From assembly GCF_001194135.2 (NCBI RefSeq), contig NC_068985.1:17233461-17297460 (forward strand): a stretch of DNA of 64,000 bases, in the 5' to 3' direction. The notes under the pieces were generated by a model. That model was not told where the DNA came from and searched no databases. It saw nothing but the letters and a program-made list of their open reading frames with translations. The DNA is from Octopus bimaculoides. Lineage: Eukaryota. Positions 1-64,000 of the stretch are shown one piece after another. The position numbers and the translations under genes were made by a program. Numbering within the stretch: the first letter of the stretch is position 1; the number at the start of each line of letters is the position of its first letter.

Positions 1-368
1 GTGGTTAGGGCAGCGGACTCGTGGTTATAGGATCGCGGTTTCGATTCCCAGACCGGGTGTTGTGAGTGTTTATTGAGCGAAAACACCTAAAAGCTCCATG
101 AGGCTCCGGCAGGGGATGGTGGCGAACCCTGCTGTACTCTTCCACCACAACTTTCTCTCACTCTTACTTCCTGTTTCTGTTGTGCCTGTAATTCAAAGGG
201 TCAGTCTTGTCACACTGTGTCATGCTGAATCTCCCCGAGAACTATGTTAAGGGTACACGTGTCTGTGGAGTGCTCAGCCACTTGCACATTAATTTCACGA
301 GCAGGCTGTTCCATTGATCAGATCAACTGGAACCTTCAATGTCGTAAGCAATGGAGTGCCAACAACAA
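1..368 (+). mobile_element. tRNA-derived SINE family S1 (5' cut by window edge)
   Basis: Near-identical to 7101-7491 and 31571-31958, (CAA)n tail. Confidence 0.85.
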
Positions 369-1755
369 AGAAAGTAGTAGATTGATAGAATTAGTAGAGT
401 GCAGACAAAATGCAGGATACATTTACACTGAGTTCAAATCCTTCCAATGTCAATTTTATCTTTCATCCTTCTGAAATCAATAAAATAATTATCAGTTGAG
501 TATTGAGGTTGATCTAATCAGTCAGACTCATACCCAACATTTGAGTTTCTGTGCCTATGTAAGAAATCAATGTTAAATGCAATTACAAGTTACATGTATA
601 TGCAACAAGGTTCAAACTGTTTGTAAAATAAAGAGGAAAAAAATAATGATTAAAAAAAAAAATCTTGAAAATATTAGTTTTTAATGATTGCATATATTAC
701 AAATTTAAACAAATATTAAACTTTTACAGAATTAATAGTTTTTATCAAATAGTTACTACTGATTAAAGAAGGCTTAGATGATAAAGTAACATAACAAAAA
801 TTAAAAAAAGAAAGATAAAATTCAATTCATTGAATAAATCTTAGATTCCAAAGTGTAACAAAATTTATTCAAACTCTCCTGTCCTTCACNNNNNNNNNNN
901 NNNNNNNNNNNNNNNNNNNNNNNNNNNNNNNNNNNNNNNNNNNNNNNNNNNNNNNNNNNNNNNNNNNNNNNNNNNNNNNNNNNNNNNATATATATATATA
1001 TATACAGCAACATAAAAGATTCTGAAAACTCAGCAAATAATATATATAAAAAAAACATGGAGAAAATGAGACAGTGGTGTCTTGTTATCTGTTATTAAGA
1101 GTTAGTGGATAAAAGAGTTGAATATTTAAATATTATATTTAGGTTCACATACCATTTTATTTCAGCAATAGGTAAGCATTTACTGTTGTTGTTGTTGATG
1201 ATGGTGGTGGTGTGATGATATTTATGATCATGAGACTGATTGTGATGATAGGGCAAGAGGAGGTGGAGGTGGACACCATTTAATTTTTCAATGTGGTAGT
1301 GTTTGTTGATTAGTCTATCACAATATTTATGAATAATTTACAAGCTTTGATGAAATGATTTTTCCAAGTTAACTTACCATCACAGAATCAAGATTGCTAA
1401 CCATCAAAACCAAACAGTTATTATTATATCTGCTTCTTAAATTTGTTTACATTAATAAGCATATTTTCATTTTGAATTTTTTTTTTTTTTTCAAGAAAAA
1501 AAAAAGTTCATCTTTCAAATTTTCAAACAAATAGTTTATCCACAGATGCATATAAATGTTTATCAAAATATTAAAATGTATTAATATCTAGATTCAAAAT
1601 AACTGCTTTAAAAACAATACAAACAAAAGAAAACCCTCAACATCTATTCTTAAATATATTTTAAAATACATCAATATAGGATTAAATCATTTAAGACAAG
1701 TTCAATATATAATAAATTCTAAAGCAAACACCAACGTAAAATAAGAATATCATAC

Positions 1756-1809
1756 CTGGCAATATGGTAATAATTATTATATGGAAGAACATTTAGTATC
1801 AAAATTTGC
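1756..1809 (-). CDS. Candidate 54-nt exon of an unidentified gene (QILILNVLPYNNYYHIA)
   Basis: Acceptor gtttacag, donor CAG|gtatga, only one of three frames open. No homology recognised. Confidence 0.2.
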
Positions 1810-2264
1810 CTGTAAACGATAAGCTATTTTCATTAGTTATCCTATTGTGGTATTCAGAAATATATTACTCTGCATTTATAGATATCTTGAATGTACAACT
1901 ATTTGCATATGTATTCATAATATAAAAACCTAAATATGAAAAAGAATTATACACACGCACAAATTAAATAAGAGTTTGATTCAGTTCCGTGAGCATAGAA
2001 CACATCCACATCATCAAATGTTCCAACTCTCACTTTGAATATCTGATGGTGTGGATATATAATACACCCATGAAACTTTGAGTCAAACTGTTATTAAATT
2101 TACATAACTCCAAGTAAATGTTGGAGTCAGATCCATGGGAATGCAGCATACACACACACACACACAAAGGAATAAGCAATTATGTTATAAACTAGGTAAT
2201 GAAGTTCATAAAATAATTGTCTATTCCTTTCTCATTCTGATTTCTTATTACCACCCTGTACTCA

Positions 2265-2450
2265 ACTGATGTTTCGCCAACACTACACCTGATATCCCCG
2301 CCTCCATACACATGCACACATCTATATCATGACTCATACACTGTTCACTTCCCTGACTTTTGTACGTAATTCTATATACTGTACATGCACCTTTAATGAG
2401 TTGTTGTGCACCTGAGCACCATACACAATAATTTCATTATTATTATTATA
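2265..2450 (+). mobile_element. CR1-type LINE 3' UTR fragment
   Basis: Clearly alignable to 9305-9490, ending aataatttcattattattatt. Confidence 0.55.
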
Positions 2451-2533
2451 TTCTGAAGCATTTGTATATTGTGTTCTAACACCAAGTTACTATTGCTATG
2501 CCAAGGTGAATTATTAATACATACACACACAAA

Positions 2534-2595
2534 CAAGTCTGATGAGTCGCTTATACTGCTAAGCGCTTTATAGGTGTGAAACCATGGTCACTATG
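2534..2595 (+). ncRNA. Type-I hammerhead ribozyme motif with canonical core and palindromic stem III
   Basis: CAAGU-CUGAUGA-GU-CGCUUAUA(loop)UAUAGGUG-U-GAAAC-CAUG-GUC-ACUAUG. Stem II has 8 pairs and ACCAUGGU is a palindrome. Confidence 0.65.
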
Positions 2596-4117
2596 ACTGG
2601 TCATAACTTTTAATTTACTAAAAAATTCATACATACATATACATATATAAATACACATATATATATATACACACCCACGTGTATGTATATGTGAAGTGAG
2701 TGCAAGAGAAATGGTAAAATTTTCATGAGTAAATCAGTCAAAAAATAACTTAATGTGTCTTACTGGATAAAACATTTAAAAATAGAAGACTACACTTATC
2801 TATTTAGTTTCTTCATTAAAATTATTAAAAAGAGGAGAGAGAATTAGAAAATTATAGTAGTTTATTTGGAGAATGAGTATGACAGGTGCTCTGGAGTGAA
2901 ATCAGTAACACGGTCAGCTTGAGTCTCGTTAGTGGGCCTGTTATTTTGTCTCAAATTGGTGCTTATAATATCTAATACCGAAAAGAAATTGTTTCTTATT
3001 TTTCACTTACAGTTCCTGCATTTAGGCAAATTTAATTTACTGTTCATTTAGAATTTATAAATCTAATTACTACTAACCAATACTACATGAAAATTTTCTT
3101 TCAAAAAAAAAAAAAAAATCTACCAAACTCTATATACCATAATTGGTGCTATTTTTGTTTTATATTACATTAATTTCAGCTATAAATTGGTGCTTGATAT
3201 CTTAACAAGAAAAATTATTTTACTGTTTACCTAGAAGTGTGTTATTTGAAATGTTAGAAAATTTCTGAATATAAATATATTTCAAAGAGTTAGATATCAT
3301 GTAATACTTCTGAAGTATCTTTTCAATTAAAATGCTCTATAAAGTCATTCATATCAAATATCAGTTTAAAGACAAAAATAAAATAAAAATATAATGATTA
3401 ACTTCATATGTTTAAATGTTTAATTTATTTAAAAATTTTTACTAAATATTTTTATAATTAATAAAATGAATGTTTTTTTTATGTGTGTGTGTGAGAGAGA
3501 GACAGTGAGTGAGTGTTCGGGCGCGTGCGCGTGTGCAGTTAGTGAATACAAGGGACATAACCTCATCAAACTGATATTGTCAACTACTGGAAGCACTATC
3601 TAGCAAAAACGTCAACAATGAAATACTGGATAATAAGTCATTTTACATATGTTTAGATGCAGTAAAATTACTGTGCTGGTGACAAGAATAAATGACATGG
3701 CAAAGATAAAATTATGAAATGATAAAATAAAATGCACATGGCATAGCATTAACGTCTTAATGTAACCATAGTCACAAGATAATTCACATAATTGCTCTCT
3801 GTTGTTAATAACTTAATAATTTATATTGTCCCTTATTCGAAACATAAATAGTTTTAATAACACAAGTGGAAGAGGGGATATTAATGCTGAGAAGTTATAG
3901 ACACTAATTACTGTAACTGAACAATTAGAACATGAAATCCTCTTGACTGGAAAACATATATTCTTAAGATTTTTTTTTATTTGCTGGAGTTAGACATGAA
4001 TGAATTTAAGTGTTGAAAAGTTGTCATTATAGAAAAATTTTGCAGAAAAGAGATTAACATTGAGATAAATACATTATTTACATTTGACGGATATTTGTCC
4101 TCATCTTGTTTGTTGTT

Positions 4118-4163
4118 AACACAATGTTTCGGCTGATATACTCTCCAGCCTTCATCAGGTGTC
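4118..4163 (-). ncRNA. Minimal type-I hammerhead ribozyme motif (family H1, left arm of copy A)
   Basis: GACAC-CUGAUGA-A-GGCUG(gagaguauau)CAGCC-GAAAC-AUU-GUGUU. Stems I and II pair. Stem III carries a CpG-type G>A change. Confidence 0.7.
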
Positions 4164-4365
4164 TTGGGGAAATTTCAAACCTGGGTTCTCATTCCAAAGG
4201 TATTTTTCTATGTTAATAATATTATTATTATTATTATTCTGGTCACTGCTTGGAATCGAACCCCAAGATTCCAAGTTCGATTCCAGGCAGTGACTTGAAT
4301 AATAATAATAATAAAACATCGAAAAATACCTTCGGAATGAGAAGCCAGGTTTGATATTTTCCCAA

Positions 4366-4411
4366 GACACTTGATGAAGGCTGGAAGGTATATCAGCCGA
4401 AACATTGTGTT
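4366..4411 (+). ncRNA. Minimal type-I hammerhead motif (H1, right arm of copy A), core C3>U
   Basis: GACAC-UUGAUGA-A-GGCUG(gaagguauau)CAGCC-GAAAC-AUU-GUGUU. Confidence 0.6.
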
Positions 4412-4980
4412 AACAACAAACAAGATGAGGACAAATATCTGTCAAATGTAAATAATGTACATCATTCCTCATCTCTTAAATATAGAACTGCATTAAGATA
4501 AAATCTATAAAGGATTTCAATATAACTATATGATTATTTAATGAATGGTGTGAGATTTTTTCTTCCTTTTTGTCTTGCTATTTACCCAACAACCTCAACA
4601 GTACAGGGGACGGGGCATGAGAAAAAAAGCACCCTGTGCACACTGTAAAGTACTTCGCATTAAGAGGGGCATCTAGCTGTAGAAACCCCACCAACAGACA
4701 CTGGTGCTTGGCACAGCCCCATTGTTAGCTGGATCCTGGCAAATCATCCGACCCATACTAGCATGGAAAGCAGATGTTAAATGATAATGGTGAGAAGGAA
4801 TAGGATACTTGAGAGACAAAAATATTCCAAAATGACTTACCTAAAGACAATTTGATTAATGAAACATTAACAAATGTAAGAGACTGAAAAAACTGGACTG
4901 ATCCACCTTTTAAGACTTTTCATAAATATCTTGGTTTGACAGTATCAAGGTCTTCCAAATGCAGTCATCAACAACACCTC

Positions 4981-5191
4981 CTGACTGGCCTTCATGCCGG
5001 TGGCACGTAAAAGCCCCCACTACACTCTCGGAGTGGTTGGCGTTAGGAAGGGTATCCAGCTGTAGAAACTCTGCCAAATCAGATTGGAGCCTGGTGTAGC
5101 CATCTGGTTCACCAGTCCTCAGTCAAATCATCCAACCCATGCTAGCATGGAAAGCGAACGTTAAACGACGACGACGATGATGATGATGATG
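4981..5191 (+). mobile_element. RTE-type 3' end repeat (family S2)
   Basis: GTTGGCGTTAGGAAGGG...CGTTAAACGA(TGA)n, many near-identical copies in the window. Confidence 0.8.
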
Positions 5192-5650
5192 AATAAAATG
5201 ACTATTTTATGATGTAGAGACACTGCAAAAACGACTGCAGAACTACACAGCCTGAGAAAGTTAACTAGTGGGACACAATTTAAGAATCGCAGCAAACTGA
5301 AACTTCTGCTTAAGAAGTGGCTTTAATACAACCAAGAGAAAAAACATTCCATACTATAAAAAGACCAACTCCGTATTTATGTAAAACGGAGGGAGTACAT
5401 CTGAAAGATATACCCCCTTGAATTGAAAAATAATGAAGACAATCAAAAGATCATGGGTGGGACTATTCTAAACATTGGATAACAGAAGTGAGAGAGAAAA
5501 GACTTGTGAATCTGCTACATAATACAAATACAGGATTATCAGTCTCTCAACTTTCATTTGTTCTAATGTGGACAACCAAATTAAGAGAACTCCTAAAGTC
5601 AATAGAATAGAATCCTCTGCAATCTTCCAACAAAAACTTTCCAGAGGCAT

Positions 5651-6040
5651 ACTTTTCATCTTTCACTTGTTTCAGTTATTTGACTGCAGCCATGCACCTT
5701 GAAGTGTTTTAGTTGAACAAATCAACTTTAGTAATTTTTGTTTTTTATTTGGTACTTATCCTATCAGTTTCTTTTGCCAAACAGCTAAGTTATGGGGGAC
5801 ATAATTAAACCAACACTAGTTATCAAGTGTAGTGGAGAGGACAAACACACACTGACATATATACATACATGCATACATACAATGGACTTCCACCCTATTT
5901 CCATTTACTAAATTCACTCACAAGCCATTGGTCTGCTCAGGACTACACTAGAAGCCACTTGCCCAAGGCACTGTGTAGTGGGATTGAACACAAGACCATG
6001 TGGTTACAAAGCAAGCTTCTTAACCACACAGCCATGCCTA
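5651..6040 (-). mobile_element. SINE S3
   Basis: Reverse-complement homology. Confidence 0.75.
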
Positions 6041-6221
6041 GATTCTAGTTAAAAAAAGAAAGTTTTTTTTTTCTCTAAGCATGTTTTGACTGGCTAAATA
6101 CTAAATAATAAAATAACTAGAACAAAGCCAATGTTAACTTATTTGATATCAAGGGACCTAACACCTTTTCTGTACAGAACCTTAAACCCTCCCATCATAA
6201 TTTTATGCATCTTTTATTTTT

Positions 6222-6562
6222 TTTACCTTCTACTTGTTTCACTCATTAGGCTGTAGCCATCCTGGGGCTCCACCTTGAAGAAGTTTAGTTGAACAAATCA
6301 ACCACAGTGCTTTTTTTAAATCTGGTGCTTATTGCACTAGTCTCTATTGCTAAACTGCTAAGTCATGGTGACTTAAAACACAACACCAGTTGGTGGGGGG
6401 GGGGAACACAGGTACAATGTCACACACACATAGGCACAAAGACAAACACACACACACACGACAGGTTATTTTCAGTTTCCATCTATGAAATCCGCTCACA
6501 AGGCTTTGGTTGGCCCAAGGCTATAATAGAAGACACTTGCTCAAGTTCCCACACAGTGGGAC
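6222..6562 (-). mobile_element. SINE S3 (head missing)
   Basis: Reverse-complement homology. Confidence 0.75.
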
Positions 6563-7100
6563 TGAACCCACTATTTTCAAACTGAATGGAAACACCAAGA
6601 CAAGGTTCTTCAAACATCGCCATTAAAAAGGGTTAACTGTAAAGTACCCCATAGTTGCCATGTTCTATTTGTGAAGTCACAAATTCAATAAACTGAAAAT
6701 ATACTAATTTGTTGACTATCTTTCAGTTCTAAATAAATATTACATTCAAATATTCAATATAAATAAAAACAGAATCGAGAGGATAGGCACTACTAATTAG
6801 GTGGGTTGGGCGAGATTCCAGACGATGAAAATATAACTTTTTGAAATTACAAACACAGACACACCAACATTCTTTATGGTATTGCATTTCTTGACATACG
6901 ACTATACTTGCTTGTCAACATTCAAATTCTGAGAAATAAAATAAAAAAATTAAAAAAAGCTATGATGGTGTAAAACAAATTAAAAAGAAATATTTTCAGT
7001 GTTTACATTTATGAGTTACAGTTAATAGTAGATTGACACTATTTTCTCTTTTCTTTTCCCAATACATTTTTGTCAGATTTATTTAATATATAAGTGCAAA

Positions 7101-7491
7101 AGTGGAGGCGCAATGGCCCAGTGGTTAGGGCAGCGGACTTGCAGTCATAGGATCGCGGTTTCAATTCCCAGACCGGGTGTTGTGAGTGTTTATTGAGCGA
7201 AAACACCTAAAACTCCACGAGGCTCTGGCAGGGGATGGTGGCGAACCCTGCTGTACTCTTTCACCACAACTTTCTCTCACTCCTACTTCCTGTTTCTGTT
7301 GTGCCTGTAATTCAAAGGGTCAGCCTTGTCACACTGTGTCATGCTGAATATCCCCGAGAACTACGTTAAGGGTACACATGTCTGTGGAGTGCTCAGCCAC
7401 TTGCATGTTAATTTCATGAGCAGGCTGTTCCAGTGATCAGATCAACTGGAACCCTCGACGTTGTAAGCGACGGAGTGCCAACAACAACAAC
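7101..7491 (+). mobile_element. SINE S1, full length
   Basis: A box TGGCCCAGTGG, B-box-like GTTTCAATTCC, (CAA)n tail, 9-bp TSD aagtgcaaa. Confidence 0.9.
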
Positions 7492-7709
7492 AAGTGCAAA
7501 CACAGCTGTGAAGCTAAGAAGTTCACTTCACAACCATGTGGTTCTGGGTTCAATCCTACTGCTTGGCACCTTGAGTGAGTGTCTTTAACTGTGGCTTTGG
7601 GTTAGCCAATGACTTCTGAATGAAATTTTGTATATGGAAAGATACAGAATAAACAGCTTACTGTATATGCATATAATTTTTCTTATAGAGATTGAAACTT
7701 TGTCTAGTA

Positions 7710-8024
7710 CAGGGCTGACGAACCTGAGGCCCATGGGCCGCATGCAGCATGTAGACTTTTATTTTGCAGCCCACTTGATACTTTCTTGAAGTATTGTGTT
7801 TAATTTCAAAATAAAACATTTGTTTCAAAATAAATTTAAAATTTATAGGTGGAAATAAAGCATTAGCCTACAGTTTTATAATTTCAAACAAACAAAATCT
7901 ATGAAAAATTCTTGATTCTGTAATTTGATTGTTTGACCATTAGAGCATAAAGTATACAAGTGACCCTCAAAAAGCTTTCTGTGATGAAAGTGGTCTGCAT
8001 TGTAATTCGAGTTGACCAGGCCTG
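7710..8024. mobile_element. hAT-Charlie-type MITE
   Basis: Termini CAGGGCTGACGAAC / GTTGACCAGGCCTG, subterminal GGCCC motifs, 8-bp TSD gtctagta/gtctagaa (NTCTAGAN target). Confidence 0.75.
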
Positions 8025-8196
8025 GTCTAGAAGCTCAAGTTTCAGTGGCCCAAAATTCAAGTTGAGAAACAAAATCTCAGCTTCAGTTCCAATAGAAGAA
8101 CCATATCCTTTGTATCACTGAGCACTCCTTTCTCAATTGTCCAACATAAAACAATGTGTGTGTGTGTGTATATATATATGTGTGTGTGTATATATT

Positions 8197-8238
<42 letters not shown>

Positions 8239-9179
8239 ACAACTAATAATATGTATGAAGAAAATTATATCTTAATTTTAGATCACACCTTAAAAATCCA
8301 ACAACTGTTTAAATTGCATTAACATACATATATATATATATATATATATNNNNNNNNNNNNNNNNNNNNNNNNNNNNNNNNNNNNNNNNNNNNNNNNNNN
8401 NNNNNNNNNNNNNNNNNNNNNNNNNNNNNNNNNNNNNNNNNNNNNNNNNNNNNNNNNNNNNNNNNNNNNNNNNNNNNNNNNNNNNNNNNNNNNNNNNNNN
8501 NNNNNNNNNNNNNNNNNNNNNNNNNNNNNNNNNNNNNNNNNNNNNNNNNNNNNNNNNNNNNNNNNNNNNNNNTATTCATACACATACATATTATCAAAAT
8601 TAATAATAATACGTATGAAAATTTATGGTAACATGCTATACATGAGGATTTACCTGGAATTTGCATTCTACATACATTTACTGGTATCTACTTCCTGAAA
8701 ATTTAATCTTATTCCTTTATACTGAGTACTTGATATCTGCCCGGATTTTTTATCCCGTTTTTTCTTATATATATATATATTTATTCAATTTGGATATAAA
8801 CCCTGTATTTTGCATTACAAAGCTCAGCTACTGGTAGTAGCTAACAAATGCTATCATACAGTGAGTTTGATTATATCACTGGATATACATCTGGAATTCC
8901 ATAATATTCATAGAGTTTATACAAAAATATGAAAAACAGAAAATGAATAGAGCAATATGCTTTACTGCATAACACTACAACTGTTTTAATGTCAATTCAC
9001 CAATAGAAATATTACTTAAGTATTATATAAATATAGCAAGATTGATACCTAATGCTTCAGCAATGTTTTACTGGTGAATCGACATTGAAGCAATTGTAGT
9101 GTTATGCAATAAAGCATGTTACTCAATCCATTTTCTGTTATTCATGTCTAACACAAGTAGGTATGCCTACAAAGTCAGA

Positions 9180-9490
9180 AAACAGCACAGCTCCCATGAC
9201 GTTCAGAAACATTTTTCCACACTTGGAGTTGCTGAAGCATGGCACAAACTACCTGCATCAGTTGTTAGTTGCTGAGACATTGCATCCTTTAAAACCTACA
9301 TGCTTCCTGAAATTTGCCAACACTACACCTGATACCCCACCTCCATATGCATGCAAACATGTAGATCATGACTCATACACTGTTCACTTTCCTGACTTTT
9401 GTACATAATTCTATGTACTGTACATGCACCTTTGATGAGTTGTAGTGCACCTGGGCACTATACACAATAATTTCATTATTATTATTATTA
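9180..9490 (+). mobile_element. CR1-type LINE 3' end
   Basis: AEAWHKLPASVVSC..SFK C-terminal motif, 3' UTR and (ATT)n tail. Homologous to 2265-2450. Confidence 0.6.
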
Positions 9491-12400
9491 TAAGGTGCAG
9501 GCACTACTGTGTGGTAAGTAGCTTGTTTACCAACCACATGGTACTGGGTTCAGTTCCACTGCGTGGCACCTTGGGCAAGTATCTTCTACTATAGCCTCAG
9601 GCCGCCCAAAGCCTTATGAGTGGATTTGGTAGACAGAAAGAAGCCCNNNNNNNNNNNNNNNNNNNNNNNNNNNNNNNNNNNNNNNNNNNNNNNNNNNNNN
9701 NNNNNNNNNNNNNNNNNNNNNNNNNNNNNNNNNNNNNNNNNNNNNNNNNNNNNNNNNNNNNNNNNNNNNNNNNNNNNNNNNNNNNNNNNNNNNNNNNNNN
9801 NNNNNNNNNNNNNNNNNNNNNNNNNNNNNNNNNNNNNNNNNNNNNNNNNNNNNNNNNNNNNNNNNNNNNNNNNNNNNNNNNNNNNNNNNNNNNNNNNNNN
9901 NNNNNNNNNNNNNNNNNNNNNNNNNNNNNCTCTAAATGAAGTATTAACAGTAACTGCACGATAAAGTGTAGTATATTGCCACTTAAGTGTGGCTGACCCC
10001 TAGGGGTGGATATTACTGTTGCTTTTAGCCCCAGGAAGACATCTCCTCCAGCTGGCTTATCGACACACTACTGTGTCCTGTTTGCCAAGGGAAGTTATCC
10101 CTCCCATCATGATCTGTAGCACGAACAGACATACATACGATGTATGTATGTATGTGTGTGTGTATATGTGTGTCTGTGTTTGTGCCCCCACCACCATCGC
10201 TTGACAACTGATGTTGGTGTGTTTACATCCCCATAACTTAGCAGTTCCGCCAAAGAGACCAATAGGATAAGTACTAGGCTTACAAAGAATAAGTCCTAGG
10301 GTTGATTTCTTTGACTAAAGGCGGTGCTCCAACATGGCCACAGTTAAATGACTGAAAAGAGTAAAAGAATAAAAGAATATGATGATGACGAAATAACTAA
10401 TTTGGCATTACTTAAGTTTTATGATCATTGTGTGCTTTATCTAAATGTTCCTTTATCCAAAGAACCCAATTGGATGTTGGGAAAACTCCAGAATGACAGT
10501 CAACTGGATCAGTCAAAATGAACACGTGTGTGTGTGTGTGTGTGTGTGCACTTGTGAGCCACACAGAAATACATCAGGAAGAAAAGCGATAAAGGAAAAA
10601 AAAAAATACCTTGTGATATTTGTTCCACCCGTGTTTCACAGACAACTCCTTGTTACTCTTGTCCTCAGAAACAGAATGAACCAATGATTGGCCTATTAAG
10701 AAATCTATAACCAACAAAGCTATTGTTCTCAAGATGTATGAAAAAAAAAAAAGAAAACTAAATATGAACATGAAATTACAACTATAAAAACATAAATAAG
10801 AGAAAAACAAACAATATTTCTATAATAAGAACCTTTGTTCTTATCTGTTGGTCATGTGCTGTCGGCTTTTTCTAGCATATCATTCACTGTTCAGTATGTC
10901 AGTAGCAGTGTTTGTCTGTTTCACTTCTTTTAATAGTATTGTATGCTCCAAGTGCCATCTTTTCCTTTCTCTTTAGCTGATTCTTCGTATATACACAAAC
11001 ACACTCTCTCTTTCTCTATTTATCTATCTATCTATCTATCTATCTATCACTCTACGTTCATATTCCTTTCTTTGTCTTCTTATCCTTCGTTTTAAGAATG
11101 GGGAATTTTTGAACACACACACACAAGCATATTACAGTCTATAAGTAATCAGGAAGAATCTAATTCAAAAGACATTCATAAATGGCATCAAATCTTCTAC
11201 ATATATGACAAGGACAGAATCATGCCAACAAAGAAGCCTCAACATGGTCACTGGATCTGCTAGAAACAGTAACCAATTATCCCCCAAATCTTATAACTAC
11301 AGTAGTGGGGGAGAAACACATACATCATCATCATTGTTTAACATCCACCTTCTATGCTAGCATGGGTGAGACGGTTTCACAAGAGCCGGCCAGGCAGGAG
11401 CCTGCACCAAACTTGTGACTGTTTTGGCAGGATTTTTACAGTTGGATGCCCTTCCTAACACCAACCACCCAACAGAGTGGACTTAATGCTTTTTACATGG
11501 CACAAGCACAGGCTAGGTCAGTTTTGGCAATGTTTTTACAACTGGATGCCCTTCCAAACACCAACCACTTTACAGTGTGGACTGGGTGCTTTTAAGTGGC
11601 ACCTGCACTGACAGGGTCACCAAGTACTTGCAAAAAAAAAAAAAAAAAACTTTCAAGAGGGGAGGGGGTATTGGAGGAGGTGATCTTGTGTCAGATGATG
11701 AAAGGTTATAGTGAGACAGAGAGACAGAAACAGGTGTCTTGCTGTAGATGAAGTACAAGGTTATCTGTCTGGAGAGAGAGATCAGGAATGAAGACAGAGA
11801 CAGGTGCACTACCGCTAAGGAAATACATGGTTACCCAACCTGAGGAAGTGCAGGAGAAGGAGAGAGAGAGAGTAGGAGATATATACATAGATATATATAC
11901 GACAGGCTTCTTTTAGTTTCCATCTACCAAATCCATTCACAAAGCTTTGGTCAGCTTGAGACTATAATAGAAAACACTTGCCCATGGTGCCACACAGTGG
12001 GATTGAACCTGGAACCAAATAGTTGGAAGCAAAATTTTTACCACATAGCAATGCTTGCACTTAAGCATTCACACAGTTTTGAATTAACCATGCTTTGAGA
12101 TTTCGATAATGTGATTGTTTATTTTTAAGATGACATTGTGGAGTAAGTGTAAGAAACCAGATCTGGCCATTTTGAATGTAAAACCAGTAAGATTATTTGG
12201 GCCCTGATATGGCTAGTTCAAATACTAAAGGGTTAAATGTTAAAAAGTTTTTGAATATATAAATAAAAACATGTAAAAAGTTGTGTTAAAAACTAGCTGA
12301 GACATTACTAAAACTGAGTTAGAAGTGAAATGTCTAAGGGGAAATCACCAGATGTGAAATGTCAAAGGTGAAATGTCAGAGGAAGCCTTTTAATTGTTAA

Positions 12401-12561
12401 TGATAAATATTGGGGACTGCTACAATCCCAAAATCTGCTTTTAAGATAACATTATTTGTTTACATTTATAATTTGGGACATTTCTAAAATTTGATTTTCC
12501 ATATATTCATTAAACTGGTATTTATATTATTACTGTGTTAATTTATGTTTATCTTTTTCTT

Positions 12562-12922
12562 ATTTCAGTTGGTGCACTGTGGCCATGCTAGGGCACTGCC
12601 CTGAAGGATTTAATCAAACAAATCAACCCCAATCCTTTTTTTTATTTACCTTTTTAAGGCCGGTTTTTATTCTATCAGTCTCTTTCACTAAATCACTAAG
12701 TCACAGGACATAAACCAACACTGGTTTCCAAGTAAGGGAAGGGAGGACAAAGACACACACACATCTGGCTTCCACACAGTTTTCATCTACCAAATCCACT
12801 CACAAGGCAGTGGTTGACCAAGGGCTCTAATAGAAAGCACCCAAGTTGCCCCACAATGGGAGTGAATACAAAATCACATGATTACAAAGCATGCATTTTA
12901 ACCACATACCCATGCCTGCACC
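12562..12922 (-). mobile_element. SINE S3
   Basis: Reverse-complement homology. Confidence 0.7.
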
Positions 12923-13148
12923 TATCTATATAAAATGTGTTTGGTGAAGTGTGATCATTGTTTCAGTTATTTAGTTAAAATTTTTGGTGGTGTCGCTTTG
13001 TTTGGATCATAATATCCCCCAATTACCCACCTTTCAAATATATATTTAGTTTTATAATATACAAAGGTATATTATATCTTTTATGGTAAAGATAATGTTA
13101 GCATGTTTCAGTGTAGTGAGCATTGAAACTGTAATTGGAAATGAATAT

Positions 13149-13430
13149 GTGGTGAGGAAAAGACAATATTAGTTGTTAATTAATATTATTTTGATAATTT
13201 TGGTAAGTATGGCAAAACAACTCTAAAGACATTTTCCTCTTATTAGACCTTCTCAGTAGAGCAGAGACCTCATCATACTTGCCAAAGTAGTGGTGAGGAA
13301 AAAAACCAATATTAGTTGCTCAAAAATAATATTTTGATATTTTCAGCAAGTATGGGAGATAACTTTAAAGTATTTCAGCCTTATTAGACCTCTTCTGTAA
13401 AATAGAGACTTCACCAAACTTGTCGAATTA
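13149..13430. repeat. Diverged tandem duplication, period ~141 bp
   Basis: gtggtgaggaaaa..caatattagttg..ttattagacct recurs at 13149 and 13290. Confidence 0.8.
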
Positions 13431-14115
13431 ATGATGAGAATATAATACATGAGCAAGAGTGAAAAATTGCCATATTTAAAAATGGGATCATTAAGTGCCC
13501 TTATCAATAATAAACAAATACTATTTTCTGTTTCTTTGTCAATATTTTTCTTAAACCTGTTTTATGTATAAAGACAAACAAGACAATTAAGTGATAATCA
13601 TAACATTAAACAAAGCATGGTTTTGCATTTTCTTCTCTTATCTATTGGTCATGTGATATGTTATTAAGTATTAGTAGCTACTGTTGCTCCGTAGCATCAC
13701 CTGTCGGTAATTTTTTCCTCTTTTAATCTCTCTTGGTTGCAGGTACCTATCCTTTCTTTTTTTCTCTTCCAGTAACAATCCCTCTCTCTCTCTCTCTCTC
13801 TCACTCTGTTTCATTGTTACCTTTCACTCTTTTAGTTACATTTTTCACTCCCTTCAGCTTCTTCTCAATCTCTCTTTCTCTCTTCGCTCTCTCTCCAATT
13901 CTTCTTTCTTAATGCCCTTCTTCTTTTCCAGTTTTTCAGAACCACACACACATACATACACCATCAATATATGATCTTATACAATGGAAATATCTTTACT
14001 ATATGAAATCATTGTTAATTTAATGAGTAGAAAGAAATTAGCAATATTTTTGTAACTCAACTAATTCTCTTTTATTGCAGGTAAATTTGAATATGTTAAA
14101 TACAAATTACATTAG

Positions 14116-14116
<1 letters not shown>

Positions 14117-14181
<65 letters not shown>

Positions 14182-14182
14182 A
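14117..14182. repeat. (TG)n-(TGCG)n compound microsatellite
   Basis: Read directly. Confidence 0.95.
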
Positions 14183-14716
14183 CGTGCATGTATGCTGTAA
14201 ATAGTTTTAATGTTATATTTCTGCTAATCATTTAAAATTTTATGATGTCTCTCATTTTGAGATGTATTCTTTAAAACTGGATTTAGAAAAAGGTGGGGGG
14301 AAACTTTTCTTGCTTGTTTCAAATGTTCAGTCTCATAATGTCAAAAATAGTATTGTTTAGATAAAAAATATTAATTACTTTTTAAGAAACAAGTTAAAAG
14401 TAAAAAAACATAACACTGTTTCCAAAGTTTATATGGAAGATTTTTCTTTTAATAAAAACTTTTTACATTACATAAACACACCATCACTATCACCACCACC
14501 ACCACCACCACCACAAAAGAATAGCCATTCTTAATCATGTTAATGTACCTAGTTTAATTATAAAGTATGCCTTACATTGTATATATAATCCATTTTGTAT
14601 AAGTAAACATCAACAATTTTGTGAAAGTCATTTTGAATTATTGTATATAGCAACAACTGGACTGTTGTAAATTGCCCTCAACCAGTTTTCTATCTATCTA
14701 TATATATATATATATA

Positions 14717-15504
14717 CCATATTTGCCAGTGTATAAGATGCACCCCTATTTTACAAGTATATTTTGTGGAGAAAAACAAATTTAGTATGTTTCAGCATAC
14801 ACTCATTCAATGATATTTCAAAGTGGTTTTGTAGAAGAAAATGCATGATTCTGTGCAGGTACATACAATGTAGTGACAGTATACTGGAATAAAGTATATA
14901 AACTATAAATTTATCATAAATAAACTACATTATACAAGTACCGTATTGAAATTTCAGATCTTCCTTTGATCAAGAGGATATTGCCATACAGAACGTAAAA
15001 CTCATATTTCTGGCTTAATGTTTTGTGTTACCACAATCAGCCACCAGGGTGGCACAGCCCCACTGTAGCTTAATTGTCATTCACTCATTGCAAATAGCTA
15101 ACAGGCAGATGAAACTTTAGCATATCTTTCATCTTTCTAGGAGAATTTTTCATTTAGATAATAAATTATTCTTAAAGATAGCACAGATATTAAATAAGAC
15201 ATAGATTAGGTATGAGTTATACATGCTGAAGAAGGAGGTACAGTGAGATCATGTCACTCATCCATGCAACTGCCAACAAATCATAAGCAATGTTTTGTAA
15301 CTATGTGCTAACAAATCATGATCATTTGGCTTGTTTTTAATGTTTTATTACTAGTAAAAACTGTTGTGATTGTGACTTGTGGCCTTATGCTCATCTGGCT
15401 CCCTAGCTTATGGCACTTGGACTCCCATCTGTAATGTGATCACATTTTTTTGATACATTTAACAACAAAAAAAAAAGGTGCATCATCTACACCAGTAAAT
15501 ACAG
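14717..15504. mobile_element. Tc1/mariner-superfamily (Tc2/pogo-like) non-autonomous DNA transposon
   Basis: 28-bp imperfect TIRs CCATATTTGCCAGTGTATAAGATGCACC / GGTGCATCATCTACACCAGTAAATACAG, flanked by TA. Confidence 0.65.
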
Positions 15505-16582
15505 TATATGATTCATTTGCAAATTTTCAAAATTATACTTTCATAAAAATGTGACAGTTTGAATGACCAAACACAGTTATAAATAATACTACATCTGTTT
15601 TTGTAACATCTTTTTCCAATATTGATGTTATTCTAACTTTATCTTCTTGTCTTCTGACATAAATATAGAACAACTATGGAGAGTAAATGGCATTTCTATA
15701 GTATCTTAAGATTAAAAGTTGGAAAGAAAATCATTTAGACAAACTTTACCAGTAGAGATAAAGTGAATTATACAAAGAGTTTTATAATAACTTATTATTA
15801 TTCATTATTAAGAGATTAAACTAATTATTGGAATTAGTAGGGTCTTATGTTTAAGATATGTTTAAGACATAAGTTCCAATATTTTAAAAGACTGGCACTA
15901 ATTTCAGTCGACTAAGAGAAAGATTAATTTTAATGAGTATCATTTAAAAATTTCCAAGCATTTGTGCTATCATTTGGACATTATTATAAAAAAAAAAACA
16001 TTTTTACAGAGATCAAGTAAAATAAATCCTAATAGTATGAAAACACACAAAATCTTCAAGATAGGAACCAACTTAAAATATCAAATTAATTGTTAACAAA
16101 AACTAAATCCAAAACAGTCAGTAAAAGGCAATGTTATTTCAAAATTTTACCTGAATACACCAAATTATATAAACTATGGAAAAAACAACAGACATCAAAT
16201 CATCCATAGTCAACAACATTTCATATGTACAAGCAAATAGACATAACTATCATCAAAACATCACAGATACATAAGAACATTGAAAATAAACAATTCATTC
16301 TTTATCAATATACAGAAATACTCATAGGTTTGAAAAGTAAAGGCCCATACATACATGCAAACACACACATATTCACAGGTGCAGGCGCACGCACACACAC
16401 ACACACACACAATAAAAAATTGCATGTTACTGCAGCACTATATTTTGGAATGTACATTGTTTTGAGTGATCACATTAAAAACCTTGTTGGGACCAATTTT
16501 TGAGAACTGTAAGAAAAGAAAATTTCAAAGATATACAATTTCACAAACCTATAAAAAAAATCTGTACAATGAAAAGAAAGTC

Positions 16583-16957
16583 TCAAGCTAACTGTACATC
16601 TCCACATAGACTGGAAGATGAGTCTTTCTTACAACTTTCACACAATTTGCTCTCTGATGGATGTTCATAAATATTTTCAATGTAGATTACTCTGTTGTAC
16701 GCTCTCCATCTATGACATAAATTTACATACATTTTGCATTGAACATACATAAAAACAAGACCTCCAGTGAAACCAATAGCTACAACAATAATTTTTGTCC
16801 AAAATGGCCACTCAAGTACTCCCCGTCTCATTTCTTCAGTGGTCCGATCAATCAGCACATAGAGAGACCATACTACACATGTTATTGCAACAATATGGAA
16901 TGTCACTGAACAGATTATCTTTCTTTTCTCAACTGAAGTCATCTGTAGTCTCTCCCA
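16583..16957 (-). CDS. MARCHF8: MARCH1/8-like E3 ligase, last coding exon (two TM helices plus cytoplasmic tail)
   Basis: [39 protein letters not shown]...[27 protein letters not shown]...AYNRVIYI matches MARCH1/8. Polypyrimidine acceptor tttttcag, in frame with the RING exon, TGA at 16583-16585. Confidence 0.95.
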
Positions 16958-17781
16958 CTGAAAAAGAGAAAAAGAAATGAAAAATAGACAGAAGTAAAAA
17001 AAAAAATCAAAAAAAAATCTCAAAACTAATTTTAATATTTCAACTACAGCTGTTGTTTAATCCTGATCAATAAGATCTATAATCAAAGGCATTCCAGCTA
17101 TTATGATCTTGACTTTAACTCAAAGATAATAAGACTATATTATTCAATGTGTCTTTCATTTGGAAGATTTGACTTCTATTTCTAGCTTGTGGTGCAACTG
17201 TCAACATGAATGGAAAAGTAAACTCAGAATTAGTAAAGAAAATAGGATGAAAAAAATCGTGAAATAATGTTTCTAAATTACATCTGCGATATTCAAAGTA
17301 TAATTCTAAAGACTATACAATATTGATAATGCTAAATCTAAACAGTGGCTGTTATCAATCAGCATGAGTAATCATCAAATAGAAGCCATCTTGAAAGAAA
17401 TCCAAACAACTGTTGAGAGGGCCAGACATTGAATACAGCTGAAAAGGGGTGACAAAATTTGATAGGAGGAGTGATGTATAGATGTATGGCAAGTACCTGT
17501 TTGCCTGTGTGGCAAATCAGATGTGCATGACTTAAAAATTTGAATGTTACTGATGATCTTAGGATGAAGGATTTAAGATCAAATACTAGTCAGTTGATCC
17601 AGTAGGCAGGACCTCACATCGGTGATGTAAGGGGCTGGTGCACTGTAAAGTCATTGAGAAGACAGCCCTGAAACAATGCACGTTCTCTCCTGATGATACC
17701 TAAAACTTACTGGTGTTCAGTATGTGGTGATTTTGATTCACAGCAATTGCACAAGCAAGTGTTTGAAAGTCTCTAAATATA

Positions 17782-17950
17782 TACAAGGTGTATCAAAAAG
17801 TTGCCAAACTCATTCTGTAGCATGCCAACAGATGGCAGCACACAGCTCATGCACAGTGAAAGCCTAGCAGTGACCTTCATGAGACGGTATGTTGAGTGAC
17901 ATCACTGTGTTTACTTCACAAGTTGTGAAATTTGTGATTACATGTGTATT
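17782..17950 (+). mobile_element. Mariner-like 5' end fragment
   Basis: TA-CAAGGTGTATCAAAAAGTT...CAGATGGCAGC resembles mariner TIR/subterminal sequence. Confidence 0.35.
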
Positions 17951-17954
17951 GTAG

Positions 17955-18138
17955 TGTATTGTAGTAATCTGTAGATAAAATTAGGGTACTTGGGTATGCC
18001 TCTAGGCTTCATCAGAGAGTTTTATAAGATAGTCCAAATTAACCCTATGAACTTCTTGGACTATCTTATAAAACTCTCTGATGAAGCCTAGAGGCATACC
18101 CAAGTACCCTAATTTTATCAACAGATTACTACAATACA
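17955..18138. repeat. 83-bp near-perfect inverted repeat with an 18-nt loop
   Basis: 17955-18037 versus 18056-18138, one mismatch. Confidence 0.95.
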
Positions 18139-18247
18139 ATGAAAAGATGGAAATAACATATGGGGTATTGTGACCTCTTGGATGAAACAGCTGTAAGAAA
18201 CACACATACAATCATATACACATATATATGTATATATATACATGTAC

Positions 18248-18880
18248 ATACTGGCACTCCTTCAGTTACAACAAGCATACCAGCTGATCTGATAAACGTA
18301 ACAGCTCGCTCATGAAATTAACATAAGATTAATGCGCAAGTAGCTGAGCACTCCACAAATGCTGAGACCCCCTTCAGTCATGACTGACCATGGGATTGCA
18401 CCTAGAAAGTTACCCTCTCAGGCACAAGCCCGGGCAAGGGTGTTTATAGAAGACCAGCAGTCGCCCGTGCATACTGGCCTCCCCTCTCCATGCCACCAGT
18501 GTTATCCAAGGGAAAGGCAAAGGCCGATACAGCTTGGCACCTGTGACGTCACAATTAATTTCTACAGCTGAGTGAACTGGAGCGACGTGAAATAAAGTGT
18601 CTTGCTGAAGTACACAACATGCAGTCTGGTCCAGGATTTGAACTCACAACCTAATGATCGTAAGCTCGACGCTCTAACCACTGAGCCATGCGCCTTCACC
18701 TCCACAGATACATGTACCCTTAACAGAGTTCTCAGGGTGATTCAGCATGACAAACAATGTGTCAAGGCTAGCCCTTTGAAATACCAATACAACTGATTTT
18801 TGCCAGTTGAATGGACTGGAGCAATGTGAAATAAAGTATCTTGCTCAAGGACACAATGTGCCACCGGGAATTGAACTCAC
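18248..18880 (-). mobile_element. Nested tRNA-headed SINEs (family S5, 3' tail shared with S1)
   Basis: Minus-strand head GTGAAGGCGCATGGCTCAGTGGTTAGAGCG..GAGTTCAAATCC, tail GTGACAAGGCT..CCCTTTGAA shared with S1. Confidence 0.7.
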
Positions 18881-19974
18881 ACACATACATGTGGATCATC
18901 ACACACATACATGTGGATCATCACTGTTGACAAGAGTTGGGTCTACGGATACAAGCATGTGATGAAGCAGCTGTTGTCACAATGGAAAGCTCTTCATCTG
19001 CAACACATACACACACACACACACACGCATGTGTGCATGTGTGTGAGTTTGTGTGTGTACAGAAGGGAGGTCACTGACTCAGAGACAAAGGAATCTGTTG
19101 GATGAGATGATTAGCTTTTAGACACAATCAACAAGTTAATTAAGATAGATTAAAATGATGTGTTGCTTTCTGATAAAGATGGATATCATAGTCCTGGCTT
19201 CTGCCAAAAAAAAAAAAAATTAAGCAAAAACCATTTGAGATTTGAGGACATATAGATGAGGTAATATCACATTCAATCAAATAAAAATTAGCTATTTGAG
19301 TAAGGGTGTAGAAGTACTGGGACATGTTTCCTCAAAGAATCTCATAGCATTCCTACATCTTTCTCCAATAATAAATTTATTTATTTATTGATTTACTTTT
19401 ATTGAATGTGATTTTACCTCATCTATATTTCATGGACTTTAAAATGGTATTTGTCTAATTCCTCATCTAAGAAGTCAGGATTATAATGATTATCTTTTTT
19501 AATCACACTTATAATGTTTCATTTTAATCAATTTTAATTAACTTTTTGATTACATTTATATATTGGCCAATAGTTGATTGTCTCATCCAAAAGATTCTTT
19601 TATTTTTGAAACACTTGATAAGAAACACGTGGTTTGCATTCAAAATACAAACCAACAAGAAATATATCAAAATAATAAAACAAAAATACATCATAAACCT
19701 AATCATCCTACCACACAAACCAATAAGAAAGCCTCTGTGATCACCCCACTTGCAAGAAAAAGGAAGTAATTCTCCCTCAAATCTGGTTTCTTAAAAAAAA
19801 GAGTAAGTTGCAGTCTTAGGTATACTATGCCTGAATAAAAGATTGGATTGTCCGTGACTGTTATGGGTAGATCAAAGGTCTGTTTAATCAAGTCTGACTT
19901 GGTATTGAACAGCATTTGTTTCACTGGACAATGTATATCACTGCAATACCTTAATATAACTCTTAAAACCTAGA

Positions 19975-20292
19975 TTGTGCCGGTGGCACGTGTAAAGACA
20001 TTTGAGCGAGATCGTTGCCAGTGCTGCTGGACTGGCTCCTGTGCAGGTGGCATGTAAAATACACCATTTTGAGTGTGGTCGTCGCCAGTACCTCCTGACT
20101 GGCTCTCGTGCCGGTGGCACGTAAAAGCACCCACTACACTCTCGGAGTGGTTGGCATTAGGAAGGGCATCCAGCTGTAGAAACTCTGCCAAATCAGATTG
20201 GAGCCTAGTGTAGCCATCTGGTTTCACCAGTCCTCAGTCAAATCGTCCAACCCATGCTAGCATGGAAAGCGGACGTTAAATGATGATGATGA
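19975..20292 (+). mobile_element. S2 copy with three upstream GGTGGCAYGT modules
   Basis: Homology to other S2 copies. Confidence 0.8.
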
Positions 20293-20904
20293 GATTGAAG
20301 AAGAGTTCAATGGGCACAACAGATCCTGGTACCAAAACAATACAGATAACACTAGCATCACTACTGCCTCCATCAGCATCTAAAACAAGCCACACTAATT
20401 CATGTAACTAACCAAGTTAACGACTATAATTCTCCTCAGGATATCACTCTCTGTTCTGTTCACACACACACACCACAGAGATACCTAGCACAACCACTAA
20501 ACAACGCAATCCCTCAACTTTTCTCAAACCATCTGCTCTTCATTACAACATGGACGTTGTTGAGCAAAGCAAAAGCAGTTTCAGAAACTTCAAAGTGTCC
20601 TGGTGGAACTTGTGCAACTCAGCAGCACAACAATCCATAAAGCATGACTTACAAGAGAACATAAAAATAATTCAACCTAAAATATGAAATGAAATAATCA
20701 ACCTGATAAAAATTAGGTGCAGGTGTAACTGCATGGCACCTTTACCAAGTATCTTCAACTATAGGCTCAAGACAATCAAAGCCTGAGTGGATTTAGTAGA
20801 CGAAAATTGAAAGAAGCCCATTGTATGTATGTGTGTGTTTGTTTGTTCATGTGTGTGTGTGTTTGTTTCCTTGTCTTGACATAGCATTATAGTTGTAAAA
20901 TAGT

Positions 20905-21118
20905 CTTTTCTACTCTAGGCACAAGGCCTGAAATTTATGGGGAGGGGGCCAGTCAATTAGATCGACCCCAGTATGTAACTGGTACTTAATTTATCAACCC
21001 CGAAAGGATGAAAGACAAAGTCAACCTTGGTGGGATTTGAACTCAGAACATAAAGACAGATGAAATACTGCTAAGCATTTTGCCCAGCGTGCTAACATTT
21101 CTGCCAGCTCGCCACCTT
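20905..21118 (-). mobile_element. SINE S4
   Basis: Reverse-complement homology. Confidence 0.85.
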
Positions 21119-21140
21119 TGATAGTTGTAAAATAGTGTCA

Positions 21141-21283
21141 AAGGGCATCCAGCTGTAGAAACTCTGCCAAATTAGATTGGAGCCTGATGTTGCCATCCGG
21201 TTTCACCAGTCCTCAGTCAAATCGTCCAACCCATGCTAGCATGGAAGGCGGACGTTAAACGATGATGATGATGATGATGATCA
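21141..21283 (+). mobile_element. S2 copy, 5' truncated
   Basis: Homology and (GAT)n tail. Confidence 0.8.
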
Positions 21284-21919
21284 TACAAGCAGAGTTCTTC
21301 ATTTCCAATATTCTGCAAAAAACATGTCAGGTCATGGAAACTAGTGGGGATTGGTAACAGGGTGTGATTCTGACTCAAGAAAATCTGCCTCAGGAAACTC
21401 CATCAAGCCCATGCAAGCATAGAAAAGTGGACATTGAAACAACTATGATGACAACAATGACAATAACAGTGGTTGGTTCATCAAACCACTAAACAAGGTA
21501 ATATGGAAGAATATGAATCAAAGAAAAACACAAAACTGGTAGACATTGGTATTCAATAGAGTCCACAAAACTGGACAAATTAACAGCATCAACAACCATA
21601 ATAAACAACATCACATCAACAAATTGTCACAGTCCAACAGCAAACAAAGGCATTTAACAAACATTGTTTTCAAATCCTCACTCCAAAATCCACACTATGA
21701 AAGCTGGAACACAAATAATATATAATTTAATTTAAATTTGGACCTGAACTTTGAACTATTCCTTACATTAGAAACCAGAAAAGCAACAGAGAAATCCAAC
21801 AAGCTGTAAACTAATAAAATTTTGAGCACACACTTAAGAAACTTCTAGCCTGAAGGAATCACTGCACTCACTAACATCTTCAACTATTCGTATATATACA
21901 CACACACACACGCATTATC

Positions 21920-21960
<41 letters not shown>

Positions 21961-22173
21961 NNNNNNNNNNNNNNNNNNNNNNNNNNNNNNNNNNNNNNNN
22001 NNNNNNNNNNNNNNNNNNNNNNNNNNNNNNNNNNNNNNNNNNNNNNNNNNNNNNNNNNNNNNNNNNNNNNNNNNNNNNNNNNNNNNNNNNNNNNNNNNNN
22101 NNNNNNNNNNNNNNNNNNNNNNNNNNNNNNNNNNNNNNNNNNNNNNNNNNNNNNNNNNNNNNNNNNNNNNNNN

Positions 22174-22209
<36 letters not shown>

Positions 22210-22865
22210 AATTTACAGAAAAACAAAAGATCAAGACAGGTGTATTAGCTTGATGCTTAGGAAAGTGAGAAAGTCTTTTACATTTTGAGCGTACACTCTT
22301 CAACAGAAAGGAATAAGAGAAAATAAACAGAGAGAGAATAAAAAAAAACGTGTGGATTTAGTGGTCAAGTATGGCAACTGGTTCCTGGAAAAAAAAGGTT
22401 TAACAGGAGAGGGTAAAACTGGGTAAAACCATTCGCAATTTAAAAACCCAACAAAAAAACCTTTGAAGTAGTAACACAAAGACATGCCACCTTTATGAAA
22501 TGTATACACAGATGACATCAATAAGTCTCCCAGTCACTCAGCAGAAACTGTTACACAACTATTCCAATGACACATTAATCAAATCAACTTGGTTCCAAAA
22601 CAAAAGACTTAGATAAAGTAGAATCTGCCATGTTCATTCAGTATGAAATACTGACAAGATCAAAGAATATCAAATACAATAATCACACCTAAAATGTAAA
22701 CAAGAAACACAAAAAACAAAAATACTAGGAATACTGTTCTCAAACACAATTAGAGCATTTATGGACATCATGTTTGGCCATAAGTGTTCATACCACAATA
22801 AAATGACGGTTACAATGATGAATTGACAATGAACAAGAAGATTGCTGTACAAACAATATATGCTT

Positions 22866-23075
22866 TTCTACTCTAGGCACAAGGCCCGAAATTTTTGGGG
22901 AGGGGGCCAGTCAATTAGAACAACCCCAGTACGCAACTGGTATTTAATTTATCAACCCCAAAAGGATGAAAGGCAAAGTTGACCATAGCGGAATTTGAAC
23001 TCAGAATGTAAAAACAGACAAAATACAGCTAAGCATTTTGCTCGGCGTGCTAACGTTTCTACCAGTTCACCGCCT
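22866..23075 (-). mobile_element. SINE S4
   Basis: Reverse-complement homology. Confidence 0.85.
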
Positions 23076-23978
23076 TGTACAAACAATGTATTAAATTCAT
23101 CATGACTTATGGTAGTTCTACCTGAGTCCTCACTCTCTCCACAATAAACTACAAACATATAAAACTGTGCAGGTGACAACAGACGATATCCACAGACCAA
23201 AGTATAAAATGCTACGAACATGAAAGGGACACAATCCTTACAAGCTCCAACCCCAATAGCCCCTACCATTACAGGCTCAATCATCTTCAGAGCCATCTTA
23301 ACATCCCATAATACTACACAATCTTTCTTAGGAGCAATATCTCTCCAAGTGAGTGCAGGTAAACTTTAAAAAAACACATAAGCCATCCAAAAATAACAGC
23401 AGAACAGTAACCTCATTAACTGCAAGCATGAATAAGCACAGAGGTAAAGCGTCACACTCTGACTGAGATGGTCTTACCCATCTCCATTGAGGTCAGTCTT
23501 TTTTTGTACATGTGTACAGAAATAGACTACATAATGGAGGGAATGAAACACACTCAACACGCACTACCATATTACACTCTATACAATTACCAACTGGATG
23601 GTTTAGCAAACAAATTTATGAGTCATAAGTCTTCTCAACCAATATTGACCTTCGGCTGAATATTAAAACTGTGAACATGTTTTACGTATGATAAATGAAA
23701 GAATAAAAGAAAAAGCAGTTAAGAACCAACAATGGAGATAACAATGACTGTACTCTGACACCAGAGCTCAAAAGTATTTTTTCTTAAATTACATATAATT
23801 GGTATTACAGATAATATAGTTTGGGAAGGAACAGAAGAATGTAAAATGATATGAAAATGTTGAGCCAAAGTGACAGGCTACTGTAGGAGTGAAAACTATT
23901 GTCCACACTGAAACAGAGTCCATTGTGTGCTAAAATAACGAATTGCTAAAATCAGTTACATGATGGACAACACACCAT

Positions 23979-24270
23979 CTTCATCATCATTGTTTAATGT
24001 CTGCCTTCCATGCTGGCATGGGTTGGACAGTTTGACTGAAGGCTGGCAAACCATAAGGCTGTACCAGGCACCAATCCGATCTGGCGAGGTTTCTACAGCT
24101 GGATGTCCTTCCTAATGCCAACCACTCTGAGAGTGTAGTGGGTGCTTTTTACGTGCCACCGGCATGAGGGTCAGTCAGGCGGTACTGGCAACAACCAGGC
24201 TTGAATGGTGCATTTTATGTGCCACCAGAATGGGAGTCAGCCAGGTAGCACTTGAATGGTGCTTTTTACA
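23979..24270 (-). mobile_element. S2 copy, more diverged
   Basis: Reverse-complement homology. Confidence 0.75.
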
Positions 24271-24716
24271 TCTTATGCAGTTTCTACCAACACCTTTTTG
24301 ACAGATCGAGCAGGGCCATCTACCTGAAGGGATTTGTGATTTGTCTGCCTTCCTACTTACTAAGACTTTGGTTTTTGCTAGACTGTATTTAGATCATGTA
24401 TTTATTTATGTCTTTCTATATTCGGAGTTTGAATCCTACCAAGGTAGACTCAGCCCTTCATCCTTTCAAGATCAATAAAATAAGTACCAACCATGTACAG
24501 GGATCCATTTAATCAATTCACCCAAAAGTGTATCTTTAAGCCTATGCTCAAATTAAATTTGTATCTCAGGAGGGTAACTGTGCCAATAATAAACACATGC
24601 ATTAGTTCTATTTCACTTCTTTATTTGTCAATTGTCAATTAATTAACCATTAGACCAATTAACAATTGATCAATCGTTTGATTAATCATTTAGTCAATCA
24701 TTCAATCAGCTAGGTT

Positions 24717-24760
24717 TGTTTTAAATCTTTTCATCACCATTCATGACCTCATCAATGACA
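24717..24760 (-). ncRNA. Decayed hammerhead motif (family H2) in a diverged repeat at ~24555-24790
   Basis: UGUCA-UUGAUGA-G-GUCA(ugaaugg)UGAU-GAAA-AGAUUU. Homologous to 60813-60855. Confidence 0.45.
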
Positions 24761-25001
24761 ATCCCTCCCTAATCAAAGCCTGCTTCAAGTTTAGTTTATA
24801 TTATATAGATATCAAATTAAGAATTAATTTAAGAAGTTTAATGGAATTTAGATATAGTAGTCTATAAAAGAACTTGAAAGTAAGTTTCAAAACTATGTTA
24901 CACTTTGTAGTAGAAAAAATATAATGTTATTTTGTAGCAATAGAGGTTTATATTATATATTACAATGAAAAATGCAGGCGCGTGCATGTTAATATTCTTA
25001 C

Positions 25002-25054
25002 CTGGAAAGTACAGAACAAGATTTCTACAGTAGAATTTGCCTAATTCGTCACCT
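25002..25054 (-). other. Candidate 53-nt cassette (poison) exon in the MARCH intron
   Basis: Acceptor gtttgctttag and donor CAG|gtaaga. In frame with the upstream exon it reads AGG TGA. No transcript evidence. Confidence 0.25.
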
Positions 25055-26165
25055 CTAAAGCAAACTAAAAAGTACTTAAAATTAAAATTCTACTTTACTT
25101 AAAATATTGCAGCCGAGAATAACATTTTTAAAATTTACTACATTTTATTGAAACAAAAATTATAAAAACATTACTGGATTTTTCCCCAAAAAAAGTCCAT
25201 CCAATTTTAAAGCCTAAGAGGGCTTATATTCAGAAACTCTTTCATGTATAGCCCAAGTAATTTTTATTATTTTNNNNNNNNNNNNNNNNNNNNNNNNNNN
25301 NNNNNNNNNNNNNNNNNNNNNNNNNNNNNNNNNNNNNNNNNNNNNNNNNNNNNNNNNNNNNNNNNNNNNNNNNNNNNNNNNNNNNNNNNNNNNNNNNNNN
25401 NNNNNNNNNNNNNNNNNNNNNNNNNNNNNNNNNNNNNNNNNNNNNNNNNNNNNNNNNNNNNNNNNNNNNNNNNNNNNNNNNNNNNNNNNNNNNNNNNNNN
25501 NNNNNNNNNNNNNNNNNNNNNNNNNNNNAATTAGGCTAATTCTACTGTATTAATGCTAACTAATAAATTTTACTTATGATTTCTTTATCAGATTAATTTT
25601 TTTTTTAATTTGGAAGAATTGACTGAACATATGGTTGATTTGAAACCATTTAATGACCATTCTACTGCAATCAATGTTTTTTTGTTGTTTTTTTTTGTGA
25701 TGGGATTTCAATTCAAGTGAAAAAAAACAATCTTATGCAATATTATTTACGACTTCATATTTTATTGTTTGTACTTGATACAACTGAATAAAAAGACTGT
25801 TTTAATTGTATAAAAGACATGAGTTTAAAAAATGCTTTTGTTTATTTTTGTACCATGTTTTTAAAGATTTACTTGTTTTTTAGATTCTCATAAGAGTAAA
25901 AATAAATTATCCCACATTTATCTCCTGTTTTTGACATATTTTACAGACACTTTTATTCTACTGAAGCAATTTTCAAATTTTGTAGCTGGAAATATAGCTT
26001 AGGATGTGAGCAATCTAAAAATGTAAACATCATCTAATTTGGTTAAAAACCGAGTTAAAGACAAAGCCTAGAAGTGGTCACGAGTGGGTAACAGTTGACC
26101 TTACGAATATTATTCACACACGGTAGTGTGTGAATGATATATATAGTTTTTTAATATTTTATCCT

Positions 26166-26685
26166 TTTATTTGTATTAATCATCAGATTGCAGCCATGCT
26201 GGGGCACTGCCTTTTAGTCAAATGAATCGACCCCAGTACTTATTTTTTTGTGTGTGTTTTTTTTAAGCCTGGTATTTACTAAATCAGTCTCTTTTCCTAG
26301 ACTGCTATGTTATGGGGATGTAAACACACTGACATTGGTTGTCAAGCAGTGATTGGGGGATGAATGCAATACAAATACAAAGACACACATACATAGATAC
26401 ACACACACACACACACACATATATATGTATGTATGTATATATCTATGTGTGTGTGTGTGTGTGTGTGTCTTTGTGTTGCATTTGTCACACCCCTCACTGC
26501 TTGACAACTGGTGCTTCTGGGTTTACATCCACATAACTCAGTGGTTTGGCAAAAAGAGACCAACAGAATAAGTACTAGGCTTAAAAAATAAGTCCTGGGG
26601 GCAATTTGTTTGACTAAAACCCTTCAAAGCAATGTTCCAGCATGGCCGCAGTCAAATGATTGAAACAAGTAAAAGAGTAAAAAGC
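26166..26685. mobile_element. Two S3 3' halves in inverted orientation around an (AC)n/(GT)n core
   Basis: 26166-26400 (minus) and 26460-26685 (plus). Confidence 0.75.
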
Positions 26686-26711
26686 GATACACACACACAC
26701 ACACACAGCAG

Positions 26712-26943
26712 TTTCTTCTTTCTTTATTGCCCACAAGGGGCTAAACAGAGAAGGGACAAACAAGAACAAAGGGATTAAGTCGATTACATCGACCCCAGTG
26801 TGTAACTGGTACTTAATTTATCGACCCCGAAAGGATGAAAGGCAAAGTCGACCTCGGTGGAATTTGAACTCAGAACGTAACGGCAGACAAAATACCACTA
26901 AGCACTTTGCCCAGCGTGCTAACGTTTCTGCCAGCTCGCCGCC
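26712..26943 (-). mobile_element. SINE S4, ~120 nt downstream of the RING exon donor
   Basis: Reverse-complement homology. Confidence 0.85.
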
Positions 26944-27059
26944 ACACAGCAGTTTCTGGTGATCAAATCCACATGGTTGGGAATGGGAAGGAAATTTCTT
27001 ACCTCACAGCCACACCTGCGCCTATTTATATAGTAATTAAAAAACAAAGTTTTTCTCAC

Positions 27060-27335
27060 CTCTTGGAATGGCTTTACTTTCGTTGTCATGATGAATTCAA
27101 ATTTACATAGTTCACATGATTTAGTATCTGCACTTTTAATCCATTTTTGTAGACAAGCTTGGTGCACCCATCGCAAACTGCCAGAACATATGCATGGCGC
27201 TACAAGAGGAGCTTCTGTTTCTCCTTCACAGTGACAAATGCGACATATATCCATATTACTTGAGTATTTTGAAACATGGGAATCACAATGTTCTGGAGGG
27301 AAGATAGGTGTTGAACTGACATGTTGTACTGATTC
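27060..27335 (-). CDS. MARCHF8: MARCH1/8-like E3 ubiquitin ligase, RING-CH exon (92 codons, phase 0/0)
   Basis: Translation ESVQ...[65 protein letters not shown] is a C4HC3 RING-CH closely matching MARCH1/8. Acceptor tttgcag and donor gtgaga on the minus strand. Confidence 0.95.
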
Positions 27336-27944
27336 CTGCAAAGTAAATGTCAATAATAAAGAATGATATTTCACACTGAATGATGTTATTTCTGTGTTTT
27401 TGTTAATTAACAGAATAATTAAACAGAAATCATAAACTAGCAACTATACAAATGTGACATTTGATATTCAATGACTATCATTTATTGTCACTGAGTGGGT
27501 TTCACAATGGCTATAGCTATGAGAAAAGTTCATAAAGGGAGTGACTGAAGAAAGATTGTGCATGACAATACAGCTGTTTGAATGACATTGCTTTAAAAAC
27601 ACTAGAACAATCACTAGGTCTGCTAGAAATAGCAGTTAAATCGCCTTCAAATTATGCTTATCTTGAAAAAGAAGATATTTTCGAATGTGGTCCTAGATAA
27701 ATCAAAAAAAAAAACTGTATGGTCATAGCTGGGACTCCTTTCATCAGAGATCTGCCTGGTCAAGGCTGACCTGGAGCTAAGCAACAACATAAATGTAAAC
27801 CTGATTAACTCATTTTGATTATCTACCTAGCTATATACTACTAAAACTTTGTGATTGCTTGCTTGCATGCATGCTTTTCTGTAATTTAATACAGCCAAAC
27901 CAGCGCATAACAGGAAAATACTCTGAAAGTAAGGTACCCTTGAA

Positions 27945-28140
27945 ATGTGCGGGTGACACGTAAAAGCACCCACTACACTCTCTGAGTGGTTGGCGTTAGG
28001 AAGGGCATCCAGCTGTAGAAACTCTGCCAAATCAGATTGGAGCTTGGTGTTGCCATCCGGTTTCACCAGTCCTCAGTCAAATCGTCCAACCCATGCTAGC
28101 ATGGAAGGCGGACGTTAAACAATGATGATGATGATGATGA
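27945..28140 (+). mobile_element. S2 copy
   Basis: Homology and (GAT)n tail. Confidence 0.8.
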
Positions 28141-29225
28141 AATGGAATAAAACAAGTTTCGTGTAAATCGGAACAGGGGAACATATAATACTGTGAAAAT
28201 TGTTTCCATTAATTTTTATGTTTACATTATATAGCAATTCCTTTTGCATTTTTGTTTAAATGTGTCCATATGCCATAAATAAATGCAGTTAGTGGAGTTC
28301 AAGTTTATCCCAGAAGTTCTATTTCTAGTAGATGCTGTAAATAATCAATAAAACCTTAAACATGAACTTGTAAGCCAGACCTATGATGACACAAACAAAT
28401 ACAAATATTTAACTGAATCATCATAAAATTAACTTTCATTTCAATGCAATGTTGCAATCAGCTTCAATGTTTTATAACCTTAACCGTCAGTGACCCAACG
28501 GGTCACGGGTAGTCTGGTACCTTTATAATAATGTTCACTGGTTGAGTTTCCTCTAGTCTTCACATTAACATTGCAGGATAAGATAATTCATTAAACTAGC
28601 CCAACCCATGTCAGCATGGAGCATGGACATTAAATGATGATGAAGATAATAATGATGATGATGATGATGATGATGATATTAGCCCCATTTTCAGAAACAA
28701 ATTTTTTTTAATATTTACATACACGCTGTATTTGATTGGCTTCAATTCCAGTAGTTATCAAATGTTGCCAGCAGAGATAATAGAATATTTTCTGGTTTAT
28801 TTTTATTCTAGCTACAATGTTTTCCGAACACCTATCCACTACTGCTAATTAGGGTATCTAGATTAGGGTATCTAATCTAGATACCTTAATGAGATACCTT
28901 CAAAGCTGCCTGGGCATTTGAGGGAGTTTATTTTTCGTATGCTCTTCATATAATTGTCCCTACACACCTGTTGCACACGAAGTCTACCTTCTTTGTTGGC
29001 CTATGTGTGATCACTCTACACCTCTTGTGTCCTCATAATTTACACCACCTGGAATATCTACCTATACCTTTGCTATATGTGTTAAATGCAGCCATTTCAC
29101 TGCTAGTGGTAGGGTTCAGTCTTCTCTCTTACTTCTGAATACTTTGGTCACTGCTAAGTTTTCTCTGAGGCTTCTCAATTCCAGGTTTTGCTTTCATGTC
29201 TGGAAATTTTCTCTAAATCATTGAT

Positions 29226-29595
29226 GGTGGCATGGCTGTGTGGTTAAGAAGCTTACTTTGCAACCACATGGTTTTGGGTTCAGTCCCAGTGTGTGGCACC
29301 TTGGACAATTATCTTCTACTCTAGCCCTGAACCAACCAATGCCGTGTGAGTGAATTTAGTAAAAGGAAACTGAAATAAGCCCATCGTAGACGTGTGTGTG
29401 TCCCCTTTTCACTGCTTGGCAATCAGAGTTGGTTTGTTTACATCCCTGTAAATTAGCAGTTTTGGCAAAAGAAACAAATAAATTAGTAGCAAACTTTGAA
29501 AATATGTAATGGGGTTAATTTGTTTGACTAAACACATCAAAGTGGTGCCCCAGTATGGCTGCAATACAATGACTGAAACAAGTAAAAGATAAAAG
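29226..29595 (+). mobile_element. SINE S3
   Basis: Homology to 40741-41278. Confidence 0.75.
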
Positions 29596-30694
29596 ATCTG
29601 ATGAAAATTCAGCCATAAGAACTCAATCACCAGTACATAGGAATTCCCACGGGCAGCCTGTCATCCCTATTAAAATATGAGAGAGAGAGAGCAGTTATAT
29701 GTATATAGATAAGTAGGTAGGTAGGGTGACCAATTCATGGCATTGGTCATACATATTAAGATAGAGGCAGTTCATTTTACTGCCTTTTTGTGTTTACTGT
29801 TGTTGAACTTGAAAAATTTCATCTCGGAAGTTCTGTAAGAAATAAAACTACTTTTCCAACATATTTTAAGAGTTATTTCTTCCTGTAATTAACACTTTCA
29901 ATTTGAAATACAATATCTCTATTTAATTTCAGTTTAAACACCTAGCTCAATGAGAAACAGGTGGAGAGACAGGCACACACATAAAGTTACAGGCAGATAG
30001 GCAGAGAAATAGACATATATAGAGAAAAACAGACAGACATTTAGCCAGCCAGAGCCAGCCAGCTTGACAGACAGACGGACAGATACTTTATTCAAGTGCA
30101 ATAAATGGAACAAAGTATGTAATTAAATATACAGATATAATTAAATACTAGTTGTTGACAATACAAAAATAAACACATAAAAAGATAAATGGCTGCACTC
30201 AAAAAATTAAGGCACTGAAAGTTGAACAAAAAGATAAAGTTCTTAGCAGAAGCAGGCTTCCAGGAAATTCCTGTTTAAAGAAAATATGAAACAAGTGGAG
30301 CTACATTCAGGGTGCATCCTCTTCGATTCCATTCTTAATCAGAAGAATATTTGCTCTAATATTAAATCAAGACATGAATGTGGTCAGTATATTGATATAT
30401 TTTTCACTACTATAACCATCAGGATCTGAAAGATGGTGGAATATGTTATTATGCTTAGATGTTATACATGTAAAAAGTAGCCATGCAGGTGCCACATACA
30501 GAGCACCCATGCTGGCACCATGCAAAAGGCACTTGTGCCAGCACCATGTGAAAAGCACCCAGTACGTTCTGTAACATGGTTGGCATTAGGAAGGGCACCC
30601 AGCCAAAACAGATGACAGGGGTCTGGTGCAGCCCATCGGCTTACCAGCTCTTGACAAACAATTCAGTGCATGCCAGCATGGAAAACAGACATTA

Positions 30695-30792
30695 AATGAT
30701 GGTGATGATGATGACGGTGGTGGTGGTGGTAGAAGAGGTGGTGGTGATGGTGGTGATGGTGGTGGAGGAGGAGGAGGAGGAGAAGAAGAAGA
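30695..30792. repeat. Compound trinucleotide tract (GAT/GGT/GGA/GAA)n
   Basis: Read directly. Explains the poly-Gly/poly-Pro ORFs. Confidence 0.9.
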
Positions 30793-31117
30793 TGCTCTTA
30801 ATCTGCCGATAGGGACATTAACTGTTGACATTTATAAAAGTATTGAGCAGACTCCCACATCTCAACCCCAGTTCATCACTCACTACAATCACCTGCAAAC
30901 ACCATTTGTAAGCATTTGTAACCCACCCCTCACACTCCTATAATCCCTAACCCTCCTTTCCCCTCCTGATCCAGTGTCCATATCCTCTCTTGCCCCATTG
31001 AGGGTTTGCTTTGGCACCCCATCACTACCATTTTACCATCTTCCTAGCTACTCTAGTCTACCCTTATATAATGCAGAATAGCCATGTATCTTCTTGTGCT
31101 TGTCCCGTTATCATAAA

Positions 31118-31412
31118 AAAAACTGGCACTTCATCAGTTGCGATGACAAGGGTTGCAGTTGATCTGATCACCAGAACAGCCTGCTTGTAGAATTAACACA
31201 CAAACAGCTGAGTATTCCACAGACATGCATATCCTTAACATAGTTCTCAGGGAGATTCAGTGTGAGATAGAATGTGACAAGGCTGACCCTTTGAAATACA
31301 GGTACTGCTCATTTTTGCCAGTGGACTGGAGCAACCTGAAATAAAGTGCTTTGCTGAAGGACACAACATGCTGACATTATGATTGTGAGCTGAGTACCTT
31401 AACCACTTAGCC
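31118..31412 (-). mobile_element. SINE S5
   Basis: Homology to 18560-18880. Confidence 0.7.
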
Positions 31413-31570
31413 ACACATCTTCATTCTATCATACTTTAACCTCAACCAACACCTGACAAAGCCACTTCTAACCCTTCTCAAAAACTAGCCCAAGTTAGTC
31501 AAGGAGGTGTTTTCCTTTTCTTGTTCTTTTCCTGTCTTGTGAATTACTTGATTAACTAACTTGCTAATCA

Positions 31571-31958
31571 TTGTTATTGGCACTCCGTCGCTTACGACGT
31601 CAAGGGTTCCAGTTGATCAGGTCAATGGAACAGCCTGCTCGTGAAATTAACGTGCAAGTGGCTGAGCACTCCACAGACACGTGTACCCTTAACGTAGTTC
31701 TCGGGGATATTCAGCGTGACACAGTGTGTGACAAGGCTGACCCTTTGAATTACAGGCACAACAGAAACAGGAAGTAAGAGTGAGAGAAAGTTGTGGTGGA
31801 AGAGTACAGCAGGGTTCGCCACCATCCCCTGCCGGAGCCTCATGGAACTTTATGTGTTTTCGCTCAATAAACACTCACAACGCCCTGTCTGGGAATCGAA
31901 ACCGCAATCCTATGACCGCAAGTCCGCTGCCCTAACCACTAGGCCATTGCGCCTCCAC
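31571..31958 (-). mobile_element. SINE S1, full length
   Basis: Reverse complement of 7101-7491. Confidence 0.9.
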
Positions 31959-32622
31959 ACCTAACTAGTACCAGTGGCACAAAAAAAAAAACACCCAGTA
32001 AAGTGGATGGCATTAAGAAAGGGCATCCAGCCTTAGAAAACATGCCAAAGCTGACAATGTATCTTGACGCAGCCCAGCAGCTCACCAGATCCTGTCAAAC
32101 CATCCAACTTATGCCAGCATGGGAAACAGATATTAAATGATGATGAAGAACAGGTGACTTTGGTTATTTCCAATATTTTCGACATCAGAAATAACTACTG
32201 AAGGATTCACTGTGCAATGAGGAAAAAATATTAGGGTTTTCCAAAGTTATTTTGGGATGAGAAGCAAAGAAGTGAGACAACTTTGAATGCTTGTGATTCA
32301 TTAGTCTTCATTACTTGCAGTATATCCTTTGTCATTTCTTGCTGGTACTGTAGTAAATGTAATTTGAAATACCACAACCAACAACCATAGATGACAAAAG
32401 ACCTGATTAGATCCTCTACAAATAGAAGTTCATCCAGCAGAATTTATTAAGGAAAGTCATTGACAACCAGGTGGTTTCGGGTCCAGCCCTATTGCACACC
32501 ACCTTGGGTCTTTTCTATAGTCTTGGGTTGACAAATTCCTTGTGAGTGAATTTGACAAGTGAAAACTGTGAGGAAACCTACTGTGTGTTTGTGTATCTAT
32601 ATATAAAAATGTGTCTATGTGT

Positions 32623-32625
<3 letters not shown>

Positions 32626-32697
<72 letters not shown>
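32626..32697. repeat. (TA)n microsatellite
   Basis: Read directly. Confidence 0.95.
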
Positions 32698-32700
<3 letters not shown>

Positions 32701-32921
32701 ATAATACAAATAATATGTGAGTATATGCATATATACGTACATGTATGTACATACCTACATCTACATGTATATATAGATGTATATCTGGGTACAGGACATC
32801 ACAAAAAAACGTGGACAAAAAGAAAAACAGAACATAAACAGAGCACAGAAAACACACAGGCCACATAGAGAACATTTCCTTCATCAGCTGCCCGTATTCT
32901 AAACTAAGCGTTTCGAAGAGA

Positions 32922-32952
<31 letters not shown>

Positions 32953-33130
32953 GTGTGTGTGCATTTATATATGTGTGTGTGTGTGTATACGTGTATGTGC
33001 ACATGTCTTTGTGGCTGTCTTTGTCCCCCACTATTGCTTGACAACCAGTACTGGTGCATTTACATCCCCATAACCTAGTGGTTCAGTGAAAGAGATTGAC
33101 AGAATAAGTGCCAGGCTTAAAAAGATAAGT

Positions 33131-33192
<62 letters not shown>

Positions 33193-33884
33193 NNNNNNNN
33201 NNNNNNNNNNNNNNNNNNNNNNNNNNNNNNNNNNNNNNNNNNNNNNNNNNNNNNNNNNNNNNNNNNNNNNNNNNNNNNNNNNNNNNNNNNNNNNNNNNNN
33301 NNNNNNNNNNNNNNNNNNNNNNNNNNNNNNNNNNNNNNNNNNNNNNNNNNNNNNNNNNNNNNNNNNNNNNNNNNNNNNNNNNNNNNNNNNNNNNNNNNNN
33401 NNNNNNNNNNNNNNNNNNNNNNNNNNNNNNNNNNNNNNNNNNNNNNNNNNNNNNNNNNNNNNNNNNNNNNNNNNNNNNNNNNNNNNNNNNNNNNNNNNNN
33501 NNNNNNNNNNNNNNNNNNNNNNNNNNNNNNNNNNNNNNNNNNNNNNNNNNNNNNNNNNNNNNNNNNNNNNNNNNNNNNNNNNNNNNNNNNNNNNNNNNNN
33601 NNNNNNNNNNNNNNNNNNNNNNNNNNNNNNNNNNNNNNNNNNNNNNNNNNNNNNNNNNNNNNNNNNNNNNNNNNNNNNNNNNNNNNNNNNNNNNNNNNNN
33701 NNNNNNNNNNNNNNNNNNNNNNNNNNNNNNNNNNNNNNNNNNNNNNNNNNNNNNNNNNNNNNNNNNNNNNNNNNNNNNNNNNNNNNNNNNNNNNNNNNNN
33801 NNNNNNNNNNNNNNNNNNNNNNNNNNNNNNNNNNNNNNNNNNNNNNNNNNNNNNNNNNNNNNNNNNNNNNNNNNNNNNNNNNNN
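33193..33884. other. Largest assembly gap (others at 890-987, 8350-8572, 9647-9929, 21961-22173, 25274-25528, 52716-52725)
   Basis: N runs, mostly abutting microsatellites. Confidence 1.
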
Positions 33885-34061
33885 AAACTATTTATGATAC
33901 TAATACCTTAAAGTTATATTCAGACCGATACTAATAGGCTGAAGTTTAAAAATTCTGCAATTGAGCACCTTCTTTTAATTTCAAATATGTGTGTGTGCCT
34001 GCATGCGCATGAGTGTGTGTGAGTGTGTCTGTGTGTGTGTGTGCGTGTGTGTGATCATCAT

Positions 34062-34231
34062 AGGCACAGGAGTGGCTGTGTGGTAAGAAGTTTGGTTCCA
34101 AACCACATGGCTCCGGGTTCAGTCCCACTGCATAGCACCTTGGGCAAGTACCTTCTACTATAGCTTCGGGTCAACTAAAGCTTTGTGAGTGGATTTGGAA
34201 GACAGCAACTGAAAGCCACGCCTGTGCACAC

Positions 34232-34262
<31 letters not shown>

Positions 34263-34482
34263 TGTGTATACGTGCATGTGCACATGTCTTTGTGTCTGTG
34301 TTTATCCCCCACCATTGCTTGACAACCAATGCTGGTGCGTTTACATCCCCATAACTTAGTGGTTCAGCAAATGATCGACAGAATAAGTGCCAGGCTTTAA
34401 AAAAGTACTGGGGGTAATTTGTTCAACTAAAATTTTTTCTAGGCAGTGCCCCAGCATGGCCACAGCTTAATGCCTGAAACAA
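34062..34482 (+). mobile_element. SINE S3
   Basis: Homology to 40741-41278 with a central (GT)n. Confidence 0.8.
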
Positions 34483-34532
34483 GTAAATATGTATGTCTGT
34501 ATGTATGTATGTATGTATGTACGTACATACGT

Positions 34533-34585
<53 letters not shown>

Positions 34586-37105
34586 CACACACACACAATA
34601 TGTTGTTGGGTTTTCTTTTATTGTTTGTCGATTTCTTTAAAGTGTTGTAAAAGGCATCCCAGAAATATGACATAATCACCATTCAGAGGATGGTAAACTA
34701 CTTCGGTAACAATGCTGCACTGCCACTTGTTAAGTTCAATTTCAATGAGCAGCTATTCATAAGATTGATCAATAAATAGCGAGAGATTTTTGCCTTATTC
34801 TATCTATACTTGTAATGCTTCATTACATAAAGCCCTGCACCCACCACCCTTTGTGTAGTCTAAATTCAGGTCAGCGGTAGCCATCAATATGGTATCCTGA
34901 ATATAATCACAATAATACTAATGACGGTGGTGGTGATGATGATGATGATGATGATTCTAAATAATTACTATTTTTAATAATCGCAATTAGAATAATACTG
35001 ATGACTATTGATAAATTATAATAATGATGGTTAAATAATATTAATATCAATGCGAACAAAGGTTCTTCTATGTGGTTGCGCAACCTGCTAGACATAGCAG
35101 CCAAATCTTCTTCATGTTACATTCTACATCTTAGATAAAAAAAGACACATTAAGACACAAAAGACACAATGTTATGGTGGATCTAATGTGTCTGAAAAGA
35201 TGAATATATAAAAGAGATGGGATGGTCTTAGCTGGAATGCCTTTTGATCATAAGTCTGTTTGATCAGAGCAGCCTTGGGGATAACCAAAAGATGTTACTG
35301 ATAGTGCTGTAGTGGATTACGATATGCATCATACATTATTTGATATTTCAGTCTATACAAAACATAATTTCAAGATTAAGATCTTCAGCAAAGATGCCAT
35401 CTCTTTAATATTTTATGTTTAGTAATAGAAGCTTTTATTGATGTTTGGGGATTTCTTTATCTCTCCTTTCAATGAATGGTGACTCACAGAATGCTTTCAG
35501 TATCAACAAGAAAAAACCACGTAAATGCAAGGGATATACGTAGAGAAAGAAGGATTAATGGAGATGAGATAAAGGAAGAAAGAAAGAGAAACAAGAAGAA
35601 GAAGAAAGAAGAAATTAAGAAGTAAAAGGAAAGGAGGAGGAGGAATCTTAAATAGAATAAAAACAAATCTTAAAATGGAGAGAAAATAGAAGTGAAGAAA
35701 AAAATTGGAGAAACAACCTCTTCGTGTTATGTAATCTGAAAGACTGACCAGAGAAGTGGGACAATAAGACAAAAATGGTTCAGAAGCTCTGAGCTAAAAG
35801 TAGAAACAGGAGGTAAGATTTAGTTGCATAAGAACAAAGCTTAACCACAAAAAGCTATTGAAGTAAGGTAGTTAAATTAGATTTATGTAAACTGCAAACT
35901 ATAAAATCTGCATAATAGAAAACAACTCTTTTATTTCAAGTTACCTAGTTCTCACAAAGTTGGGATATATTAAATCATGATCAAGTTGGTATCAACATCT
36001 ATTGAGTAATATACTGACACTCCCAATTCAAAACAAGAAATAACTGGTATAGGTGTGTACTAGATCTGGTTTGTTGGCATGGAGTTTATGTGCAATTTAG
36101 CCTCACTCTGTTTTTTTTCTATTATTACTACAACAGCTTCTGTACCTTGGAGGTTTTGTCTTCTCCCACCATCATGCTGGCACAGCCAGTTCACTTATAT
36201 CTCGTCATCTCATCAATCTCTTAATCCAACCCCATCCCTTCCCTCATTCTCAATACTAACCACCTCCATTTCTTTCTTCCCCAATATATTACCCAAAAGA
36301 ATTTCCTATTTCTATTCATGTTTTTCCTGCTGTTGTTGAGAGGATCATCAATCACATCAATCTCACATGTCTTGGAAGGCCTGTGAGACAGGTGAGACTG
36401 ATGCAGCCGTGGACAGTCATGGACCTGAAGTTGTCTATTACACTCCTACCACCATTACTCTGTTCAAGTTCTTTTCCAGCCATGTCACCACTAGTCAGCA
36501 AACAGCTTGGAATACTTCCAATCTGCTGCTGTTACAATAGACAACCACCAAGACTGTAGCAAACAAGCCTGGCATGTAACATTTAAGTTCATAAATTGAG
36601 CCATCTAGTCCAAATGATTCGCTCATTGCTCAGATACCCAAGATGTCTACTACTGAAATTGGTTTTTCATAGCATTGTCACTCTGCATCGTCAACCAAGA
36701 ATCACAACAGACCATTTATTTGGCCACTGAAATCCACCATTTTCTGTTGTTGCAACTTGAGAACAGTCTGGTAAAGTATTGTCATAAACCAATATACATC
36801 TACTTGGAACTAGAACTCTGTCAAAGATATGAGGGTTGGTTACCATGCTGCATCCCTACTACTTGTAGTTACTGAATGTGTTCATTCCCTTGTTTTCCAT
36901 AGTAGAAGCCCTGGGATGAATGATGCATTCTTTATGCTTCAGGTCAAAGAATTAACAAAGAGTCATTCTTGTCACAGGATGATCCCAAAACAATGCTTTT
37001 CTAACTCCTCTAATTTGCTGTCCCCTTTTGCTACATTTTTACTGAAAATGACAGATTCTGTCTGAAATACACCTTCTGTTATTAATAAGTGAATTGGTCA
37101 CCTTC

Positions 37106-37376
37106 CTGGCACTTGTGCCGGTGGCACGTGTAAAGACATTCGAGCGAGATCGTTGCCAGTGCCGCTGGACTGGCTCCTGTGCAGGTGGCATGTAAAAGCA
37201 CCCACTACACTCTCGGAGTGGTTGGCGTTAGGAAGGGCATCCAGCTGTAGAAACTCTGCCAAATCAGATTGGAGCCTGGTGTAGCCATCTGGTTCACCAG
37301 TCCTCAGTCAAATCGTCCAACCCATGCTAGCATGGAAAGTGGACGTTAAACGATGATGATGATGATGATGATGATC
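37106..37376 (+). mobile_element. S2 copy
   Basis: Homology and (GAT)n tail. Confidence 0.8.
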
Positions 37377-39617
37377 AATCCCTGCTTAACTAATTCATTA
37401 GTCTGATCCCTGAAATCTTTCCATGCTGAGAAAGAAAAGCTTCATTTCTAATACTTGAGAAACTAAATGTTTGAATTTGTTTCCCACAATTGCCAATAAA
37501 AACAAATGAATATAATTAGTTGATTTCTCAGCACATGTTTATTTCTAACTAGCTTTTTAATGCTTAATTACTCAAATACATTGAGACTAACTTACCTAGT
37601 GTAACAACAATTCACTCAGAAATATTCCCCCTGCCCCATCCTAAAACAACACTGAAAGTCACAAATATATATTTTTATTAAAACATATGAATATAAAAAC
37701 TATGTCACGCTATAGACAAACAGACATTTAGGCTGGTATGTTATTTATTTGATAAAAGCATATGGCAGTCAGTATTCAAATAATCACTTTCTCTCAATAT
37801 CCATTGTTTTCTAAACCTTTATTTCATGTTGAATTTGTAAATAATTTATTTTGAATTCTCATATCAAATGATGTATGCATAAAACCATCAATATTCTAAA
37901 TTATCTTTCATGTCCAAAATATGTCTTGTTGTGAAGATATATAATAGGTGGCACTGGATGAAATAAAATGCTGAAGAGAAGAAGCACTGCATTTATGAGT
38001 GAGGAAGAATACGTTAACTATAACATAATCTCCACTGCCTCTTATAAGATGACTGGGCCAATCTATCAGGCTACCATTTATACATTAGACAGAATAAAGG
38101 GTTAATCTCTCTTCAAGTATATAAATACTTTTCTGTTTTAAAGATTGAAATATCTTTTATAGAATTTTAAGTAACACTGTTATTCTTTATGTATTTCATA
38201 AAAATTATGGTCTCTAGTGCCACGTAAAAAGCACCCATGCTGGTGTCATGTAAAAAGCTCCAAAGCTAGTGCCATATATAAAGCACTGGTGTTGGTGCCA
38301 CATAAAAAGAAAACCCAGCACACATCCAGTTGTAGAAACCATGCCAAAATAGACAATTGGAGCCTGATGCAGCTCTCCAGATTACTAACTCCTGTTTAAC
38401 TGCGCAACTCATGCCAGCATAGAAAACAGATATTAAATGATGATGATTTAGTGTAAAAACATCAATAGACTTTGTAATGGGTTAATGATTATAAACTGAC
38501 AAGGGATATCATCTCCATAGTAATGAAACGTAAAATAATGTTATTCTTTTTTACAACATTTATGGATTTATAAAGAGTTACATAAACTTAACTGACAGAT
38601 TGTTGTGGCAATTTAATATGGATTGGTTTATGATATCTTAAGTTGTTAAATTAATAGTAAAGGAGAATGAATGATATATTCTCAATGAATGATATTCTCA
38701 ATGACAGTCGCAAATTAAAACAAATTTAAGATGAAAATTTCTTAAACATTCTTGCTGATCATATTACATTTTGTGTAATAATGTTAACATATCTTTTCTT
38801 CTACAGAACCCGCCAAACAAGAAAAGAGATCATTTCTACAACCAAAACAAAGATATTTCATCTAAGATTTTAGTCACTAAGAAATGAGGCTTACCTAGAA
38901 CAAGCCAGTAAAACAATCACTCTAGTACTTAGATAAAGACACCTGATCTGGTTCAGTTTAATATACTGCATAGTTAAAAAACACTTCCTGGTTTTACTAA
39001 GCTTTTACTAGTATATCCTCTTTTGCAAACACTCACATCAAGCCACCTATTTGATGCTAACACCATCTCTTGACATACTGCCTACAACTGCAGCGTCCAT
39101 TGAAAGTATTTCTGATTAGACTAGGGGACAAATTTCAATTTTTTGTCTATTGAATTAGATTTGACAGTTAGTCCTAGGTAATTTGAGTTTGCTGAGTATA
39201 AGTCTTTATTTGATTTTCCTCTATCAGGTCCTGGTTTTGGGTGATAAATTTTTGATGAAATTCATAAAAGCAAGTCTCTCATAGCTTTTGTTAAAGCTTT
39301 TTCAAATGCCAACAAAAAGGTGCCCGACACATTCTGCCCTGAGCATTCCTACCCATATACACATGTACATCTACATTTGACTGACTTTGAATAGAAATAA
39401 AGAAGGTGAATTTAATTGAATAGATGTCAGAGAAGAATGGTTCAACTGAATTTAACTTAATTCCATTATGAGAGCTATTTTTATTTATGTCAAAAATTAC
39501 CTTTTGATGCAATTATTTTTTTCCATACAGGTGTGGCAAGAGCCTACTAACCATGAGACTGATTCCTACTTTTTCTGTCTAGACTTCAGGCTTCACAAAG
39601 AAAAATAAACATTGTAT

Positions 39618-39937
39618 TCATCATCATCATCATCATCGTTTAACGTCCGCTTTCCATGCTAGCATGGGTTGGACGATTTGACTGAGGACAGGTGAAACCG
39701 GATGGCAACACCAGGCTCCAGTCTGATTTGGCAGAGTTTCTACAGCTGGATGCCCTTCCTAACGCCAACCACTCAGAGAGTGTAGTGGGTGCTTTTACGT
39801 GTCACCCGCACGAAAATGGCCACGCTCGAAATGGTGTCTTTTATGTGCCACCCGCACAAGCCAGTCCAGGGGCACTGGCAACGATCTCGCTCAAAAATCC
39901 TACAGGAGCCAGTCAGGCGGTACTGGCAACGGCCATG
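39618..39937 (-). mobile_element. S2 copy
   Basis: Reverse-complement homology. Confidence 0.8.
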
Positions 39938-40472
39938 TGATACGACCCGTGCTACATTCCAATGAAATCCCTGTTCCAATATTTAAGGGTCTACCACCTC
40001 AAGAACCAGTTGAAGATGTTCCAGAAAATATTGTTGTGCACTCTGAGGGGTCTGACATTGATCTTGACCCTAGTTTATTTGGAAGTCAAATGATTTGCAA
40101 AAGTTTTACCAGGCCAAGTTGAATGATCTTGTAAGGGATCTAAATTTGCCAAAAAAGGCAGTGGAAATTGTAGCTTCAAAACTTAGATAGAAAAACTTGC
40201 TTACTTCAAGAACATACATTACATTTTACAAAAAAAGAGAACAACTTCTTAAATATTTAAGAACAGAGGACGGTTTAGTATATTGCTGCATCATACCTGG
40301 TTTGTTACTGGAGATGGGGATTGAGTCTTATGATGCAAATGATTGGCGCTTGTTTTTATACAGTTCAAAAAGAAGTGAGTGTTGTTGCATAATGGCAATC
40401 TATACAGCTCAAAGCTGATTGGGCACTCAAGAAAATTAAAAGAAAAGTATGAACCTTTAGCCGAACAATTAT

Positions 40473-40517
40473 TCTGTGCTGATGAAGGGAAATAACCTGG
40501 AAATCGCAATACACAGA
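40473..40517 (+). ncRNA. Minimal type-I hammerhead motif inside an insertion in the Chapaev-like remnant
   Basis: UCUGUG-CUGAUGA-AGGGAAAUAACCUG-GAAAU-CGCA-AUA-CACAGA. Perfect 6-bp stem I, short stems II and III. Confidence 0.55.
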
Positions 40518-40740
40518 TGTTGTTTTGAGCTGAGTGGGGGTGCTAGATTCCCTTGTTTGAAAATATAAGGACACAGATTGTGTTGTATAGCCAGCTGGAG
40601 ATGATGTCTCCTGGGGCTAAATTACAGCAACATTCGTCCTAAACCAGGACTGCCATGTTATGTTGGCAAATAATCTTTACTCCAAAGTACTGTTGCTGAA
40701 TATCTCTCATTGTGAGATTTACAAATAGTAATTTTAATAG

Positions 40741-41278
<538 letters not shown>

Positions 41279-42639
41279 TATAGAAAAGGTTTTAAATCAT
41301 ATAAAATATAGGGAACATAAATCATATGAGTTGACTTTAAAATGGTTAAATTTCAGCTAGGACCACAAATAAGGTATACTAAATATCTCTGCTTCTTTTG
41401 CTTATGGGACAGCAGAGCCAAAGAAGAACATTGTTTCAAACAAATGGCCAGCATGAACATCACTTACTGTCAGAGAAAAAAATGTAATTAATCCACCTTT
41501 AGTGTTCAGAGATAAAATCATATCCCCTCCTCTGCATATCAAACTAGGCCTCATTAAACAATATGTAAAAGTTTTAGATATGAACAGCAAGTGTTTCAAA
41601 TACATAAATTCAAATGTAATGAAAAAAATCAAGGTGGGAATTTTCAACAAGCCACAAACAAGAACATTAATTAAAGATTGCAATTTTCCTAATGTCATGG
41701 ATGAACACGAAAAAATGCCTGGTTTTCATTCATGGATTTCATAGAAAATTTTTTAGGCAATTATAGGGCAGATAACTACAAAGAAATTGTGAAAAAAAAC
41801 TTCTAAGGGACTACATAGGTTGCAATATGAGAATAAAAATGCATTTTTTTAAATAACCATCTTGACCAATTTCCAAGAAATTTAGGAGGAACAGTACCAA
41901 GGACACCAGGATTCCCACATAATGGCTAATTGTTGTTGGTGCTTGAAAAGAGACCTTCCATCAACAAGCAAATACGCTAGAAAGTCTTACAAAAGAAAAT
42001 TGTTGCCAAAGTGAAAGCTTCGTTTTTCTTTATTTTTTGTAACTTGAAAATAAATTTGAACACATCATAATTTTTTAGTTCTAATCTGAAAACTCTGGAA
42101 AATGGCACATAGGCTGTTGACAAGAATCAAGATCTGATAGAGCCAAACCAAGTCAAAATATGTATCCAGCACACCAAAATTACTTAGAATCAAGTGCCAG
42201 ATATCATTCAATAAAATATGTGTTCTCTGGTGTTATCTGAGAACACTGGTAGAAGAGGTTTCCCAACAGAGTACTATCATCAACTTTTACATTTTCACAC
42301 AGATTTTCTCAAACCATTTTTTCCTTTACTACATTTGCTGCACCTACACATTTGTAAAAAAAAATAATTTTTACAAGTGCTGTGTCACAAAAAAGCTCTC
42401 TGTACACTCTGAAGAGGTTGGCATCAAGAAGGGCACACAACTGAAGAAATCAGCTGCTACATTAACATTCTATACTACATTAAAAATAAAAGCTATCCAA
42501 CTATATAAGCCCAGGTACGCTTGTGTGATTAAAATATTCACTTTGCAACCATGTAGGTTCAGGTACAGTTCTACTGTGTGGTGCTTTGGGATATAAACCC
42601 AGGCCAACCAATGTCTTGTGAGTAGAGTTGATAGATGGA

Positions 42640-43560
42640 AACTGAGTGTCAGTTTTCCTGGATGTTTGGTCTTGAAATCCTTTCGTAACTACCTCAGTAA
42701 GTTTGTACAGTATTCTCAATTGACAGTGTGGCCCTTTTGAAGATAGTCAATAAACACAATGCTTTTTGCATCCCAAAAAACTGAGACTATCACCTTCCCT
42801 GAAAATGAAATGACCTTGGCCTGCTTTTAGAGCAAGTGAGGAGGAATGTTTTCACTGCATGAATTGTTTCTTTGTGATTAAAATTATCAACCATTCACCT
42901 GGGTTAACAATCATTCAAGGTAATCAAGAGGATCTGTCTCAAACAATGTCAAATTTTCCTGTGATGTAACCAGTCTGGTGCACTTTTGATCAGGTGTGAC
43001 ACCCATCAGGCAGAAACTTTTATCATGTGACGAGCTGGCAGAAACGTTAGCCACCGGATGAAATGCTTAGCGGTATTTCGTCTGCCGCTACGTTCTGAGT
43101 TCAAATTCCGCTAAGGTCGACTTTGCCTTTCATCCTTTCAGGGTCGATTAAATAAGTACCAGTTACGCACTGGGGTCGTTTGTCTGTCCTTGTTTGTCCC
43201 CTCTGTGTGTAGCCCCTTGTGGGCAGTAAAGACATAAGAAACTTTTATCATGCCAAATTCATTGTGCAGAATATTCTCAACTCTCTCATGGGATATGCTA
43301 CTAGGTGAACATGATCAATGTTTTCCTCAGTGGGGGCAGTTGCAGGATGTCCAGATCTTGGGCCATCGTCAAGACTCTCTTCTCCTCCTGAATTAAGTTG
43401 CCCACTTTTGCACTGTTGATGAAGCTGGAGTGTCATCCCCATGATGTAGCAACCATGTCAGCCTGAATATCCTTGGGGGACTAACCCTTTTTCTGCAGAC
43501 ACTCGATAACACCACATTGCCAAATTTTGTCCATTTTCAAGAAAAGTCGCTACTAGTTAC
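42640..43560 (-). pseudogene. Degenerate mariner transposase remnant, split by a SINE
   Basis: MDKIW... N-terminus, ESLDDGPRSGHPATAPTEENIDHVH HTH linker and KVSA*WV-like motif, with many frameshifts. Confidence 0.75.
43028..43236 (+). mobile_element. tRNA-derived SINE family S4 inserted in the mariner remnant
   Basis: B box GAGTTCAAATTCC, central GTCGACTTTGCCTTTCATCCTTTC..AAGTACCAG domain, 16-bp TSD agaaacttttatcatg (43012-43027 / 43237-43252). Confidence 0.9.
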
Positions 43561-44162
43561 TTTCGAAGTCATTTTTGCTGGAAAGAAACAAAATTACACA
43601 GCTCCAGTTCATTCCTTCATAATCACTTTATTAACTTTTCAAACGCCCTCCCCCTACCCTCTACTCCTCTTATACCCCCACTCCACAACACTTAAACATT
43701 TAACTAAAACTTTTATTCCCAGAACTGCAATCTTGTGAGACTTTGTCCATGTCCACTTATTACCTACAAACATCATCAATCTATAAACATTGAAGCTGAA
43801 TATCAAGCACATTGACCTCACCAATCTGGGAGGGGCTGAAAAGTTATCATAGATATTACCTCCTGGTTTCTAGACTAAGTATACAATTTTAAAAAAAAAC
43901 AATTTTTTAAAATACATCTCAACATCTGTTCTTCTTCCACAGCACTAATTTAATTATTATGAAACAAAGAAAGACTGCAGAGTAATTACTTTGATTAGTT
44001 AATTTGAAATGATGCTGACAGGTTTACATTCACTTAATTTGAATATATGTGCTTTTGTAGCAACTAGTAATGTGGTTGTTTGCTTTAAGAAGGAAATATA
44101 ATAAATGTTATCTTCATATTTCTACCTGTATTATTATCATTATTATTATTATTATTATTATT

Positions 44163-44370
44163 AAGGCTGGGAGAATCATCAGCATGCCAGACAAAGTGCT
44201 TAGCAACACTTCGTCCATCTTTATATGAGTTCAAATTCCACCGAGGTCAACTTTACCTTTTGTCCTTTTGGGGTTGACAAAATAAACACCCGTAGAGCAC
44301 TAGAATTAACATAACCAACTTAGCCCCTTCCCGGAAACCTCTAGCCTTGTGCCAAAATTTAAAACCATTG
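44163..44370 (+). mobile_element. SINE S4 after an (ATT)n tract
   Basis: Homology to other S4 copies. Confidence 0.75.
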
Positions 44371-45021
44371 TTATTATTATTGAGTGAGAGAGCAGTGCAT
44401 GCCGTCAAAGTGAGACTGGGGTAAAATATGCGCAGCCCAGTGTACCCATCATGACTACCCGTCTGATAAGGGTACACCAGGCACATGCATCACAACCATA
44501 TGTGCGCGACATGGTGATTTCATATCAAAATAAACAGCACATGACCTTGCAGGTGGGACCCAGTTAGAATGTTCTTCTGGTCAAGTAGCCCATCCCGCTC
44601 AAAAGGTCCCTAAATAAGGATTGTTTAAGGATGATGAACAAAACACCCATGTTTCCAGAGATGAATTATTCAAACCCCAAAGATTTCCTCTCAACACATG
44701 GCTCTGATGCTCCTCCACTACTACTGCTTGTGATCAGAGATGCACATATTGTCAGCCACCGAGGGACATGCTCAACTGGTTACGGTCAAACAACTGGCAA
44801 GCAAATGTGTGGCATTGAGCAGAATATTTGCAGTAGCCAATCTTTTACACCAAGACAAAACATCCAAGATCAGAAGCCATGATAGCCAATGCCTATTATC
44901 TTTTTTTTTACCTTTCCATTATATGTAAACCCCAACACTTTATGTCTGTGTTTGTATTGTCCACCTCATCCTTTGCCCCTGTGACAAATAAAAGTCATCA
45001 TTATTATTATTATTATTATTA

Positions 45022-46410
45022 CTAGCAGAGATACCTGTGGTTGCATGGGATTAAAATGGCATAGTTTGTATATATATATTACGTTATGATGAAACGTGAT
45101 ACAGGAAGGTGCAGCATTGACGACAAAATATTTGTGGAGTAAATGATGGGCTAATTTGACTAAGTGACATGTCATGTGTCCATTTGGTGAATTCCAGGCC
45201 CTAACCTGATATGGAAAATTGGGGGTGGGTGTGTGTGATTTTTTGAACGCACTGAAAAGCTGTCAGTAAGTATACTCTCCTTTGCAGCGGTCGGCATTGC
45301 ATCTAACACAACCCATTGTATGGTTGACAGTCGAATGAATGTAGGTGTGATGGAGATATTGTATATAAATGGATACATTCCAGAAAGGGACAGCAATGGA
45401 AAAGTCAACTGTTGAAATGTTGCAGAAGGTGAAGGGCTGACACTAGACTGCTGGTGTGGCTGTAGAATAAGAAATATAAACTGAGCCTACACAGTCACAT
45501 GAGAATATGTAGTAATGAATTACTTGAAAAAATAAGGCGTAATGGCTTACTGTGTGGTTGGTGGGAGTAATTGGAGAATATGCTTTGATACTAAAGTCCA
45601 AGCAGGAAACTGCTTTGTTGGTGCAGTCTTCAGGTTTGTTGGTATTATACCAAAATGGTATCCATCTTCACCATTCACAAAGAACAGTAAATACTGGAGC
45701 ACATCATAGGATGTAGTAATTCCTACCAAACCTCTTGGTAAACAATATTCTTTGTTTTCCCTTGTGGAACAAATGCAAATAGATTTTTTTGCATCCTACT
45801 CTAGAACAGCCAACATATAATTGCCCATGTGAGAAGCACAACTCTTCCAAGTGAAGTCCTACCACAGACAATGTTTGACCCTGGGGTTTATTGATAGACA
45901 TTGCAAAGCTGATACGAATAGGAAATTCCACTCTTCTGAATGAAAAAGGAATTTCTGCTCCCAATGGAATGAGAGGAATCCAGGATATGAAAACATCTTC
46001 TCCTTTTTCCCATCCAGAGAGAATGGTGACCTCAATAACATGTGGCATCATCTTCTTTACCCCCAGGTATGTCCCATTTCAGAGTGTTGGTGGATCCAAA
46101 TTCCTCAGTAACATTACTGGAGTTCCCACTGTGGGGAGGTAGTCCGGGAGGCTCCAATGAATTGAGAAATTTTGTTGGATTATTTACCACCTGTTCTGGA
46201 TCTGAGATTGTATCAACTGACAAATAGATGTGAGGACTCCAGAAAGGTACTGCAGCAGCTGCTCATTAATTTTACTTTCAGTGCTGTTTTTTGGAGCCAG
46301 TATTGCTCTTTCACACAGCCAACTGAGGTTGTGATAATTTTTTGACCAATGAAGGATCTCCTCTTTGGAGATATTATATCAAGATATATGATGTAATAAA
46401 ATAAGATGAC
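45022..46410 (-). mobile_element. Helitron 3' remnant with PIF1-like helicase fragment
   Basis: WLCERAILAPK, FLNSLEPPGLPPH, FPIRISFAMSINKPQGQTL, FSHGQLYVGCSRV. The 3' end is hairpin CCCATG-caac-CACAGG then CTAG|T at 45022. Confidence 0.85.
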
Positions 46411-46413
46411 AAT

Positions 46414-46519
46414 TCATCATCATCATCATCATCGTTTAACGTCCGCCTTCCATGCTAGCATGGGTTGGACGATTTGACTGAGGACTGGCGAAACCGGATG
46501 GCAACACCAGGCTCCAATC
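46414..46519 (-). mobile_element. S2 copy, short, adjoining the upstream end of the Helitron remnant
   Basis: Reverse-complement homology. Confidence 0.8.
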
Positions 46520-47227
46520 CAATTGTACATTAATAATGAAATGTCAATAAAATAAGGTAAATAATATCAATATCTTAGCAAGTTTTAAGAAATAAAATAC
46601 AATGAAGTGAGATGGCACTGTTATGTTAAAAATTAAATGTCAATAAAGAACACTAATTAATATCAATATTTTAAAAAGATGAAAAACATTCAGCAGATTA
46701 ATCCCGCTGGATGTAAGGAAGACAATCAATTTCTGAAAGTTACTTCACAAAGAGTTACCTCGCTTCTCCATATAACCCAGGGAAGGAAGTTTTGTGCTCC
46801 CAGAGGGCCCGTTACTCATTATGTGAAAAATTTTAAGAGTCTAAAACCATCTCTGGAACATAAGTAATGTATGTTCCCAATTTAGAGAAAATCAGTTGTG
46901 AACCTCATAAGTTATGTGGGCTTACGCACACACACAGAGACAACCTGACTTTTATATATATATATATATATATAATTATTATTATTATTATTATTATCAT
47001 TATTATTATTATTTAAGACAGCGAGCTGGCAGAATTGTTAGCACATTGGAGGAAATGCTTAGCGGTATTTCATCCATCTCTATGTTCAGAGTTCAAATTC
47101 TGCCATGGTCAACTTTGCCTGTCATCCTTTCGGGGTTGATAAATTAAGTACCAGTTATGCACTGGGATCAATGTAATTGATTATCCCCCTCTCCCAAATT
47201 TCAAGCCTAGTGCTAAAAGTAGAAAGG

Positions 47228-47262
<35 letters not shown>

Positions 47263-47532
47263 AGGCGGTGAGCTGACAGAATCATTATCCCGCTGGGTGA
47301 AATGCTTAGCGGTATTTTGCCTGCCATTACATTCTGAGTTCAAATTCCACCAAGGTAGACTTTGCCTTTTATCCTTTCAGGGTATATAAATTAAGAACTA
47401 GTCAAGTACTGGGGTCGATGTAAACAACTATCCCCCTCCCCACAAATTCCAGGCCATGTGCCTATAGTAGAAAGGATTGTTATTTACATTATTTACATTT
47501 GACGGATATTTGTCCTCATCTTGTTTGTTGTT

Positions 47533-47578
47533 AACACAACATTTCAGCTGATATACCCTCCAGCCTTCATCAGGTGTC
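47533..47578 (-). ncRNA. Minimal type-I hammerhead motif (H1, copy B)
   Basis: GACAC-CUGAUGA-A-GGCUG(gaggguauau)CAGCU-GAAAU-GUU-GUGUU. Intact core with G-U wobbles at former CpGs. Confidence 0.7.
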
Positions 47579-47717
47579 TTGGGGAAATTTTGAATCTGGG
47601 TTCTCATTCCTAAGGTATTTTTCGATGTTATCATTATTATTATTATTATTATTCAGGTCACTGCCTGGAATCGAACTCGGAATCTTGGGGTTAGTACCCA
47701 ACACTCTTAACCACTAC

Positions 47718-47790
47718 GGGCATATGGCATAGTGGTTAAGAGCACAGGCTACTAACCGCAAGATTCCAAGTTCGATTCCAGGCAGTGACC
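47718..47790 (+). other. tRNA-derived (Arg-like) SINE head with A/B boxes; not a functional tRNA
   Basis: GGGCATATGGCATAGTGGTTAAG...CTACTAACCGCAAGATTCCAAGTTCGATTCCAGGCAGTGACC, 73 nt, resembles eukaryotic tRNA-Arg(ACG). Acceptor stem is degenerate. Confidence 0.7.
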
Positions 47791-50700
47791 TGAATAATAA
47801 TAATGATGATGATAACAACAACAACAACAACAACGAAAAATACCTTCATGTACATAATTCCTCATCTCTTAAATATAGAACAGGATTGTTATTATTATTA
47901 AGGTGGCAAGCTGGCAGAATCGTTAGCAAGCTAGATGAAATGCTTAACGGCATTTCACCCGTCACTATGTTCTGAGTTCAAATTTAGCTGAGGTTGACTT
48001 TGCCATTCATTTTTTCAGGGTTGATAAATTAAGTACCAGTGAAACACTAGGGTTGATATAATCAACTATTCTCCTTCCCTAAATTTTGGGCCTTGTGCCT
48101 ACAGTAGAAAGGGTTAGTATTATTATTATTAATAACAACAACGGTAATAATGATAATAACAATATCATTATATGCTTTCAGATATTATATTTTACATAAT
48201 CATTGAATATATATATATATAGCGAAGAAGTTAGACAAAGAAACTGCCTGGAAACACTATGCATAAAATAACACAATGGGACACATATTATTATATGTAT
48301 CATTGATGTTATCAATTTACAGTCATTGTAAATATATTCAATAAATGCTGTCCTCAATTCTGCAGCATTACTTTTTAATTACAATGTTTCTGAATGCAAG
48401 CAATAAAAGAAGAAAAATTTCCAAAGGATTTTAAAACAAAACATGTGGCAAGATATACTTATAGATTTAATGACCTGTTTCACTAACTCTTGTTCTACTG
48501 AATCTGAATTTAGATGAAATATTATCTTGGCAGTTTAAGTATTCTTATCTCCTTTCAAACTTTTGATAGCATACATTTAACAGGAGTGAAAATAAAATAC
48601 TCTATGTGCTTCTCATATCTAGAAATCAATAAAAGCTTGTGGTATTCTATTCTTCATAGCAGCCATAAGGTTTTTATACAATAATGTTACTAAATTGGTT
48701 ATATATTTGGAGAGGAAATAAAAGTAAACATGATAATTTCTTCCAGAAAAATTTCTTCTTCAGTGAAAATTCCATTAAACAAAATGCAATTGCAAACATT
48801 TCAATTTATTTTACATGCGATGGACTAATACATGATTTATTTTAATTAAATTAAAAAGTTATTATTTTTATGCAGAGATGGAGATTTATTTGAATATCAT
48901 TGTGCATCACTGCCATCGTTCACTCCATCTAAACATATCTGACTATAAAAAAATTAGATGCTACTGTTTTTGTCATGTCCATTTGCTTGATTGGTTGCTT
49001 GAGTGACCAGTCATTTATCTCAGAAATTATTGAAGCTAGAAGGTTAAAAAATGTTATCAATAATTACTTAGCAAAATGTAAATTTTATTTTCCATTCTTT
49101 TTGTTTTTCCTTTCCTAAGAAATTATTTGAAAGTTAAATATGCATCCCAGCTGCAGTCAACATGTCATATACTGGGTAAGATGCTGATAGCCTAATAAAA
49201 AGAAACAAATATATTCATCTTCATAAATGTAATTTTTTCAGATATTAGTGACCACAATAATGAGTAATACAAAACAGATTCACAGGATTAACATCAAGCT
49301 GATAATTTAAATAGAAAAAAAAAAAAAAAGAATACCAGCCTGATTATTCTATAATTAGTGATTTATGAGTAAATATGAATATAGTCATATTCTTATATAT
49401 GTAATATTACTACATATATAGTTTGGATAAAGATTGAACAGACAAGTTTCAATGTTGTTTAGCAACGTATGAAGCTTAACTCACCACTCTACTCCCAAGG
49501 TGTTGAGATAAGGTAGCAGAGTGTTACTTATTGAAAATGTAAACAAAATTAAGCGAGGCACATTTACATTAATGGTACACATGGGCTAATTTAACAGTGA
49601 TATTAAATGCAAATGGATAGGACTCAGCATATTTAATTATTTTTCTAAATACAACCTCATCATCATTTTACATTTGGGGGTTTTTTTTTCTATGCTGATA
49701 TGGAAAGGTTGTCCAATGTGAGCCAGACTTAAGAACACTTACGTCATTACTCTGCATCAGTTCTTATTTAGAATTACTGCTCTCCAAACTAGTAATACAG
49801 CTTGCAGAGTCCACATCTTTTACATGTGCTAAATGTTTTTGACATGGTTTCTACACCTAGATGTCCTTCCTACTTACAGAATGAACTGAGTTTATTTTCT
49901 CTACTCTATATCAGTTCTTACTCAAAGTTACTGCTATCACAGACAGTTAACTCGTGATGCAACTTACAGAGTCAACATTTCAATTGTATGTTCTCTACAT
50001 GTAGAGAAAAATTCCCGTTATTTTCATTTGTTAGCTATAGATGCTCTAAAATTGTGGTCTTTCTCTTGAATGACACCGTTAGTGCTGAGAAGGGAGACTT
50101 GCATTTTGGGGCAACTACTAGGCTTCCATAAAAAAAAAAAAAGAAACCTTGCCCACCTCTGCATGCACAGTTGCATATAATATGGTAAACCTCGACAGAC
50201 AGAGGACCTTGGATTTATGATAATAAATGGTTTGAACATTTTAAAATGAATCCTTTTCATGATGTAAAAGCTTTAAAATCAAGAGAACAAACTATGGACT
50301 CAACAGGGACAATTCTGAATGCATACATCTATAGTTTCTCTTGTTTTGATTTTACTGACAAGGCTTGGGTCAACACAAGGCTGTGGTAGTAGATATGTAG
50401 CCCACAGTTCTATCAAACTCAAAACCATGCAATCATGAAATTTCTTAACTTACAAGGCTATGTCTGCACCCAGTGGTGGAATTAGTAGTTTACTTAGAGA
50501 TAATCCATTTCTTCACAGTCCTTCTGATAAGGATGTCTTTATGGAAACACTATCATGTTTTCCAGTGTTTATATGGGTGCCAAATTTCAGAAGTTAGACA
50601 TTTCTGTATGTATCTTTAAATCTGATTTCTAATCACTGGTAGTCCTATCCTAGTTAATATGATTCCTCATGATGACAGAGTAATTTGTAGAATAATAAGC

Positions 50701-50796
50701 AAAATTCTTCTTTTACAATGGCACTTGCTTTCAACAATAATGAATAATTACAAATAAAACTTTTTTAAATACTTGACAATGAAAATTCTTACATCA

Positions 50797-50985
50797 TCAG
50801 TATCATCATCAACGTCGTTTAACGTCCGCTTTCCATGCTGGCATGGGGTGGACAGTTTGACTGAGGACTAGCAAGCCAGAAGGCTGTACCAGGCTCCAAT
50901 CTGACGTTGCAAAGTTTCTCCAGCTGGATGCCCTTCCTAACGCTAACCACTCCAAGAATGTAGTGGGTGCTTTTTACATGTCACA
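50797..50985 (-). mobile_element. S2 copy, diverged
   Basis: Reverse-complement homology. Confidence 0.7.
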
Positions 50986-52636
50986 CATGTATGCTGTTTG
51001 AAAGCTGATTATTAATTAGTTTAGAGTATGTAACTTTATCAAAAGAAAGCAATTATTAAAGTGTACACTGTCTAGAAAATGTTCGTAAATTCTGATTATA
51101 ATATATTTTCATACAAATGTAATTTTGAAGATTCTTTTATTACTGAAGATTTCAACTTCACGATTCAATCACAAAACTAATTTTTATCACTGTAACATGG
51201 TCATTTTACACTGTAAAATAGCATTTTTTTAACATCTGTTTATAATTCTTCTGGAAATGTAAAAGTTGCCCAAATATTTGCAACTCTACTTCTACAGACA
51301 TATCAGTAAAAAACAGTTCTCTAAAGTATAAGTTTAATCTAGCGTCAGCCAAATTATGCTGATTCCAATATTCTTTCATATTTGTTGGATACTGTTCAAA
51401 ACAATAAACTGAAGACTTAAATTAACGTAATGCCTGATTTCTTCATAAATTCTAATGCTGTCTTTTAGTACTTGATATTGTTCTAAATTTATTTACTGTG
51501 CAACTGAGTACTATTAGACAAATAAAGGATACAAAGGAAAATTACATGTAACACATTAGGAAAATTGCACAAATTGGGAATCAAATGTATAAATATTATT
51601 CAGAGATTAGCAGAAAACCACCCAGAGGGTAGTCTTTCTGCTAGTATATACAATTAAAGAATTAATTTATATGATTGTTGATGGATTACATAATTTTCCT
51701 TGGATACATATAGCAAAATCTATGCTGATTGATTATATATGCCAGCTATCAACTAATATACAAACAATCTGAGAGAGTATGCAAGCTTCCCCTTACATCA
51801 AAGCTGATCAATATGCTGCTAAACCAGTATAACAATTCTTTAGTTATAAAATCTAATAAACAATTCTTTAGTAATAAAATCTCTGTGAAGGCACATGGCC
51901 AAGTGGTTAGGGTGTTGCACTCATGATTGCTAGATTGTGAGTTCAATTCCCAGACCAGTGGCATGTTGTGTTTTTGGGCAAAACACACAATTTCACATTG
52001 TTCTACAGGTGGGAGAGTAGCAGAACCATGTCAAGAGAAATGTTTTACGGCATATCTTCTGGCTCTCTACATTCTGAGATCAAACCTCACCTGCTTGAAG
52101 AAGGCAATGGGAAACCATTCCAGTATCCATCCCAAGTCTAACCATGGTAGTCAAAATTCCAGTAATCTACTCAATGGCAGCAAAGGAGAGTACACACCCT
52201 CCCAAGTGGTATGGAGAGTGCAGGAGAAGGTTCACATGCACACAACCAAGCCAAGGGCAGACCACCACTAGACTAAAAAATTTATAGTTTTACAAAATAC
52301 AAACTATTTTAGAGAAAGGGTCAGTGTATATTCTTATATAGAACTGAGGAGACAAAAACAATACATGCAATTAATGGGGAAGAAATAATGTAGTGGAGGT
52401 TTCAATTAGAGTGCAGGCTTATTCATCTAAGTGTGACCAACCAAAAACTGAAACTTATCTGAAAGTAACAGATGACTTTTGTTATAGAATTTGTTTAGGT
52501 ACAGGAATGGTTGTGTGGTTAAGAAGTTTTCTTTGTAACCATCTGGTTCCTGGTTCATTTTCGTTGTATGTTACCTTGGGCAAGTGTTTACTTCCATAGC
52601 TTCAGGTTTACTAATGCTTTGTAAACAGAATTTCAT

Positions 52637-52681
<45 letters not shown>

Positions 52682-52725
52682 AAGAGGGAGAGAGAGAGAG
52701 AGAAAGAGGGAGAGANNNNNNNNNN

Positions 52726-52779
<54 letters not shown>

Positions 52780-53209
52780 CATCAATGTATTGTGGTGAAA
52801 AATGAAAACATCAATGAGATAATCAATAAACTGGTGCTTTGGAACTAGAATAACCTATAGTATTTGTTCTGCCCAAGTTGCATAGAAACTCTTGTGTCAT
52901 TTTCTCTATCATAAATACAGCGAATGAGAGGATGGCCCATTAGAAATCTGTAACTTGTGATACTTGTTCACTAATTGAGACATAAAATATATAAATAAGT
53001 GGAACAAGGCAGAGCACAGTACCTAGAGTTCAAATATATTAAAATAATACCCGGCTGTCAAAATGCAGATCAAAATATATATTCGAGATAAGACTGTGAA
53101 GTGTAAAACAAATAGATAAGAAAATCTTGCAGAAATTCCATGAGTCACTAGCATAAAAATTAAGGCCTCTTGAGAAAGTAACCCAGAACCAATATACTTA
53201 GAATATAAG

Positions 53210-53420
53210 ATGGCAAGCTGGCAGAATTGTTAGCACACTGGGAAGAATGCTTAGAGGTATTTCTTCCTTCTTTGCATTCCAAGTTCAAATGCCACCAAGG
53301 TCAAATTTACCTTTCATTCTTTTGGGGGTCGGTAAAATAAGTACCAGTGGAAAATGGGGTCAATGTAGTCGACTTAACTCTTTTCCCAAAATTGCTGGCC
53401 ATGTGCCAAAATTTGAAACC
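53210..53420 (+). mobile_element. SINE S4, diverged
   Basis: Homology to other S4 copies. Confidence 0.7.
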
Positions 53421-54589
53421 AATATACTGAGAATGTCGTATTGAAACCTCATCATGTTGCTACCAGGACAGAAGAGTAAATATCAAATCAATGATGATGA
53501 GATTTAAACAATGTAATAAACTTGCTGATATCTTGTCATCATTTAAGCTTCTTCTTTTTCAACACTGGCATATTTAGACTTTGGATCATACTTGAGCTTG
53601 ATCAAGACTGAATATTTTCCAACCCTGAAGAGGAAGTACAACCTTTTGTAATCTTTCTCAATCATCTTAAGTAAAATCCAATATTTTCATACTTATTTTT
53701 ACTATTTCTTGATTTTCCTTTCATCATAGCTATCTCCCATTATCAGCCACATCACACATCCATAGTACAGCTGCTTTGTCTGTATACATTGACTCATACC
53801 TTTGATATGCAGCTCAATTTATCTCAACTTTCAGACAAAGTGACACAGCTGATCAATATAAAATTCTTTCCCCAACAACCTAAACTGTTAATACTTAGAT
53901 TTCACTACTCTTTAACTGTTCGGGTCTTAAAGACACTTCAGTCTTGTTCACTTGTGACCTGAATTATAGTGTGACCCAAATTATATTACTGTTCATATAC
54001 TTGAGATGGTACTTTTGATACACATTTAAACAAAGACCAACTTACTGATTGACAAAAACTCAATCACTAGCACAACACAGATGTGCTCTTATTTTTTTCC
54101 TTTCTCCTTCTTTTCTTCAATAGCTTCTGCTTTTCTCTGAATTACCAAGCTTTATACAACTCCTTTATATTACCCACCTCTCAAACCAAAACAATGAAAC
54201 TACCTCTTTTCCTCTCATCATCCTTATTGTATATCACACATCCAAACCCTACATTAAACAGTTTGCTCAATACAGCTCTCTAGGACTTTCTGTCCCTACA
54301 GGCATTAACCCCTACAGAAATTAATACTGAATATCAACTCCACTGACTTCACCAACAGTCTAGACAATAAAAAGAGGTTTGAAGGAGAATTGGCTGCCCT
54401 TTCTAGTTAGTTGAGTCCCTATGGAGTGGCTCAGAAACTCTTTGTTGCTAATAGAAGTAATAAATCACAGAGCTTTTAACTATCCATATTCTAATACTAA
54501 TACTCTGAGTAAAATTAATTCCTGTAGTAATTGTCTAGGTAGTTGTAGTAGTAGTAGTATTTCGCTACCTGTTATGGTTCTTAGTCATC

Positions 54590-55553
54590 TCTTTGTGAGA
54601 GGTTAAACCTCTTGAGATCAGCCTTCACCACTTTGCCCCATGTCTCCTTAGTCAATCACTTCCACAGGTCCGATGTGCTTGCAGCACTCAGTATTTCTTT
54701 CTATAACTGACACCATTCACACCCATAGCATAGTCTTCTACCTTGCACACTATATACAATTCCTCTAAAATTCTTCTAATAAGCAGTTTCTCTCTTAGCT
54801 CAAATGAACTGCATTGTATGTACACACTATATCATTACATATTTAGTAGAGAGTGCTCACCTCATTTCTTTCCAACCTTCACAAATTTTCAGCACTCAAG
54901 ACTGCCATCTTGCTACCATGCTACAACATACTTCATACACAAGCATCATTAAATCTACCCTTCACGTGGAAAAAGAAACCTGTTGCTGCCAGCAGAGATA
55001 ATGACTCCCTGAATTTCTTGCATCTCACACTTATTCTAACAACTATGCTTTTGGAACACCCCACTCCACTGTTAATTAGGCCATCTTGGTAGCAAAAATT
55101 GTAAAGTAATTCTAGGAAGCTTTCATAGCATTTGAAGGAATTTATTTCATATCTACTCTTACTGTTAGCAACAGGTATACCTGCAGCACCTACCTGCCAA
55201 CTTACCTATGAGCCAACTACATCTCTTGTATGTACATAGTTTACAATAGACATACCTACCATTGGAATTGCTACCAAGTCCTTTCCTACATCTTAAGCAG
55301 GGCTGGATTAAGAGCCATACAGGCCCTATACACTTAAAAGATTTTGGTACCCTCATATATGAGTAACTCAAAATATAAACAATAATAAATCATAAAATAA
55401 GGGTTTATTTTTTAAAGTAGCTTGCTTACCAACCACATGGTTCTAGGTTCAGTCCCATTACATGGCACCTTGGGCAAGTGTCTTCTACTATAGCCTGGGG
55501 CTGACCAAAGCCTTGTAAATGGATTTGGTAGACTGAAACTGAAAGAAGCCTGT

Positions 55554-55588
<35 letters not shown>

Positions 55589-56190
55589 GTATATGTCTGT
55601 GTTTGTTCCCCCACCATAGCTTGACAACTGATGTTGGTGTGTTTACGTACCCATGACTTATTATTATTTTAGCAAGTTTAAGGTGATTTCTTTTGTGCCG
55701 CAAACCATCTACCATTTCTTCCCTTAAGCATGTGCTTATTCTGTTTGATAGTTAATCCAGTGCTGATTTCAAGTATGGCTACTTTCACAATGTCAGAGGC
55801 CCAGTATTACTTTCTTGCTAACCTTAGTCATCGCAAGGTTTACTTTGAATAAAGTAAATCAAAGTTTTGCTTTCAAGTCTGGAATTTCTTCTTTAAACCT
55901 TTGACTGGTTCAACTATGAGAACTATGTCATTAGCATACTATGGCCTGGGAGACTAGAGAAACAGAAGGAGACTGATACCAGAGCTCTGAGTTACACCAA
56001 TCTGCAACTCTACATTCCTTGCTGTACTTGTTAACATTCACTTATCTGACAGCAACTCTATCAATGCTTTGCACACCTCTCACAAGTCATTCATTTAGTC
56101 CTAGTTTTCTTAATAACTACCAAACTACAGAGTGTGGAACCCTGTCAAAGCCTTCTCCAGGATGGCAAAAGCTAAGTGGAGTGACTTAAT
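54590..56190 (-). pseudogene. Degenerate RTE-clade LINE ORF (RT plus Cys/His finger), interrupted by insertions
   Basis: HLAFAILEKA(FDR), YAND, PCLRCRKGLGSNS..CKLCTYKRCS, KKFRESLSLL..VKGRFNDACV..LERNE. Confidence 0.7.
55415..55660 (+). mobile_element. SINE S3 inserted in the RTE remnant
   Basis: Homology to other S3 copies. Confidence 0.75.
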
Positions 56191-57741
56191 CAGAATAAGT
56201 AATTTTTTGTAAGTAGTTTCACTGAGAACAGAGAATTAGCCTTGATGAGTTGCAGTACAGAGTTATTCATACTGTCCTGGCATAAATCTGAACTGCATCT
56301 CATCTAGGCTAATTCTCCTCCAAATCATTTGTTCTATAACACTTACAGTAATTTTCATAACCTTTCATTTTTATCAATTATAATCATGTAATTCTAAAAC
56401 AAATAATATTAATTTCAGATTACAAATTGCCTGATATTTTAAATTATATAACAATAAAGTGATTAAACCAATAGCTTTAGGTCTCAAGTGTAATACAAGT
56501 GTATCATAAACTAGAGGAAATTTCAGCACAAGTAGCATAGAACAAGTAATAACAGTAGAAAAAATAAATAAATAAAGGAAGGGTTAAAGGAAAAGCATGT
56601 TGCATAACTGATTTGTTTAAGCTAATGTTTTATACACTGTTAAAGCTTGCCCTGAATTTCTTTTGTTCCACTGTTTTGAATATAAAATGAGACAAGTAAA
56701 CAAATTGTATATGAATATCGAACATTGGGAAGATTGAAAATGGGAATAACACAAAGAAATGATGTAAAATAAAATATATTATAAAAAGAAGAAAGATTAG
56801 ACGTAACTGGGATTGCAATAGAAATAGAAAATGCAAGATCAGATCTTGACAACAGTTAGAATATTCTTTTAAGTGGTTTACTAATAAGTTAATAACCAGT
56901 AGGTTACTAGATTTTCCTGATCCACTGATACAAAGCAAAACTCATGAGTTTATTGTAAAGTAAAGGTTGCTCATGATCTGATTACTCCAGCCTTAAAAGA
57001 TGAATTAGTCCTCAATGTATCCCTTCTATCACCCTCAACCAGTACAACTAGTTCTTATCTTCTCCAAACTCAGTCAATTTCTCTCTCTCTCAATCTACTA
57101 TATGAAAACACACTACATGACTATATGAAAACACACTACAGTGTGTCCCAAACCATGAAAAGGTAGCTTCTTTTTATATTTTTTTCTAATTTTTTATCTG
57201 TATGTTCTACTTCACACAACTGAATATTCTTCCAACTCATATAAGCATTAAAAACACGAATATAGTTTTAATGTGAGTAAGAGAGACAGTCTTCCATGTA
57301 GAAACCACCATAGCCATATGCAGTAATACTCTCAGAACCCAACAAATCCATAGAAATGGATTGTTCTTCAGTAGCCAATACCAGGAACATTTGCGATCTT
57401 CATATCTCTGCTTTTGCCAATAAGTGTTTGTGGTCAGTACAACATCAAGATCAAGAACTATGTGTATTCCATCCCAGGCAGTTTCAGTAGCAAATTTAAA
57501 GATGGAACCAACTACCCACTAAGAGTAAGGCAAATGAACACTGAGAAGCCATAATCAATGGAAAGACAAAAAAATCAGGCCATGACTAGTGATTTGTAGA
57601 AGGGAAAAGGTTACCACCATCCACTGAGGAACAAAATCAAGATGACAGAAAGGAAATAACAAAGGAAGATAAGACATAAATGAATCAAACAAATATGTTG
57701 GGCTTTGATAACCTCCACAGTAGACTTAACATAGAGATGAA

Positions 57742-58330
57742 GGATCTTTTTTAAAACGGGGGCCACATTTTTCATTAACGAAACACTTTGAAACTTGGAA
57801 CACTGGTAGAATGTGTCATATAAAACATCTTTTTCTCTTAGTCTTCTTAAAAAAAAAGAAATCCATAAATTATTCCATGTTAAAGTTGTCGTATTTCTGT
57901 AATTTCAACCAATCACTGACGTCCATTCAGCCGATATACATTAAGCGCCGACTACATAAACAAACGATTCTGAAACAATTAACCCTAACCCTAACTCTAA
58001 CCCTAACCCTAACCCTACGGTTAGGGTTAGGGTTAGAGTTAGGGTTAGGGTTAGGGTTAAAGCAAATTTAAAATGAAAAAAGCAAATAAAACGAAGAATC
58101 GTTTGTTTATGTAGTCGGCACTTAATGTATATCGGCTGAATGGACGTCAGTGATTGGTTGAAATTATCGAAATAAGACAATTTTTTACATGAAATAAATT
58201 CGAATACAAAAATATTTTTCTGTTCTATAACACAAAATAGATAAGTATACGAAGTTTGAAAGTCTTTCGGTACCAAAAACACTACGTAAAACATTAATGA
58301 AAAATGTGGCCCCCGTTTTAAAAAAGATCC
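57742..58330. mobile_element. Merlin-like MITE (GG-starting TIR, 8-bp TSD) with an inverted telomeric-repeat core
   Basis: Perfect 37-bp TIRs (57742-57778 / 58294-58330) and TSD gagatgaa on both sides. Internal ~71-bp inverted repeat and (CCCTAA)6-(TTAGGG)6 centre. Superfamily assignment is inference. Confidence 0.85.
57979..58060. repeat. Inverted telomere-like repeat (CCCTAA)6-cgg-(TTAGGG)6
   Basis: Read directly. Each half has one TTAGAG variant unit. Confidence 0.95.
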
Positions 58331-59065
58331 GAGATGAACAAGCATAAAACAATTAAAATATTTGTTAAAACTTGTCCAACACATATAGTCTTTTTTCGTG
58401 CCCACAACCTTGTCATTCAAATCAGGAATTGGACAACAGACATATATATAATCTCACGCACTGGTACAGACATATGATACAAAAGGTATATAACAGCTAT
58501 TTAAAGAAGTGCTGAGGGAACTCATAGAAGAGGAAGACCAAAGAAGACACTAGATAAAGTGTTGAGGATTGATCTCAAGCATCATTTGAATGAGATGAAT
58601 GAGACCAGAGGTGACAGATTGGGGACACACAGTGCTGGAAAAAATTCGACCATGCAGACAAGCATAGTGAAATGGACATAAAAAGAGGAGTAGTAGTGGA
58701 CACTAGGATGTATAATGTCTTTCACCTATTTTGAGCCAGCTAAGTTTCCATCTGCTACCCCTCTTACCTGTTCTCTCATCTCTCTATCACTTACCTATTC
58801 TCCTATTCATTGTACCAGGTCACCTGCATAAAGAAAAATACCTTCCATTTGTCCATACCCATTCTCCCTCTTCCAACCATTAAATGTATCTCTCTACAGT
58901 GCTCTCTCTCCCATCATGATGCCTGAGTAACAAAGGATTATTGCATATCACCCCTCCCTCAATCCTCCTGCACCACTAGCCATCACTTCCCCTTCGGCAA
59001 GTCACACATTACTGACATCCATCACACTCTCATACCATCATTTTACGACTATCCATCATCCCCCC

Positions 59066-59112
<47 letters not shown>

Positions 59113-60812
59113 ACAAACATGTAGCTGCCTTTAATGTTTTCTCCCATTACTTTCTGTCATTACTTTCTCACATTTAACCCTGACATTACAGTTTCTCTTC
59201 CATTAAACTTCCTAGTTCTGTTTCCTCCCAACATACCTCTGCTTCTTCTTCCTTCTCACTCTAGTTGTCTTCTGCTATTGCCTTCTGTAATGCCCAAGCT
59301 GTTGGTCATATAACTCAGAATAAATGGATACATTATATATAAAACCATAGGGGGTACCCTTTTGTTATGCAGGAAACATATCTACTTCACCAGTGCTAGT
59401 ACCATATATAACCACAGAAACAGAGTGACAGATTAACATAACAAATACATGTGTAAATACACACAAACTAAGAAATACCTCCATACACACAAACACAGAC
59501 ATATACATTGCATATTAATGAACCCACACACGTATATTCACAAGTAAAAAATGTTCAAGTCCTAAACCTTAGAAACCCTCATACACATACACACACAAAA
59601 AACAAGTAAAATAGAGTTGGAGACAGCCAGAGGTGAGTTACATAAAAAAAAAACATCAACAGTTAGTATGAAATATAATTTCTTAAAAGAAACCAAATTA
59701 ATTGAGAGAAAGAACAGGAAACATGAGTAACAGATGATAGAAGACTTCAGGGAAGTTATAAAAGGGAAATACAGAAGTTTTACAGAATCAGAATTTAAAA
59801 GGAGAGAAAAAGAATACAGCGGAAATGGAAAATTCGTTGTAAAAAATAACAAAAAGGTTTAATGAGTCAAAATATTAAAAAAAAACAAAAAAAAAAAAAA
59901 ACAGTTGGAAGTTGGCAGTGAGATAACAGATCAAAAAATATCTTTAAAAAAATATTCCAAAGTAATGTTAAGATCCAATGCATTTCAATGGAACAGCTAA
60001 AAAAAAATGCGCAGCAAGCTTCAGCTAATCAGTGTTCAATATTTGTTTTGATTGATGCTTAATGTTTGCCTTTAAATATATTCTTAATGTTCTTTTTACT
60101 TCGTTTTCGCCTGAAGATCAAAAACATGAGATTCAAACTAACAATTTGTGAAGTTTCCAATAAAATCTGGTGTTTGTGTACATGTGTCTGACACTGCACC
60201 AGTATTTAAATAAGAGAGGCATTGAGTAAAAATGTTAACTTAGAGAAACAGTGTTCTAGTTGACCATAACCAAATCTAGTTTGTCTTGCTGTCTATTCCC
60301 TTCTCATATGTTAACAAAGCTTCTTAGTCACTTTTACATTTCTTTGTAAATTTGTTGCTATTTAGTTCCAGAGCCTTTATTCTGTTGACCCCCTGTAGAC
60401 TCCATTCTGAAGCTTTTGACAGATTTTAATAATCATCATATACAAAGAAATTCCTAAAGAGAACTGATCCTAAACTCATAACATAAAATAATATGAATTG
60501 AGAACTACGAAATATTTTGTGCCACACTCTAACCACTCTAATAACAGTAATAATTATTAACAATATTAATTACTATTAAATCCATAATATGGCTTCATGC
60601 CAATATTATCATCACCATTACCATCATCACAATTGTTTCAACATTTATTGATTTATCTAATCAGTTTAAACAGTTGTGTAAGGCTTGTATGTCAATGCAG
60701 ACTAAGAAAGGTATATAATACTCTTTTTATAAAGAATAAACAAAAATAAAAGCAAAAAATAAAAGAACAAATAAAAAGAAAGACAAGGAGTAGATCCAGA
60801 GTCGAGGGGAAA

Positions 60813-60855
60813 TGTCACTGATGAGGTTGTAAATGGCAACAAAAGGACTTTGACA
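60813..60855 (+). ncRNA. Decayed hammerhead motif (family H2) in a diverged repeat at ~60790-61010
   Basis: UGUCA-CUGAUGA-G-GUUG(uaaaugg)CAAC-AAAA-GGACUU-UGACA. Stems I and II intact, G12>A. Confidence 0.5.
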
Positions 60856-63372
60856 GACCTAACTCACTGAAGGATTCACGGGACAATTAATCAAAGAATT
60901 GATTAGTTAATTGGTTAAATAGTTAACCAATTGATAAATAAATAATAAAGAAGGGGAACAAAATTAACGCATGAGTTTATTAATGGCATAATGACCTCCC
61001 AAGATACAACAAATAAAAAAGAGGAAAAAGAAATATAGATAAAGAACAGTTAAAGGTTGCCATTATTAAACCTTTAAAAATGGTTTAATAATGGAAGATC
61101 TTGTGTTGATGGATCATTGAAAATCAACTGCACATCTAGCACTGATAGCCTTGTCAAAACTATTTCCAAAATTTTATCTAAGATGTAATTTTTGCATTAG
61201 AACAAATAATGGCATATGGTTTCTGAATAGTCTTCACAAAAACATAAAAGTAATTTCATATGACCTCTTCATGATAGGACATAGTTCAAAGGAATGTGGT
61301 TTGTTCAGTATCTGATATATTTCATCTCTTATCTTTTAATTATTTCAGGCACTGGACAGTGGAGAATTAAGTTACTTGGATGCAAACAAACCAGCTATGG
61401 TTGTCAGCAGCGGTAGAAGAAGAAAAACATAAACACACATACACAGCTTACATCTACCAAATTTACTCAAGGCAATTAGTCAGCCCAGAACTCTAGAAAA
61501 AGACACTTACACAAGGTGCCATACAGTAGGACTTACATTGCAACCAATTTACCCTGTTACACTTTAATTTGCATCTTAATAATGGTTAACATAGGATTAG
61601 CTGAAAATATTCATAAAGAACATTATAATCAAAGCTTTAGTGTTTGTTTTACCTGAAATATATTATAAGACATTAAAAGAAAATCTCAGATTCAAGAAGG
61701 GATTTACTTTTGAAAGTGGAAGGAGACTAAAATATGTTGTCTAATTTGTTTAAGCTATCTACAAACATGTGCAATACTAGGCACTTGTCTCTAGTCATCT
61801 AGCCATAACAGTCATGCCTCAATCTATCAAATTCTGAAGTATTTAATCCTACTGTAATGCATTCAAAAATGTGTTCTACTTCTTAATGTTATTCTGATTA
61901 TGGTGAAGGTGAATCACACCTCAAGCTTAGCAAAGCAGATAAGCCATCACTAATGAAACGAGAGTGTTTTTGTGATGCATATCTTCAACAAGTTATGACA
62001 AGTACCAATTTTCATTTCAATGGCAGCAAATCATTTCAAATGCAATGGTTAATTACTATTCAAAATGAATTAATTACTTAGGTCAAATCAATATTAATAT
62101 CTGAATTTAAAATGTTATTAATTGAATAAATATTTCTATTTTGTCCCTCATATTTCATTTCCACATCAACATCATTTTACATCTGCTTTTTGATGCTGGC
62201 ATGGGTTGGACAGGTTTTCTGAGGCAATATTTTACAGTTAGATGTCCTTCCTGTTATCAACTCCTTTAACCAATTACAGTATTTAAAAGTCTAATACTTC
62301 ATAGAAACATGATTAATAATGCTTAACTAGCTATATGTTGCCTATAGCTGAAATGCTATTAAAGTTACTAGGACAATGAAAAGTTTTAAATTAGAAACCA
62401 CAGTCTCATGTAAATGATAATAGATATTGGAAATATCAAATTTGAGCCAGATAAGTGATAGAGCTACAAACATACTGACAAGATTCTTGATTGCAAATGA
62501 CTATGTTTACTGAACAGTAGAACACCTGCCATTCTCAAATTAGGAACTATAAATTATTTCAGTTATTAAATACATATAGGATAGGTTATTCTACTAATGT
62601 TCAACACAGTGTGGTGTCTTACCTCTGATCAATGTTTGCATTGAAATAATCTCATAATTCCTAATAAAGTTTAATATAATTTCCATCAAAATCTCATTGG
62701 TTAATTTATTATAGTAGAGTGTAATATTTAGTTTAAAGTCTAAAACTAGTTGATATTAATAAATTGAAAATGAAAGTGAAATAGTGAAAATAACTTACCT
62801 ATCACTGTCATTTTAACATTTATAACTAACACGTTCACAACATGGCTGTATTTTAAAGATCATTTATTACTAGAATTGTAGGTATTGATTTAGCTGTTCG
62901 TATCATCTTTTGTACTTATAACTATGCTTCATTTAACTACAATTTCATTTTATTGAAATCACAAAACTTTATTGTAAATCGGAATATTAATTTGAAATAC
63001 ATAAAAGGTTAAATTAATTGATATATTAGCTGCAGAACATTTAAACTGCTAGCAATAGTCTATATAAAAGCTGTTGAATTGCAAAACTGAATAATCCACA
63101 CCACTAAGTAGTTATATCATAGAGCAATGGAAAATACTTAGCAGCTTATATCACCAGCTACAAGTTCTGTAACACAGTGAACTTAGAGAAAGAAAATGTC
63201 AATACAGAGAATCAATTATCAACACTGACTAACACTATCAATGCTGAGACTATGTAAACCAAGTAATGCTACAGCCACATCTAAACAGAAATTTGTGTCA
63301 TTGTAATATAGCTGTTTACATAGGAGATCTTAACATACTTTCACTCAGCAGTGTCAAAATACAGGCATTGTG

Positions 63373-63410
<38 letters not shown>

Positions 63411-64000
63411 TGCGCAATATTATCCATTCATTATTCATGAAAAACAGAGACTAAAACTATCGCATGCCCCCAAAAATGTTAGGATTTATACTCTCAGGTG
63501 ATCTCATGGTGACTGCTTACAATTATGATTACATCATAACATACAGGTTTGTTTCTCTAGTCAGAAAATATTTCAGTACAGAACTGATTGCTTTTGTGTT
63601 GTGTCAGTCTAAGCTTTTTCTATCCTTAACTATAACAATAATCTTTCTCTTCTCTGAACTTACTAGCAATATGCTACTATCAACAAAAGTATTTCATTCG
63701 CTTCATTACCAACTTTATACAAAAATAACCACAATAAAGAATGACTTTCTATTTATTATATCTAGTTGTGGACTGTAGATGCTATGCACTATAAATTAAC
63801 TGATGAGAATCCAATGGAAATTACATAAGACATTAATTAGACTTCATGAGACTCTAACCCTTATCAGACTATAATAAATACACTCCCTATCCCTCCTCTG
63901 AAGTTGTATTCATATATTCGACAACTGGCTTTTAAAAGTTTTAACTCAAAATTACTCACATTAAACTTATCCAACATTCTTATCTCCCAGTATAGGAAAG

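Follow-up and report, generated by a model that had tools for sequence, protein, structure and literature searches.

The fold-back element at 4070-4490 of the analysed window, a 64,000-nucleotide stretch of the Octopus bimaculoides genome, represents a single insertion of a non-coding retroposon with many genomic copies, which is probably a SINE that depends on Penelope-like elements (PLEs) and is mobilised by them in trans. We put the probability of this reading at roughly 65%. The observations that bear on it are the anatomy of the element, its copy number, its TSDs, its variable junctions, its one-sided tail and a hammerhead ribozyme (HHR) motif in the family consensus, together with the occurrence in the same genome of PLEs that bear an HHR and a tail.

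The copy at 4070-4490 is a single insertion composed of an inverted left arm and a direct right arm within a 12-bp TSD; the observation made in the initial annotation and its coordinates were upheld. The arms pair over two inverted-repeat blocks, 4070-4214 with 4315-4459 (145 nt, 94% complementary) and 4222-4261 with 4275-4314 (40 nt, 93% complementary). The TSD, to which no strand is assigned here or in the second copy, is CATTGAGATAAA at 4058-4069 on the left and CATTAAGATAAA at 4491-4502 on the right, identical at 11 of 12 positions, so that the single mismatch reported earlier was recovered. On the family consensus of 272 nt, the left arm (4070-4261, minus strand) runs from 241 to 53 with 94% identity, and the right arm (4259-4490, plus strand) runs from 37 to 272 with 93% identity, being 5'-truncated inside the tRNA-like head. 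Because the left arm ends at consensus 241 and the right arm at 272, the right arm has 31 extra nt (4460-4490, plus strand), as had been claimed; this tail, CATCATTCCTCATCTCTTAAATATAGAACTG, is found on the right arm only. The left arm lacks it because its outer end sits at what would be an internal start site. From the centre outward, the order of B box (GTTCGATTCC, 4275-4284, plus strand), (AAT)n microsatellite (4298-4314, plus strand), spacer and HHR-like box was read as first described. The microsatellite is internal, between the head and the 3' module, and its length differs from copy to copy. The A box is missing from this truncated copy and is present in full-length copies.

A second copy, at 47485-47881, was confirmed to have the same outer ends as the first and a different junction. 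Its inverted left arm (47485-47726, minus strand) is nearly full length, covering consensus 4-246 with 94% identity, and contains an HHR box at 47533-47578 in which both CpGs have decayed. The right arm (47718-47881, plus strand) covers consensus 1 to about 120 and then passes through an internal deletion to 237-270 (47848-47881); it has a complete tRNA-like head, including both the A and the B box, then the microsatellite and the start of the spacer, followed by the deletion and the tail. The TSD is perfect over 12 bp, AGGATTGTTATT being present at 47473-47484, where a copy of a different SINE family has its (ATT)n-like 3' end, and again at 47882-47893.

The two copies belong to an abundant family. 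Genome-wide there are 9,976 occurrences of the 35-nt tail junction, as compared with 0 for the reversed control, and 15,501 of the segment common to both arms (control 0), corresponding to about 1.55 arms per tail. With the right arm as query, at least 3,462 first-look matches were obtained in the genome, and 40 scored copies showed 88-100% identity to the query over its full length. Given these match counts and the zero control, the repeat is not a product of chance. The full unit, about 272-275 nt long, begins with a degenerate tRNA-derived head that carries A and B boxes, continues with the (AAT)n and a 176-nt 3' module that contains the PLE-type minimal type-I HHR motif, and ends in a 31-34-nt tail. 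A short direct repeat, AATGTAAAT/AATGTACAT, lies about 50 nt past the HHR and before the tail, and no poly(A) or 3' microsatellite was found at the element end in the family consensus or copies. The copies are dispersed, non-coding, numerous and flanked by TSDs, as SINEs are.

Fold-backs made up 22 of the 30 sampled copies, a fraction that is biased because the sample was taken from the best-scoring matches. In each, an inverted part running from y to about 241-248 is followed by a direct part running from x to 272, with the inner end y ranging from 1 to 215. The right arm runs to the element 3' end in every sampled fold-back. The left arm lacks the tail in 22 of 22, ending roughly 31 nt before the element 3' end; this end lies at consensus 234-249 in 21 of them and at 208 in the remaining one (L013). 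For one copy (L026), BLAST extended the left-arm alignment to 265, through AT-rich flank. One 10-15-bp TSD surrounds the whole unit in 18 of the 22 fold-backs; no TSD was detected in five simple copies. Insertions can do without the tail: one arm that stands alone and lacks it (L045) has a perfect 12-bp TSD. Among the matches listed, close arm pairs were oriented (-,+) rather than (+,-), 8 versus 0 in one set and 3 versus 0 in another, and no close tail-tail pairs were present among the tail-junction matches listed. Partial tandems, with pLTR-like or head-to-tail junctions, are rare (about 1 in 100).

The variation of the inner junctions and the single TSD around each whole unit bear out the earlier proposal that the inversion is made at insertion. 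The opposite expectation, fixed palindromes with short TSDs of the DNA-transposon type, is the one that a fold-back or MITE-like transposon moving as DNA, with terminal inverted repeats, would produce. The long inverted arms, and the fact that Rfam reports only generic long-hairpin miRNA models, would fit such a transposon. However, the ends are asymmetric, with the 31-nt tail on one side only, the inner junctions vary, 5'-truncated arms and solo arms with TSDs occur, and the TSDs are variable at 10-15 bp rather than fixed and short. This explanation is essentially refuted.

The family consensus contains a minimal hammerhead motif, GACAC-CUGAUGA-A-GGCUGG(N9)UCAGCC-GAAA-CG-UU/GUGUU (the slash marks the cleavage site), with the core boxes and the UH cleavage site in type-I order. 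Helix I (GACAC/GUGUU) has 5 bp, helix II has 5-6 bp with G10.1-C11.1, an unpaired A follows A9, and there is no loop III, positions 15.2-16.2 being palindromic in A-CG-U (ACGU), so that two molecules would be needed to form helix III. The minimal HHRs of PLEs are characterised by an extra nucleotide at 9/10.1, G10.1-C11.1, palindromic 15.2-16.2 and a 4-5-bp helix I (PMC4209133); these four features, which are not part of the descriptor used here, are all present in the SINE consensus. The GAAACGU design is also the same as that of the printed PAc template (PMC11167929). The consensus passes a strict minimal-HHR descriptor that gave 0 matches in 20 Mb of first-order Markov random sequence on both strands and, in real DNA outside the SINE family, matched only two PLE loci (L048 and L050). 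The MFE fold of the 60-nt segment includes helices I and II (-13.6 versus -13.0 kcal/mol for the model structure), and the exact 46-nt motif is retained by 979 genomic arms.

The window copies have lost the strict motif through CpG decay, helix III having become ACAU or AUGU in both. The left-arm box of the first copy (4118-4163, minus strand) reads GACAC CUGAUGA A GGCUGG..CAGCC GAAAC AUU GUGUU, with helix III changed from ACGU to ACAU; the decayed CpG is the one point at which it departs from the strict descriptor. The right-arm box (4366-4411, plus strand) has a mutated core, UUGAUGA (C3 to U), as well as a helix III decayed to ACAU. Of the HHRs described in the two arms, the left one has an intact core and the right one a mutated core, with helix III decayed in both; the consensus is a better minimal hammerhead than the window copies. 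The Rfam check proposed in the initial annotation did not support a hammerhead, there being no match at gathering score in the window and none at E<=10 in 3900-4700; the Rfam hammerhead models also gave no match in a near-consensus copy (L010). Such a miss would be expected of a motif that lacks the helix III hairpin. The generic long-hairpin miRNA matches were rejected, since any long inverted repeat would give rise to them.

A type-I HHR with a dimer-type helix III in a non-coding unit of about 270 nt resembles the metazoan non-LTR retrozymes, which are likewise short and AT-rich with an HHR of the dimer-requiring type, and which have been proposed to depend on PLEs (PMC7229834; bioRxiv 10.64898/2026.07.22.740005). 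If the octopus element were copied in the retrozyme manner, the HHR would cut a multimeric transcript, the monomer would be circularised and rolling-circle reverse transcription would make the copies. However, retrozymes form tandem arrays yielding circRNAs and have no tRNA head, whereas the SINE occurs as dispersed fold-backs without tandem arrays, its head-to-tail junctions amount to about 1%, and its 5' end (the tRNA head) and 3' end (the tail) are fixed, with no circular permutation. A footprint of cleavage or circularisation was not seen either. In a genome pattern scan, arm 5' ends, an indirect proxy for self-cleavage, showed no excess at the HHR cleavage site GUU/G: 0 true truncations were found among the first 100 of 1,319 matches, and a control boundary gave 39 matches. 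In the search for templates cut by the HHR, a variant with a 3-nt deletion dominated the matches, and there was no true excess; the deletion itself was rejected as a left-arm-specific cleavage scar, being found in both left and right arms. Retrozyme-type copying is accordingly very improbable. Any role that we infer for the hammerhead may be that of a recognition or dimerisation module rather than of a cutter.

The head of the element is tRNA-like in part. In the consensus, the A box TGGCGTAGTGG occupies head positions 8-18 and the B box positions 53-62, and together they presumably constitute a Pol III promoter. Global alignment of the head with 17 real tRNAs of the genome gave z values up to 9.8, the best being tRNA-Ala(UGC). 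ARAGORN called no tRNA in the window or in the consensus head, and the Rfam tRNA model gave no match, the near-consensus copy included. The tRNA-like segment proposed earlier is thus favoured by the B box, the A/B spacing and the alignment scores, and is not called by either program. The absence of a sense-strand TTTT was rejected as evidence for Pol III transcription because roughly every second shuffled sequence also has no TTTT (P about 0.5).

A tRNA-like head, dispersed copies and TSDs of LINE-like length are also what an ordinary LINE-dependent tRNA-SINE would show, in which case the HHR-like box would be a passenger or relic and the inversions would arise by L1-style twin priming. RTE, CR1 and Dong-R4 LINEs are abundant in octopus-type genomes (PMC13282606), and a PLE partner for the SINE was not found, as detailed below. 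Classical tRNA-derived SINEs are similar in that their head derives from a tRNA and has A and B boxes, in their length of 200-300 nt, and in having 10^4 dispersed copies and TSDs; unlike the octopus element, they have a 3' tail in common with a LINE and a poly(A) or short-repeat end, and do not routinely form overlapping inverted pairs with a one-sided tail. In twin priming, the inverted and direct segments are consecutive, non-overlapping parts of one RNA. In the octopus fold-backs, by contrast, both arms hold the same 3' region (consensus 53-241 in the first copy, for example), and the overlap reaches about 240 nt. LINEs do not characteristically produce a 31-nt tail on one side only or use two discrete 3' start sites, and the lack of a poly(A) or 3' microsatellite also argues against a LINE. 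In a genome-wide pattern search, no other family, LINEs included, shared the tail at <=1 mismatch in 29 nt, and no 3' end shared with an autonomous LINE partner was found at the mismatch levels tested. Dependence on a LINE is unlikely, though it is the least improbable of the rival routes considered here.

Elements encoding an RT and a GIY-YIG endonuclease (EN) are abundant in this genome, with 149 scored GIY-YIG matches out of 2,261 candidates; one ORF contains both RVT_1 and GIY-YIG and has mollusc PLE-type relatives. In one PLE family an HHR-like fold of its own is accompanied by compensatory changes (pairing in 89.6% of cells, as compared with 25-53% in slid controls), and the 3' ends of this HHR-bearing family occur with or without a 33-nt tail. 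The autonomous PLE sharing the SINE 3' segment that the initial annotation anticipated was not found in 50 PLE 3' regions, which represent about 16 clusters and many of which are 20-99% masked as N; because so much PLE sequence is masked, this result shows neither the absence of a partner nor a refutation. BLAST of the consensus against these 50 regions returned only unrelated SINE copies nearby (L043, L045 and L061). Genome-wide IUPAC patterns at the boundaries 96/97, 139/148, 198/199 and 235/236, built to bar the bases found upstream of each in the SINE, recovered only internal-deletion or junction variants of the SINE. Recurrent sequence after the tail was considered as a trace of a partner and rejected, the flanks being diverse with no ORF continuation. 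A tail-junction motif shared with one PLE family (ATAAT/TCCTC versus ATATAT/TCCTC) was not significant by local alignment with shuffles, and the similarity of the SINE tail to the best-sampled PLE tail was not significant (p=0.28). PLE dependence, as claimed earlier, is favoured by the fold-back and tail signature, the minimal HHR and the presence of RT and GIY-YIG elements.

Published PLE insertions provide the closest structural model. PLEs have a pLTR with a minimal HHR, complex inverted or tandem insertions and a 30-40-bp tail (PMC4209133, PMC8557442, PMC11167929). The characteristic signature is an inverted 5'-truncated copy with a one-sided 30-40-bp tail (PMC8557442); the tail is the sequence between two RT start sites, and in vitro a PLE protein is able to cut both strands and extend them (PMC11167929). 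The asymmetry of the SINE, with its inverted 5'-truncated copy and a 31-34-nt tail at one end, matches this signature (PMC8557442, PMC11167929). Under the PLE-dependent reading, the RT/GIY-YIG protein of a PLE would mobilise the SINE in trans. Its endonuclease would cut both target strands about 12-15 bp apart, and each 3'-OH would prime reverse transcription on SINE RNA. Priming at the 3'-most site would give the arm with the tail, and priming at an internal position about 31 nt further upstream, within the direct repeat, would give the tail-less arm. The two cDNAs would then be joined head-to-head at a variable point, giving an asymmetric fold-back with one TSD.

A fold-back could also arise by snap-back, in which any RT reaches the RNA 5' end and the cDNA folds back and copies itself, the hairpin integrating as a palindrome. 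Where the arms are full length, the 5' end at which their heads abut is indeed palindromic (GGGCATATGCCC-like), and in one copy (L012) the inverted part is a 25-nt stub of the head only. However, a self-copied arm would share the 3' end, and the left arms always lack the tail; inner junctions are also often deep within the element. The arms of one insertion are, moreover, mostly discordant. They shared 8 minor alleles, as compared with 4.3 under random pairing, which is far from full concordance, and the 3-nt deletion was present in six left arms and in none of their partner right arms. This discordance, at recurrently variable sites and at the deletion, argues against one arm having been copied from the other, and snap-back is improbable, to a degree only slightly short of that for retrozyme-type copying. 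The recurrent variants were rejected as clean subfamily markers, their linkage being weak, and for this reason the use of two templates is suggested only tentatively. A stricter form of the PLE-dependent reading holds that each fold-back is one integration in which a dimeric PLE protein cut both strands and copied two SINE RNAs, one per strand, from two start sites, the palindromic helix III serving mainly to pair the RNAs (dimerisation or RNP assembly) and not for cutting. This form is doubtful at present, though conceivable.

Compared with canonical EN+ PLEs (PMC4209133, PMC8557442, PMC11167929), the SINE is alike in its minimal type-I HHR, in which one nucleotide is left unpaired after A9, G10.1-C11.1 is present, helix I is short and helix III is palindromic; in the inverted 5'-truncated copy on the 5' side and the tail of about 31-34 nt, which is optional and confined to one end; and in variable-length TSDs and AT-rich or microsatellite target sites. 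Unlike PLEs, it has no ORF, a tRNA-like Pol III-type head replaces the PLE body, partial tandems, typical of PLEs, are rare, and there is no sequence identity to any readable PLE 3' end of the genome. Non-autonomous Chlamys elements, for example MRC1 of Chlamydomonas (PMC8557442), are similarly non-coding, have insertion structures of the PLE type and are presumed to rely on a PLE in trans; their 3' ends are shared with identified autonomous families and they have no tRNA head or canonical HHR, whereas a partner for the SINE was not found.

The Sm-alpha and Sj-alpha repeats of Schistosoma, set side by side with the octopus SINE by description, also pair a Pol III-type region with a hammerhead. 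They form a short SINE-like repeat whose HHRs are canonical type-I ribozymes with loop-loop contacts, and they are largely tandem or satellite-like. To our knowledge, a PLE-type fold-back or tail signature has not been described for them. Their HHRs are cited in PMC4209133. Octopus tRNA-SINE families are known from Ohshima and Okada (1994), as cited in PMC10886601, and the fold-back SINE may be one of them. Neither the sequences of the element nor a described PLE-dependent tRNA-SINE was found in literature full text.

What would a PLE-dependent SINE imply? SINEs are defined as parasites of LINEs. If the reading is true, a tRNA-headed SINE with about 10,000 copies, PLE insertion marks and the PLE type of ribozyme would widen this definition to a third retroelement class, and would link the scattered minimal hammerheads of animal genomes, non-autonomous retrozymes and the odd inverted or tailed PLE insertions. 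Such fold-backs are likely mis-annotated as MITEs, as miRNA-like hairpins (cf. the Rfam noise above) or as 'unclassified SINEs'. Because the element is short and abundant, it offers thousands of complete junctions with both ends, both arms and the TSD. This set can test models of PLE integration, namely two RT start sites, both-strand priming and one or two templates, which so far rest on one in-vitro system. If the reading with two RNAs and a dimeric protein were true, the approximately 10,000 insertions would serve as a natural record of how PLEs integrate, a mechanism not yet solved, and the family would be the first SINE family dependent on a PLE.

Copy 1 of the fold-back SINE, at window positions 4070-4490, is an inverted repeat with an outer arm pair (4070-4214/4315-4459; 145 nt, 94% complementary) and an inner arm pair (4222-4261/4275-4314; 40 nt, 93% complementary). 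From the centre to the outside, each arm contains a B box (GTTCGATTCC), (AAT)n, a spacer and a hammerhead-like box. The right arm is 31 nt longer than the left, reaching 4490, and the target-site duplication (TSD) reads CATTGAGATAAA on one side and CATTAAGATAAA on the other. The coordinates and the inverted-repeat observation of the initial annotation were found to be accurate, as the arms, the 31-nt extension and the TSD were all re-derived. Its second copy, with the same outer ends and a different inversion point, was borne out at 47485-47881 (copy 2), where the right arm carries an internal deletion and the 12-bp TSD (AGGATTGTTATT) is perfect. The hammerhead ribozyme (HHR) is imperfect in the window copies: the core of the copy 1 right arm is UUGAUGA, and both copy 1 arms have GAAACAUU. 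Two copies of another SINE-like family (GGTGGCAAGCTGGCAGAATCGTTAGCA...GTTCTGAGTTCAAAT...) were observed at 47380-47484 and 47894-48125; they terminate in (ATT)n, and copy 2 sits within the (ATT)n-like end of the former.

In the 2.34-Gb assembly (window on contig C5, 17233461-17297460), the right arm as a query gave at least 3,462 first-look candidates, and 40 scored copies were 88-100% identical across the full query. The consensus, built from an alignment of 30 copies, comprises a tRNA-like head (GGGCATATGGCGTAGTGGTTAAGAGCGCGGGCTACTAACCCCAAGATTCCGAGTTCGATTCCAGGCAGTGACCTG), then (AAT)n, and a 176-nt 3' module (AACATCGAAAAATACCTTAGGAATGAGAACCCAGGTTCGAAATTTCCCCAAGACACCTGATGAAGGCTGGAGGGTATATCAGCCGAAACGTTGTGTTAACAACAAACAAGATGAGGACAAATATCCGTCAAATGTAAATAATGTACATAATTCCTCATCTCTTAAATATAGAACTG), often followed by TAT. 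Genome-wide, 9,976 matches were obtained for the tail junction (35 nt), 15,501 for the segment common to both arms (35 nt) and 979 for the exact 46-nt hammerhead box, with 0 for each reversed control. On average the arms diverge from the consensus by ~3.7% at non-CpG positions and by ~21% at CpG sites, indicating a fairly young family. Short variants in which the A-box region of the head is fused directly to the hammerhead (…GTGGTTAAGACACCTGATGA…) recur genome-wide, which suggests a 'mini' subfamily or repeated microhomology deletion.

Neither ARAGORN nor the Rfam tRNA model called a tRNA in the head. The A box of the head spans positions 8-18 and the B box 53-62, and the head was found to align to real tRNAs of this genome much more closely than its shuffled counterparts, the best alignment being to a tRNA-Ala(UGC) (z up to 9.8). 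It is treated here as a degenerate tRNA-derived head of Pol III type, with transcription putative. The lack of TTTT on the sense strand was considered as evidence for Pol III and rejected as uninformative. A genome-wide count of tRNA-like sequence gave 408,418 first-look candidates, which indicates that the genome is very heavily loaded with tRNA-derived repeats.

How does the inversion arise? Fold-backs account for 22 of 30 loci and take the form of the reverse complement of consensus y..~241-248 followed by x..272; the other eight comprise one locus with only a 25-nt inverted head stub, five simple copies and two masked upstream. The right arm reaches the element 3' end in all 30 copies and is mostly near full length, which partly reflects selection by the query. 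The inner end y of the left arm lies anywhere from 1 to 215. Its outer end falls at consensus 234-249 in 21 of the 22 fold-backs, mostly inside the direct repeat AATGTAAAT/AATGTACAT, and left arms thus lack the last 31-34 nt; one left arm (L013) stops at 208, and for another (L026) BLAST also extended to 265 via AT-rich flank. A single TSD of 10-15 bp (typically 12-13) surrounds the whole unit in 18 of the 22, which excludes two independent insertions. With variable junctions, and one TSD around the whole unit in most of the sampled fold-backs, the proposal that the inversion is formed at each insertion was upheld. The asymmetry of the ends, together with the variable junctions and the length and variability of the TSDs, rules out a fixed palindrome or MITE, and the overlap of the two arms across the same consensus region rules out L1-type twin priming on one RNA.

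The arrangement was also observed genome-wide, with ~1.55 arms per tail. Close arm pairs were in the (-,+) order in 8 cases versus 0 in the opposite order among the common-segment matches listed, and in 3 versus 0 among the exact 46-nt-box matches listed; no element with tails at both ends was seen among the tail-junction matches listed. A solo, 5'-truncated, tail-less arm (L045) has a perfect 12-bp TSD, indicating that the tail is optional. A TSD was sought in the simple copies, and none was detectable. The sampled copies that lack a long left arm (L007, L012, L014, L020, L022 and L028) all terminate in GAACTGTAT and, unlike the fold-backs, show no detectable TSD; their insertions may have been resolved by another route, such as one involving target deletion.

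Other inverted repeats were observed in the window. The one at 57882-58184 has 90-nt arms (94% complementary), telomere-type repeats head-to-head at its centre, (TAACCC)n then (TTAGGG)n, and ~36 extra nt on one side, making it another asymmetric fold-back. An older repeat at 19218-19460 (to ~19475) has 69-nt arms that are 80% complementary, and the sequence after its right arm, TAATTCCTCATCT, matches the start of the SINE tail over 13 nt in the equivalent structural position. This may be a second, older family with the same tail, or chance; no further copy was found in the sequence searched. A 99% perfect palindrome at 17955-18138, with 83-nt arms, an 18-nt loop, a CUGAUGA box and no GAAA box, looks MITE-like and not like a hammerhead.

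Arms within a fold-back are 92.7% identical, against 91.8% for random arms, and the partner arm ranked as the closest match at 5 of 21 loci. Partners share 8 minor alleles at recurrently variable non-CpG sites versus 4.3 under random pairing (P=0.045), and most loci share none; the copy 1 right arm carries five recurrent variants, none shared with the left. Six of 21 left arms carry a 3-nt deletion that their partner arms all lack. This discordance speaks against copying of one arm from the other, and suggests that each fold-back would involve two separate rounds of reverse transcription, perhaps on two RNAs. Because linkage among the recurrent variants is weak, they may also be mutational or reverse-transcription hot spots.

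The HHR motif of the consensus (GACAC-CUGAUGA-A-GGCUGG-AGGGUAUA-UCAGCC-GAAA-CG-UU/GUGUU, the slash marking the cleavage site) satisfies a strict descriptor written for this analysis, which needs the core boxes, helices I and II of at least 4 bp each, a palindromic insert between A15.1 and U16.1 and a UH site, and which had no match on either strand of 20 Mb of random sequence. Helices I and II are present in the MFE fold of the 60-nt segment, and the GAAACGU design is common to the consensus and the printed template of PAc, a Penelope-like element (PLE) studied in vitro (PMC11167929). The Rfam hammerhead models, put forward in the initial annotation as a check, matched neither the window nor a near-consensus copy. 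As a proxy for cleavage in vivo, arms starting exactly at the cleavage site were counted. The pattern gave 1,319 matches, almost all of a 3-nt deletion variant (GAAAC---GUGUU), with no true truncation among the first 100 listed, and a control boundary 10 nt downstream gave 39; there is thus no sign of cleaved RNA as a common template, in agreement with a report that PAc insertion in vitro does not require HHR cleavage (PMC11167929). The deletion, in ~1,300 arms genome-wide, lies exactly at the cleavage site (GAAACGUU/GUGUU to GAAACGUGUU) and destroys it. It is confined to the left arm in L005, L006, L009, L013, L025 and L030 and elsewhere occurs also in right arms, and may have arisen as a subfamily, by reverse-transcriptase slippage or by a template jump.

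GIY-YIG matches abound in the genome, with 149 scored of 2,261 candidates. One 492-aa frame contains RVT_1 plus GIY-YIG and is related to PLE-type proteins from bivalves and from the cephalopod Argonauta hians (51% identity). One PLE family, comprising L050 and seven relatives, carries an HHR-like box ~190 nt 3' of the endonuclease stop codon. Helices I and II show compensatory changes, with 5 pairs changed on both sides and 89.6% of cells paired versus 25-53% in slid controls, and two palindromic versions of helix III occur (GUACGUAC, GUAUAC); canonical CUGAUGA is found in L050 only, its relatives having CUUGAWGA. The 3' ends of this family are of two kinds that differ in length by 33 nt, so that bona fide PLEs here bear the same two hallmarks as the SINE. 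In most copies (L042, L053, L057, L064, L070 and L080) these ends adjoin (TA)n, (TG)n or (AC)n microsatellites, whereas only ~8 of 100 SINE 3' flanks do, and target preference thus seems to differ. The autonomous partner expected to share the HHR and tail of the SINE was not found: the SINE module was absent from 50 PLE 3' regions (~16 clusters), several of them 20-99% N-masked, and N runs in large parts of the PLE loci and some SINE flanks (L031-L080, L002, L021) limit this search. Similarity between the SINE and L050-family tails was not significant. Genome-wide patterns requiring non-SINE bases upstream of four different anchors, with 1-2 mismatches tolerated, returned only SINE deletion or junction variants, and no recurrent continuation 3' of the SINE tail was seen in the flanks examined.

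In vitro work on PAc offers a biochemical explanation of this insertion pattern (PMC11167929): reverse transcription begins at a pair of adjacent internal sites, the interval between which is the tail, and the PLE protein both cuts and extends the two target strands. At integration of the SINE, both target strands would likewise prime reverse transcription from two start sites, yielding the fold-back. Overall, the element is probably (about 0.65) a PLE-dependent tRNA-SINE whose fold-back is formed at integration by such both-strand priming.

What distinguishes this SINE? A Pol III-type region and an HHR are combined in Schistosoma Sm-alpha. Metazoan retrozymes are HHR-bearing non-autonomous partners of PLEs (PMC7229834), derived from pLTRs according to a 2026 preprint (10.64898/2026.07.22.740005), and non-autonomous Chlamys elements are also on record (PMC8557442). 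Searches of the full-text literature, with SINEBase/Repbase and the 1994 octopus SINE paper outside their scope, turned up no account of an element of this kind and no match to the SINE sequences. HHR-bearing non-autonomous partners of PLEs are already known, and it is the combination of features in this SINE that differs: a tRNA-derived head, copies that are dispersed rather than tandem, a minimal pLTR-type HHR, and a clean PLE fold-back and tail signature in ~10,000 insertions.
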